Below are positions 1 to 64,000 of a stretch of DNA of 64,000 nt, piece by piece (position 1 is the first letter of the stretch; every line of letters starts with the position of its first letter). The position numbers were made by a program, and so were the translations under genes. Under the pieces are notes generated by a model. That model was not told the DNA's origin. It searched no databases and was given only the letters and a program-made list of their open reading frames with translations. The stretch comes from Macrostomum lignano. Lineage: Eukaryota. The stretch covers positions 46,406 to 110,405 of the forward strand of contig NIVC01000987.1 of NCBI GenBank assembly GCA_002269645.1, in the 5' to 3' direction.

Positions 1-44
1 ATTCTGTAATAGTTTAGATATTGGAAGAATCCGAGGCGTCAAGT

Positions 45-1395
45 CACTAAATGATCTGAGGATTAACAGCCCAGTGAAGGATCTGAGGATTACCAGCCCA
101 CTGAAGAATCTGAGGATTACCAGCCCACTGAAGAATCTGAGGATTACCAGCCCACTGAAGAATCTGAGGATTACCAGCCCACTGAAGAATCTGAGGATTA
201 CCAGCCCACTGAAGAATCTGAGGATTAACAGCCCACTGGAGAATCTTAGGATTAACAGCCTACTGGAGAATCTTAGGATTAACAGCCTACTGGAGAATCT
301 GAGGATTAACAGCCCACTGAAGAATCTTAGGATTACCAGCCCACTGGAGAATCTTAGGATTAACAGCCTACTGGAGAATCTGAGGATTAACAGCCCACTG
401 GAGAATCTTAGGATTAACAGCCTACTGGAGAATCTGAGGATTAACAGCCCACTGGAGAATCTTAGGATTATCAGCCTACTGGAGAATCTGAGGGTTAGCA
501 GCCCACTGAAGAATCTTAGGATTACCAGCCCACTGGAGAATCTGAGGATTAACAGCCCACTGGAGAATCTTAGGATTAACAGCCTACTGGAGAATCTGAG
601 GATTAACAGCCCACTGAAGAATCTGAGGATTAACAGCCTACTGGAGAATCTGAGGATTAACAGCCCACTGGAGAATCTTAGGATTAACAGCCTACTGGAG
701 AATCTGAGGATTAACAGCCCACTGAAGAATCTTAGGATTACCAGCCCACTGAAGAATCTTAGGATTACCAGCCCACTGGAGAATCTTAGGATTATCAGCC
801 CACTGGAGAATCTTAGGATTAACAGCCTACTGGAGAATCTGAGGATTAACAGCCCACTGGAGAATCTTAGGATTAACAGCCTACTGGAGAATCTGAGGAT
901 TAACAGCCCACTGGAGAATCTTAGGATTAACAGCCTACTGGAGAATCTGAGGGTTAGCAGCCCACTGAAGGATCTTAGGATTATCAGCCCACTGGAGAAT
1001 CTTTGGATTAACAGCCCACTGGAGAATCTTTGGATTACCAGCCCACTGGAGAATCTTTGGATTAACAGCCTACTGGAGAATCTGAGGGTTAGCAGCCCAC
1101 TGGAGAATCTTTGGATTAACAGCCCACTGGAGAATCTGAGGGTTAGCAGCCCACTGAAGAATCTTAGGATTAACAGCCCACTGGAGAATCTTAGGATTAA
1201 CAGCCCACTGGAGAATCTTAGGATTAACAGCCCACTGAAGAATCTTAGGATTAACAGCCCACTGGAGAATCTTTGGATTATCAGCCCACTGGAGAATCTT
1301 AGGATTAACAGCCCACTGGAGAATCTTAGGATTAACAGCCCACTGGAGAATCTTAGGATTAACAGCCCACTGGAGAATCTGAAGCCAATAGGGCA
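45..1395. repeat. 27-bp minisatellite (CACTGGAGAATCTGAGGATTAACAGCC), about 50 copies
   Basis: Direct inspection; explains ORFs 74..1399 and 1070..1396. Confidence 0.97.
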
Positions 1396-1479
1396 TTAAG
1401 GGTAGCAGGTCACTGAAAGACCAGATAAGTTGCAGACCACTGAATGATCTGACAGGGTAAACGGTAATTTATTACTCAC

Positions 1480-4400
1480 CATGAATATCCAAATTTGACT
1501 TTGCATTCTGATCAAAGTTCTCAACCACACATACTGCCGGATAAGTCTGCGAGTTGAAATTGAAACGTAATTTATAATGTAGACATGCAGTATGAAACAA
1601 ATTATTCTTGAATTAAAAAAAATGACAATATTTTCAAACCTGTGCAGTCTGGGGAATCAAGAACATGATGATTGCAGCTACAATCGGCAACAGACCAGAT
1701 AGATAGAAAGGTACGTCCCATCGGTTTGTAACGTCGTTTATATAGCCTGAATTTTTTTAGATTGTTTGATGCGTCATTTTGTGGTCGATGAGGTGTATTA
1801 AGCATCGGAAATAATACACATCATCGAACACAAAAGGACACGTCAAACATCGTAAATGACACCTCTCATTAGCCACAAAATGACACGTCAGACATCGGAA
1901 ATGACACCTCTCATTAGCCACAAAATGACACGTCAGACATCGGAAATGACACCTCTCATTAACGACAAAATGACACGTCGAACATCGGAAATGACACCTC
2001 TCATTAGCCACAAAATGACACGTCGAACATCGGAAATGACACCTCTCATTAGCGACAAAATGACACGTCAAACATCGGAAATGACACCTCTCATTAGCGA
2101 CAAAATGACACGTCAGACATCGGAAATGACACCTCTCATTAGCCACAAAATGACACGTCGAACATCGGAAATGACACCTCTCATTAGCGACAAAATGACA
2201 CGTCAGACATCGGAAATGACACCTCTCATTAACGACAAAATGACACGTCAGACATCGGAAATGACACCTCTCATTAGCGACAAAATGACACGTCGAACAT
2301 CGTAAATGACACCTCATTAGCCACAAAATGCCACGTCAGACATCGGAAATGACACCTCTCATTAGCCACAAAATGCCACGTCAGACATCGGAAATGACAC
2401 CTCTCATTAGCGACAAAATGACACGTCGAACATCGGAAATGACACCTCTCATTAGCGACAAAATGACACGTCAGACATCGGAAATGACACGTCGAACATC
2501 GGAAATGACACCTCTCATTAGCCACAAAATGCCACGTCAGACATCGGAAATGACACCTCTCATTAGCCACAAAATGCCACGTCAAACATCGGAAATGGCA
2601 CCTCTCATTAGCCACAAAATGCCACGTCAAACATCGTAAATGACACCTCTCATTAGCCACAAAATGACACGTCAAACATCGGAAATGACAGCCAAAACAC
2701 AAGCCACTGAACAACATGCTGCTGCTGGTGCTCACCCGCCAGCAATGGCCCCACAGTGGTTGGCACAGACATTGCCAACAATAGAAATCCAATTGCCTGC
2801 GATGCGCCACTCGGTCCAACTAAATCGAACGCAATCGGTCCCATAAGGCACACCACGGCTCCGTCGCATAGGCCAAATAGTAGGGCCAGCGAGATGAATA
2901 AAACCCGATGGTTACTAGGCGGTAATAAAAGAATGCTAAGTCCCAGGGTGGCGTAAGCTGCCTGTTGCAGATGGACTCTGTTCATGCATTGACTGTCAGC
3001 TAATTTCCCAATAACTAATCGCGCAACGCTGCTTGAAATGTTAATGCAGACTAGCATTATTGCCGCGTCGGATTCAGCTGTGGAAATCGATAGTTGGATT
3101 TGATTATAAACTTCGTTGCTTGTACCGCTGCTATTGTTGTTGCTACTGCCAGAATTTCTAGTCGCTGCAGTGCCGTTGCTTAGAATCTGCTTCAGTTGTT
3201 TGTCCGATGTGATGTTGTATTGTAGGAGAGCTCGCATTTGTAAGAAATTTGGCTGAAAAAAATCGGTAATAGGTCGTACATAACTATGACCGTTGGAAGA
3301 GGCCATAGACAGCTGAGATAGTGGTTGATAGGATGGCTTTAGACAGCTTAGGTGTAGTGGTTGATAGGATGGCTTTAGACAGCTAAGTATAGTGGTTGAT
3401 AAAATGGCCATAGACAGCTGAGATATTGGTTGATAGAATGGCCATAGACAGCTGACATCTTGGTTGATAGAATGGCCATAGACAGCTGAGATATTGGTTG
3501 ATAGAATGGCCATAGACAGCTGAGATTTTGGTTTATAGAATTGCCATAGACAGCTTAGGCACTGGTTGATAGAATGGTCATAGACAGAGGAACAGAAAGA
3601 CAACTTCATGTTGGGTATAAAGGCCATAGACAAACAGAAAAACACTCAGTAACGGGAGCTCATCAGAAAAACGAACGGCACAAAGTAGCCAAACATGGCG
3701 CAAGGACAAGCAACAATCCAAACTAAAAAACCACGACTTCGCCAAATGCTAACGTTGCAAAATTTCGATAGAAACGTGCCAATCCCTGTAACGCTCTCTG
3801 CTAGAGAATTTCTTGGCGACAAGTAGTGATCAAGTTCAGCGTGACGAGCTGGTCGAGTTTGTCTCCAGGTGAGCGCGTAAAGAACCATCAGTAGGGACAT
3901 CCCAGCCAACAGGCGAAACGTGTTGCTAAGCCCGATGCCATCAAGCAGCACGGGTTTCATTATCTTGGTGAGCGGAATTGAGAACACTCCGCTTCCGAGG
4001 GTGACTATGCCGTTAACGAGGCCCATTCGACGCTCAAAATAGTGGCCCAGAATCACCAGGCTCGGCGTGTAGACCAGAGCTGCTCCCGCGCCGAATAGGA
4101 AACTGTGCGTGAACAGCAGCATGGTGATTCGGTCCTGCCTGTCGCAGAAAGAGCTGCCCAGAAGGCCCAGCGCGCAGACTGCGCCACCGACTGCGGCTAC
4201 TGGGCGAATGCCTACCCGGTCGGTGACCACACTGGCTAGAAATGAGAAGAAGAATAAACAGCGAAGGCCGCGGATCCGATCGCGCCTAGGTGGGGAGGGT
4301 CGGTTTGCTAAATTTGAAGTCAGTCAGTCAGTTTGTCAGTTTGTTAGTTTGTTAGTTTGTTAGTTTGTTAGTTTGTTAGTTCGCTACTTAGTCAGTTAGT

Positions 4401-4818
4401 TAAACTCACCAGCCAACGACTTGCTGGCGCTGTAATTAGTGATGAGCCACTCGCTAATTATTCCGAAGCTGTTAATCACCGAGAAGATGGTGCCGTTGGT
4501 GCAGAATGAGGTGAAGCAGACCAGCCAAGCGACGCAGCCTCCATCAGCCGGGTGGAACTCCATTGCCAGATCAAGATTCTGTTCATCAGTTTGGGACAGT
4601 CGCTTTCCTAACGAGTCGCGACTTAAACGATCGATGCTTTTGGACGCTGGCTTGTCGTCTAACTCGGCGGACGGATCTCCATGACTGCTGCTGCTGCCAA
4701 CTTGAGCCGGGTCGATTTGTTCTTTGCTGTTTTTGTTGCTACAGTGATTGTCGAGCGCGTCAACGGGACTGAGACGCTGAAGTTGTATCTGAAATTCGAA
4801 ATGCATTATCGTAACCAT
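1480..4818 (-). CDS. Monocarboxylate transporter (SLC16/MCT family, MCT8/MCT10-like), multi-exon, with two lesions (possible pseudogene or assembly errors); 3' end not resolved
   Basis: Exons read by eye: 4410-4818, 3664-4285, 2736-3252, 1640-1746, 1480-1546. Motifs: DGGCVAWLVCFTSFCTNGTIFSVINSFG (MCT TM1 signature), TDRVGIR, GYFVPFVFL|PNF, GPLLAG|YINDVTNRWDVPFYLSG. Exon phases agree only if 1 nt is missing near 4261, and the donor at 3662-3663 reads AT instead of GT. Confidence 0.85.
1845..2690. repeat. 45-bp minisatellite in an MCT intron
   Basis: Unit AAATGACACCTCTCATTAGCCACAAAATGACACGTCAGACATCGG. Confidence 0.97.
3300..3590. repeat. 34-bp minisatellite in an MCT intron
   Basis: Unit ATGGCCATAGACAGCTGAGATATTGGTTGATAGA. 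Confidence 0.9.
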
Positions 4819-5178
4819 GGCCCTCTCAGGTCATGGATATATGCTAGGCATGGCTATCTCCAGGGAATTCCTATTCTGCTTCTCCAGCTATCTCTCCGAA
4901 GTTTTCGGGCCCAAGAATCTCTGCCAGCTCGTCCCCTACCTAAAGGCTACCGGGTGAGCGACCATCCACCTCCTGGACTCTCCGGAAGGGACACCGCAGG
5001 ACGGTCAAATCGACCTGAGTCAAGTCTTTATGGTCAAGATGACAGTGGACCCGCAACCAGAACGCTTAATAGCGGTGAGCAAGTTCTGCTCTCGCTTCAG
5101 AGCATGCAGCTTTCACAAACTGGAAATTCTACATTTTCGAAGACAGAAAACTCGATAAGCTCGACACTTCGAAAACCG

Positions 5179-5315
5179 CACAACCGGCTAGCGAGAGGCA
5201 TTGCTGCCCATTCCGCCGACACCCCTGAGCAGGCACACAAGCGCGCGGATACGTACGCAGTCATACGCACAGGCACACACTCACACAGGAGTGTACAGCG
5301 GCCCCAAGTTTATCA
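5179..5315 (-). mobile_element. SINE internal fragment
   Basis: Matches the body of the 17193/18959 copies (CCCCTGAGCAGGCACACAAGCGCGCGGATACGTACGCAG...). Confidence 0.8.
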
Positions 5316-5869
5316 AGTGTCTTTTTGATGATAGATTTCACAATAATTCAACTCACAGGCTCAGACTTCGATTCCGTCATGAAGAAAATTGACTGTTAAC
5401 CTTCTTTGTCCCTATCGGAGATCGCCATTCAAAGTTGCTAAAGCGCTGAGGTAGCGAAGACATCCATGCCCATATTAGCTAATATTATTAATCAATTTGC
5501 TGGGTTAAATTTATGAATAATTATTAGTCTATGAGGAAATTTGAACAACCAATCAAATTAGAATGGGTATATAATAATAATGTATTAAAAGTAACTGAAG
5601 TACATTCGCAACTGTGTATTTTTGGATCTCGATGTAATATTGGATTGTAACGTCAATATTTGCATCACAAAGTTGGCATTAACTATACTTATTTGTTAAT
5701 CAGGTAAATAAATATTTTGATTAAACAGTTGCTGATTCCACGTGTACCAAAGTATGTGACTGAATTTACAATATTCGACAAGATCGAATTGCTGGGAAAG
5801 TTTTGCTTGCGGGAGATTGTCTTTGCTGAGTATCTTCTGGGGGAGGTGCTTGAAGCAAATAATTCGCCA

Positions 5870-6180
5870 GCTACAGAGAGGGGGTTGCCAGCTACAGAGG
5901 GGGCCACTGGCTATTGATGGGGGGTCGCCAGCAACAGAAGAAAGTCACCAGCTACAGAAAGGGGTCACCAGCAACAGAAGGGGTCACCAGCTACAGAAAG
6001 GGGTCACCAGCTACAGAAGGGGTCACCAGCTACAGAGGGGCCACTTGCTATTGATGGGGGTCACCAGCAACAGAAGGGGGTCACCAGTAACAGAGGGGGT
6101 CACAAGCTACAGAGGGGCACTAGCTACAGAGGGGGTCACTAGCTACAGAGGGGGTCACTAGCTACAGAGATGGGCACCCA
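5870..6180. repeat. About 20-bp minisatellite (GGGGTCACCAGCTACAGAG)
   Basis: Direct inspection. Confidence 0.9.
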
Positions 6181-6480
6181 CAAAAATGCATTAGCTAGAT
6201 TTATTCACAATCTGTACTTTTGAAGGTCATTTGAAACTTTATCCGAAGTACATGTGTACTTTTAGCCCAAGGTAGGTTCAATATTTAATCAAAATTTACG
6301 AAACAAGAAAAAAACATAATTTACGAATATTTTCTCTTTAACGAATTGTTTCTTCTAAACACAACTTAAGCGTTTTGGAAGTTCAAGACAGTTAAATATA
6401 TTGTCAAACCAGCCTTCAAAAATTGTCACAATGGGATACTGCGCTATGTCGCTTTATTTGCTTTTTTTAACATTTGAAGT

Positions 6481-9400
6481 TCACTTCACAATGGCGTACA
6501 TCACCCAGTAGATGACGTTAAACAGTAAGAAACTGAGCGGAAACAACCGTCTAGCGATTTTATCAATTTTGCTGGCTCGGCTGACCATAACGACAGGCGG
6601 AATTCTCGAATAGTTTTCGATTCGACCGGACAGTTGCTGTGGTTGACTCAAAATGTCAGTTAACTTTGCTGATCGCTCATTAGTGATTGGGCACTTGTGA
6701 TTGAGTGAGTCTGCTCTGCTCATGGGGGACTGGAATTGGGAGGAGGGTTTTGTCAGCATGAAATTTGATCCTGACAGTCCCAATCCCGATCCTGATAGTC
6801 CCGATCCCGACCCTGACAGTCCTAATCCCGATCCTGACATTCCCGATCCTGATCCTGACAGTCTCGATCCTGACAGTCCCGATCCCGATCCTGACAGTCC
6901 CAATCCCGATCCTAACAGTCCCGATCCTGACAGTCCCGATCCCGATCCTAACAGTCCCAATTCCGGTCCTGACACTTCCGATCCTTCATAAAGTCCCAGT
7001 CCCGATCTTTACAGTCCCGACCCATTTATTTATTTTTTAATTCTGGATCTGACCATTCCTACCTAGACACGAATTTTCATCTGTATTCATGCTAAACTAT
7101 ACTCGCGTATACTACTACAACAATTAAATATAAGTAGTCAGAAACGAAAATTTTTACAGAAAAAGAAAACTTACAAAGCCACTAGTGGAGGCTTCGGGTT
7201 CAATGCTGACACTGCAGCAGCTGCTACTTTGATAGAAATTGTCTTGTATCCTTGCAGCCTTCAACACTGACACTGTCGGTTGCTGCTGCTGCTGCTGTTG
7301 CTCATGTAATTTTTGCTGTTCTGTCTGCTTTCGCAACTGCAATCTGCGCTGTTCGTTCGTGTCTTTCCTACTGTAAACATTGACAACGGCGAATTCTAAC
7401 AGCGAGGCGAACACAAATATGAGACAGACACTCATCCACACGTCGATGGCCTTGATGTAGGAGACTCTGGGGAGGGATTGACCAGCTCCTGACGACTGCG
7501 TTGTCATGGTGAGCACTGCCAAGGGAAAAGGGATTGTATTTTTAGGATGGGATCATTTCACCTCTATCAGTCGGTTAGAAGACAGGGTGACTAGAAGACA
7601 GACTGACTAAAAGACAGAGTGACTAGAATTCAGACTGACTAGAATTCAGAGTGGCTTGAAGATAGGGACTAGAATTCAGGGTGACTAGTATTCAGAGTGA
7701 CTAAAAGACAGAGTGACTAGAAGACAGAGTGACTAGAAGACAGTGTGACTAGAATTCAGACTGACTAGAATTCAGAGTGGCTTGAAGATAGGGACTAGAA
7801 TTCAGGGTGACTAGTATTCAGAGTGACTAAAAGACAGAGTGACTAGAAGACAGAGTGACTAGAAGACAGTGTGACTAGAAGACAGAGTGACTAGAAGACA
7901 GAGTGACTAGAAAAAACAGTGACTAGAAGACAGAGTGAATAGACGACAGAGTAACTAGAAGACACAGTGACTAGAAGACCGAGTGACTAGAAGACAGAGT
8001 GACTAGATAACAGAGTGACTAGAATTCAGAGTGACTAGATAAAAGAGTGACTAGAAGCAGAGTGACTAGATAACAGAGTGACTAGAAGGCATCTCAGTGC
8101 CTAGAAGACAGAGTGACTAGAATTCAGAGTGACTAGAAGGCAGAGTGCCTTGAAGACAGAGTGACTATAATACAGAGTGACTATAATACAGAGTGACTAG
8201 ATAACAGTGACTAGAAGGCAGAGTGCCTAGAAGACAGAGTGACTAGAATTCAGAGTGACTAGAAGACAGAATGACTAAAAGTTTCTAAGAATGTATTTTA
8301 CAAAAGTCACATTTTCAAAACTAATTTCCTTTTTCGAAAGATTGAAAAAAGAGCTCAAGCTACAGTTTCTTGAAAAATTTTTGTGCTCATAGACTGGGTC
8401 ATCAGCAGTTCCAGGCCCTCACCTGTGAGCAGTCCAAGACTGACCCTGGCCGGTATCGCTTCGGTGTTAATCCAGAATGCAACCCAGCTGAGAATGACTA
8501 TGAGCACAGTTGGTATGTACACCTGTGGGAAATTGAATAAGAGTATATTTTATCATCTAATTATTCTTAATCAAATTTTTCCCCTAGGCTGCCTCTGAGA
8601 GTGTTGCTCACTTGGATAATAAAATAACCGATGTCTCGTCGCAGAATGAAGTCCACCTGCAGGCAGGGATAACTCCCAGTAGTGTAGTTCTTTGAGCAAT
8701 CTCTGGTTGGGTAGCCGATGAGTACAAACTGTGGCATGCTGAGTTCGTCAGTAGATTCTACGGACTTGTTCACCAGCCACTTGAATACCACCGTTTTCAT
8801 GGTGTGACCGACTGCCGAGCGGAGGTTTTGGTGGGATGGTTGAGAGTAAGATTTGTGAGGGTGAGATCGGTGAGAGTGAGATAAGTGAGATTGAGATGGG
8901 TGAGAGTGAGATAGATAAGAGTGAGATGGAAGAGTGGGATGGGTGAGACTGAGATGGGTGAGAGTAGTGAAATGGGAGAGGGTGAGATTGATGAGAGTGA
9001 GATTTTTAAGGGTTAAGATGGTTGAGAGTGAGATGGGTGAGAGTGATTTGGGTGAGATTGAGATGGGTGAGAGTGAGATTTTTTAGGGTGAGATAAGCGA
9101 GAGTGAGATGGGGGTGAGAGTAGTGAAATGGGTGAGGGTGAGCTGGGCGAGAGTAAGATTTGTGAGGGTGAGATGGGTGAGAGTGAGATGAAGAGAGTGA
9201 GATAGCTGAGAGTGAGATGGGTGCTGAGAGTGAGATTGGTGAGAGTGAGATTTTTGAGGGTGAAATGGGTGAGAGTGATTTGGGTGAGAGTGAGATTTTT
9301 TAGGGTGAGATAAGTGAGTGAGAGGGGCGTGAGAGTAGTGAAATGGGTGAGGGTGAGATGGGCGAGAGTAAGATTTGTGAGGGTGAGATGGGTGAGAGTG

Positions 9401-10937
9401 AGATGAAGAGAGTGAGATAGCTGAGAGTGAGATGGGTGAGAGTGAGATGGGGGAGAATAAGATTGATGAGAGTGTGAGAGATGCCTGAGATGGAGTTGGG
9501 TGAGCAACTAGTATCAATTAAAAATTCACACCAAGGTCAAACCAGAGCCAATCAATTACGCTCACAGCTCTCCAGCATCATGGGGCAGATTTGCGTGTCC
9601 AGCGGATATTTCTGCAGCTGCATCATGCAGGACAAGGTGGCTGAGATTCTGCAAATTCAATTTGAAGAATGCTGGAGTGAAGCGGCGTAGCGTGTGACTG
9701 CTCAAGACAAGAGCAGCTTTTGCGGAAGACACTTTACAATACGCAACTAATGAAAACCCGATCGCTTCTGGAGAGAAACTCACTTCATCACGTACCACAG
9801 CTTCCCGCTCGGGTAGAGATTGATGAAGCGATTCGGAATGGTCACGTGATGAAAGTCGGCTTTCTTCTCGTTTCTGCTTTTTGAAAGGAATGATTTTAGG
9901 CGATAGCGTTGATTTAGAACTAAGCTGGTTACTAAAACTATTCGTAAATCGTTCAGAAAATGCATTAGCGGGATCGGAAGTCTTCAGTTTTTTTCAGCAA
10001 TAAATTCTCAATACTGTCATCCCTGGACTTCCGAATTCCAAATGAAGAAAGTGTGTGTTTACTTCGAGGTGCTGCCAAGAAAGTGTACATCTCCTGAAGA
10101 TTTGAAAGTCAAGGCCGCTGTACACCCTACATGAGAGGGACTAGAAGACAGGGTGACAGTGCTAGTTACCCTGTCTTGTAGTCACTCTGTCTTGTAGTCA
10201 CTCTGTCTTGTAGTCACTCTGTCTTGTAGTCACTCTGTCTTTTAGTCACTCTGTCTTGTAGTCACCCTGTCTTCTAGTCACTCTGTCTTGTAGTCACCCT
10301 GTCTTCTAGTCACTGTCTTGTAGTCACTCTGTCTTGTCTTTTTGTCAGGGTGCAGCCCTCCTTTAATAACTTGCTGATATTTGAACAGAAAACTTAGTTT
10401 CATTCACTCAAGCACAATTAGGGTTACTGAAAAGTCCAGAAAGAAAAATATTGCTTTTCTAAATCGTCTAAATCTCCGAAAGATATTTTTAAACTCCATT
10501 TTAGCATTGCTAAGATACAAATGATAAAGCCTCGTTTTCGTATAGCTACCCGGAGGGGGGCGAAATGGCTAGTCCACATGTACTAAAAAGGTTCAAATCG
10601 ATGTTTTAAACTGGCGCGACCTGAAAAACACGTCCGGCACCCAGAGCTTCTCCCAGATCTTGTCCTCCAGCTTGACGCAGTCTTTGTTTCGTCCGATTTC
10701 AGACTTGTTGTACTGTAGTCTGGGGTCGAACCACTCCTGACGTAGATAGATGTTCACGGAGTAGTCCTGGAAGTTTTGAGTTTGAGACAGATTTTTAAAA
10801 GGCCATTTAAAAAGGCGTTAAGCATTGGCTTAATCATTTTTTTTCAAAATGTAAAAATAAGACATTTACCATTGTCTGCTCACTGATAGAGTAAAAGCTA
10901 TTGATGTAGATGCCAAGTTGCACTGTTGTTGGCTTGT
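6481..10937 (-). CDS. Cys-loop ligand-gated chloride channel subunit (GluCl/glycine-receptor-like); 5' exon(s) not resolved
   Basis: Exons 10870-10937, 10621-10766, 9784-9873, 9566-9648, 8612-8811, 8423-8522, 7175-7515 and 6481-6729 are all GT-AG with consistent phases. Motifs: [23 protein letters not shown], Cys-loop [15 protein letters not shown] (C-x13-C), loop [15 protein letters not shown]2 [17 protein letters not shown] (anion-selective PAR motif), [11 protein letters not shown]4 [14 protein letters not shown]. Confidence 0.93.
6770..7020. repeat. CCCGATCCTGACAGT minisatellite in a Cys-loop gene intron
   Basis: Direct inspection; source of the spurious Gly/Ser and Pro/Asp ORFs. Confidence 0.9.
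7585..8275 (+). repeat. 16-bp satellite GACTAGAAGACAGAGT, array A
   Basis: About 40 copies with a higher-order duplication of about 127 bp. Confidence 0.95.
8835..9500. repeat. GAGTGAGATGGGTGA-type minisatellite
   Basis: Direct inspection; intron between exons 8612-8811 and 9566-9648. Confidence 0.9.
10165..10335 (-). repeat. Same 16-bp satellite in inverted orientation, array B
   Basis: AGTCACTCTGTCTTGT units; a short oppositely oriented unit at 10138-10155. Confidence 0.93.
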
Positions 10938-11639
10938 CTGCAACATAATACATTTTCGTACTAAATATTATCTAATTAATCATTTTAGCAGGCAAGTGAA
11001 AATAAAGATGCTATTATTTGTTCGTTAGTTTCTTGGAACACTTTTTGAAGGCCTGGTTTTTACATGATTGACTACTTATGACTAATTATAAAACTCGGCT
11101 TCAAAATCTTTCCAGGAAACATAGTACTCGCCCTTCTTTGTACTTTTATTAATCCATGATTTTTCAAAGCTTTTGAATGCCAATTAATCACAAAAGCGAA
11201 GGTGCTTTATGACTTAATCAGTAATCTAAGCTTACAACATAGCGGTACTACCCATAACACAAGTAATCGATGAGATTAATCTATAAAAAAAGTTCATTAA
11301 CCAACAACCTCATTCTTTGTCTATACACGTTTATCTAGCATTTTAGCATCTACTAGTAGTGCTTAACCGTTTCCTGTAGTTTGATCCTCGCTCGAGGATT
11401 CTATAAAGCTTGCCAGACAATATCCGGCTTCGCTGAGAGACCTTATATCAACTAATTATAGTACTAAGTATATATATATGGTCGAAGGCATTTATAACCC
11501 AAGGTGCGTCAGTTAGTGCATAGAGAAATATGGTAATCACATAAATTTTACTGCGGAATTTTCAAGGTATTATAAAATAGGAGTCAATATGAAACACATT
11601 GGAGCGAATGATATTGGATATAGGTTAATATTTAGAGGG

Positions 11640-12250
11640 GGGGTTATAGGAAAAAAATAGGGATAAAATGAGGATATTTGGGAAGAGGAAATGACGAGAG
11701 TTAGAGAGGATTGTAAGAGTATTATAGAAACTGGAGAAGAGAGAGCAGATGGAAGAGGAGATAGAGTAGATGAGAGAGGGGGAGAGAGTAGATAGAAGAG
11801 GGAAGAGAGTAGATTGAAAAGGGGAAGAATAGATGAAAGAGGAGAGAGAGTAGATGTAAGAGGGGAGAGTAGATGAGAGAAGAGAGAGAGTAGATGCGAG
11901 AGGGAGAGAGTAGATGCGAGAGGGAGAGAGTAGATGGGGAGGGAAGGGGGAAGATAGGAAGGGAGAGAGTAGATGGAGAGGGAAGGGAGAAGATAGGAAG
12001 GGAGAGAGTAGATGGAGAGGGGAAAGAGTAGATGCGAGAGGAAGAGAGTAGATGGGAGAGGAAAGAGAGAGTAGATGGGAGAAGGGATCAAGAGAGTAGA
12101 TGAGAGAAGGAGAGAGTAGATGAGAGAAGGGAGAGAGTAGATGAGAGAAGAGAGAGAGTAGATGAGAGAAGAGAGAGAGTAGATGAGAGAAGAGAGAGAG
12201 TAAATAGGAGAGGAGATAAGTAGATGGGAGAGAGGAGAAAGTAGTTGCGA
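11640..12250. repeat. Polypurine GAGAGTAGATG low-complexity array
   Basis: Direct inspection. Confidence 0.9.
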
Positions 12251-12859
12251 GACAGCCGGGGATTCAGGAATAGTGTGAGCAGCTGAAAATGAATACCTCC
12301 AAGTACACTGATATAAAATTTAAAAAATAGAGATTAAAGTATTGACAGAATTGTAGAATGAGCCTACTGAAACGTAGGGAGAGTGAGAGAGAGAGAATTG
12401 GGATTATCGCGTCACCAGCAGCCTGGGGGCAAGAAAATGGAAAAGTGGAATGAAGGAAATGAAGGCGGCGGTATAGGCGGGGGGGGGGTCCAGTACACAC
12501 TCACACACAAGATCGAGTGGTTCCGTATAACAGACAGGAAGGCTTATTAATAGAAGAAGTATACAGTATACTAGACGTCATGTGATACATGTGTGTCATT
12601 TGGATCCGCTCCAATCTGCAAATGGGCTCCTCATAACCTTCGCTAAGTAATCCGTTTTGTTCGACATAGGGCTGGGATGAGGACAAGAACAAGGAAAGGG
12701 CGAATCCAGCTGAGCGTGACGAAAAAATGCTGGCCTGCTGGGTTCGGGATGGAGCGAAGGCCCGGAAACCACTTTTTTTATTTGTCTTTTCTTATTTTAT
12801 TTCAGATTTATTATTAAGGCTCTTATCTCGCTGCTTGCCTGTTGTCACTTTCACTCTGC

Positions 12860-13205
12860 CTTCTAGTCACTCTGTCTTCTAGTCACTCTGCCTTCTAGTC
12901 ACTCTGTTTTCTAGTCACTCTGTTTTCTAGTCACTCTGTTTTCTAGTCACTCTGTTTTCTAGTCACTCTGTTTTCTAGTCACTCTGTTTTCTAGTCACTC
13001 TGTTTTCTAGTCACTCTGTTTTCTAGTCACTCTTTCTTCTAGTCACACTTTCTTCTAGTCACTCTGAATTCTAGTCACTCTGAATTCTAGTCACTCTGAA
13101 TTCTAGTCACTCTGAATTCTAGTCACTCTTAAGTCTAGTCACTCTTAATTCTAGTCACTCTGAATTCTTGTCACTCTGAATTCTTGTCACTCTGAATATT
13201 GTCAC
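12860..13205 (-). repeat. 16-bp satellite, inverted orientation, array C
   Basis: CTAGTCACTCTGTTTT / CTAGTCACTCTGAATT units. Confidence 0.93.
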
Positions 13206-14179
13206 CCCGTCTCCCTATCGCCGCCTTCCCTTACTTGCATTTCTCTTTCTTCTTCTCTTCTTTCTCTCTCCACTCATCGCCCACACCGGCCCCCGGCAGA
13301 AGCCCCACTGCAGGCAAAGTGTTGACATAAATATGCAAAAAATCGATGAAGGAGGCTGAGGCAAAGACTTCCCTCCCGAAAAAAACGATTGCAAACTTAA
13401 GCGGCTGAAGTTTTTGTGCCGCACAGGCAGACATGCAAATCTCGTCTCAAGGCTGCTGTCGATTTGAAGCCCACATGAGATGGACTAATAAATAAATAGG
13501 GCCTCATCGATTTCCTGGAAAAAATTTGTTCATAAATCTGTTGAGAATTGTTTTGCTTTGATGTTTTTGCGTGTTATTGAGGTGCTTCTATCGGTAGATA
13601 TTGAAGTAGATGTACAGTTCTATTATTAAAAGTACATTTGTCTGTAGATATTGAAGTAGATGTACAGTTCTATTATTAAAAGTACATTTGTCTGTAGATA
13701 TTGAAGTTGATATATAATTACCATATAGCTAGTATGTTTATCATAAACAATAGTTCGTATTAGGCCTTTCAGATTTATACTAATTATACAAGAGACAAAC
13801 AGTTGTATAGACCATATTGTAATTTATGGTCCGTTAGATGCCCACTCTAATCATCATAGGCAATGTTACAGTGTAAAAATAACCATATCATAATGAATAA
13901 TGAGGTATAGAAAATACATTTGAATAATCCTTCAGTCAGCATTAGCAACAAAAAATATCGTTCACATGAACAACAGAAAGAGGCAGTCTAGCTGTAAATC
14001 TCATGGTTCGCATCGGATGTAAAGGGAATTAGTCTTGTCCTAAGCCATACATACAGGGCGTCAAGGACAAAACAGAAATTATTTACGACGGCAAAGGAAG
14101 TCACTGACTAAGGGATAAACTTTTCAATGAATTTTTCTGCATCGCTAGAATCGCAAGAACTCTAAAACCCTTGCACTTT

Positions 14180-14625
14180 TCGTCTAGTCACTCTGTCTTG
14201 TAGTCACTCTGTCTTCTAGTCACTCTATCTTCTAGTCAGTCTGTCTCTTGTCACTCTATCTTCTAGTCACTCTATCTTGTAGTCACTCTGTCTTCTAGTC
14301 AGTCTGTCTCTTGTCACTCTATCTTCTAGTCACTCTGTCTTGTAGTCACTCTGTCTTGTAGTCACTCTGTCTTCTAGTCACTCTGTCTTCTAGTCACTCT
14401 GTCTTCTAGTCACTCTGAATTCTTGTCACTCTGTCTTCTAGTCATTCTGTTTTCTAGTCACTCTGTCTTCTAGTCACTCTATCTTCTAGTCAGTCTGTCT
14501 CTTGTCACTCTATCTTCTAGTCAGTCTGTCTCTTGTCACTCTATCTTCTAGTCACTCTGTCTTGTAGTCACTGTCTTCTAGTCACTCTGTCTTCTAGTCA
14601 CTCTGTCTTCTTGTCACTCTTTCTT
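14180..14625 (-). repeat. 16-bp satellite, inverted orientation, array D
   Basis: CTAGTCACTCTGTCTT units. Confidence 0.93.
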
Positions 14626-15294
14626 CTAATCAATCAGTCATTTAGTCACCAACCCCCATGGGCCAACCTCCAAGGCAGAGAGTGTAAAAGTGCGATTAGA
14701 AAGTCAGGAGGCTGCTGTACACCCTGCGTGAGCGTGTGTATGAGTGCTGTGCCTGCGTACAGTATTGGCGCGCTTGCATGGCTCAGGAGTCTGCGGAATG
14801 GCAGAATTGCCGTCAGCCCTGGTTGCGGGAGGATGTCGCCGACGCGGTTGCGCCAGGGCGCCCCAAAGCCCTCCGGCAAATATTTTTTTCTGGAATAGTG
14901 TTTGTCAAGGTTTCAAGTGTTTGACTAGAGCCTGTGGATGCAGAGTGAGAGAGTGAGAGAGAGAGTGAGGGGGGATGTAGTCATCCCTTGTCTTCAAACA
15001 CGCAAGGTGTGCTCATGCGGCTCACCTCCGTGAGGACTGTTCTGTCTCGTGTAGTTCTGCAGCAGCCGATCGATAATGTTTTTCCTGCAATGAGAATCGG
15101 CGGCAGGAATTGGTTTTTGTTTTTTTGGTATCGCCTTTTTTGAATGCTTGTGGAGCGTCGGTGTTTTTTAGCCCTAATCTATGTATTATTAAGCAGAGAT
15201 GCTAATTTAGAATGCATTGCACGCCATCAAGACTGCACATTGTAGCATCAACTGTTTCCTTCTTTAAAGGAATAGAGAAGATTCTTGGAGACTC

Positions 15295-15660
15295 TAATCT
15301 TCAAAGATGGCATCGAGCCTTCGAGGATGGCATCCATGCTGAAAAATATGGCATCTAGCCTTCAAAGATGGCATCCAAGCTTAAAAAATGGCATCGAGCC
15401 TTCAAAGATGGCATCCAAGCTTAAAAAATGGCATCTAGCCTTCAAAGATGGCATCCAAGCTTAAAAAATGGCATCGAGCCTTCAAAGATGGCATCCAAGC
15501 TTCAAAGATGGCATCCAAGCTTAAAAAATGGCATCGAGACTTCAAAGATAGCATCAAATCTTCAAAAATGGCATCCAATCTTCAAAGATGGTATCCAACC
15601 TTCAAAGATGGCATCCAACATTCAAAGATGGCATCCAATCTTCAAAAATGACATTCTAAC
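15295..15660. repeat. TTCAAAGATGGCATCCAAGC minisatellite
   Basis: Direct inspection. Confidence 0.9.
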
Positions 15661-16004
15661 TTCGAAAACTATTTCATGGACTAAAAATGCACATGAAAGC
15701 TTGTAAACAGCTGCTACCATCTCATATTTAAAATGGCATCTACTTAATATTTAAGATAGACTGTCACTTATACATGAAAATAATACAACAGACAAAGCAA
15801 ATCATGACTCACGCTTTGAGTCGCTGTTCAGAATCGGTGTCTGCGTCAGGTTCATCGCCAACCACCATAACGGACTGGCTGCCAGCAATGTGAATGTGCT
15901 GGTCCGAAGATGGGCTTAAATTATGAGTAGATAATACATAGATGTAAATTTTTATAGTACGACCTATTGGTTTAGCCGACAGTTGACCCACAAGCCAGAA
16001 AGCA

Positions 16005-16360
16005 AGGCGGCTCTTGGTGGGCGCCCCTGTCTCTTGGTGGGCGCCCCTGTCTCTTGGTGGGCGCCCCTGTCTCTTGGTGGGCGCCCCTGTCTCTTGGTGG
16101 GCGGCCCTGTCTCTTGGTGGGCGCCACTGTCTCTTGGGTGGCGCCCCTGTCTCTTGGTGGGCGCCCCTGTCTCTTGGTGGGCGCCTCTGTCTCTACTTAT
16201 CTCCTACTGGCGCTTCTGTCTCTTAGTTGGCGCCCCAGTCTCTTGGGTGGCGCCCCTGTCTTTTGGTAGGCGCCCCTGTTTCTTGGTAGGCGCCCCTGTC
16301 TCTTAGTTGGCGCCCCTGTCTCTTGGGTGGCGCCCCTGTAGCTTGGTAGGCGCCCCTTTC
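16005..16360. repeat. About 20-bp GGTGGGCGCCCCTGTCTCTT minisatellite
   Basis: Direct inspection. Confidence 0.92.
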
Positions 16361-17192
16361 TCCTGGGCCGGTGGACGCCACATCCACGAGGTGGCGAAAT
16401 TTGAGCTCCTGTCATTCACGAAGCTTGATTATCTCTCTTTGATAAAACTATTAGTCGAAGTAATCGGACTTACTTAGTATCTGCAACCGACCAGACAGTG
16501 TTGCACGCCAATATTACAACAAGGATGAAGACTTTACGGGTGATTTTTAAAGATGGCATGGCTGCTCAATGTTGATGCACCGATAATTAGCTAACGGAGC
16601 TGCCAATAAGCTGATCCTTCATCTGTAGGGCTGAGACTACCTTTAGTGTTGCCGAAATGATAGAATGAATGCTCAATGTCAGTGCTTCAATTTCTACTCG
16701 CAGATATAACTTTAAAAAGACCTTTTTAAAAAGTCTTTCAGAGACGAGCCAATCGGAGACGGGTTTTGACTCAAAGCGACATGAATTTCTGCACCCAACC
16801 TCCCGCCGCGTACAAAATCGAATGTACACCCAGCCCTAATTGCAAATTTGACCAGAATCTAATAGATTTTCTGGCCTAGTGCATTACATACTACTCATTT
16901 TACATTGGGGTCAGAGTAGTACTGTAGTAGCATGAACACTTGACTATAACTGTAGTGAACAACCCAAGTTTTTTACAGAAATTCGTAGGTCTGTGGGGTT
17001 CGCACAGATACGTGCGGTGAGGATACACTGCGATTCATTCTAAAAACGACTAAATGTTTATGTATTACAAGTGATTAGGTCGAAGAGTTATCTGGACTGA
17101 CCATGGAATTTCCGTGGAGTAAGACCCGTGCAATGTACATTATATTCGATTCTGGACTGAGTTAGTCTTCCGGTTGACCCACCCTCACACGT

Positions 17193-17550
17193 ATTTTTTT
17201 TTATTAGAGGCAGGGGGGTTGTGTGCACCCTGGCGCACTTTAAGCGACATAGGCACACAACCGGCGAGAGGCATTACTGCCCATTCCACCGACTCCCCTG
17301 AGCAGGCATACAAGCGCGCGGATACGTACGCAGGCACACACTCACACAGGAGTGTACAGCGGCCCTAACTTTATTTTATCGTTAGGCATGTACACTTCAC
17401 TGCGCCTTGGGGGGTTTGGCTCTCAAGGCCGTTAATTGCACGAGCAGAGCCAAGCCGAGATTCCAATTCAGCCCAAAATTAATGTGACTGCACTTGGAAT
17501 CGAGCCTAAGTCGCTGGCACACCAGACAGCTGCGCTACCGTGGGCCACGG
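17193..17550 (-). mobile_element. tRNA-derived SINE, near full-length copy
   Basis: Reverse complement of the 18959 copy; poly-T at 17193-17202; head overlaps the NHL pseudogene junction at GGCCACGG. Confidence 0.85.
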
Positions 17551-18725
17551 TGGAGGCTGCAGGCGACATGGCGGAGCTGCTTCGCCTGGTCCAGTCCATG
17601 CACGAATCGCTTGGAGACTTGGAGGCCGACTTTGAGAGGTCAGAGCGCCTGCTCAGAGACCAGAGCGACAATGAGGAGCTGCAGCTGCGGCTTCTGGGCC
17701 AGCTCGAGCGGTTGGTCGGCATTTGTGCGGGACGCAGTGAAGAGGGCGACTGGTCGAGAGACGCTGCGGTGACCGCAACATCCGAGGAGATAGACAGAGA
17801 TATAGCCGCTGAGAGAGAGAGAATGTTGGGGCCGATGGTTTTCAGTCATGAGGTGAAGCTGGATGGCCCTGTTAATTGGCTGGCTGTGTGCAGCGACACC
17901 AGCGGATTCGTTGGTGACCGCTCAGGCCGTGTGGTCCCCGCCGACTCAGTGAGAGAACGCAGAAAAGCACTGCATCATCCCTGCATCTTTGCATCATTCT
18001 ATCCGAACAGAGACCACCTACTGGTGCTGTCTGTGGACGGCTCAAAGAAGTTGCGGTGCCAATGCGACATCGACTGGAAGAAGCACATATGGAGCCTTCA
18101 CTGCGACCGTCAGCTGCTGTTCATTGCTCAGCATGACGCAGTGACAGTGACGGATCTGAGCGGTCGCGCGGTGCGTCGTGTCTTCCACCACATTGAGGGC
18201 TTTTGTGACATCAGGGGAATCGGCAGCAACGTACTTTCCCTGTTTGTGTCCAGTGGAAACAAAATTGCTGCACTCAGCAAAGCGACTTGGTAGATGGAGA
18301 CGGTCATCACGCTGTCTCAGCTTCCTGATGCTCGATTGGGCAACTTGGCGACTCACGACAACTGCATTCTGGTGACAGAATTGACGCATAGTCATGTACA
18401 CAGAGTGAGCATCGACACCCAACAGCTGGTCGCCTCCTTCCCGACTCAGCGTTCCGGCCTCCACCAGTTTGCTGGTACAGTGGATGTGGCCGTCGACAGA
18501 AGAGGCCGCCTCTTCGTGAGTGATTGGTCGCGTCATTCAGTGCGAGCGGTGGCTGCAAACGACGGGTCGTTGCTGTGGACTCTGGGGACTCCGGGCGAGA
18601 GCGACAGAGGTGACGGAGGATTCACGTATCCATTGGGTCTGGCGATGGTGACGGGAGGTCCGCGTGAGCAGCTGGTGGTGGCTGACAGTTACAACAGGAG
18701 ACTACAGGTGTTCAGTGCATCCTGA
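17543..18725 (+). pseudogene. 5'-truncated pseudogene of the coiled-coil/NHL (TRIM-like) family
   Basis: Nearly identical to 41130-42785 from ATAEAAGDMAELL onward. CAG>TAG nonsense change at 18291-18293 (paralogs read TGG CAG ATG). The N-terminal ~160 codons are absent and a SINE abuts the break; there is no ATG start. Confidence 0.88.
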
Positions 18726-18958
18726 TTTCATTCTCAGGCCGAATAATAATCGAACTGTGGGGTTTCTGGGAGTGGTTGATTTAATTCAATTGTAGGCTGA
18801 ATCTTTCTTTTGGCTCTTTTTCCTATTTTAGATTTCTTCAGATTCAATGGCTGTGCTTGTCCAATAAAGATCGATATTTCTATGGTCAATATATTTAGAA
18901 TTTGTCATTTATTGAAATGAAGTACATTATAACCTTCAGCTGCATAAGTCGTAGCTAC

Positions 18959-19316
18959 GGGGCCGTAGCCCAGCGGTCTAGCGCAGCGCTCCGAAGTGCC
19001 AGCGGCCCAGGCTCGATTCCAAGTGCAGTCACATTAATTTGGGGCTGAATTGGAATCTCGGCTTGGCTCTGCTCGTGCAATTAACGGCCTTAAAGGCCAA
19101 CCCCAAGGCGCAGTGAAGTGTACATGCCTAACGATATAAATAAAGTTAGGGCCGCTGTACACTCCTGTGCGTATGACTGCATACGTATCCGCGCGCTTGT
19201 GTGCCTGCTCAGGGGAGTCGGCGGAATGGGCTGCAATGCCTCTCGCCGGTTGTGTCACAATGTCGCTTAAAGTGCGCCTGGGTGCACACAGCCCCTATCT
19301 CTAATAATCATAAAAA
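18959..19316 (+). mobile_element. tRNA-derived SINE, full-length copy
   Basis: tRNA-like head GGGGCCGTAGCCCAGCGG (A box) ... GGCTCGATTCC (B box), unique body, A-rich tail. Degenerate flanking direct repeat TCGTAGCTA/TCGTTGCTA. Three other copies in the window. Confidence 0.82.
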
Positions 19317-19479
19317 TTCGTTGCTAAACTTATTACAGCTTTGTCTAAGAACATCAGTTTTCCTGGAAAGTTGCAACCTTCTCGATTAAGTGTTCATGCA
19401 AAACTTTATTACTGTACATCAAAACCCTCTCAAGCATATACTTTGACTTCCGGTTGGGCTAACCTTAAAGTTCTGAGAA

Positions 19480-19795
19480 TCTGGGATCGGGATCTGAGAT
19501 GTGTATCTGGAATGGGGATCTGAGATGTGTATCTGGAATGGGGATCTGAGATGTGTATCTGGAATGGGGATCTGAGATGTGTATCTGGAATGGGGATCTG
19601 GGATGGGATCTGAAATGGGGATTCGGAATGGGGATTTGGGATGGGGATCTGGAATGGGGATCTGGGATGGGGATCTGGGATGGGGATCTGGGATGGGGAT
19701 CTGGGATGGGGATCTGGGATGGGATCTGAAATGGGGATTCGGAATGGGGATTTGAGATGGGGATCTAGGATGAGGATCTGGGAAGGGGATCTTGA
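19480..19795. repeat. GGATCTGGGATG-type minisatellite
   Basis: Direct inspection. Confidence 0.9.
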
Positions 19796-20637
19796 ATGAG
19801 GATTTAGAATTTCTTTACATAATTGTGCAGTTTTAATTGTGCTTCGGTTTTCCTGAACAAATACTAACAAAAGGAGAACCTCGCGTCAAAGGACTTTCCA
19901 CCGGTGGTTCAGTTGTCTCTTGCGATTAGTTCGTCAAGCAATCAGTTAGCTAAGTTTAAGAGTTCTCAGGACAGCCCATGTAATTTCCATGAAAGTGAAC
20001 CTGTACTATGCACATTGCATATAAGACTTTTTTGTGAGCTATCTTCTTTTCACGCGCATTTAACATGGGATTAAGTGAGTTTGAAGTATAGCAAAGCATC
20101 TGAAAGTTGGTTACTAAAATATCTGGAAATGAATAACGGAATAAGCGACGATTCAGTTTACTGTAGGTTCTCAGCATGTATAATTTTTTTAGCTAATGAC
20201 AAAAATCTTCGCGAATGAATACAGATCTGCTGTACAGTGGACAGATATTGAAATTAATACAACATTTTCATAACAATTTCCGTCTTTCCGATTGTCAATA
20301 GACGTCGCTAGCTAATATGTCAGTCTTTTATACTACACTAATATATAAACGCTGTTATACGTCTGCAAAACGTCGGTTAAATATAAAAGTACCCATTTCC
20401 CAGCGACGCTGTATCGGCTTCAGATAGCTTAGGCTTGAGGGTCTCCAATTATAACGGTCTTGCTATATGCATCTAGCTAGTATCAACAACTGAAAACACG
20501 CTGAGTACGTAATCGAATGCAGTTGCAAAACGGTATCAGCTCGTGAATTTTGCTGAGAACTTTGAACTGCAGCAGTAAACGTTACAACAGTTAATTTACT
20601 TTACTTTAATTTTCAGAGACATATCCTTCACAATCGC

Positions 20638-21576
20638 TCAGTTGAACAGCCGGTTGATGACGTCGGCGGTCAGGTAGAAGTTGTACACGGCCAGCATCTT
20701 CACGGTGCCGTTTATTTTGAAGTTCGAGCCAGTCAGGTCGCGCCAGCTGATCTTCATGCAGAAGTTGTCTATTTTGGCAAATTTGACGTTGTAGAGAGAC
20801 ACTTGGTTGCCGGGAATAAAAGAACCGTCAACGAACAGACAGGTCCTGTTCATGATCATTAGCAGCTCCTGGTTAATGGATAACAAGTTCCGGTGTCCGG
20901 TTTGAATGTAGAGCTTGCGAGTCACCTTGGGTAGGTCCCATTCCCAGAATTGAAGCTGCAGTCGGTGAGCTCAATGAAAGCACTTATCTACGGCTGCCTC
21001 TTCAGCTCCATCAGAAACGTGAAGCTGTTTTCTTAAATTCAAACCCGGCGGTGTCGTCCACCCACATCCTGGATGTCAGGCCGTCCATCTTGGCGCCCTC
21101 GTCAGTCCAAGTCACTCCGGTGTGCTGGACGGCGTTCTTCTGTCCGCCATCGCTGCACACGAGGTTCTCGAGTTGCTCGCCTCTGCCTCCGAGCCACACG
21201 GCGGCAAAGTGCCGATTGGCGGTGAGCACGTCAAGCTCTGAGTCCACAACGAGCTTGAACGAATTGGCCTCGTCTGACGGACCATCAGCGGGGCTGCTCA
21301 GGTTGAACAGGTGGTAGACTCGGCTGAAGAGAAACAGCGAACAGGTGGCAGTTCGCGAGCTGAACTGGGCCACCGATTGGCTGAAAGCTTCTGCAGACGA
21401 CTCAGAAAGATGCACTGCAGAATGGAGACGGCCGGCTTAGGGAGGGTCCACTCGGACAAAGACTTGTTGAGGCAGGTGCTCTGGAGGACCGGGTAGCGAT
21501 CTCCGGAAATTGAGGCTTCAGAGGTGCAGAGCAGAACGGACGCAAGAGACACCAGTAGAATCTGGTGAAGAGCCAT
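20638..21576 (-). pseudogene. Decayed gene for a secreted protein with PAN/apple-like and LamG/pentraxin-like segments
   Basis: Signal-peptide-like MALHQILLVSLASVLLCTSEA, Cys pattern SILQC...CRSFQ/TCSLF, and LamG-like HTGVTW and GTVKMLAVYNFYLTADVINRLFN. The coding-like segments fall in different frames with stops near 21400 and 20950-21010. Domain names come from motif resemblance only. Confidence 0.45.
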
Positions 21577-21894
21577 TTAATTGTATTGTCTTTTGTTGAA
21601 GTTTATAATTTGCTGAGTTGATTTGTAAGTATCCAATGATTTTCTGCTGATTTATTTGCAAGAGGAGGAGAATTCATCCAGACACTTGCTCACAATTTAT
21701 ATTTTTTGCTATAGTGCATTTTTCAATGCTTTAATGGGAAGAGAAATGAAAATGAAGACTGTTTTATTGGTCTTGGAATTTCATGGCTTGGCCTCTCAGC
21801 TCATGGACGTTTAAATACTTGTATCCTCATGTGGACAATGCAGCTGCTTAGGGCTAACCTTCAGTGTCCTAGATAGTCCTAAGTGCTTACTGAC

Positions 21895-24800
21895 CACACA
21901 TGTCTTGAAGCCCTTTAAAGGTGAAAATAAAGTCAGCCTGAAATGACAATAATTTACACACTCATCTGGACCTTAGCACAACATATGTGCAATTTCAAAA
22001 AAATCTCCCGAGCTATCTCTGATTTACAGCACTTTATTACCATATGACCTAATTACTATTGGTTTTCAATATGCGTGATGCAAAAAATGAGTTTCTACAA
22101 GAGTTTGTGAAATTTGAAAAAATGATCCTAAAACAAGTCAGAAACTTTTCATTATAATTCATAGGTATGCCATCACCTTACAAAGTCCAAAGTATAAAGT
22201 ATAAATTGAAACATCAATGAATAATTGTGACTAAATGTAACAAAAAACAGCATAAACACTCGTACAGTACAGAGAATGCTACATAAAAGTGGACAAAGAA
22301 GCATTGCGCAAAATTGTGCGTGAGTGATGCAAGGCATGGAGAGAATATTATCCCAGATATTTTTCTATCGCTTGCTTTTGAGTTGTAGCTATTATTCCCT
22401 CCTCATACGTAGCTACCATCTCATTGGCTGTGAGCCTGTAAATTTGCTGCACAGCTCTCGTATTCATGCCATTTTGGCCCTTGGAACCATAGGCATATCC
22501 TTCTATTAAATACTGCTGAGTTTTCAAAGGAAGCTATTCCCTTTCCATGATGATAGGTAAGAACAAGGACTTCTGCGATATAAGTTTACCATAGAAAGAA
22601 TTAAATTAAGGTTTCCACCAGCTACCTAATGTATTCCTATCATTAATTCAATAATAAATAAAAGAAAAAATAACTTTAGGGTCCTATCGGGATAAGAGAA
22701 TAGCTAGCGATCCTCTAGTCTCTTTTAGATTTCATTTTCTAGTCAACTAACTATCTCTATGCATGCATTGCAAAGCTAGAATGGAATTTTGAAATGCGGA
22801 CATTGTATTTCGGTGGGTTGAATGGGTAAGATAACACGCTTTTTGAAAGATTCCAATTATTTACTTCCTGTTTATGTTCTGTTTAATTTCGCTTTCCAGT
22901 CTACAGGGTCTGACTAAGAACTATTTGTTCATCCCAATAAAGAGAAATGTATAATCCTAATTCGCAGTCTTGATTGATTTAGCTAGTTCACATTTTGTTT
23001 AGGCATGACGAGAGCAGTATGCAACAACACACTTGCGCAGTCGATCTGGATACGATGGATGATGAAAATCAATCCGAAAGTCTTGCCACATGCTGCTGAA
23101 ATCGTGGTGTGCAGTCTCAACCACCTGCTCAGACCAGAAACCAAGTCCCTTCTTGGGTTCTCCAGCTAGATTGGACATGTTCAAAAACTGGACAACGTGG
23201 TCAATAACAGCGTGGACTTTCGGGGTGACGCGGATTCCAAGATCGATATAGGCTTGTTCGAATGCCCGGACTCGATTCTCAAAGTCTCCACACACACTCA
23301 TACCAAAGCACGAAGCCTTCACATCGCGGAAGCAGCGTAGGGCATGAGCTACAGGCATTGCCGAAAACACATTGTGCTGAGCCAGCATTGCAATCAAAAT
23401 GTCGACGCCATTTAGAAGACACTCGCAGGCGTTTCCGGCAAAGTTCCCACCGTTCTGCAATGGTCGTCGAAGGCCAAGCTGCTGTAGCCAGTCATCGGTG
23501 CTTATCTGACAGTCTTCGAGTCCTCGCAGTTGAGTTTCCAGTTCTTCGAATAGTCGATTGGTCACGCCAAGCAAGAGATGCAGCCCCATTGGTGGAATGG
23601 CCTGGAGCACCATCGTGCTGTCTGGAACTTCGAGCAGAGGAGGACGCACACAGTTTTTGAAAGCAGCAGCAGACACGTTGCGCGGCGCTTTTTCTTCTAC
23701 AGTGCGCTGGTACTCAAATGCCTGTAGCCGAATACCGCCGATCGATCTCAACACGTTCGTGCGGTCTGGATTAGAAAAATCGATCCTGGCAGTCTCACAC
23801 CAAGGGCAGGGATGGGTGCTGCTGCAGCACTGAAGTCCCAGGATCGCATTCGAAATTTTCATATCAACTGCTGCACAGAATGAAAATCCTTGCAAATTAA
23901 GAAGATTCAGGATCTGCTGCAGATTATCGTAGGACTCGGAAACAGATTCGGCAATGGCAAGCAGGAGCAGTTTACGGACTCCTCCATCCTCAAAATGGAA
24001 ACGGCATGCGCCTTCTGCGTACGTGCTGCGACTTCCGGTAGGTTGATCTTTTAAACCTTGAGCAGACACAATGCTAACACAAAACTTCAAGAAGCCGCCT
24101 CCACTGTCGATGCCAACTTTAATCAATGCGCCGTCATCTGCACTGACCTGACGACGTGCCATCACTCTGTCAATCAGAGCCAGAGGATCAGTGCAGAATA
24201 CAATGCTGCGCATTTCCCTTTTTCCTTTGGCACAGTCCATCTCTAGGTTAGTCAACTCAAACAAATCATCTAGAGCAGAGTCGATGGCGCTCAGTTTGCT
24301 GCGCAAATTTGGCTCAATGCTCTTGCGTCCTTTCCATGCTCGAAAAAATTGGGCGGCCAACTTAGTTTGCCGACCGCTCAAACACAGCGTCTGCTGGAAT
24401 CGGCTGAATTCCTCTGCTGGTACGGCGCAGCCACCTCTCATTGATGTAGAACTACCAGCCCGTTGCCCAACACACACTGTAAGATCACGACCTCTAGTTG
24501 CCAATTGAAATCTAGAGTTTGAGCCGGTGGAAGCAGCCTTAGCTTTGATCACGTCACTTGCGTGGATTTCGGCACCTCGACGGTCTAGCGACAACTTACT
24601 GAATAGATTTTCTCGTCGCTGTGTTTGCGTGCAGTAGTGAGGCAAACCTCTGCCAACCATTGAGTGGCAGCGCTGGCAGATGACAACAGGTTGTGCCGGT
24701 GGCAGACCATGATCTGGATCCGAACACGCGGGTCGTCCAAGCGAATGTGGCTCTGGTTTCCATTTTCCCAGTCCTTTCCCAATCGGGTTGAACCGGGCAG

Positions 24801-25710
24801 TCTCACATATTTTGCAAGCACAACTGCTGGACTGTCGCGTAATCTTTGTTGGGCTCACCTTTACGACCTCAGAGGAGTTCGGCAAAACATTCGGCGCTTT
24901 TATGCCCTTGTCGACGTCAGCCAGAAGCTTGTTGCATCGGGCACAGAGTGCTGCAGGTAGCTGCTCATCATTCGCATTGTAGTTGGGCAAAAAGTGTGCC
25001 TGAATGCGTTTCAGCGAGGCATTACCTATTCGTTGCATTGATGAGCCCTTTTTGTAGCACAACAAGCAGATCTTGAGGCGATTTTCTTCGTGTGATAGTG
25101 CATGCGTTGCATGGCTCATTTCTTTATACATGTATGGCAAGGTGAGTAGAAATATTGAAAGTAGGCTTGATCGAAGCTCACTATGGACTGCAAGTCAAGT
25201 CACTAACAAATACAGGTCGAGCTTGGTTTGTGAAAAGAAATCGTGCCTTGCAGAATTTATTATCAATTGATTTTATTATACAAGTAGGAAGCATACAACC
25301 AACATGCCTATAACAATCTAGAGTCAAGTACACTGGACAGAGCATACTCAAGCTCATGGGCCAGAGGGACCAAATTTGAGTACATTGGCAAAGCCACACA
25401 ACCCAAACCCCCGCTGAGTTACATGAAACTTTATATTTGTTGCATCATCTAAGTTGGTTTACTAAAATTGAAATCGGCTATCACTGGTTTAACTTACATG
25501 TACCTTGATCTACGGTTCTACTCATATGTACAATCAATGCAAATCATACATTATCACAAGCTATGGAATGAAGTACTTATGAATGGAGATAGCTCGGTAG
25601 ATTTTTTTAAAATTGCACGTATACCTTGCTAAGGTTCAGGTGAATGCATAAATCACTGTCATTTGAGGCTGACTTTATTTTCACCTTGAGAAGGCTTCAG
25701 GACATGTGTG
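21895..25710 (-). mobile_element. Full-length Chapaev-like DNA transposon (CMC superfamily), 3816 bp
   Basis: Imperfect 125-bp TIRs at 21895-22019 and 25586-25710 (about 19 mismatches by eye), termini CACACATGTC...GACATGTGTG, 4-bp TSD TGAC at 21891-21894 and 25711-25714, and a single internal transposase ORF. Confidence 0.92.
22999..25131 (-). CDS. Chapaev/Transib/RAG1-core-related DDE transposase (710 aa from first ATG)
   Basis: N-terminal H-x7-CxxC...P-x3-CxxC...CxCxxC zinc-binding region (HEENRLKICLLC, LPAALCARC, CACKIC). Core motifs VGIDSGGG, AVDMK, HPCPWC, LHLLLG, TPKVH..IDHV, WSEQVVETAHHDF. No stops or frameshifts. Confidence 0.88.
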   Translation of the reverse strand: MYKEMSHATHALSHEENRLKICLLCYKKGSSMQRIGNASLKRIQAHFLPNYNANDEQLPAALCARCNKLLADVDKGIKAPNVLPNSSEVVKVSPTKITRQSSSCACKICETARFNPIGKGLGKWKPEPHSLGRPACSDPDHGLPPAQPVVICQRCHSMVGRGLPHYCTQTQRRENLFSKLSLDRRGAEIHASDVIKAKAASTGSNSRFQLATRGRDLTVCVGQRAGSSTSMRGGCAVPAEEFSRFQQTLCLSGRQTKLAAQFFRAWKGRKSIEPNLRSKLSAIDSALDDLFELTNLEMDCAKGKREMRSIVFCTDPLALIDRVMARRQVSADDGALIKVGIDSGGGFLKFCVSIVSAQGLKDQPTGSRSTYAEGACRFHFEDGGVRKLLLLAIAESVSESYDNLQQILNLLNLQGFSFCAAVDMKISNAILGLQCCSSTHPCPWCETARIDFSNPDRTNVLRSIGGIRLQAFEYQRTVEEKAPRNVSAAAFKNCVRPPLLEVPDSTMVLQAIPPMGLHLLLGVTNRLFEELETQLRGLEDCQISTDDWLQQLGLRRPLQNGGNFAGNACECLLNGVDILIAMLAQHNVFSAMPVAHALRCFRDVKASCFGMSVCGDFENRVRAFEQAYIDLGIRVTPKVHAVIDHVVQFLNMSNLAGEPKKGLGFWSEQVVETAHHDFSSMWQDFRIDFHHPSYPDRLRKCVVAYCSRHA

Positions 25711-27039
25711 TGACCTCTGTCACCCATGAGAGAGCGTCCTCACTTCTGCTCTGGCCACTCAATCCATTATTATAACTAAATGTTAGAGACGGGGGGCCAA
25801 GGCATTCCTGAGTGATATTGAGCCAAGTTGACTTTTTCACAGCAATAGAGCATTGAGTTCTAGAGATACGCCAAACATTGCAAGTTTTAGGCGCCCTGTC
25901 GTCCGTGTTGAGTACCCGTAAGTTTTTTCAACAATAAAAGGCTTATATAAACAATCAGAAGTTCATCAATTACTTAATTTTCGACTAGCAATTAGTCTAA
26001 ATTATTAAAATTGATTTGTGGTGTAGTGTATGCGAGGTGCGAACACAAATTAAGGTATACATACTATACACAATAGTTTTCACACCGTATAAGTCACTTT
26101 AATCATTTCAAATCTGCATGAATGGTGAATGTAAGTTTAGCTGTGTGGATTATGTCATATACACTACCTTGATTGCACGTCAGCTGGGCCCCAATAACTT
26201 TAGCGCACCCTCCCTTCTTTCCCTATGATTCCTGTGATGACTCATGCTTATCGCCCACCACATTCCCCCGCGCGCCACCGCACCGATTCTTTCTTTTTTG
26301 AAATCATTCATGCGTGTGACAGTTTTATGACCCCTATTTTCCCTCCTATCTTTCCCAAGCTTTATCCTGCCTGTTACGTTACCACTCAAATTTCTCGTCC
26401 AATCACATCGGGGCTGACGAGTGACGTCATCAGGGTTGCTTGGTACAGCGGAGGTCAAGGACAAGTCACGGCCTTCAATATCACACGCATGACGCTCACG
26501 TGATCGCATGACGCATGATCTCGGGGCTAGAAATAAGAGTGAATAGGGTGTCTTTCAAACAGCCCGGGCCTGCTGTCCAGATAATGGAATCTTTGCCGCA
26601 ATGTCAGCTACCGCACCATCCAGAGGCGGACAGTCTAGGGACGAGGTCTGGTAGCTATATACATGTAGCTGTACCTTTCAGCGTTGCCCAGGGGTTGCGC
26701 AAGGTGTTTTAATATAGCCCCGGGTGACGTCAACGTGCATGTTCGTGGATATTATACGATAGACACTGTTTATGAAAAATAAATGCAATTACAAGAGCCT
26801 TGTGGGCCAGTAGCTTCGCGAGTGAAAGATTGCTCAAATCAATTCGCATGTACACTAGCATTTGAAAAATTCAGATTCGTCTTCGAACAATGACTTATTG
26901 TATTTCTGTTGTGCATTTTCATTGTGTGCATATTTCATTAAAAATGCAAGAAGCTTTCATCAACTATATTTTTCAATCATAAACATTTTGTTTGAAAAAA
27001 TAAGCTAATAAGAAAATTCGTAGCAAAATACATCCTCAC

Positions 27040-27560
27040 TCTTCTCTTCCGCCTTCTCTCTTCTCTTTCCTTTCTCTTTTCTTTTCTCTGCTCTCTTCTC
27101 TTCCCTCTCTACTCTCTCATGTCTCCTCTCTACTCTCTCATATCTGCCACCTCTCTGCGTACTCTCTCTGTTCTCACTTCTCCTCTCTCCCTTCCCACCT
27201 CTCTCCCCTCTCCCCTCGCTTCTCTCCCATCTTCTCTCCTCTCTCCTCTCCTCTCTCCTCTCCTCTGCTCTTCTCTCTGATCTCTCTCCTCCCCTCTTCT
27301 CTTCTCTTCTCTTCTACCTTTTCTCTCATATCGAATCTCTCGCCTCTCCTCTGTTTGCTTGTCTTTAATCTTCTATTCCCTCTCATTCGAAGTAAGAAAA
27401 TTTTCCGACATTTTTGCTGAAGATAAGAGAAGAGGGGAGAGAGAAAAGGGGGGAAGAGGGGGAGAGAGGGGAGAGAGAGAAGGGAAAGGGGAGAGTTAGG
27501 AGTGGAAACAAAGATAAAAGAGGGGAGAAAAAAGGCGAGGCAAGAAGGTAGAGCAGAAGG
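27040..27560. repeat. Pyrimidine-rich then purine-rich low-complexity tracts
   Basis: CT-rich 27040-27330, GA-rich 27420-27570. Confidence 0.8.
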
Positions 27561-29663
27561 GATAGAGAAGAGAGTCGAATTGAGACTGCAAACCTTGTAC
27601 ATTGAGTGAAGTTTCAAAGAGGGTTGAGAGGGTTGCGGGCCGGAGTTTGCCGACCTCTGCTCCAGAGTTTCAGAAATCAATGGGAAACTGTTGGCACCGG
27701 CTGCTGCTGATGCTAGTATTGTCAATGATCCTGTCTGTAATTGAAGGCTTCTATTCTGGGTCCGCGCTCTCCTTCTGCCGCTGCATGTCATCCCATCAAA
27801 GTTTGGCCAGTATAGTTTCAGAGAGATATAAAATTGACAAATAAACGGACAAACATCGCTTGAATTTAAGTATATTGAGAGAGAGTTTATACTCGTATTA
27901 TATTACATTATATTACTATAGTGAATCATTTTCCTTTCAAGGACACAGTCTGAAGGTGAGATAGTAAGAATTAAGGAGAGAATATGATGATGAGTATCTA
28001 CACGTTAGATCACGAGCATTTAATATAGCGTTGTATATTTATGGTGTTAAAATTTATTTTTTTAAATTGATTTTGAGTTTACAAATAATGGTATAAAAGT
28101 TCTATTCCTTTAGGTGGCAATTATTGTCAGGAGGAGGGGTGGTAGGGTCGGCCGCGGTCCGGCGACAACTCAGATGTTTAATTATTGGTTGAATACTCGT
28201 GCTGTACTGTGTTAATTGCATTGTTTAATTCAATCGATTGCCCAGAACAAATAAATGAAGCATTTACTTACAATCCGACTATGAAAATTAAACTTGAAGA
28301 TTGCTTGCAGTGGCGACTGCTTGGCATTTTTACTTGAGTGCTAATGAGATATTAAATATGCTTTTATGTTTCCGGAATCGTTTTTTGGCACCGATTTAGT
28401 CTTACTTCACACATCGAACGAATTATGATCCATGAAAAGAAAACAAACGTGTAAAGTGTAAACAGCTATACACGCGCACACGCCGGCACTAGGCCTAATG
28501 TAAAAGCATGACACTTGTACAGTTGTACTTTATCAGGTTTTCTCTGGTCTTATCGGGTGTCGAAGTGGCCTTAAGCTTGATATTGACAAATTGCTCTGAA
28601 ATCTGATCTGAGTATTGTCCACTGCATATTGCAAGGAATGCACTGCTGTAATTATAATTAGTCTTTAATTGTACTTAGGGCTTAGGCTGTTAGGCACAAT
28701 TCAATTTTTTTGAAAGCCTGATGATATGGTTCATTAGTTGTCTATAAATAAATAAATAAATAAATATATATATATATTAGATATATATATATTTGTCTAA
28801 GTCAAGAATATTAGATTAGGTATAAATAATACAATGAGGATTTGACTAGGCCTAGGGGCTAGGGCTTAGGAGTCTAGGACTAGGTAGGCCTATTCTTGAT
28901 TATTTAGCTAATACTATAGCTTCCTTTTTCTCAATGCTATTTACACTGGCTGGTACTGACTAGGCAGGGCCTATGGCCTAGGCCTATAGCTAAACCCCTA
29001 TCCTAGAAGGCAGAAGCTAGGCCTAGGCATAGTCCTATTGCTTGGCCAGGCCATAACTAGGCCTAGCATAGGCCCCCCTAGCTTATACATATAAATACAA
29101 GGCCTAGGCCTACTTAGGCTATTTTGAATTTGAAATACTAGGTCTAAGACTCTAACTTAGCTTAGCTAAAGTATCAATATAGATAGGCAAATCTATCTAG
29201 CTAGGCCTCCTAGGCCTTTTTAAATCATAGATTAGATCATATCATATAGACTGATAGTAAAGCTAGGCCTATTTTTATAAGTAGGCCCTAATTAATCTAG
29301 AGTAGGCCTAATTCTAATAGAAAATAAATGAAATTATATCTAGGCTTAATCATTCTAGCTTTTATAAATTATCTATGTAACCTATTTTATATTGATTAAA
29401 ATAAGCCTTTTATAATTTTAGATCTAGGTTTTTAAATATTAAAATCATGTCATTTAGCTTTATGCCTTTTTAGATTAGGCTAACCTAGGTGGGTACTAGG
29501 CCTAACTAGGATACCAAGTTAAAAAATAATAAGATTCTATAATTTCTAGGCCTAGGCCTAGCTAACATTAGAATTAGAAAAAAAATCTAGGCCTATGTTT
29601 TAGCCTTTTATTCATTGACATTATGATAATAGCCTATCAATGATCTAATTTATAGACATACAT

Positions 29664-29819
29664 GCGCAACTTTGGGAGTCACCCGGCCGTTTCTATTGGC
29701 AACACATACATGTAAGTCGCTATTGGCTGAGAGTAGTCACGTGACTACTATTCCATCCAATAGCGACTTACGTGTGTGTGTTGCCAATAGAAACGGCCGA
29801 GTGAATCCCAAGGTTGTGC
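29664..29819. mobile_element. Foldback palindrome / hairpin MITE-like element
   Basis: Arms of about 78 bp with no spacer, centred on CAC|GTG at 29740/29741; weaker symmetry extends to TATA flanks at 29651 and 29834. Confidence 0.75.
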
Positions 29820-30260
29820 CCAAGCATGTTTATAGATATAAGCCTAATACAAGTTAGACTTAAGGTCTATTCAAATTTGATAATTAAAAACTCATTAAAA
29901 TCTAATACTTTAAATAATTATATTTTTTTATATTTTGTCTTCAAATAAATATATAATTTAAATATTTTAATGCCAAAATTATAGTTACATTATAATTATT
30001 AGATTATAATCAATAGCCTAGTCAATATAAAATATTTGATTTTTTATTTAATGTTATATTGATTCTATTATATTTTTCCTTTTTTGCTGCAACAAATTCT
30101 TTGCTTGAACAAATCATTGTTCTATAATTTTAATTAACTAATAATATTTAACTAATTTGTAATAGAATAAAGATCAAGATTAAAAACTTGCAGCTCAGGT
30201 CAGGCAAGCTTTATCTGATAAATTTAATTATACTTTTAACAAGGTCCAAGTTGAAGCAGT

Positions 30261-33200
30261 ATGCATGGCACACAATTTGCCAGTGATGACAATTCTAATG
30301 ACTATAATGGGCTAATAAATGGCAATGTATCTGGTCAAATACTTTTGCCTGTTGCATCTGGATCTCATAGCAATAGGAATGCTTCAACTACTAATATATC
30401 TGCAAATTTGCCAAGCAGAGCTAGTCCAACTAATAACAATGATGATGTGTTTGTGAAGCATCATAGATCAGTAGTTCAACAAGATGGCATTGAGCCAGCT
30501 CAAGTTCAGGCTGTTTCAAACCCTATTTATGGTGAGTGTAGAAAGTACATTTAATTGTTTTTAGGTATTGTCTCTGAGAAAACTCTAATTGGGAAGTATT
30601 AGGGAAGATTAGAAAGAATCTGAATGAAAAATGTAAATAATATTGATAAGATTTTGAATGTGAAATGTTAGTGGAATCGGGAAGAATCTAAATGGGGAAT
30701 GTTGGTGGGATTGGGAAGAATCTAAATGGGAAATGTTGGTGGAATTGGGAAGAATCTAAATAGGAAATGTTGGTGGAATTGAGAAGAATCTAAATGGGAA
30801 ATGTTGGTGGGATTGGGAAGAGTCTAAATGGGAAATGTTAGTGGGAGTGGGATTGGGAAGAATCTATATGGGAAATGTTATTAGAATTGGGAAGAATCTA
30901 AATGGGAAATGTTGGTGAAATCAAGAAGAATCTAAATTGGGAATGTTGGTGGGATTGGGAAGAATCTAAATGGGAAATGTTGGTGGAATTGGGAAGAATC
31001 TAAATAGGAAATGTTGGTGGAATTGAGAAGAATCTAAATGGGAAATGTTGGTGGGATTGGGAAGAGTCTAAATGGGAAATGTTAGTGGGAGTGGGATTGG
31101 GAAGAATCTATATGGGAAATGTTATTAGAATTGGGAAGAATCTAAATGGGAAATGTTGGTGTAATTGGGAAGAATCTAAATGGGGAATGTTAGTGGGATT
31201 GGGAAGAATCTAAATGGGAAATGTTAGTGGGATTGGGAAGAATCTGAATGGCGAATGTTAGTGGAATTGGGAAGAATCTAAATAGAAAATGGTGTTGGAA
31301 TTGGGAAGAATCGGATTCGGAAATGTCAGCCTAAATATCCACTTCGCAATCCCAAATTAATTGCCAACAGTGAATCTGGACATCAAAGTTGAAGATGCGG
31401 ATCAAACCGCTGTGGAAAGCGCCTGCGGAAGTTCATCATCAGACGAATCTTCAATTTTTGTGCCATTCTCATTTCGAGCATTGAGTAGAAAACGAAAACT
31501 GCTGCTCGTATCGCTTTGCCTTGGCGAGCTGTGCTCAAATGTTATGTTATCAATTATGGCACCATTTTTTCCTAGCGAAGCTGAGTCCAAAGGCGTCTCA
31601 AGTACGGTTAGCGGATGGATATTTGGTGTTTTACCATTGGCTCAAGTAATATTCAGCCCTATTGTTGGTGAGTGACTCCTGTTAGTTGACTGACATTATG
31701 TACATCGTAGCTGAGCTAGGGGCTGCCCATTTCACCGACTCCCTTGAGCAGGCACACAAGCGCGCGGATACGTACGCAGTCATACGCACAGGCACACACT
31801 CACACAGGAGTGCACAGCGGCCCTAACTTTATTTATCATTAGGCATGTACACTTCACTGTGCCTTGGGGGTTGGCCTTCAATTGGGAGCTAATTGCACGA
31901 GCAAAGCCAAGCCGAGATTCCAATTTAGCTCCAAACTAGCAATCTGGTGCCCCCTTCGGGCGCCCAAAAAAGCAAGGGACAAAAACATTTATATAAATCC
32001 TATCTGCCTTGACACCCAAGCAATTCCCCCAGTAAGCCTCGACATCTCAGCGATTCCCCCGAGCAAGCATCTCCTCAGATAGCAAGCATCCCCCCGATAT
32101 CAAGCATCCCCCCAGATAGCAAGCATCCCCCCAGATAGCAAGCATCCCCCCAGATAGCAAGCATCCACCCAGATAGCAAGCATCCACCCAGATAGCATCT
32201 CCCGGATTCTCCCCAGATAGCAAGCATCCCCCAGATAGCAAGCATCCCCAGATAGCAAGCATCCCCAGATAGCATCTCCCCAGATAGCAAGCATCCCCAG
32301 ATAGCATCTCCCCAGATAGCAAGCATCCCCAGATAGCATCTCCCCAGATAGCAAGCATCCCCAGATAGCAAGCAGATATCAAAGCGCCGCGCTTAACCAC
32401 TGGACTGTTCATAAATTTTTTACTACTAACTATAAACTAAAAGTAGAAATCGAAGCAAATTGTTGCCTAAATTAACCAGGGTGTTTTGATGGATCAATAT
32501 TTAAGCACGATCAATAATCGTGCAATTTCTTGAGAGGAGAAGACACAAGAAATAAGAAGATATACGAGATAAGAGATGGCGAGAAGAGAGCTGAGAAGAG
32601 ACATTAACCTTAATAACGGGCCGGATTGTTATTGTAAAATTTCAAGAACTTGAGTATATTTTAAAATAAAAAATCCAATTTTTACTAAACTACTAGCAGT
32701 AGAAAAACAGTAGAAGTAAATTGCTACCCTAATTCAAAAAAAGCAAACAAAACTCATACTGAATCCCATTTTCAGGCGCCATGATGAAGCCTGCCGGCGT
32801 GAAGTTCCTCTTCCTATCTGGCGCTTTCTTGGGCGGTTGCGCCACTATACTATTTGGTGCGTTGGATCATATGCCTAGCCGGGACGGCGGTCTCATGTTC
32901 ATTATTTATTGCTTTGCAATACGAATAACTACAGCTTGGGGCTTCGCTTCCTATACAACCGCCGCGTTTGTTATCATAGCGCAAGAGTTTGGCGACAACG
33001 TGTCTCAGGTGTTTGGCATTGCTGAGACTTTCTGCGGCATTGGCGCCGTATTAGGACCGGCTGTTGGCGGCGTTCTTTACGGCTGGGGCGGCTTCGGCCT
33101 GCCTTTCTTTGTGCTGGGCGGCATCTACCTGCTCACTGTGCCGCTCAGCTGGCCGCTCATCCCGTCCGATGCAGAGTCTCATCACGGACAGGTGTCCAAC

Positions 33201-36200
33201 TTCACCCTGCTGAGGGTGCCAGGTGAGCTCTCGGATTTTGTGTCTGTCTGTCTGCCTGTCTGTCTGTCTGCCTGTCTGTCTGTCTGTCTGTCTGCCTGTC
33301 TGTCTGTCTGTCTGCCTGTTTTAGTGTCTGTCTGTCCGTCTGTCTGTCTGTCTGTCTTAGTGTCTGTCTGCCTGTCTGTCTGTCTGCAGCAGCCAGCTTC
33401 CCCCACCCCTCCCCATCAGGCATCCTCATGATGTGCTGGACAGTAATAGTGCTGGGAACCGGCTGGTCAATATTCGAGCCGGTGCTGGAGCCTCGCTTAG
33501 GCAGCTACAACTTGAGTCCTCAGCTCATCGGTTTAGTCTTCCTACTGACTGCCTCATCCTACGCTTTATCCGCCCCGTTATTCGGTTGGATTACTGAACG
33601 GATTGACGATTTAAATCCGTTGATTCTGGCCAGTCTAGCCGGCTGCACCGCCTGTTTAGCCATGCTGGGCCCGTCGCCTTTGTTCACTAACAATGCACCG
33701 GATAGCGCTACTGGCAGTCTGGCTCTGATCATTGTGTCACTGGCTCTGCTGGGCCTGTTCAACTCTATGGGCATCGTGCCGAGCTATGAGTATATGCTCG
33801 ATGCTGCGGAGTGAGTGCAGTTTTCTTTGGGATGTCATTGAAATCTAAATGGGATTTGGTTAGTTCACGAATGGGATTTTGAGATTTCTGGGATTTCTTA
33901 AGATGGGATCTTCTGAGATTTGTAAGGATGGGATCTGGGGATTTCTAAAGATGGGATATTCTGGGGATTTCTAAAGATGGGATCTTCTGGGGATTTCTAA
34001 AGATGGTATCTTCTGGGGATTTCTAAAGATGGTATCTTCTGGGGATTTCTAAAGATGGGATCTTCTGGGGATTTCTAAAGATGGGATCTTCTGGGGATTT
34101 CTAAAGTTGGTATCTTCTGGGGATTTCTAAAGATGGGATCTTCTGGGGATTTCTAAAGATGGGATCTTCTGGGGATTTCTAAAGTTGGTATCTTCTGGGG
34201 ATTTCTAAAGATGGGATCTTCTGGGGATTTCTAAAGATGGGATCTTCTGGGGATTTCTAAAGATGGGATCTTCTGGGGATTTCTAAAGATGGGATCTTCT
34301 GGAGATTTCTAAAGATGGGATCTTCTGGGGATTTCTAAAGATGGTATCTTCTGGGGATTTCTAAAGATGGGATCTTCTGGGGATTTCTAAAGATGGTATC
34401 TTCTGGGGATTTCTAAAGATAGGATATTCTGGGGATTTCTAAAGATGGGATCTTCTGGGGATTTCTATAGATGGGATCTTCTGGGGATTTCTAAAGATGG
34501 GATCTTCTGGGGATTTCTAAAGATGGTATCTTCTGGGGATTTCTAAAGATGGTATCTTCTGGGGATTTCTAAAGATGGTATCTTCTGGGGATTTCTAAAG
34601 ATGGGATCTTCTGGGGATTTCTAAAGATGGGATCTTCTGGGGATTTCTAAAGATGGTATCTTCTGGGGATTTCTAAAGATGGGATCTTCTGGGGATTTCT
34701 AAATATGGGATCTTGATATTTCTAAAATGGAATCTTGGGATTTCTAAAGATGGGATCTTCTGTCTGGGATTTCTAAAGATGGGATCTTGGGGTTTCTAAA
34801 TTTGGGATTTTTTTGGATTTTTAAAGATGTGATTTTTTGGGATTATTTTGGAAATAATATAATTATTATTAACAAATTTTCAGAGAAGCTGGCCTTCCAG
34901 ACGACGTGTCCGTTCACGGAGCAATTGGCGGTCTGTGGGGCTCGGCCTACGCGTTCGGGTAAGATTTACAAATCATATTCGCTACTCATTACTTATTCAA
35001 TTTGAGTAGTATTAAATCTATGTATTAGTAATTATCGAATTATAATCTGATTTTCAAAATCTTTTAACAGCGAATTTGTCGGTCCCATTGCTGGCGGCTT
35101 TCTGGTTGACATTTCTTCGTTTGGCTGGGCCACCACCGCAGGCGCTGGCCTCTCTTTGATATCAGTAATGCGTTTTTCACGGCTTGTTTATTATTTGTTT
35201 TATTGTTCCGAACTTGGACTAATTTCTCGTGACCTTGGATGACCCCTTGGTTCTCTGTTTCTTGGGGCGTGTGCTTGCCACCTTGACCTCAGTTAACCCG
35301 TAGTTTTGTGTTCCCGCACGCACACATAAAGCATGTTATCTCGATCGGATGACCCTGTCCATGGATCCCTTAATCTAAAACCCTAATCTACCTACCCTAA
35401 TCTACTTCCTCCGTGACCTCAGATGACCCTTCTTTGCTCATACATGTACTTCGCTAACCTAAAACCCTCACCCCGTCACCTCAGATGACCCTGCTCACGC
35501 ATCGCTAACCTTGTGACCTCAGATGACCCTGCTCACGCATCGTTAACCTACAACCCTCACCCCTGTGACCTCAGATGACCCTGCTCGTGCATCGCTAACC
35601 TACAACCCTCACCCCCGTCACCTCAGATGACCCTGCTCGCGCATCGCTAACCTACAACCCCTCACCCCGTGACCTCAGATGACCCTGCTCACGCATCGCT
35701 AAGCCACAAACCTCACCCTGTGACCTCAGATGACCCTATTCCTAGTGTTCGTGCTCATCCAGCGCTACCAGAAGCGATTGCACCGTCGCACGGCCGTCAG
35801 CGCCGCGGCCGCTGCCACAGTTGACGCCGTTACCGCCGTATCGACAGCCGCAGGCGCCGCCACAGCCGCCGCAACGCTGGTCCAACCGGTGCCATTCCGA
35901 CGTCGCTCAGTGTCGTTCCTTCGTGCCACCAGCCTGCTGCAGCTGCAGCGGCAGCGCTCAATGCAGGCCGGAGCCGCCGGCTCTTTTGTCGACGGTTGTC
36001 GGACGCCATCGTCGGATGTCGGAGGCTACCGACACCGGCTGTTGCCCAGGCGTCAGCGTCGCTCTACGTTGGATCCTCGGCGTCGAAGCAACGATCGACG
36101 TTTTCGCCGCGGCGTCAGCGTCGGCTGCGAAGACGACGACAACAACGACATCGGCAACCTCGGTGGTGAGGCGTCACCGGCCACTTCAACGCCGCCCAGG

Positions 36201-36398
36201 GCGCCGCCGCCGATGCCAGGTGCGGTGGTGTCACCGCCCACTGACGAGGAGCTGCGAGAGGCAGCGGAGGCGGTTACGGCGGCAGCGGCGGCGGCGGCGA
36301 CAAAATGCACGCGTCGACAGAATGTCCACGACAACGAGAAGTCGCCGTTGCTGTCGCCATGCAGCGATCAGATTGATCAGCGGCGCGGCTCCTGGTGA
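30261..36398 (+). CDS. SLC18B1: MFS-type transporter, SLC18B1-like
   Basis: Exons 30261-30531, 31371-31667, 32776-33222, 33420-33810, 34884-34958, 35071-35164 and 35730-36398 are GT-AG with consistent phases. Motifs: SIMAPFFPSEAESKGVS, GIAETFCGIGAVLGPAVGGVLY.WGGFGLPFF, GLPDD, GLWGSAYAFGEFVGPIAGG. Confidence 0.85.
30650..31315. repeat. 34-bp minisatellite in SLC18B1 intron 1
   Basis: Unit GGGAAGAATCTAAATGGGAAATGTTGGTGGAATT with a higher-order block duplication of about 240 bp. Confidence 0.95.
31722..31935 (-). mobile_element. SINE internal fragment in an SLC18B1 intron
   Basis: Same body sequence, through GCCAAGCCGAGATTCCAATT. Confidence 0.8.
32050..32375. repeat. CCCCAGATAGCAAGCAT minisatellite
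   Basis: Direct inspection. Confidence 0.92.
33235..33388. repeat. (CTGT)n microsatellite in an SLC18B1 intron
   Basis: Direct inspection. Confidence 0.92.
33895..34800. repeat. 26-bp minisatellite (CTGGGGATTTCTAAAGATGGGATCTT)
   Basis: Direct inspection. Confidence 0.96.
35410..35737 (+). repeat. About 52-bp array built from the 3' splice site of the last SLC18B1 exon
   Basis: Seven CTCAG|ATGACCCT junction copies with ATG at 35423, 35485, 35523, 35575, 35627, 35679 and 35730. Confidence 0.9.
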
Positions 36399-36579
36399 TT
36401 CGAATCGAAGGCCATTCTGTATTTATTTTTTTTTCCTCAGCGGATGACCGCCTCCCGAAATTCTATGAATCATTCCTCTGATCCAGAGATCTGCATCTAT
36501 TTAATTGCCTGTTATTTGTTCTTAAATCTTCAGATGTTGTTGTCTATCAATTTGTTGATCCACTTTGAAATTTTAAGAT

Positions 36580-37015
36580 CCCATACTTAAAATTCCAAGA
36601 TCCCATTTTTTAACTCCCACAAGATCCTATATCCTATATTTAAAGTCCCAAAATCCCATATTTAAAATCCCAAAATCCCATACTTGAAGTCCCTATATCC
36701 TATATTTGGAATCCAAAGATCCCATATTTAAAATCCCAAGACCCCATATTTAAAATCCCGACCCCATGTTTGAAATCCCACAAGATCCCATATTTGAAAC
36801 CCCACAAGACCCCATATTTGAAACCCCACAAAATCCCATGTTTGAAATCCCACAAGATCCCATATTTGAAACTCCACAAGACCCCATGTTTGAAATCACA
36901 CAAGATACCATATTTCAAACCCCACAAAATCCCATGTTTGAAATCCCCCAAGATCCATGTTTGAAATCCCACAAAATCCCATGTTTGAAATCCCACAAGA
37001 TCCCATGTTTGAAAA
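36580..37015. repeat. 24-bp minisatellite (AAATCCCACAAGATCCCATGTTTG)
   Basis: Direct inspection. Confidence 0.9.
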
Positions 37016-37699
37016 TTTAAATTCTTAAAATCTCATGATTGAAGTCCCATAATTCCTTTTTCAAATCCATAGATAAGTCCCCATTTCGCTGTGTCTACAG
37101 CTTTTTCTTGATCCTAGATCAATAGCATTTCAATAATAATATTTATTTGATCTAATAATTAGAAAATTATAAACGAATGTATTGTAATTACTATCACTAA
37201 TTCATTATTGTCAATTATTAATCCCAATAAGCAATGCTCAATCAAAGAACAGATCAAATTCTTGTTTTAACTGCTAAATTATTAGTTTGGTGTGTTTCAA
37301 CTCTTGCTGGAAATTATAAAATTGTATTTTTACACACAAATTAGATAATGCACTTTTTAACAACCCAGAATTATTGAAATGCGCTTCACCAGGGAAGCAT
37401 TTAATTTTCTTGTATTGTATCACCCGATCATGCCCAAGTAATTGCCTTGAGTGAAATAACAATACTCTCAACAATTATAACGGTGCCTTCTCTGCACACC
37501 ATCAAAATTGAAACTTTTATTGCCCATTGATCATTGTGTATGAAATATAACATATTGTCAATAAATTAGTCGTTTATAAATATATTGTAGAACCAATGTT
37601 GACGAGCATGATTTTTAATATAATCATTTATTTCATTGTTTACGTTTATTTTTGTTTTATAAATAAGATATCAGTTAGATTTATTATAGTTGGCACAAA

Positions 37700-38378
37700 T
37701 GTGCTGTGCTGTGACCAATCCATCCTTACAGTGTGCTGTGCTGTGACCAATCCATCCTTGCAGTGTGCTGTGCTGTGACCAATCCATCCTTACAGTGTGC
37801 TGTGCTGTGACCAATCCATCCTTACAGTGTGCTGTGCTGTGACCAATCCACCCTTACAGTGTGCTGTGCTGTGACCAATCCATCATTAGTGTGCTGTGCT
37901 GTGCTGTGACCAATCCATCCTTGCAGTGTGCTGTGCTGTGACCAATCCATCCTTACAGTGTGCTGTGCTGTGACCAATCCATCCTTACAGTGTGCTGTGC
38001 TGTGACCAATCCATCCTTGCAGTGTGCTGTGCTGTGACCAATCCATCCTTACAGTGTGCTGTGCTGTGACCAATCCATCCTTACAGTGTGCTGTGCTGTG
38101 ACCAATCCATCCTTACAGTGTGCTGTGCTGTGACCAATCCATCATTAGTGTGCTGTGCTGTGCTGTGACCAATCCATCCTTGCAGTGTGCTGTGCTGTGA
38201 CCAATCCATCCTTACAGTGTGCTGTGCTGTGACCAATCCATCCTTACAGTGTGCTGTGCTGTGACCAATCCATCATTAGTGTGCTGTGCTGTGCTGTGAC
38301 CAATCCATCCTTGCAGTGTGCTGTGCTGTGACAAATCCATCCTTGCAGTGTGCTGTGCTGTGACCAATCCATCCTTAC
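37700..38378. repeat. 33-bp minisatellite with TGTGCTGTGCTGTGACCAATCCATCC core
   Basis: Direct inspection. Confidence 0.95.
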
Positions 38379-38919
38379 TCCATCCTTATTTTTCACTAGG
38401 CATGGCGAGACATTGTCCCAAGACATTGCCCCGGGATTCCTTTCTTTAATTATAATATATATACACAGCAGTGGCGTGGAATGACGCGAATTCGCAAATT
38501 GAGACCCACAAAAGGCGAAAACAAGCAAACCTTTGATTCATTGAATTCAACTGACATGCTGTTTTTGCTTGCAGTGTTCCATTTGTTAGTTCTATTTGAA
38601 GTCCGACTAACATGTGGTCCGTTGTAAGTAGACTATGAGGGGCCGAAAGTGTTTAACTTACAACCGGCCATTTTTTCGTCTACAGTGTGGTACAGACTAA
38701 GAGGCGAAATCTTTTTGGGACGCAAAACTGTCGGCACATGGTCGCCACGGGCACTTTATGTACATTAATATAATTTATTATACAGTATTACTGCAGTGTG
38801 CAATCGCGAAATTATACCTTTTGTTATTTCATTTTTTGACAAGCGATAAATACGCTTACAATACTTGCTATTATGCTCCCTTTACATACTTTTTATACGT
38901 CTTCTCATATTTCGAGGAA

Positions 38920-39552
38920 ATAAATGGTGTCTCGGGTAATCTCTCGGCATGTCTCGAGGAAATAAATGGTGTCTCGGGTAATGTCTCGGCATGTCTCGTG
39001 GAAATAAATGATGTGTCGGATAATGTCTCGGCATGTCTCGTGGAAATAAATGATGTGTCGGGTAATGTCTCGGCATGTTTCGTGGAAATGATGTGTCGGG
39101 TAAATGTCTCGGCATGTCTCGTGGAAATAAATGATGTCTCGGGTAATGTCTCGGCATGTCTCGTGAAAAATGATGTCTCGGGTAATGTCTCGGCATGACT
39201 CGTGGAAATAAATGGTGTCTCGGGTAATGTCTCGGCATGTCTCGTGAAAATGATGTGTCGGGTAATTTCTCGGCATGTTTCGTGGAAATGATGTGTCGGG
39301 TAAATGTCTCGGCATGTCTCGTGGAAATAAATGATGTCTCGGGTAATGTCTCGGCATGTCTCGTGAAAATAAATGATGTCTCGGGTAATGTCTCGGCATG
39401 TCTCGTGGAAATAAATGATGTGTCGGGTAATGTCTCGGCATGTCTCGTGGAAATAAATGATGTCTCGGGTAATGTCTCGGCATGTCTCGTGGAAATAAAT
39501 GATGTGTCGGGTAATGTCTCGGCATGTCTCGTGGAAATAAATGATGTCTCGG
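38920..39552. repeat. 42-bp minisatellite (GGTAATGTCTCGGCATGTCTCGTGGAAATAAATGATGTCTCG)
   Basis: Direct inspection. Confidence 0.95.
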
Positions 39553-40453
39553 GGCAATACATGTGCAGCAAATTTGCGCCCCCGATGTCTACTGGGTAAT
39601 ATCTAGGCCGGACGCTACCATCTGCTGGGCATCCACCGTCTCTCCCTGAGGCAATGCAGTCACTTGTTGGTTGTGAACATGACCATCAGCAGGGACTTCC
39701 GCGCTTCGTCATGGAATTTGGGCTTAGGCGCACCACCTGCTTCCGGGGCTCTCCACTTTCAAGCTAAGTCTTGTCAGTCTTGGTTCCATGAGCATCCCAG
39801 GAACCCATGTCTCGTCTTGCACAGCGTACAAATTGTAACTTTCCTCCTTTATCCCTAGCAGAACCCGTCGCAATTGTGTAGCATAGTTGACTCGCATCTG
39901 TCTCTGCTCATCCGTGAGGTTGTGGGGTTACCCACACTGAACACAACACGCCCACCTCAGCTGCAGGTCCTCTCGGAGGATGCGAATTATTGGGACTTCT
40001 TGAGCTTTGGGTACGTAAAAATACTTCTGATTTTTAGATTTTTCTGAAACTTTCGCCAGACTTTCAGTGGGTGTCCAAAATGATAATAAAGCAAAAAGCT
40101 GCACAAAATTAGAATCGGGTTTTAGCAGAGTTATAGCTTAAACAACAAGACTTTTGTTCAACCCGGACCCGTAGTAAAAGATTTTCGTCTTGAAAAAACG
40201 GGTGGCATACACAAATGGCCAGTTAAGTGAACGCGTACAAATGTAAATTAGTAAGTTTTAAATTTAACAAGTAGCTATACATGTAGGTAAAAATATGATT
40301 ATGCCTGAAAACCTGCTTTGTTCTTGTAGTGAGCCACTGGATTAATGGTGGTGTCTCACTTTAGTTAGCAGTTTCTCTCGCCCTCGCTCCTTGTTTCTCT
40401 CTCTGTGCAGCGGTCACTACTGGCTTCACTGGTGGGCCGCTTTCCATTCATCG

Positions 40454-40612
40454 CTTTCCATTTCCAGCCAATCACATGACAAGCTCTGTTTCCGCAGCAG
40501 TCCGAAGTACAGGGAAACCTCCGCGTCAATTGCTAAAAATGGCAGCAACGTTACGCGATCTGGCGCAACGGGGTCTTGCGTGCGATGGTGCAATAGATCC
40601 CTGCCTATAAAT
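40454..40612 (+). promoter_or_regulatory. Putative promoter of the 41130 NHL gene
   Basis: CCAAT at 40468 and TATAAAT at 40606-40612, about 520 bp upstream of the ATG with an intervening 5'UTR intron; TTTCCATTTCC at 40455 and GGGAAACCTCC at 40512. Motif match only. Confidence 0.35.
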
Positions 40613-41129
40613 GCGAACCCTTTCACCCTTGGTTCTGTCGAAGAGTCTCGAGTCGCTAGTTTCTAAGTTCTTCAATTCTGTCCATTCTAATTTCTCCTCG
40701 TGTGCATTTATCCCCCTTGCTATTGGCTTGCCTGTCCAAACCTAGACCCTGACCTCTGAGGCTGCTCGGAGGCTGGCATCGCCCTCCCAGCCGACCCACT
40801 GAGCCCAGCAGGATCTGCTGACTATTAGTCTGAAATCGCAAATCCGCGTGAAGTGCTGTGTTCGCTTGTCTTGGTTAGTTCGTTCCGACCGGATCCTCAA
40901 CTCACCGACGGCTGAGACCCTAAGGGACCGGTGGCAGCACTACCTACGCTACTAGAAGGCTTCCAATCAGAAAAGACGGAGAGCCACTCACACCGTGCAA
41001 GCGCAGCTGAGAAGCACAGGCATAACATTCTTATCTTCCAATATGCTAAAAATCATCTCTCCCTTCTGCCTCTCACTGCATTAGTTTTTAACTTCATCTG
41101 CATTTCAGCTCTTCACAAACAATCCAACA

Positions 41130-42785
41130 ATGAGCCTTGAAGACTTCAGCGACAGCTCGAGTTCGGACGCGCCTCCCGCTTCCCCAACTCCACTCTGCAT
41201 CATCTGCGACCAAGCTGCAGTCGGTGTGGCTCCGTTCTCCCGCTGCCACATGTGCAGTCAACACCTCAGTGTCGATGTGGCCAATCTATTCAAGCTCAAG
41301 GAAGAGGTCGAAGAGCTGCTGCTTGCCTACTCACAAGAGTCACAAGACTCACAAGAGTCACAAGGCGCAGCAGGTGCAGCTGGCCGTGCAGCGCTGCTGC
41401 GACACCGACAAGACGCTGAGTCGCTGCGTAGTCTCGCTCTCGACATCCAACAGCAGCTGCAAGAGGTCAATCACAAATTCGATTTGGTACAGCAACACAT
41501 CGATTCGTTCCGTAGCAGGGTGACGGGCCAGCTCTCAGGTGTGCTTGAGGCAGTGCGTGTGTGCGAGCGGGACCTCGAGGACATCTCCAGCTACAAGCAG
41601 GAGGTGGCCACGGCGGAGGCTGCAGGCGACATGGCGGAGCTGCTTCGCCTGGTCCAGTCCATGCACGAATCGCTTGGAGACTTGGAGGCCGACTTTGAGA
41701 GGTCAGAGCGGCTGCTCAGAGACCAGAGCGACAATGAGGAGCTGCAGCTGCGGCTTCTGGGCCAGCTCGAGCGGTTGGTCGGCATTTGTGCGGGACGCAG
41801 TGAAGAGGGCGACTGGTCGAGAGACACTGCAGTGACCGCGACATCCGAGGATATAGACGCTGCTGAGAAAGAGAGACTGCTGTTCGATCCGATGGTCTTC
41901 AGTCACGAGGTGAAGCTGGATGGCAATGTTAAATGGCTGGCTGTGTGCAGCGACACCAGCGGATTCGTTGGTGACCGCTCAGGCCGTGTGGTTCGCGCCG
42001 ACTCAGCGAGAGGCGGCAGCGAGGCTCTGCCTCAGCCCTGCATCCTGGCATCATTCTCGATTTTTGATAGGAAGGACCACCTACTGGTGTTGTCTGTGGA
42101 CGGCTCACAGAAGCTTCGGTGCCACTGCGATATCGACTGGAAGAATATAATCTGGGGCCTTCACTGCGACCGTCAGCTGCTGTTCATTGCTCAGCCTGAC
42201 GCAGTGACAGTGACGGACCTGAGCGGTCGCGCGGTGCGTCGAGTCCGCCCACAGATTGAGGGCTTCGGTGACATCTGTGGAATCGGCGGCAACACAGCCT
42301 CCTTGTTTGTGTCCAGTGGAAACAAAATTGCTGCATTCAGCAAAGCGACTTGGCAGATGGAGACGGTCATCACGCTGTCTCAGCTTCCTGATGCTGATCT
42401 GCGCAACTTGGCGACTCACGAAAACTGCATTCTGATGAGGGACTGGATTCACAAGCAGGTGCACAGAGTGAGCATCGACACCCAGCAGCTGGTCGCCTCC
42501 TTCCCGAATCAGCGTTCCGGCCTCCACCAGTTTGCTGGTCCAAGCGATGTGGCCGTCGGCAGAAGAGGCCGCCTGTTCGTGAGTGAGTTTTCGGGTCACT
42601 CAGTGCGTGCTGTGGCTGCAGACGATGGGTCGCTGCTGTGGACTCTGGGGACTCCGGGCAAGAGCGGCAGCGGAGACGGCAGATTCAGCAGGCCGTTGAG
42701 TCTGGCGGTGGTGACGGGAGGTCCGCGCGACCAGCTGCTGGTGGCTGACTGTGACAACAGGAGACTGCAGGTGTTCAGCGCTTAG
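41130..42785 (+). CDS. Zinc-finger (B-box-like)/coiled-coil/NHL-repeat protein, TRIM-like, 551 aa; single coding exon
   Basis: CIIC...CHMCSQH motif, long heptad region, NHL repeats (FAGPSDVAVGRRGRLFVSE; FSRPLSLAV...LLVADCDNRRLQVF). An acceptor TTTCAG just upstream suggests a 5'UTR intron. Confidence 0.85.
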   Translation: MSLEDFSDSSSSDAPPASPTPLCIICDQAAVGVAPFSRCHMCSQHLSVDVANLFKLKEEVEELLLAYSQESQDSQESQGAAGAAGRAALLRHRQDAESLRSLALDIQQQLQEVNHKFDLVQQHIDSFRSRVTGQLSGVLEAVRVCERDLEDISSYKQEVATAEAAGDMAELLRLVQSMHESLGDLEADFERSERLLRDQSDNEELQLRLLGQLERLVGICAGRSEEGDWSRDTAVTATSEDIDAAEKERLLFDPMVFSHEVKLDGNVKWLAVCSDTSGFVGDRSGRVVRADSARGGSEALPQPCILASFSIFDRKDHLLVLSVDGSQKLRCHCDIDWKNIIWGLHCDRQLLFIAQPDAVTVTDLSGRAVRRVRPQIEGFGDICGIGGNTASLFVSSGNKIAAFSKATWQMETVITLSQLPDADLRNLATHENCILMRDWIHKQVHRVSIDTQQLVASFPNQRSGLHQFAGPSDVAVGRRGRLFVSEFSGHSVRAVAADDGSLLWTLGTPGKSGSGDGRFSRPLSLAVVTGGPRDQLLVADCDNRRLQVFSA

Positions 42786-42957
42786 AGAAGGACTTAAAAA
42801 CCCTTGAAAATGTAGTCGAGTAAATTAAAATGTATTCCTTTTATATTTTGACTATGGCTTAATAACCCTAAGACTCCTAATGCGTATATGTTATCTACTC
42901 AAAGCAGTGGCTACAAATATGAAAATCTGCATGCAATATAATTTTTACTTGTTTAAG

Positions 42958-43236
42958 TATACTCAGCAGCATTGAAAAGTCGCCACTCTATGCGCCAGTG
43001 AGCAATTTCTCATTGACTATTCTGAAATAAAAGATACGCGAAAACTGATGGTGTGGCTTTAATCCGTCCAACCCTTGCACACCGCTCCCCTACTTCGTTC
43101 CTCAACTCAAGTCTGCCGCGGCGTAGCCGAGTTGCGCGTCACTCGTAAAGATTGAGAGACTTTGCCTGCACTCTGAAAAGTGGCTACCACAGACGGAATC
43201 TTCTGTGATGGCGACTTTTCGATGTTGCTGAGTATA
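42958..43236. mobile_element. MITE-like element, 279 bp
   Basis: 28-bp TIRs TATACTCAGCAGCATTGAAAAGTCGCCA / TGGCGACTTTTCGATGTTGCTGAGTATA (2 mismatches), TA at both ends, non-coding interior. Confidence 0.75.
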
Positions 43237-45272
43237 TATAAGATCATGACTCAATTGTACAAATTTCACAAAAAGTACTCCTAAAACTAAGAATTGTAAA
43301 CAGCTTTTGGCGATTAGTTTGTTTTTTAATTTTTTTCCTCGGATACGCGAATAATAGAAAAATTGCGCAGTAAACTGCCATGGCTCATGCTAGTGCCATT
43401 TAACTTTAGCTAGAGAGCTTCATGACTTCTCTGACTCACCTCCCCCATCCTAGAGTTCAGGTGACTGGTCGCTCTCACGTTAGCTCTTAGGTCTTAGCTA
43501 GTAAACCTGCGACTTTAACTGGTAATCATTTGTACATGTAATATTCTGAAATAAGAAATGTATACAGACAAAACATTATTACGTAAGGCCATCAATGCTT
43601 AAGGGTGCAAAGCAGCTACAGGTGACACTGCTTTAAGGTAAATTATTCCTGTGTACAATGTATGTGTCCTCTGTGTTCTCACAAAGAATCCTCTGTGTTA
43701 CGTTGAGACTTGCGGGATCCAGAGGCGGCGTGTGTGGTTGTGGCTGACTGATGAAGGTCTGTCTGTACGAGATCTGACCAATTTTAGTGGTCATATTCTA
43801 CATGTATGTACTAGCTTACCTGTCAGTAGCATAATAAACCTGATCTTATTGATGCTTAATTATAGGCTAATTTGTATGAAAAGCATGATTATACGAGTAA
43901 TTGAGGTTTCCTGGAAACTAGGATGATGTCCACGTGTACAAAGTATTAATTCAATTTTAAATTACATGTACATCTAGGTAGGAAGCGATGCATGTACACT
44001 TTCGAGCTACGTGTGATTCGATAGAAGTTGCATCATGACCATATGGCCAGTTGCATTAAGTATGCATAATTTGAACATCGCATATGGATGAATGAGTTTT
44101 ACCATGACAGACAAATTGGGTGAAGAAAATTCCGATTGGACGCCATGCTTTGTGCCAGCCTGCTGGAGGGGCCGCGGCTTCCCGTTGCCTCCTCACCCAC
44201 AACCCACAATAATTTTTCGAGCAGAAAAGTGGAAATATTAATTTCTGAAAGCAGCTCGTGGTCTTCGTATATGGCTTTCTATGAAAAACTGTCATTTTAC
44301 ACTAGTTGTGCAGTGAAAGATTCATTTTCGTATTTTTTTGAGCCAAAAGTTGTAACTACTCACAATTGTGACATTGGCTGAAATTTTGTTTTGTTCCTTA
44401 ATCAAGTATTATTTGTAATAAAAATGTAGGCTGGGGCCTAGCTTAAAAATTGATAGATTTCAATTTAGACCCACAAAGACATGCGGGCCGCAAAGCCTCT
44501 CTATCCGGCCCTCCGTCCTTTGAAACTTCACAATAGCAATCCGGCCCGCTCAAGGTTTGAGTCTCTTCTCAGCTATTTCCCTAATCTCCTCTCCCTTTTT
44601 ATATATCCCCTCTCTCCTCTCTCCTGCCTTCTCATCTCCGGTCTTCTCTCTCTCTCCTACACTCTCCCCTCTCACCTCTCTGCCCTCCTCTCCACTCCTC
44701 TCTTCCCTCTCTCTTCTCTCTCCTCTATCTGGCCCTTCAGTTAAAATAGTTCGCCGACTTCTGATTTAGACAATATGAAAAATGATATTCGTAAACATTG
44801 TCTACATTCAATTATTCAGACTGGTCTAGGAACTACATGTATACCTATAATAGTGGCGTAAATTTTTATTACTTGAAACAAAAAGTTAATGTATTCGTAA
44901 TGCCATATAAAATTTCATAGAACAGATATAACACGCTGCGGATGCTAAATTAAAAAATGGTAACCATTCATTTTGTGATGAAGAAAATGATTTTTCTCTA
45001 AAAATTGCCAAGACCTTGGATATACAACAGTGGTCCTTAACTGAAGGAAGGCGGTTAAAAGAGAAATGACATCAGATTTATTTGACATCGGTTCTAACAA
45101 AGAAACCAATACGTGAGAAAAAATGATAAATTATCAAAAGTCGTTATGCATTTGAATCAAGTAAGCTGCAGTGCACACTGAGGGGGCGATTTGGAGAAAA
45201 CCGCAGAAGCAAGCGACTGATAAAAATGAATGAGCAGTTAGAGGGTCAAAGCCTGAGTTTGATGAACAGTAG

Positions 45273-45705
45273 AACTACCAAGGGGGGGATTAACCCCCCC
45301 CCCCCCCCCCGACAATTTTTTTGCTGCGCCGGTGTCCGGCATGTCCGGCAGTTGAGGTTTGCTCATTTTTGAAGCTTGATGAGAAAAATCTGATAAGTTG
45401 CAATAGTGTGTCCATAGTCGCCTGGTGTCATCTGTTCAAGGCCGTGTCCATACTTGGTGCCACCTGTTAAAGGCCCAGAAGCTCCGTCTGGGTAAAGGCC
45501 AGTAACCAAGGAAGTCAGAGCTGATGCAGACACATGTGATCGATGTGCTGATGAAATTTGAAGGCTTGGCAAGGCTGCACTGAGGCGCAGTGCTGATTGG
45601 AGCACAGGGGTGTACTGAATACACTGGCGCTTATGGGAAAGAATCGACCTTCTGGCAGAATCGCAGAATCGGTCAGTATCTCGACGGTCCCCCCTCTTGG
45701 TAGTT
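45273..45705. mobile_element. MITE-like insertion, about 433 bp
   Basis: 17-18-bp inverted termini AACTACCAAGGGGGGGA / TCCCCCCTCTTGGTAGTT. Absent from the homologous paralogous flank near 47640. GAACAG is repeated at 45264 and 45735. Confidence 0.6.
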
Positions 45706-46104
45706 AAAACGGGAGAAAACCGGCTTACTGTTAAGAACAGGGTGATTTGGAACTTTCCAGGAAAAGTTGCACAGACACAAAATGGGATTTTACTGAAACA
45801 TGAGACATCTAGAAAAAAACCAATAGGAGAGGTGTTGAGGAAAATACAAGTTAAATTTCATTCAATAAATATCAATTCTGAATTTGCTGGACATAATAAA
45901 ATATTATCAAACAAAAAGAATTAAGTTTTATACAATTTTTGAAAATGTGATGAACTTCTTTGTTTTGATAATATTTTTATTATGCCCATTGCATGTATAT
46001 TCAGAATTGATATTTATTGAGTTTTTCCGAAAACCCGTCTTCCAATAAATCAATCACTCAAGAAACCCCACATTTCGATAAATATTCGGCCTGTGAAAAA
46101 TTTT

Positions 46105-46222
46105 TAGGATGCACTGAATACCTGCAGTCTCATACTGCCACCGTCAGCCACCACCAGCTGCTCGCGCGGACCTCCCGTCACCACCGCCAGACACCATGGA
46201 CTACTGAATCTGCCGTCTCCTT
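46105..46222 (-). pseudogene. 3'-terminal fragment of a fourth NHL paralog
   Basis: Minus strand reads GDGRFSSPWCLAVVTGGPREQLVVADGGSMRLQVFSAS*. About 1 kb of downstream flank (45040-46100) is homologous to the flank 47400-47986 of the 47987-49651 copy. Confidence 0.85.
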
Positions 46223-46299
46223 CTGAGAATGAACCATTCTGTCCTTTTCTTGACTGCCAAGATCTCCGTAATCTTCCCCCTTTTCTTTGATTAAAACCC

Positions 46300-46555
46300 A
46301 GTCACTCCGAACCCCTTTCACTGTGAAACCCAGTCACTCTGAAACCCATTCACTGTGAAACCCAGACACTATGAACCACTTTCACTGTGAAACCCAGATA
46401 CTATGAACCACTTTCACTGTGAAACCCAGACAATATGAACCCCTTTCACTGTGAAACCAAGACACTATGAACCCCTTTCACTGTGAAACCCAGTCACTAC
46501 GAACCCCTTTCACTGCGAAACCCAGTCACTATAGAACCCCTTTCACTGTGAACCC
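46300..46555. repeat. 32-bp minisatellite with CACTGTGAAACCCAG core
   Basis: Direct inspection. Confidence 0.88.
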
Positions 46556-47986
46556 AGTTGCTGTCGCGTGTCACGTGTTACCAAAAAAGGATGAGTATTA
46601 AATCTACATGAAAATTGACTTTTTGCATGTACACTCAATTGTGCTATCAATTTCAACTGTCCAAAGCACTTATATTTGAACAATTATTTCCCAGCTAAAA
46701 GTACCAGTTCCCATGCATAGAAAACACACAGCAGTGACCCATTGAGGAAAATGCAACACAGAAGCGAGCGCTGAGTCTGCAGCTGTGAGTGAAATATTTC
46801 AATATCTTGGCGTCAGGGACTCTCACTGCAGTGGCTGTCTGTGATTTCTATTCCGAGTGTCAGAGCCAAAATAGCTGAGGCGGCAACTCAACTGACTTTT
46901 CCTGATGATGCAGTCACACGGGTGACTCGCAGTCTGATGTATTTGATGCTGTCACCGCAGTGATGCCGGCTCTTACAACAGAGAGTGCAGTGCAAGGGCA
47001 GCCACTCCAAGTCAGGAGTTTCCGAATATTTTTGCTCGCTCTGAGGTTCTGCTGTCAGGGCGACCCAGCAGTTCGATCCGGTGTGTGTGGAGGAGAGGGA
47101 GTGCTTTGCTAGGATCAGCTGGGTTAATCTGCTCACTCTGAGTAGTTCGGCTGTCTTCTGAGGCTGCCAGCTCAGGTCGGAGAAAGTTTAGCGCACGTGC
47201 GAGGGAGGGAGGGCGGAGATTCCCGATTGGTTTAAGCTGCGGTTTTACAGCATTTTTCAGTCTTTCGCATTGGGAGATTTACATTGCACCTTGCTGCTTC
47301 CTATTGGGTGAGACTGGGATCGCATCTTCAGCTTCTGCTTTTTTGAGCAGTTTCATTGGCTGGCAATGCACTCACAGCTGGATAACATTATGAATTCAGG
47401 TGAGGCAGTTAGAAGAGAAATGACATCAGATTTGACATCAGTTCTGACACAGAAAAGATGACGCGCAGAGGCTGCATTAATATCAAAGAAAAATTGATAC
47501 AACATCAAAATTGCTTTGCATAATTGTATCAATTAAGTCTGAGTGCAAGCTAAGGGGGTGGTTTGAAGAAAACCGCAAAAGCGAGCGACTGATAAAAATA
47601 AATGAGCAGTTTGAGTGTCAAAAGCTGGAGTTTGACTGAGCACAGGGTGATTGGGAATTTCCAAAAATGATTCACAGGCACAAAATTGGGTTTTTGGGTC
47701 TTTGCTGAAATTCAATTCAACAGTCAAGTCCCATTTTCTGGTGCTGAAACTTCTAGAAAAAGAAAAACTATGAGAGAACTGTTGAGGGCCAACGTAAGTT
47801 TAATTTAATTACTGAATGCAATAAATATCTATTCTGAAGTTAGTGGACATAATAAACAATTATCAGACAAAGGTCATCGCATGTAAAAATCCTATAATAA
47901 GAAAAACTCGACCAAAACCCGGTTTCCATAAATCAGTCACTTATAGAAACCCCACAGTTCGAGTATTATTCGCCCAGTGAATAAAA

Positions 47987-49651
47987 TTAGGGTGCACTGA
48001 ACACCTGCAGTCTCATGTAACAGTCAGCCACCACCAGCTGCTCGCGCGGACCTCCCGTCACCAACGCGAGACCCAATGGACCAATGAATCTGCCGTCTCC
48101 GCTGCCGCTCTCGCCCGGAGTCCCCAGAGTCCACATTGGCGACCCGTCGTCTGCAGCCACCGCTCGCACTGAGGGACCCCATTTTTCACTCATGAACATG
48201 CGGCCTCTGCTGTCGACGGCCACATCCATTGGACCAGCAAACTGTTGGAGGCCGGAACGCTGAATCGGGAAGGAGGCGACCAGCTGCTGGGTGTCGATGC
48301 GCACTCTGTGCACCTGCTTATGCTCCCTGTCGATCACCAGAATGCAGTTTTCGTGAGTCGCCAGGTTGCCCAGTGCAGCATGAGGAAGCTGAGACAGCGT
48401 GATGACCGTCTCCATCTGCCAAGTCGCTTTGCTGAATGCAGCAATTTTGTTTCCACTGGACACAAACACGGAGGCTGCGTTGCCACCGATTCCCCAGATA
48501 CCACAGAAACCCCGAATTTGTGGGCGGAGTCGACGAACCGCGCAGCCGCTCAGGTCCGTCACTGTCACTGCGTCGCGCTGAGCAATGAACAGCAGCTGAC
48601 GGTCGCAGTGAAGGCCACGAATGTCCTTCTCCCAGTCGATGTCGCAGTGGCACCGCAGCTTCTGTGAGCCGTCCACAGAAAGCACCAGTAGATTGTCTCT
48701 GTGATAGAATGATGCAAGGATGCAGGGCTGAGGCAGAGCCTCGCTGCCGTCTCCCGCTGAATCGGCGGGAACCACACGGCCTGAGCGGTCACAAACGAAT
48801 CCGCTGGTGTCGCTGCACACAGCCAGCCATTTAACATTGCCATCCAGCTTCACCTCGTGACTGAAGACCATCGGATCGAACAGCAGTCTCTTTCTCTCAG
48901 CAGCGGCTATGTCCTCCGATGTCGCGGTCACCGCAGCATCTCTCGACCAGTCGCCCTCTTCACTGCGTCCCGCACAAATGCCGACCAGCCGCTCGAGCTG
49001 GCCCAGAAGCCGCAGCTGCAGCTCCTCATTGTCGCTCTGGTCTTTGAGCAGCCGCTCTGACCTCTCAAAGTCGGCCTCCAAGTCTCCAAGCGATTCGTGC
49101 ATGGACTGGACCAGGCGAAGCAGCTCCGCCATGTCGCCTGCAGCCTCCGCCGTGGCCACCTCCTGCTTGTAGCTGGAGACGTCCTCGAGGTCCCGCTCGC
49201 ACACACGCACTGCCTCAAGCACACCTGAGAGCTGGCCCGTCACCCTGCTACGAAACGAGTCGATGTGTTGCTGTACCAAATCGAATTTGTGATTGACCTC
49301 TTGCAGCTGCTGTTGGATGTCGAGAGCGAGACGACGCAGCGACTCAGCGTCTTGTTTTGGTCGCAGCAGCGCTGCACGGCCAGCTGCACCTGCTGCGCCT
49401 TGTGACTCTTGTGAGTCTTGTGACTCTTGTGGCTCTTGTGGCTCTTGTGAGTAGGCACGCAGCAGCTCTTCGACCTCCTCCTTGAGCTTGAATAGATTGG
49501 CCACATCGACACTGAGGTGTTGACTGCACATGTGGCAGCGGGAGAACGGAGCCACACCGACTGCAGCTTGGTCGCAGATGATGCAGAGAGGAGTTGGGGT
49601 AGCGGGAGGCGCGTCCGAACTCGAGCTGTCGCTGGAGTGTCCAAGGCTCAT
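47987..49651 (-). CDS. Zinc-finger (B-box-like)/coiled-coil/NHL-repeat protein, TRIM-like, 554 aa; paralog of 41130-42785
   Basis: Intact ORF co-linear with the 41130 copy. Upstream acceptor CATCACAG and donor GTAAGT near 49990 flank a purine-repeat 5'UTR intron. Confidence 0.85.
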   Translation of the reverse strand: MSLGHSSDSSSSDAPPATPTPLCIICDQAAVGVAPFSRCHMCSQHLSVDVANLFKLKEEVEELLRAYSQEPQEPQESQDSQESQGAAGAAGRAALLRPKQDAESLRRLALDIQQQLQEVNHKFDLVQQHIDSFRSRVTGQLSGVLEAVRVCERDLEDVSSYKQEVATAEAAGDMAELLRLVQSMHESLGDLEADFERSERLLKDQSDNEELQLRLLGQLERLVGICAGRSEEGDWSRDAAVTATSEDIAAAERKRLLFDPMVFSHEVKLDGNVKWLAVCSDTSGFVCDRSGRVVPADSAGDGSEALPQPCILASFYHRDNLLVLSVDGSQKLRCHCDIDWEKDIRGLHCDRQLLFIAQRDAVTVTDLSGCAVRRLRPQIRGFCGIWGIGGNAASVFVSSGNKIAAFSKATWQMETVITLSQLPHAALGNLATHENCILVIDREHKQVHRVRIDTQQLVASFPIQRSGLQQFAGPMDVAVDSRGRMFMSEKWGPSVRAVAADDGSPMWTLGTPGESGSGDGRFIGPLGLALVTGGPREQLVVADCYMRLQVFSAP

Positions 49652-49719
49652 TGTTGGATAGTCTGTGATGAGCAGAAATGCAGAAGTTAAAACTCAACGC
49701 AGTGAGAGAAAGATTAAGA

Positions 49720-49965
49720 GAAGGGGAAGAGACGGGGAAGAGAGGTTCAAGAGAGGGAGAAGAGAGGGGGAAGAGAGGGGGAAGAGAGGGGGAAGAGAGG
49801 GGAAGAGAGGGTGAAGAAAGGTTTAAGAGAGGGGGAAGAGAGGGGGAAGAGAGGGGGAAGAGAGGGGGAAGAGAGGGGGAAGAGAGGGAGACGAGAGGGG
49901 GAAGAGAGGGGGAAGAGAGGGGGAAGAGAGGGGGAAGAGAGGGGGAAGAGAGGGGGAAGAGAGGC
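49720..49965. repeat. GGGGGAAGAGA purine repeat in the NHL 5'UTR intron
   Basis: Direct inspection. Confidence 0.9.
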
Positions 49966-50669
49966 AGTTCAGTTGAAGCCAAAACTTACTGATTGTGGAT
50001 TTCCATCTAGAGAGCTGCCCAGCCCAGTGCTGCAGTGCCAGTGACTGACAGGCGGCCCACACGAGCTGCCTTCATAGCACAGGCACTCACTCACTTAAGA
50101 GTCAGAGACCTCTAAAAGTGGAGACCTGGTTTGACCTTGCAATGTCCCAGTCAATAAAAGAAAAGGAGCTGAAGACAGGCAGGTCAGAAAAGTTTTGTAA
50201 AAATATAAATAACTGGAAATTATTGCGATGAAAATTAGCGGTACGAGCGCTGACTGCATGTTTATTTGTTACTAAGAATTTAATTATGATTATTAAATTA
50301 ATTCGTAAAGTGCAAAACACAAAAGTACAAAAATAAATTGAATTTAGGTTTAAAATGTTTAAATATTTTGCAAAAATGCCCTTAAAGCAGAAATTGATAA
50401 TAGAGTAAATTGCAAAAGCAGACAAATGCGGTTACCATAGCAACAACAGTAATTGTAGCACCATATGGTAGCCGGAGTTGCAGAGCGGCTTTAATGGATC
50501 AAACAGTTGACAGTGCAAAATAAAACTGGTTGGAAATGCAGTGCAGAGTCAGTTGATTATCATAATTAAATAAGCATAAATTATTGCATGGATAAACAGG
50601 AGCATGCAAGACTGCACTACTCAACTGGTTTGAGTAGTAGAGATGAAATGAAACAGCTGAGATTGATTG

Positions 50670-51110
50670 AGACAGATTGAGAGTGAGATATGGAGTGAGA
50701 GTCACACAGATTGAGAGTGAGAGTCACACAAATTGAGAGTGAGATATGGAGTGAGAGTCACACAGATTGAGAGTGAGAGTCACACAGATTGAGAGTGAGA
50801 GTCACACAAATTGAGAGTGAGATATGGAGTGAGAGTCACACAGATTGAGAGTGAGAGTCACACAGATTGAGAGTGAGAGTCACACAGATTGAGAGTGAGA
50901 TATGGAGTGAGAGTCACACAGATTGAGAGCGAGAGTCACACAGATTGAGAGTGAGATATGGAGTGAGAGTCACACAGATTGAGAGTGAGATATGGAGTGA
51001 GAGTCACACAGATTGAGAGTGAGATATGGAGTGAGAGTCACACAGATTGAGTGAGATGTGGAGTGAGAGTCACACAGATTGAGTGAGATATATGGAGTGA
51101 GAGTCAGTGA
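50670..51110. repeat. GAGAGTCACACAGATT / GAGTGAGATATG composite minisatellite downstream of RRM2
   Basis: Direct inspection. Confidence 0.92.
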
Positions 51111-51184
51111 AGCAGGCAGCTCAGCCCTAACGACAGCAGACTTCAGCCTGTGGATGCCCAGAGTCCCCCAGAAGTGCCCAGGCC

Positions 51185-52303
51185 TCAGAAGTCGGCATCG
51201 AGCTTGAACTCGCGGTCATTCTGGCCCATGACGCGGCTCATCACTCCGGCCTTCTGGTACTCGCCCACCCGCTTCTCAAAGAAGTTCGTCTTGCCCTCCA
51301 GGCTGATGTTCTCCATGAAGTCGAAGGGATTCTCAGAGTTGAAGGCCTTGGGGCAGCTCAGCTCAGTGAGCAGCCTGTCAGCCACGAACTCGATGTAGCG
51401 GCACATGGAGGCGCAGTTCATGCCGATGAGGGACACCGGCAAAGCCTCCGTCAGGAAGCTCTGCTCGATGCGCACCGCGTCACGGATGATCTCCTCGATG
51501 CGCTGACTGCTTGGCGGCCGCTGAAGGTGGCGGAACATCAGGCAGGCAAAGTCAGTGTGGAGGCCTTCGTCGCGGCTGATGAGCTCGTTGCTGAAGGTCA
51601 GGCCTGGCATGAGGCCGCGCTTCTTCAGCCAGAAGACGGCGGCGAAGCTGCCGCTGAAAAAGATGCCCTCAACGGCTGCGAAGGCCACCACGCGCTCGCC
51701 GAAGGTGGCCCGCTTGTGGGAGATCCAGTTGAGCGCCCAGTCTGCCTTCTGACGCACCGGCGGCAGCGTCTCGATGGCGTTGAACAGCAGGTCGCGCTGG
51801 GCCGGGTCCCGCACGTAGCTGTCAATCAGCAGCGAGTACATCTCCGAGTGGATGTTCTCAATCATGATCTGGAAGCCGTAGAAGCACCTGGCCTCCGGGA
51901 TCTGCACCTCCTGGGCGAATCGCTCCACCAGGTTCTCGTTCACGATGCCGTCAGAGGCAGCGAAGAAGGCCAGCACGTACGAGACAAAGTGCCTCTCGTT
52001 GTCTGTGAGCTGCTTCCAGTCCTCCAGGTCCTTGCTGAGGTCCACCTCCTCCACTGTCCAGAAGCTGGCCACCGCCTTCTTGTACATCTGCCAGATGTCG
52101 TGGTACTGGATGGGCATGATCACGAAGCGGTGCGGGTTCTCCTTCAGCAGCGGCTCCGAGGCCTCCGCTGTCTTCAGCTCCTGCTGCTGCAGCTCCGGCT
52201 GCTTGGCGTTGAGCTGCTTCAGCGGGCTCAGCAGCTGCTGGGAGGCGTCCTGCGCCTGCGGCGGCTGCGAAGGCGGCACGTTCTCGGTGGCGACTGAGTC
52301 CAT
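51185..52303 (-). CDS. RRM2: Ribonucleoside-diphosphate reductase small subunit (372 aa from the Kozak ATG), no coding introns
   Basis: [24 protein letters not shown] (radical Tyr), [27 protein letters not shown]-terminal FKLDADF. GCCATGG context at 52303. Confidence 0.97.
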
Positions 52304-52377
52304 GGCGACTGGCTGGCGAGGTGCTTGGAGCAGCAATGATGCGCGAGCCAGCTGCTTTGATGCTGGGCTGATTGCTG

Positions 52378-52775
52378 TGACCCACAACTGGCTTTCAGTG
52401 ACCCCAACTGGCTTTCAGTGACCAAACAGCAGGCTTTCAGTGACCTACAACAAACTTTCAGTGACACACAACTGGCTTTCAGTGACCCAACTGGCTTTCA
52501 GTGACCAAACAACAGGCTTTCAGTGACCCCAACTGGCTTTCAGTGACCCAACTGGCTTTCAGTGACCCAAAACTGGCTTTCAGTGACCCCAATTGGCTTT
52601 CAATGACCCCAACTGGCTTTCAGTGACCCACAACTGGCTTTCAATGACCCCAACTGGCTTTCAGTGACCAAACAACAGGCTTTCAGTGACCTACAACAAA
52701 CTTTCAGTGACACACAACTGGCTTTCAGTGACCCACAACTGGCTTTCAGTGATTCCAACTAACCTTTAGTGACCC
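52378..52775. repeat. 20-22-bp minisatellite (ACTGGCTTTCAGTGACCC) immediately upstream of RRM2
   Basis: Direct inspection. Confidence 0.92.
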
Positions 52776-53145
52776 GATCGTAAAATAATATTTAAGATTT
52801 AAACAGTGGTTAATCAATAATATTGCAAGCACATTATTCGCCTAATAATATTATATTAATGTGTCCTAAGTTCCTTGAAGTAACCATATAAAAGTAGAAT
52901 AAAACTAAAAATGTTGTCAAGCTTGGTTGTGAATCAAATTTTCATAAAACTATTATACAGTATTACACAATTATTGTAATTAACATAAAATTATAACAAT
53001 ACATGGCAAAGAAAAAGCGTAACTTAACAAAAATTTTATAAAACAGGTAATTATGGAATTATTAGAGGAGACATCAATTATAGCAAGTTATGAAAGCTGA
53101 TGCACAGGCAGGTGCAAATTGAAGGTGACAGTTCTTGACTGACCT

Positions 53146-53555
53146 GTCAATCAAAGAGACACATGAAAAGTACAAAGCTACAAGCCGTCAATCAAAGAGA
53201 CACATGAAAAGTACAAAGCTACAAGCTGTCAATCAAAGAGACACATGAAAAGTACAAAGCTACAAGCCGTCAATCAAAGAGACACATGAAAAGTACAAAG
53301 CTACAAGCCGTCAATCAAAGAGACACATGAAAAGTACAAAGCTACAAGCTGTCAATCAAAGAGACACATGAAAAGTACAAAGCTACAAGCTGTCAATCAA
53401 AGAGACACATGAAAAGTACAAAGCTACAAGCCGTCAATCAAAGAGACACATGAAAAGTACAAAGCTACAAGCCGTCAATCAAAGAGACACATGAAAAGTA
53501 CAAAGCTACAAGCCGTCAATCAAAGAGACACATGAAAAGTACAAGGCTGTCAATC
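53146..53555. repeat. 41-bp minisatellite between SETDB1 and RRM2
   Basis: About 10 copies of GTCAATCAAAGAGACACATGAAAAGTACAAAGCTACAAGCC. Confidence 0.95.
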
Positions 53556-53580
53556 AGGCAAAAGCAGAAACGCTCTTTTC

Positions 53581-56500
53581 CTAAAGCAATCTGCCTCGAC
53601 AGTCCCTGGCCCGACAGAAGCAGCGCAGAGTTTTCCCTGGCACGCTGCCAACCTGATAATTATAATCCCAGCAGAGCTCTTCGCCAGCTCTCACTCGCTT
53701 ACAGGTGAAGAAAGCAATCTCGGGAAATCTGGGGTCGTGCGTGTTGACGAATACGTTCTGTACGATGACGTTCGGAGCGCAGGAGTGGTTGAGATAGCGG
53801 CCCAGATTCCCGATTCGCTTGGCGTCCATGATGTAGGGCTGCGCCTCGCCTAGCAACGCCCTGAGACAGGCGGCTGGCCCGCCAGCTTCAAGGACGTCGT
53901 CGTCTTCGGCTTCGTCCATTTGATCGGCGTTGGCGATGGAGAGAGGCTGGGAGCTGATGGGCGGAGTAGGGGGGTGGTTAGGAAGCTGAGAAGCGAGAAA
54001 AGAGATAAGATTTTGAGATTGAAAATAAAATCTGTGAAATTGGAGATGAGATCTGTGAGATTGGGGATGAGATCTGCGAGATAGGAGATGAGAACTGTGA
54101 GATAGATAAGAACTGAGATTGGAGATGGGATCTGCGAGATAAGAGATGATAACTGTGAGATAGATAAGAACTGAGATTAGAGATGGGATCTGTGAGATAG
54201 GATATGAGAACTGTGAGATAAGAGATAAGAACTGAGATAGATGAGGACTGAGAGTTAAGAGATGCACACTGTGAGTTTGGAGATCAGAACTGTGAGATAG
54301 GAGATGAGATCTGTGAGATTGGGGATGAGATCTGTGAGATAGGAGATGAAATCTGTAAAATAAGAGATGAGAACTGTGAGATAGATGAGAACTGAGATAA
54401 GAGATGCGAACTGTGAGATAAGAGATGATAACTGTGAGATTGGAGATGAGAACTGAGATTGGGGATGAGATCAGTGAGATAGGAAATGAGAACTGTGAGA
54501 TAGAAGATGAAAACTGTGAGATTGAACAGAAATTGAAATTCAATATCAAAAGCGCTCTCCAATCTCACCATGGAGACTCAGCCGCAGCGGCGGTAGCAGC
54601 GATGGCCCCAGCATCTTCGTCATCATACATTGAGCAATGATCCTGAGCATTCTGTTGACTAAAGCATCCGCTGCCAGCCTTTGGCACTGTGCTGCAGCCG
54701 CCAGACTCAGCAGCACCGATTGCCTCATCATCCAATCGGCTTCGCTTCGGGTTGGCGGATGCACCAGCGCTACTACTGTTAGTAGCAGCATTAGCAGTCG
54801 TATTAGCCGACTTTTTATTTAATAACCTGCGCTTCCTACGAGAATCGCCGCAATAATCTTCATCGTTTGCGTCGTCGTTGTCAATCTCTTCTTCTTCTTC
54901 TGTTGTTTCCGCTTCTTCTGGCTCTTCTGCTTCTGCCGTTGGTTCCTCATCGGCGTCTTCATTGTCTCCATTGTCGTTAGTTAGCGAAGATTGCGATTGC
55001 GATTTTCTTAGCCAACTCTTTTGCTTCTGCTGCTGTTGATGGGGCTCGATAGCTTGAGCCTCGTAGCCGAATTTCTCCTGCTCCATGACCTCCAGATGAT
55101 CCAGGTCCGCTTGGTACTCATCCCCGAACTGGTCGCAGTACTGCACTGCCAGCTCTTCGCTGTACAGCTCCCCGGCGTACACGCAGACAAAAGCGCCTTT
55201 TGGCAAATCGTGCAAAGGTCTGAGGCCCCAGCCTTTTCGGCTGGTTTTGAAGATTTGCAGCCGGGAGTGAAGGCCGCGCTGTACCAGACGGTTGCGGCAC
55301 TGCCACTGGCGACAGCTGCAGCCGGAGTTGCACTCGTACACCCCGCCGATGAGGGCGCGGACGAGGCGCCCGTTCTCGTAGGCTGGACGGCTGTCTGTGC
55401 GGCCTGGGGTTGTGGGGGGAATTGGGGATCTTGGAGCTTTAGGGATTTGGAATTTGGAGATCTTGGCATTTTAGGGATTGGGATCTGGGGATCTTGGCAT
55501 TTTAAGGATTGGGATCTGGGGATTGGGATTTGACGATTGGGATTTGAGGATCGGGATTTGGAGATTGGAATTTAGTAATTGGGATTTGAAGATTCGGATT
55601 TGAGAATTGGGATTTGAAGATTGGGATTTGAGAATTGGGATTTGAGAATTGGGATTTGAAGATTGGGATTTGGGGACTGGGATTTGAAGATCGGGATTTG
55701 GGGATTGGGATTTGAAGTTTGGGATTTAAAGCTTGGGGATTTAGGAATTGAGATCTGGGGATTGGGAATGGGATTTGACCATTGGTATTTGGGGACTGGG
55801 ATTTGAAGATTGGGATTTGGGGATTGGGATTTGAAAATTGGGACTTAAATCAGATTGGGACTTCAAGATTGGGATTTGAAGATTGGAATTTCCGGGTTGA
55901 GACTTGGGAACCGGAATTTGGGGATCGGAATTTGAGGAAAACTGTTGAACTTCAGAATATTCAATATGATACTATAGACCTCACCAGTAACCGTGGCTGA
56001 TGCCTCAGCCGTGAGTCTCAAGCAGGCGCACTTGGTTCGGTCCCGACAGCCGTCGGTGCAGTCGCAGCACACCAGGAAGCCTTTATCAGCTTCGTTAGTG
56101 CACACATTTAGCAGTGGCATTCTCTGCGGTGTGTAGTCAATAAACGGCGGCTCGTCAGCGTCCAAACAGTTGACAGCGGGCACGGGGATTCTCTCTTTGC
56201 CGTAGCTCAGATCGGCCAGCTGGCGGCGTGCGCCCGTGGCTTGGAATTCCGTTGCTACCCGGATTAGCGGATCGAAGCAGAAATTCAGCGGATGCAATCG
56301 TGAGCTGGTCTGGCTCAGGATTCGGTCCAGTTCGACTGGATTGCGAATGCGCCTGCCGCACGGGGCTGCGTATTCGATCTGCGGATTGTTATTTAAAAGT
56401 ACAGAATAAGGTGAACGTGTACTTATAATAAAAATTCACACCGAATTACCATATCTGTTACCGCATCAAAAGTACACCATTGCACTTTTTAAGTACAAGA

Positions 56501-59500
56501 GTACACTTGTACTTTAAAAGATTCTATTTAATACCGCATCAAAAGTGCAATAGAAAAGTGCAGCTGTGCTATAAAAGTACATTTGCACTTGAAGAAAAAA
56601 CAATAATGCACTTATAGTAAAAACACTTTGAAAAAAGTACACAACCAGGGAAACTGAAAGTCCATCTTAGCGAGGGACAGGATATAGATTTGAGGACTGG
56701 GATCTAGAAATTGAAATTTGAGGATTAGAATTGGAAAACTCTGATTTAACAAATGGGATTTGGGAATCAGGATTTGTTGATCGAGAATCGAAAACTAGGA
56801 TTCTAGCGCACTATGGACGAGCGTAACTGTTTATTTGCTTTACAGGATCCTATTTATTACCGCATGAAAAGTACGTGTACTAAAAAAGTGAATTTGCACT
56901 TCAAGAACATGAGTAATAAAATAAAAGTACAACTGTACTATAAAAGTACATTTGCTCTTAAAAAACATAAACAATAAAATAAACGCACAAATGTACTATA
57001 AAAGTACATTTGCTCTTAAAGAACATAAACAAAAAATAAACGTACAAATGTACTATAAAATTACATTTGCTCTTAAAGAACATGAACAATAAAATAAAAG
57101 TACAAATGTATTGCAATACTATATACTGCACTTACCAGTTCCCTTCGACGAACTCGTCCAGGCCCACCAAGTTTCACAACAAATCGATGCCAACCCAGCA
57201 ACAGCGGCACGTCCAAAGGATTCCGATCGACCAGCTCCGTGCTAGCCAGTCGATTCTGCTCGGAGCTGTCGCCACCGACGCTACCGCCGCCGCTGTTCAG
57301 ACAGTTTACACCGCAGTCCACTCCGTGCTGATGCGGAAACGGTCTCAACTGACCCAGCGACTCAGAGTCAATCGAGGCTACCATAACCCCGGCTCTGGCC
57401 TCCTCGTAGCAGGCGTCCTCTTCGGCTGCTGCCGCTGCCGCGGCGGCTGCGTCAGGATCGGCATTTGTCAACGTGGCCGACTGTTTCTGATGCTGCTGAT
57501 GCTGATGCTTGTGTTGTCGACGAATTCCGCCCATGCTGGACTTTCGAGCAAATGCTTGGCGAATCGGCGTTGGCTGCTGCTGCTGCTGATTCTGATTTTG
57601 CTCACTAGCTGACTCTGCCGCCGCAGCTGCCGCTAACTCGGCCGCTCTTTCCCTAGCAACCATGGCTTTGTACAGATCCTCGAGCCGAGTGCTGCCGCGG
57701 TAGAGCCACTCCAGGCGGCCGCTGCGAGTGGAAAGCGGACTTGGACAAGACTGGCGTCTACGCGTTCAACGACTGCCGTTAGCCACTCGCCTGCGAGGGG
57801 GTGGTGTGGGAGAGACAGCTGGCTTTTGAGATATCTGCCTATCTACCGCACTATATACCTATCAATCGCACTATATACTCGTACCTATCAATCACACTAT
57901 ATACCTATCAATCGCACTATATACCTATCAATCACACTATATACCTATTAATCACACTATCTAACTATCAATCACACTATCTACCTATCAATCACACTAT
58001 ATACCTATCAATCACACTGTATACCTATTAATCACACTATCTACCTATCAATCACACTATCTACCTATCAATCACACTATATACCTATCAATCACACTAT
58101 ATACCTATTAATCACACTATCTACCTATCAATCACACTATATACCTATCTAACACACTATCTACCTATCAATCACACTATATACCTATCAATCACACTAT
58201 ATACCTATCAATCACACTATATACCTATCTATCACACTATATACCTATCTATCACACTATATACCTATCTAACACACTATATCCCTATCAATCACACTAT
58301 ATACCTATCAATCACACTATATACCTATCTAACACACTATATACCTATCAATCACACTATATACCTATCAATCACACTATATACCTATCTATCACACTAT
58401 ATACCTATCTATCACACTATATACCTATCTAACACACTATATACCTATCAATCACACTATATACCTATCAATAACACTATATACCTATCAATCACACTAT
58501 ATACCTATCTAACACACTATATACCTATCAATCACACTATATACCTATCAATCACACTATATACCTATCTAACACACTATATACCTATCAATCACACTAT
58601 ATACCTATCAATCACACTATATACCTATCAATCACACTATATACCTATCTATCACACTATATACCTATCTATCACACTATATACCTATCTAACACACTAT
58701 ATACCTATCAATCACACTATATACCTATCAATCACACTATATACCTATCAATCACACTACATACCTATCAATCACACTATATACCTATCAATCACACTAT
58801 ATACCTATCTAACACACTATATACCTATCTAACACACTATATCCCTATCAATCACACTATATACCTATTAATCACACTATCTACCTATCAATCACACTAT
58901 ATACCTATCTAACACACTATATACCTATCTAACACACTATATCCCTATCAATCACACTATCTACCTGCGTTTCACATAGCAACAACTCACCCCTCAGCTC
59001 AACTCGAATAGTGAGCCCAGGCCGCAGCCTCAGCATAGTCCTATTAGGAAACCGATCCAAATAAGCTCGGACAAAATCTTGCGAATCTTCGGCCACCTCG
59101 CGCCAATTCTGCGGAGTCTGCTGCAGCACGCGCCTGACATCGCTAGGCGGCACGTACTGCGCGTAGCCGTCGTCAAAGAACAGCAGATAACGGCGAGAGT
59201 TTCTCTCGCCCGGCGGCTCGGCTACGATAGCCGAATAATAAAACACTAAGCCGCGATCGTCAGTGTAAGAGGACACAACCCGAGCCCCGACAGGGTACTG
59301 CTCTAGCCTAGTCTCGGCAGTCTCGCTCAGAGCAACTTGACTTGGCTTCAATTGTTTAGTTGTTTTAGCGAAGCTAACCCGATAGAGCACCGTGCCGCCT
59401 GTGCCAGCAGCCGGCTCCAGTACGTCCGCTATGACAGCTTGGCGCCAGAGCTCTCGGTCGAATAGTGCGAATACTGGCTGGTTCTGCTGGGCCACTCTGA

Positions 59501-62500
59501 CAGAGGGTAGTGAGCATTGGAATGTGATGCATATTTATTTATTTATGTTTATAGATTCTAGCCTGGTTTTGCTTATTAATGAGTCTTAATCACTTCCAGC
59601 TAGTGGTCTAGCCTGTTGTTATCGTTGGTACTTCCGGTTCTCTAATTGGCGGGGGCGTAATCTCCAACTTCCGGTCCTCTAATCAGGGTTATAATCTCCC
59701 AACTTCCGGTTCTCTAATTGTGGTTATAATCTCCAACTTCCGGTCCTCTAATCGGGGTTATAATCTCCCAACTTCCGGTTCTCTAATTGTGGTTATAATC
59801 TCCCAACTTCTGGTACTCAAATCTGGGTTATAGTCCCCCAACTTCCGGTTCTCTAATTGTGGTTATAATCTCCCAACTTCCGGTACTCAAATCTGGGTTA
59901 TAGTCTCCCAACTTCCGGTTCTCTAATTGTGGTTATAATCTCCCAACTTCCGGTACTCAAATCTGGGTTATAGTCTCCCAACTTCCGGTTCTCTAATTGT
60001 GGTTATAATCTCCCAACTTCCGGTACTCAAATCTGGGTTATAGTCTCCCAACTTCCGGTTCTCTAATTGTGGTTATAATCTCCCAACTTCCGGTACTCAA
60101 ATCTGGGTTATAGTCTCCCAACTTCCGGTTCTCTAATTGTGGTTATAATCTCCCAACTTCCGGTACTCAAATCTGGGTTATAGTCTCCCAACTTCCGGTT
60201 CTCTAATTGTGGTTATAATCTCCCAACTTCCGGTACTCAAATCTGGGTTATAGTCTCCCAACTTCCGGTTCTCTAATTGTGGTTATAATCTCCCAACTTC
60301 CGGTTCTCTAATTGGGGTTATAATCTCCCAACTTTCGGTCTTTATAATTGGGGTTCCAAATCTAATCTCCAACTTCCGGTCCTCTAATAGGGGGGTTCTC
60401 ATTTTTTACTTTCGGTTCAGTAATGCTTTTTACTTGCTGCTTGCTTGACAAATTTACAATAAAAATAAATTTACAAAAATTCTTCAATTTACAAAAAGTC
60501 TCATCAGGCTCCCATAATAAACAGCACAAACCCAAATACAAATCAAAGCGGCAGTGCAAGAAGTAAGAACCCCAAGAAAATGAGATAAAGCACATCTAGT
60601 TAGCTATAAGTGAGCTCCATCAATGATGAATGAAGCTTCACAAACACGCTGTATCAACATGAAATGATTGTCATGAAATCATTTTGAACCACAGAATTTA
60701 GTTGCAATAGAAAAACTCCTTTTGCTACTGATCCGGGTGTCAACGCAGATAATAAAGATATGATAAATAAATGAATAAGCAGAAGAAATTTTAATTCTTG
60801 TTTTCCTATGCTTGATAAAATGGATTTTTTATAATGTCAAGGCGCATTGCTCAAATGAGTTCTCCCACACAGACCTAAACCCCAGACTAGAAGACAAACT
60901 TGCAAATTGCTCTGCTCCAAAAACCCACGGAAATTCCTTCGTATGCTTGGAAAGCTGTAGCAATGAATAGGATAAGTCACAATAGGAACGCTTGGGGGTT
61001 GGTGGGGGGGCAGGGAGCAAGGAGTCACTGCAGCTGTCTGAGTCTCTGAGGAAAAAGAGCCTTCATTTACAGTATCGATTTTCTGTCCCCACCCGCTCTA
61101 CTGTACCCCCACTGTTCAGAAAAATAATTGATTTTTTCCAGTCAACCACACACATACGCGCAGTTAAGCAAGGACCATTGCTTGTTGCTAACTTTAGTCT
61201 CACTATATAACTCTTTAATTATCTACAATGTATCTGCTTTATAACTTCAGTACAGTTTTATTGTATATTTTTATTATTCTATTTTTGGTAATATGAGTAA
61301 TATCAAAAATCTCTAATTCTCTGTCTCTCTAAAGGGGGCTGTGAATCTCTAATTAATCACGGGTGACTAATATCCTACTTCCGGTTCTCTAATTAATAAC
61401 TGATGCCTAATCTCTAACTTCCGGTTCTCTAATTAATAACTGATGCCTAATCTCTAACTTCCGGTTCTCTAATTAATAACTGATGCCTAATCTCTAACTT
61501 CCGGTTCTCTAATTAATAACTGATCCCTAATCTCTAACTTCCGGTTCTCCAATTAATAACTGGTGACTAATATCATACTTCCGGTTCTGTAATTAATAAC
61601 TGATCCCTAATATCCTACTTCCGGTTCTCTAATTAATAACTGATCCCTAATCTCTAACTTCCGGTTCTCTAATTAATAACTGATACCTAATCTCTAACTT
61701 CCGGTTCTCTAATTAATAACTGATCCCTAATCTCTAACTTCCGGTTCTCCAATTAATAACTGATCCCTAATCTCTAACTTCCGGTTCTCCAATTAATAAC
61801 TGGTGACTAATATCATACTTCCGGTTCTGTAATTAATAACTGATCCCTAATATCCTACTTCCGGTTCTCTAATTAATAACTGGTGACTAATCTCTAACTT
61901 CCGGTTCTTTAATTAAGATCTTATAGATAGACTATAAACATTATTATACTCACACGGCCACGCTAACAAGCTCTTCCGGGTGCACCAATCGATATTTGCC
62001 AACATTGGCAGCTGCCTGTTGCGAACCAGGCTGCCCAGCGGCCGATGGCAGTACTAGCACAGATGCCGCCTGTTGTTGCTGAGACTGAGGAGGTGCAGTT
62101 GCAGCCTCCATTATAAGAGATTTTCTAGCCATTGCCGATGACCCGTCAGCAGCAGCGGCTGTTTGAGTATCGTTACGATTATCGCTCTCATTCGGCTCAT
62201 CTGCATCCGTGTCTTGACTGCTGCAGGCCAAAGCTGAGGCTGGATAAACAACTCGACCGTACCAGCTGCGGATTAGTGCGAGTTGAGAATGATTTATATA
62301 ATTTTATTATCAAAATGATACATAATTATATGCATATAAAAGTACATAGGAAAGTACATGCACATACTCAATGAACGAAAAATGTACACATTAACCATAT
62401 GAATGTACATAATGGCCATACGAATGCACCTAAATTGTACTCGTTATGTGCATAAACGGCCATATACACACTAATAACCATATTAATGTACATAAATGGA

Positions 62501-63443
62501 CCTTACTAATGTACATAAATGGACCTCACTAATGTACATAAATGGACCATACTAATGTACATAAATATAGACCATACTAATGTACATAAGTGGACCACAC
62601 TAATGTACATAAATGGGCCTTACTAATGTACATAAATATAGACCATACTAATGTACATAAATGGGTCATACTAATGTACATAAATGGGCCTTACTAATGT
62701 ACATAAATGGGCCATACTAATGTACATAAATGGGCCTTACTAATGTACATAAATATAGACCATACTAATGTACATAAGTGGGCCACACTAATGTACATAA
62801 ATGGGTCATAATAATGTACATAAATGGGCCTTACTAATGTACATAAATAGACCTTACTAATGTACATAAATTGACCTTACTAATGTACATAAATGGGCCA
62901 TACTAATGTACATAAATAGGCCTTACTAATGTACATAAATAGACCTTACTAATGTACATAAATTGACCTTACTAATGTACATAAATATAGACCATACTAA
63001 TGTACATAAGTGGGCCACACTAATGTACATAAATGGGTCATACTATTATTACATAGTCATATTACTGTATAGAAATGGTCCGATTAATGTAAATAAATTT
63101 GCCATATTACTTTACGAGTACATAAACGAAAATGTACATGATAAACGAAAGCAATAAAATCGAACTCATTCCACTCACGCTATCTGCTGATCACGCGAGC
63201 GCTTCTCCAATCGATCCAAAACTTTCTCCTGATGTCGAACAGTCTCCTCCAGCTTCTGTTTAGTCTTCTCAAGCGAGCCAATTCTGTTAACCACCTCAGA
63301 CCAGTTTGCGTCGGAGCCCAGAGCATTATGAAATGCGGTCTCAATATTGACAATTTGAAATAGGAATTTGTGCACAAGAACTTCTACTACTTTGCCGTTG
63401 ATCTCGAATTCTGGCAGAACTGAAAACAGTTTATATGGAATGG
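53581..63443 (-). CDS. SETDB1: Histone H3K9 methyltransferase SETDB1/eggless (Tudor, MBD, pre-SET, bifurcated SET, post-SET); 5' end probably beyond the window; 1-nt frameshift near 57722
   Basis: Exons 63179-63443, 61954-62265, 58991-59496, 57136-57790, 55985-56378, 54569-55403, 53581-53953. Tudor [14 protein letters not shown] and [11 protein letters not shown]; [15 protein letters not shown] and APCGRRIRN; pre-SET CDCTDGC; [13 protein letters not shown]...(acidic insert)...[16 protein letters not shown]; ELCWDYNY; post-[16 protein letters not shown]. Confidence 0.95.
54000..54535. repeat. GAGATAAGAGATGAGAACTGT minisatellite in the last SETDB1 intron
   Basis: Direct inspection. Confidence 0.88.
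55420..55935. repeat. GGGATTTGAAGATT degenerate minisatellite in a SETDB1 intron
   Basis: Direct inspection. Confidence 0.85.
57835..58964. repeat. 20-bp minisatellite (ATCACACTATATACCTATCA), about 55 copies
   Basis: Direct inspection. Confidence 0.97.
59628..60390. repeat. 35-bp minisatellite (70-bp dimer) with ACTTCCGGT core
   Basis: Alternating variants; about 20 ACTTCCGGT cores counted by eye. Confidence 0.95.
61375..61912. repeat. 40-bp minisatellite with ACTTCCGGT core
   Basis: 14 copies counted by eye. Confidence 0.95.
62480..63040. repeat. 21-bp minisatellite (ACTAATGTACATAAATGGGCC)
   Basis: Direct inspection. Confidence 0.93.
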
Positions 63444-63494
63444 CTAAATCGATTGTGGGGTCATTATGGTTCACCAATGACTCCCAGTTAGGCA

Positions 63495-63985
63495 ATGAAT
63501 AACCCCATGAAGCACCTAATGACCCTATGAAGCACCGAATGACCCCATGAAGCACCGAATGACCCCATGAAGCACCGAATGACCCTATGAAGCACCGAAT
63601 GACCCATGAAGCACCGAATGACCCCATGAAGCACCGAATGACCCTATTAAGCACCGAATGACCCCATGAAGCACCTAATGACCCCATGAAGCACCTAATG
63701 ACCCCATGAAGCACCAAATGACCCATGAAGCATCGAATGACCCATGAAGCACTGAATGACCCATGAACCACCTAATGACCCCATGAAGCACCTAATGACT
63801 CATGAACCACCTAATGACCCCATGGTGCACTGAATGACCCCATGGAGCACTGAATGACCCATGAAGCACTGAATGACACCATGAAGCACGAATGACCCCA
63901 TGAATCACCGAATGACCCCATGATGCACTGAATGACCCCATGAAGCACCGATGACCCAGGAAGCGCCGAATGACCATGTAAAGCC
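63495..63985. repeat. About 20-bp minisatellite (ATGAAGCACCGAATGACCCC)
   Basis: Direct inspection; source of the repetitive N-terminus of ORF 63175..63771. Confidence 0.92.
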
Positions 63986-64000
63986 CTAAATGACAAAGCA

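Follow-up and report, generated by a model that had tools for sequence, protein, structure and literature searches.

Positions 21895-25710 of a 64,000-nucleotide stretch of Macrostomum lignano contig NIVC01000987.1 (hereafter the window, the whole stretch of DNA analysed) are very probably occupied by a full-length Chapaev-group DNA transposon, a single-gene cut-and-paste element which has transposed recently in this flatworm and of which the window holds an intact, probably autonomous copy.

Structure of the element and its termini

The element (3,816 bp) reads CACACATGTC...GACATGTGTG, and direct reading finds these CAC...GTG ends, named in the original prediction, on the terminal inverted repeats (TIRs) of 7/7 copies. 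It lies between two direct copies of the unstranded target-site duplication TGAC, at 21891-21894 and 25711-25714, exactly the flanks that had been claimed. The right copy is followed by a C (flank TGACC) and the left junction reads TGAC/CAC; as judged from these sequences, a 5-bp duplication TGACC from which one C of the C-run was lost is also conceivable for the window copy.

The TIR arm on the 3' side of the gene occupies 21895-22038 (plus strand, beginning CACACATGTC) and the arm on the 5' side 25567-25710 (minus strand); both were delimited by a repeat search and an 18-mer count, together with the BLAST boundary for the former and a comparison of copies for the latter. In the inverted-repeat search the arms are 144 nt each, ungapped and 81% complementary, the same feature as the 125-bp repeats of about 15% divergence noted beforehand. 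Their 18-nt terminal motif occurs at two places in the 64-kb window, both of them element ends, against 0.11 expected by chance, and BLAST alignments with the six other copies end precisely at 21895. A 12/23-type spacer asymmetry between the arms is ruled out, as they align without gaps. Over the first 83 nt of the arms the same 12 left/right mismatches recur in every insertion and, because they are common to all copies, these differences are inherent rather than a product of decay, as had been suggested.

Within the arms, a 22-nt block AAGGTGAAAATAAAGTCAGCCT (21918-21939, plus strand), the same in both, contains an A-rich 9-mer that lies 22 nt inward of the CACACAT end and is, by its sequence, a candidate transposase-binding site. 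Further inside, the motif AAAAAAATC occupies arm positions 103-111 (21997-22005, plus strand; mirror copy at 25600-25608, minus strand); in Transib repeats this string is the 'nonamer' consensus (PMC1131882), and in a second M. lignano family (L008) it lies at approximately the same distance, any role in the arms being putative. The L008 repeats contain an equivalent A-rich block. The outer 11 nt of that family are unlike between its two ends, and its flank is a (TCTG)n repeat.

Between the arms and the gene lie a 3' non-coding part (22039-22998, minus strand), with no ORF of at least 62 aa, and a 5' non-coding part (25132-25566, minus strand) between the repeat arm and the ATG, which presumably comprises promoter and leader. 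Altogether, the 1.7 kb outside the transposase ORF holds no ORF of at least 62 aa (the longest are 61, 59 and 54 aa), which rules out a hidden second gene.

The transposase and its conserved motifs

The single-exon transposase gene (22999-25131, minus strand; 710 codons plus stop) runs from its ATG at 25131 down to 22999 without interruption, in agreement with the 710-aa ORF reported previously. Its translation and an annotated M. lignano protein from NIVC01000987.1 are identical, and its N- and C-termini both align with homologues.

Residues 14-113 (24793-25092, minus strand) form an N-terminal Chapa zinc-finger domain, recognized from the published Chapa alignment (PMC4411706, Additional file 5). 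Its finger residues are H14, C22, C25, C63, C66, C104, C106 and C109, and the motifs CLLC (22-25) and LPAALCARC (58-66) correspond to the predicted CxxC...P-x3-CxxC finger, which matches the published domain. The cysteines are invariant or nearly so among 94 relatives, and pLDDT exceeds 90 in this region. A conserved GRP motif (residues 132-134) precedes a small CCHC finger (residues 152-167; C152, C155, H165 and C167; 24631-24678, minus strand), which was delineated by near-invariant alignment columns and whose function is presumed from its sequence.

In the predicted model, an RNase-H-like catalytic fold with the strand/helix order b1-b2-b3-a1-b4 spans residues 335-431 (23839-24129, minus strand) and contains D342 of GIDSG (24106-24108) and D423 of VDMK (23863-23865), which among the 94 relatives are at least 90% conserved and invariant, respectively. 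Residues 442-672 (23116-23808, minus strand), delimited by alignment to RAG1, comprise C442/C445 (CPWC, 442-445), L517-H518, the H640/H645 part of the zinc site (in KVHAVIDH) and the predicted third catalytic residue E672 (in WSEQVVE, with E668). The motifs C442-x2-C445, L517-H518 and H640-x4-H645 all lie between D423 and E672, and in the same 94 relatives each is either invariant or conserved to at least 90%.

Relationship to RAG1

A structure model built on 94 sequences (pLDDT 90.1) gave 44 Foldseek matches in the PDB with E <=0.001, all of them RAG1 or amphioxus RAG1L (best 1.5e-14), while the next match had E 0.04; HzTransib was absent among the best 50 matches. A first, lower-confidence model gave the same picture, plus HzTransib at Foldseek E 4.8e-5. 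Searched against the PDB, the 94-sequence profile retrieved zebrafish RAG1 (E 1.1e-5), BbRAG1L (1.1e-4) and HzTransib (0.2), with nothing else below 0.3. A Pfam scan of the transposase returned only sub-threshold noise (zf-AD, E 0.039) and no RAG1 family match, and phmmer and a 10-sequence profile found nothing relevant among PDB sequences; RAG1 was reached by sequence only because the 94-sequence profile was used. The homologue search from the 94-sequence alignment recovered nine of the original ten matches and P0075, and nearly all of 20 relatives that were looked up derive from short metagenome or Logan contigs. One relative, P0086, is a chimeric M. lignano gene model.

Alignment with the mouse RAG1 core by hhalign pairs D423 with D708, C442/C445 with C727/C730, L517-H518 with L794-H795, H640/H645 with H937/H942 and E672 with E962, and these residues vary little or not at all among the 94 relatives, which are 25-66% identical; identity to RAG1/RAG1L in structural alignments is ~13%. 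The zinc ligands originally proposed (CPWC and H..IDH) are thus present and aligned with those of RAG1. As for the proposed D/D/E triad, D423 stood and the glutamate of SEQVVE was refined to the second E of that motif (E672), whereas D342 would correspond to RAG1 D600 by strand order and conservation, that is, by topology only. A low-stringency hhalign extension for the D342-D600 pair misaligned the strand with zero confidence and was discarded. Foldseek, profile search and hhalign agree in identifying a RAG1-related transposase, as had been predicted.

Assignment to the Chapaev group

Chapaev elements share with RAG1 their N-terminal zinc-finger region as well as their catalytic core, a link that has been in print since 2007-2015. 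The group is named 'CMC-Chapaev' in RepeatMasker, and Kapitonov & Koonin reportedly treated it in 2015 as a clade of the Transib superfamily. According to PMC4079192, the group is marked by CAC..GTG termini, 3-4 bp duplications and C(2)C, LH and H(4)H motifs.

The Chapa domain of the window protein (residues 14-113) best matches Chapaev-1_HM (32% over 104 aa, 43.5 bits), followed by Chapaev-2_HM (40.0 bits) and Chapaev-1_AA (35.4 bits), in a reference alignment whose text derives from OCR and may contain small errors. Over residues 9-708 the protein is 31% identical (E 2e-98) to P0043, which in turn is 90% identical to the published N-terminal segment of Chapaev-5_HM. The Chapa-domain match and the full-length identity to this Chapaev-5_HM-like protein argue for assigning the element to the Chapaev group, a placement based on a single named relative and on an OCR-scanned alignment from the literature. 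The CAC ends, the C(2)C/LH/H(4)H motifs, the Chapa domain and the homology to P0043 are all consistent with the complete, Chapaev-like element of the original prediction. Among the papers searched, none ties Macrostomum to a Chapaev element.

Copies, target-site duplications and recent transposition

The assembly contains seven annotated copies at five insertion sites, with flanks and duplications that differ by site. Identity among copies at the five independent insertions is 98.5-99.8%, pairs at different sites differing by as little as 0.16-0.24%, and the full ORF is kept in 5/7 copies; among the annotated M. lignano proteins are the window protein itself and three related variants that are 99% identical. 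Taken at face value, the duplications are of 4 bp at 2/5 sites (GTCA/TGAC in the window and TTAA at L005) and of 5 bp at 3/5 (GGGTA at L006, TAATA at L007 and TCTCC at L001/L002), L005 and L007 being unambiguous and the other three junctions lying in one-base homopolymer contexts. The 4-bp duplication, seen at face value in the window copy as predicted, is therefore no constant of the family and cannot serve as its fixed hallmark. Homeologous contigs were also sought with an exon-like ORF near the neighbouring MFS gene, which gave no match.

When the copies are compared, the coding sequence (CDS) is free of indels, and its variable codons comprise 22 with synonymous and 11 with non-synonymous differences (dN/dS ~0.15; P = 1.3e-7 for so few non-synonymous changes under neutrality). 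Across the five independent insertions, 1.55% of CDS columns are variable and none contains an indel; the 3' non-coding sequence (21895-22998, including the TIR) has 2.8% variable and 26 indel columns, and the 5' non-coding sequence (25132-25710, including the TIR) 3.45% and 13. By these sequence comparisons the coding region is under purifying selection, and a nonsense variant, R172*, is found at two different sites. The near-identity of the five insertions, the constraint on the CDS and the presence of R172* at two sites argue for recent transposition of the family in the M. lignano lineage, and the window copy is probably one of its intact, autonomous members. The original suggestion of a recently inserted, potentially active element agrees with this, activity being predicted from sequence, and the proposed count of copies and pairwise identities revealed a set that is neither old nor divergent.

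Alternative explanations

It is unlikely that the element is a dead relic whose copies stem from segmental or genome duplication in a genome that is partly polyploid and redundant in its assembly, with no recent transposition. Loci of M. lignano do occur redundantly: one insertion (L001/L002/L003) lies on three contigs with near-identical flanks, and the reconstructed empty sites had no junction-spanning match in the sequence searched. However, the flanks of four other copies are unrelated, and each of these copies has a separate duplication (GTCA, TTAA, GGGTA and TAATA), so that they arose by insertion; the minimal divergence of different-site pairs, the full ORF in most copies and the purifying selection on the CDS, which is not expected of dead copies, likewise speak against a relic. 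Hardly credible at all is a domesticated, transposase-derived host gene that is no longer mobile. An intact ORF with a gene annotation and purifying selection would fit such a gene, but the unit has inverted repeats and duplications at its borders, occurs at five unrelated sites and is conserved over its whole 3.8 kb exactly to the CAC/GTG ends, and a nonsense variant has spread too.

A canonical Transib or RAG-like (RAGL) transposon, rather than a Chapaev element, would account for the 5-bp duplications at three of the five insertions, a Transib/RAG hallmark (PMC1131882), for RAG1 as the best fold match and for the Transib 'nonamer' string in both arms, and canonical Transib elements (e.g. 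HzTransib, PDB 6pqy/6pqn) further share CAC ends, a DDE core and a CxxC/HxxxxH zinc site with the window element; such an identity is nevertheless very improbable. The canonical Transib end comprises 38 bp, namely CACAATG, a 23-bp spacer and AAAAAAATC, with a 5-bp duplication (PMC1131882), whereas the end here is CACACAT, followed after 22 nt by the A-rich AAAATAAAG, and AAAAAAATC first appears at position 103, 95 nt and not 23 nt from the heptamer-like end, in arms without 12/23-type length asymmetry. The window protein has a Chapa domain, whereas canonical Transib transposases consist of the core domain alone (PMC4411706); its full-length identity is 31% to the Chapaev-5_HM-like protein as against ~13% to RAG1/RAG1L, and HzTransib, at just E 0.2 in the profile search, is a weaker match than RAG1. 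RAGL, ProtoRAG and TransibSU elements, which have a RAG2-like neighbour gene and more than 30% RAG1-core identity, were rejected on the lack of any second ORF of at least 62 aa and on the same ~13% identity.

Proposed mechanism and implications

For a Chapaev transposon, the steps of transposition can be inferred from RAG1 and Transib. The transposase would bind the CACACATGTC ends together with the conserved A-rich subterminal blocks in both arms, and would then pair the two ends. A nick at the CAC border would follow, after which the element would be released, probably through hairpins on the flanking DNA; its 3'-OH ends would be inserted into the target with a 4- or 5-nt stagger, the repair of which would yield a 4- or 5-bp duplication. 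To our knowledge, no Chapaev element has been studied biochemically, nor has the hairpin mechanism been shown in this way for any of them.

The family may still be active in M. lignano, with both 4-nt and 5-nt staggers native to its heptamer-like CAC ends and A-rich 'nonamer-like' blocks, a tentative reading that we hold to be possible but doubtful. If true, the family would be a living intermediate, standing in its behaviour between Chapaev (3-4 bp) and Transib/RAG (5 bp), and its transposase would be the first of any Chapaev element open to experiments on how the RAG1 N-terminal (Chapa) region and nonamer-type recognition worked before domestication. M. lignano is a flatworm with established transgenesis, and an intact, young, multi-copy family in such a host is a practical candidate for excision/integration assays and for the RAG/Transib hairpin question, and possibly usable as a genetic tool. 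With duplications of both 4 and 5 bp, the family blurs a character that separates Chapaev/CMC from Transib, and for genome annotation a name is gained for the "hypothetical proteins" Mlig018049g1-g7 and for those of the related Mlig010790 family. Current views are not overturned, the element being an expected addition to a known transposon group.

Comparison with known systems

Chapaev-5_HM, -1_HM and -2_HM of Hydra magnipapillata and Chapaev-1_AA of Aedes aegypti belong to the RING-less Chapaev subgroup, reportedly described in Repbase by Kapitonov & Jurka in 2007, and the window protein likewise has no RING. They share with the window element a single ORF of ~660-710 aa, CAC...GTG ends, the C(2)C, LH and H(4)H motifs and the finger pattern HEENR-x-(V/I)C-x-LC ... 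P-x3-C-x2-C ... C-x-C-x-IC-x-(T/I)A(R/K) (alignment in PMC4411706, Additional file 5). The window element differs from the Hydra and Aedes elements in its host phylum (Platyhelminthes) and in an identity of just ~31%, and from the 3-4 bp of Chapaev in having 5-bp as well as 4-bp duplications.

Chapaev3 (Chapaev3-1_SM of the planarian Schmidtea, and the Merrow, Garfield and Conan families) is part of the same wider group, with CAC...GTG ends and C(2)C/LH/H(4)H motifs. A flatworm host, Schmidtea, was already known for this sub-lineage. Membership of Chapaev3 was rejected, since Chapaev3 inserts between A and T with TWA duplications of 3 bp (PMC4079192), a pattern seen at 0/5 sites (GTCA, TTAA, GGGTA, TAATA and TCTCC), and the Chapaev3 Chapa finger, C..FCY(I/V)CG...DCYFC, is a weak match to the window protein (<=19.6 bits). 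An EnSpm/CACTA element was also rejected, the window element having CACAC termini, 4-5 bp duplications, one gene and no Pfam transposase family, as opposed to CACTA, 3 bp and usually two genes.

The RAG1 core (mouse, zebrafish) and the RAG1L of amphioxus ProtoRAG (PDB 5zdz, 9jpu, 3jbw and 6b40) have a fold like that of the window transposase (Foldseek E 1e-14 to 1e-8, target TM 0.5-0.59). The spacing from D to CxxC is 19 residues in RAG1 and identical here, and the RAG1 N-terminal region has the same kind of Chapa finger, reading ...C-D-I-C-N-T-A-R where the window protein has C-K-I-C-E-T-A-R. RAG1/2 transposition in vitro produces mainly 5-bp and some 4-bp duplications (PMC1131882), both of which also occur in the window family. 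In contrast with RAG1/RAG1L, the window element has neither a RAG2 partner gene nor a RING finger, and at its ends stand long imperfect repeats that lack 12/23 spacer asymmetry; it is mobile and multi-copy, whereas RAG1 is a host recombinase.

A complete single-gene element between two host genes

Direct reading of 21700-25900 together with a repeat search delimits an element of 3,816 bp (21895-25710), which starts CACACATGTC, finishes GACATGTGTG and is bounded by ungapped inverted-repeat arms of 144 nt each (21895-22038 and 25567-25710, 81% complementary in the repeat search). An 18-nt terminal motif occurs only twice in the window, both times at the element ends (chance expectation 0.11), and TGAC directly flanks both ends (21891-21894 and 25711-25714). 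The sole long ORF lies on the minus strand, from 25131 to 22999, and comprises 710 codons from its ATG; since no ORF in the other 1.7 kb reaches 62 aa, the element is a single-gene one. The complete element of the original prediction, with CAC/GTG ends, inverted repeats, TGAC flanks and an intact ORF, is thereby confirmed. G+C content is ~50% in the ORF and 31-41% in the non-coding parts, and the encoded protein is a 100% match to a Macrostomum lignano hypothetical protein annotated on contig NIVC01000987.1 (GCA_002269645.1).

The neighbouring genes are an MFS-transporter gene (start 30261) on one side and a ligand-gated ion-channel gene (start 16559, minus strand) on the other, and the element falls outside the annotated coding region of both. 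In the MFS region (30261-36400) a 550-aa MFS_1 product is called; an exon-like ORF of 148 aa from this region (32781-33431) had zero protein matches in a 5.8-billion-sequence index and runs on to reach a (TGTC)n microsatellite at 33241-33386; the annotated MFS gene model may therefore splice differently. Minisatellites with units of 13-34 nt in 17-25 copies are dense around the element (15299-15654, 16011-16366, 19479-19803, 27053-27327, 30657-31326 and 32062-32374), one of them being a 34-nt x 19 array in the area of the MFS gene's first intron.

The transposase has a RAG1-like fold and active site

For the window protein, nothing was found by a Pfam scan or by a single-sequence PDB search. 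An AlphaFold model based on an alignment of 94 relatives (pLDDT 90.1) gave 44 Foldseek matches in the PDB at E <= 0.001, all of them to RAG1 (mouse, zebrafish) or amphioxus RAG1L (best E 1.5e-14; TM 0.5-0.59 on the target), the first match beyond this set having an E-value of 0.04; an earlier model of pLDDT 72 returned the identical list plus HzTransib at E 4.8e-5. By sequence, the 94-member profile matched zebrafish RAG1 at E 1.1e-5, BbRAG1L at 1.1e-4 and HzTransib at 0.2.

Alignment to the mouse RAG1 core with hhalign, using a mouse sequence checked against PDB chains, agrees in register with the profile search. Transposase D423 corresponds to mouse D708, C442 and C445 to C727 and C730, L517-H518 to L794-H795, GGNFAGN to NGNFARK, H640 and H645 to H937 and H942, and E672 to E962, and the second aspartate stands 19 residues from the CxxC in both proteins. 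D423, C442, C445, L517 and H518 are invariant across the 94 relatives, while D342, H640, H645, E668 and E672 are conserved in at least 90% of them. In the model, D342 falls in the first strand of a predicted b1-b2-b3-a1-b4 unit and D423 after the fourth strand, a topology by which D342 would be the counterpart of RAG1 D600, in the first strand of the RNase-H arrangement. A residue alignment of the D342 strand to RAG1 obtained at low stringency was unreliable and was set aside. The fold, the profile match by sequence and the aligned catalytic and zinc residues all bear out the predicted relationship of the transposase to RAG1.

Assignment to Chapaev

The Transib superfamily comprises Transib, TransibSU, Chapaev and Chapaev3, and the Chapa domain, a complex N-terminal zinc finger, is found only in Chapaev-type transposases and in the N-terminal region of RAG1 (Kapitonov & Koonin 2015, PMC4411706). 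Residues 14-113 of the transposase match the published Chapa alignment (pattern HEENRLKICLLC ... LPAALCARC ... SCACKICETAR), and score highest against the RING-less Chapaevs, with 43.5 bits for Chapaev-1_HM (32% over 104 aa), 40.0 for Chapaev-2_HM and 35.4 for Chapaev-1_AA. Chapaev3, RING-bearing Chapaevs and RAG1 all score 19.6 bits or less; the scores are indicative only, with references taken from OCR text and E-values for a 13-sequence set. Homology extends over the full length, residues 9-708 aligning at 31% identity (E 2e-98) with P0043, a relative sharing 90% identity with the published segment of Chapaev-5_HM. The hallmarks listed for Chapaev, i.e., CAC...GTG termini, 3-4-bp target-site duplications and C(2)C, LH and H(4)H motifs (Zhang et al. 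2014, PMC4079192), are all present except for a variable duplication length.

Other affiliations fit less well. Because the protein carries a Chapa domain and resembles Transib less closely, a canonical Transib is unlikely; so is a RAG-like transposon, as the element lacks a RAG2-like gene and identity is ~13%. The ends are not CACTA and flank a single gene with 4-5-bp duplications, which makes EnSpm/CACTA improbable, and Chapaev3 is unlikely because no TWA duplications occur at the insertions. Membership in Chapaev, as predicted, is thus upheld by the Chapa domain, the homology to P0043, the termini and the three motifs.

An exhaustive profile search recovered 6,711 family representatives (50% clustering) at E <= 1e-3, 994 of them at E <= 1e-30, and nearly all relatives looked up come from 2.5-4-kb, i.e., transposon-sized, metagenome or Logan contigs. 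This is an abundant eukaryotic family without a Pfam model or informative names in the libraries searched. Among relatives P0015-P0159, those looked up had no informative names and no Pfam model. One relative, P0086 (UniRef A0A1I8I628, 2,033 aa), is named 'Arf-GAP with coiled-coil, ANK repeat and PH domain-containing protein 2'; it holds three segments matching the transposase family and is probably a gene model that absorbed a transposon. Publications have linked Chapaev to RAG1 since 2007-2015, and Chapaev3 elements are already on record from flatworms (PMC4411706); within the library of papers searched, none joined Macrostomum to a Chapaev element.

Recent spread of copies under selection

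All seven copies annotated in the assembly (Mlig018049g1-g7) were retrieved and compared, and in every other copy similarity to the window copy ends exactly at CAC and GTG. They represent five distinct insertion sites in three lineages. Lineage A consists of the window copy and L005 (99.76% identity; duplications GTCA and TTAA, 4 bp each), lineage B of L006 and L007 (99.84%; GGGTA and TAATA, 5 bp each), and lineage C of a single insertion on three redundant contigs, L001 = L002 and L003 (99.97-100%; TCTCC, 5 bp). Copies of different lineages are 98.55-98.77% identical.

When the five independent insertions are aligned, 1.55% of columns vary in the coding region, which is free of indels; in the non-coding parts 2.8-3.5% vary and 39 columns contain indels. 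Thirty-three codons vary, 22 synonymously and 11 non-synonymously, over 493 synonymous and 1,637 non-synonymous sites (dN/dS ~0.15; binomial P = 1.3e-7); selection therefore acted on the transposase while the lineages diverged, which is what descent of new copies from functional ones would lead one to expect. The full ORF is kept in five of the seven copies. A nonsense change at codon 172 (CGA>TGA, R172*) is common to L006 (4735-8563) and L007 (4736-8563), which occupy different sites; this is most simply read as mobilisation of a defective lineage-B copy in trans by the transposase of another copy. With seven copies at five sites and 98.55-99.84% identity between independent insertions, the predicted recent insertion is supported; what these data speak for is recent transposition, not activity today. 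The element's value is that a Chapaev element both young and apparently autonomous is available in an animal amenable to transgenesis.

Asymmetric ends with shared A-rich blocks

The same 12 mismatches separate the left and right arms within the first 83 nt in every insertion, so that the 19% arm divergence is older than the spread of the family and inherent, as had been suspected, rather than decay. Left and right arms are the same at positions 1-10 and 24-45; in the latter block (21918-21939 and 25666-25687) a 9-mer rich in A lies at a distance of 22 nt from the terminal CACACAT. Further in, at positions 103-111, both arms carry AAAAAAATC (21997-22005 and 25600-25608), which is the Transib "nonamer" consensus (PMC1131882) and occurs five times in the whole window, two of these being the arm copies.

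At L008, the locus of a second M. lignano family whose transposase (P0003) is 49% identical to the window protein, the repeats align with the element arms over ~125 nt and retain both A-rich blocks. In both families, an A-rich block near the end accompanies a TTTYAAAAAA(A)TCTNCCGA block ~100-120 nt in. The L008 repeats (4503-4718 and 7655-7870) are 216 nt long and 99% identical; the outermost 11 nt are unlike at the two ends (4492-4503 and 7870-7881), and a (TCTG)n repeat adjoins on the right. The A-rich blocks are candidate transposase-binding sites, and the two-block ends may form a bipartite recognition site that resembles an RSS but is spaced differently. A GRP motif and a CCHC finger, conserved in the 94 relatives after the Chapa domain, could contact A/T-rich DNA.

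Target-site duplications of two lengths

Taken at face value, duplications are 4 bp at two insertions and 5 bp at three, three of these calls being sensitive to a one-base run-length change because the terminal C or G of the element abuts the same flank base. The window duplication can be read as TGAC or TGACC and that of L006 as GGTA or GGGTA, while the lineage C insertion has TCTCC in L001/L002 and TCTC in L003. L003 (NIVC01003948.1) looks like an unpolished redundant contig: most of its differences from L001/L002 are gaps of a single base (31 gap openings across 1,647 nt of flanking sequence), and one such gap removes a C where the element meets its flank. Single-base run errors thus occur in the assembly, which calls for caution with any single-base junction call made from it. 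L005 (TTAA, 4 bp) and L007 (TAATA, 5 bp) are free of this ambiguity, so that the family does have duplications of both lengths, a mixture of interest in itself.

The observations here cover the fold, the conservation of catalytic and zinc residues, and how the ends and duplications are built; the reaction itself can be pictured by analogy with RAG1, ProtoRAG and Transib: the transposase would pair both ends, nick at the CAC border, release the element, probably via hairpins on the flanking DNA, and insert the ends into the target with a 4-5-nt stagger.

The original prediction had taken a 4-bp duplication as a mark of Chapaev. At face value this length is found at the window copy and L005; it is no clean diagnostic here, because both lengths occur in the family, duplications of 2-5 bp are known across the EnSpm-Mirage-Chapaev-Transib clade (Kojima 2025, PMC12730594), and RAG1/2 transposition in vitro also leaves duplications that are mainly of 5 bp, with some of 4 bp (PMC1131882).
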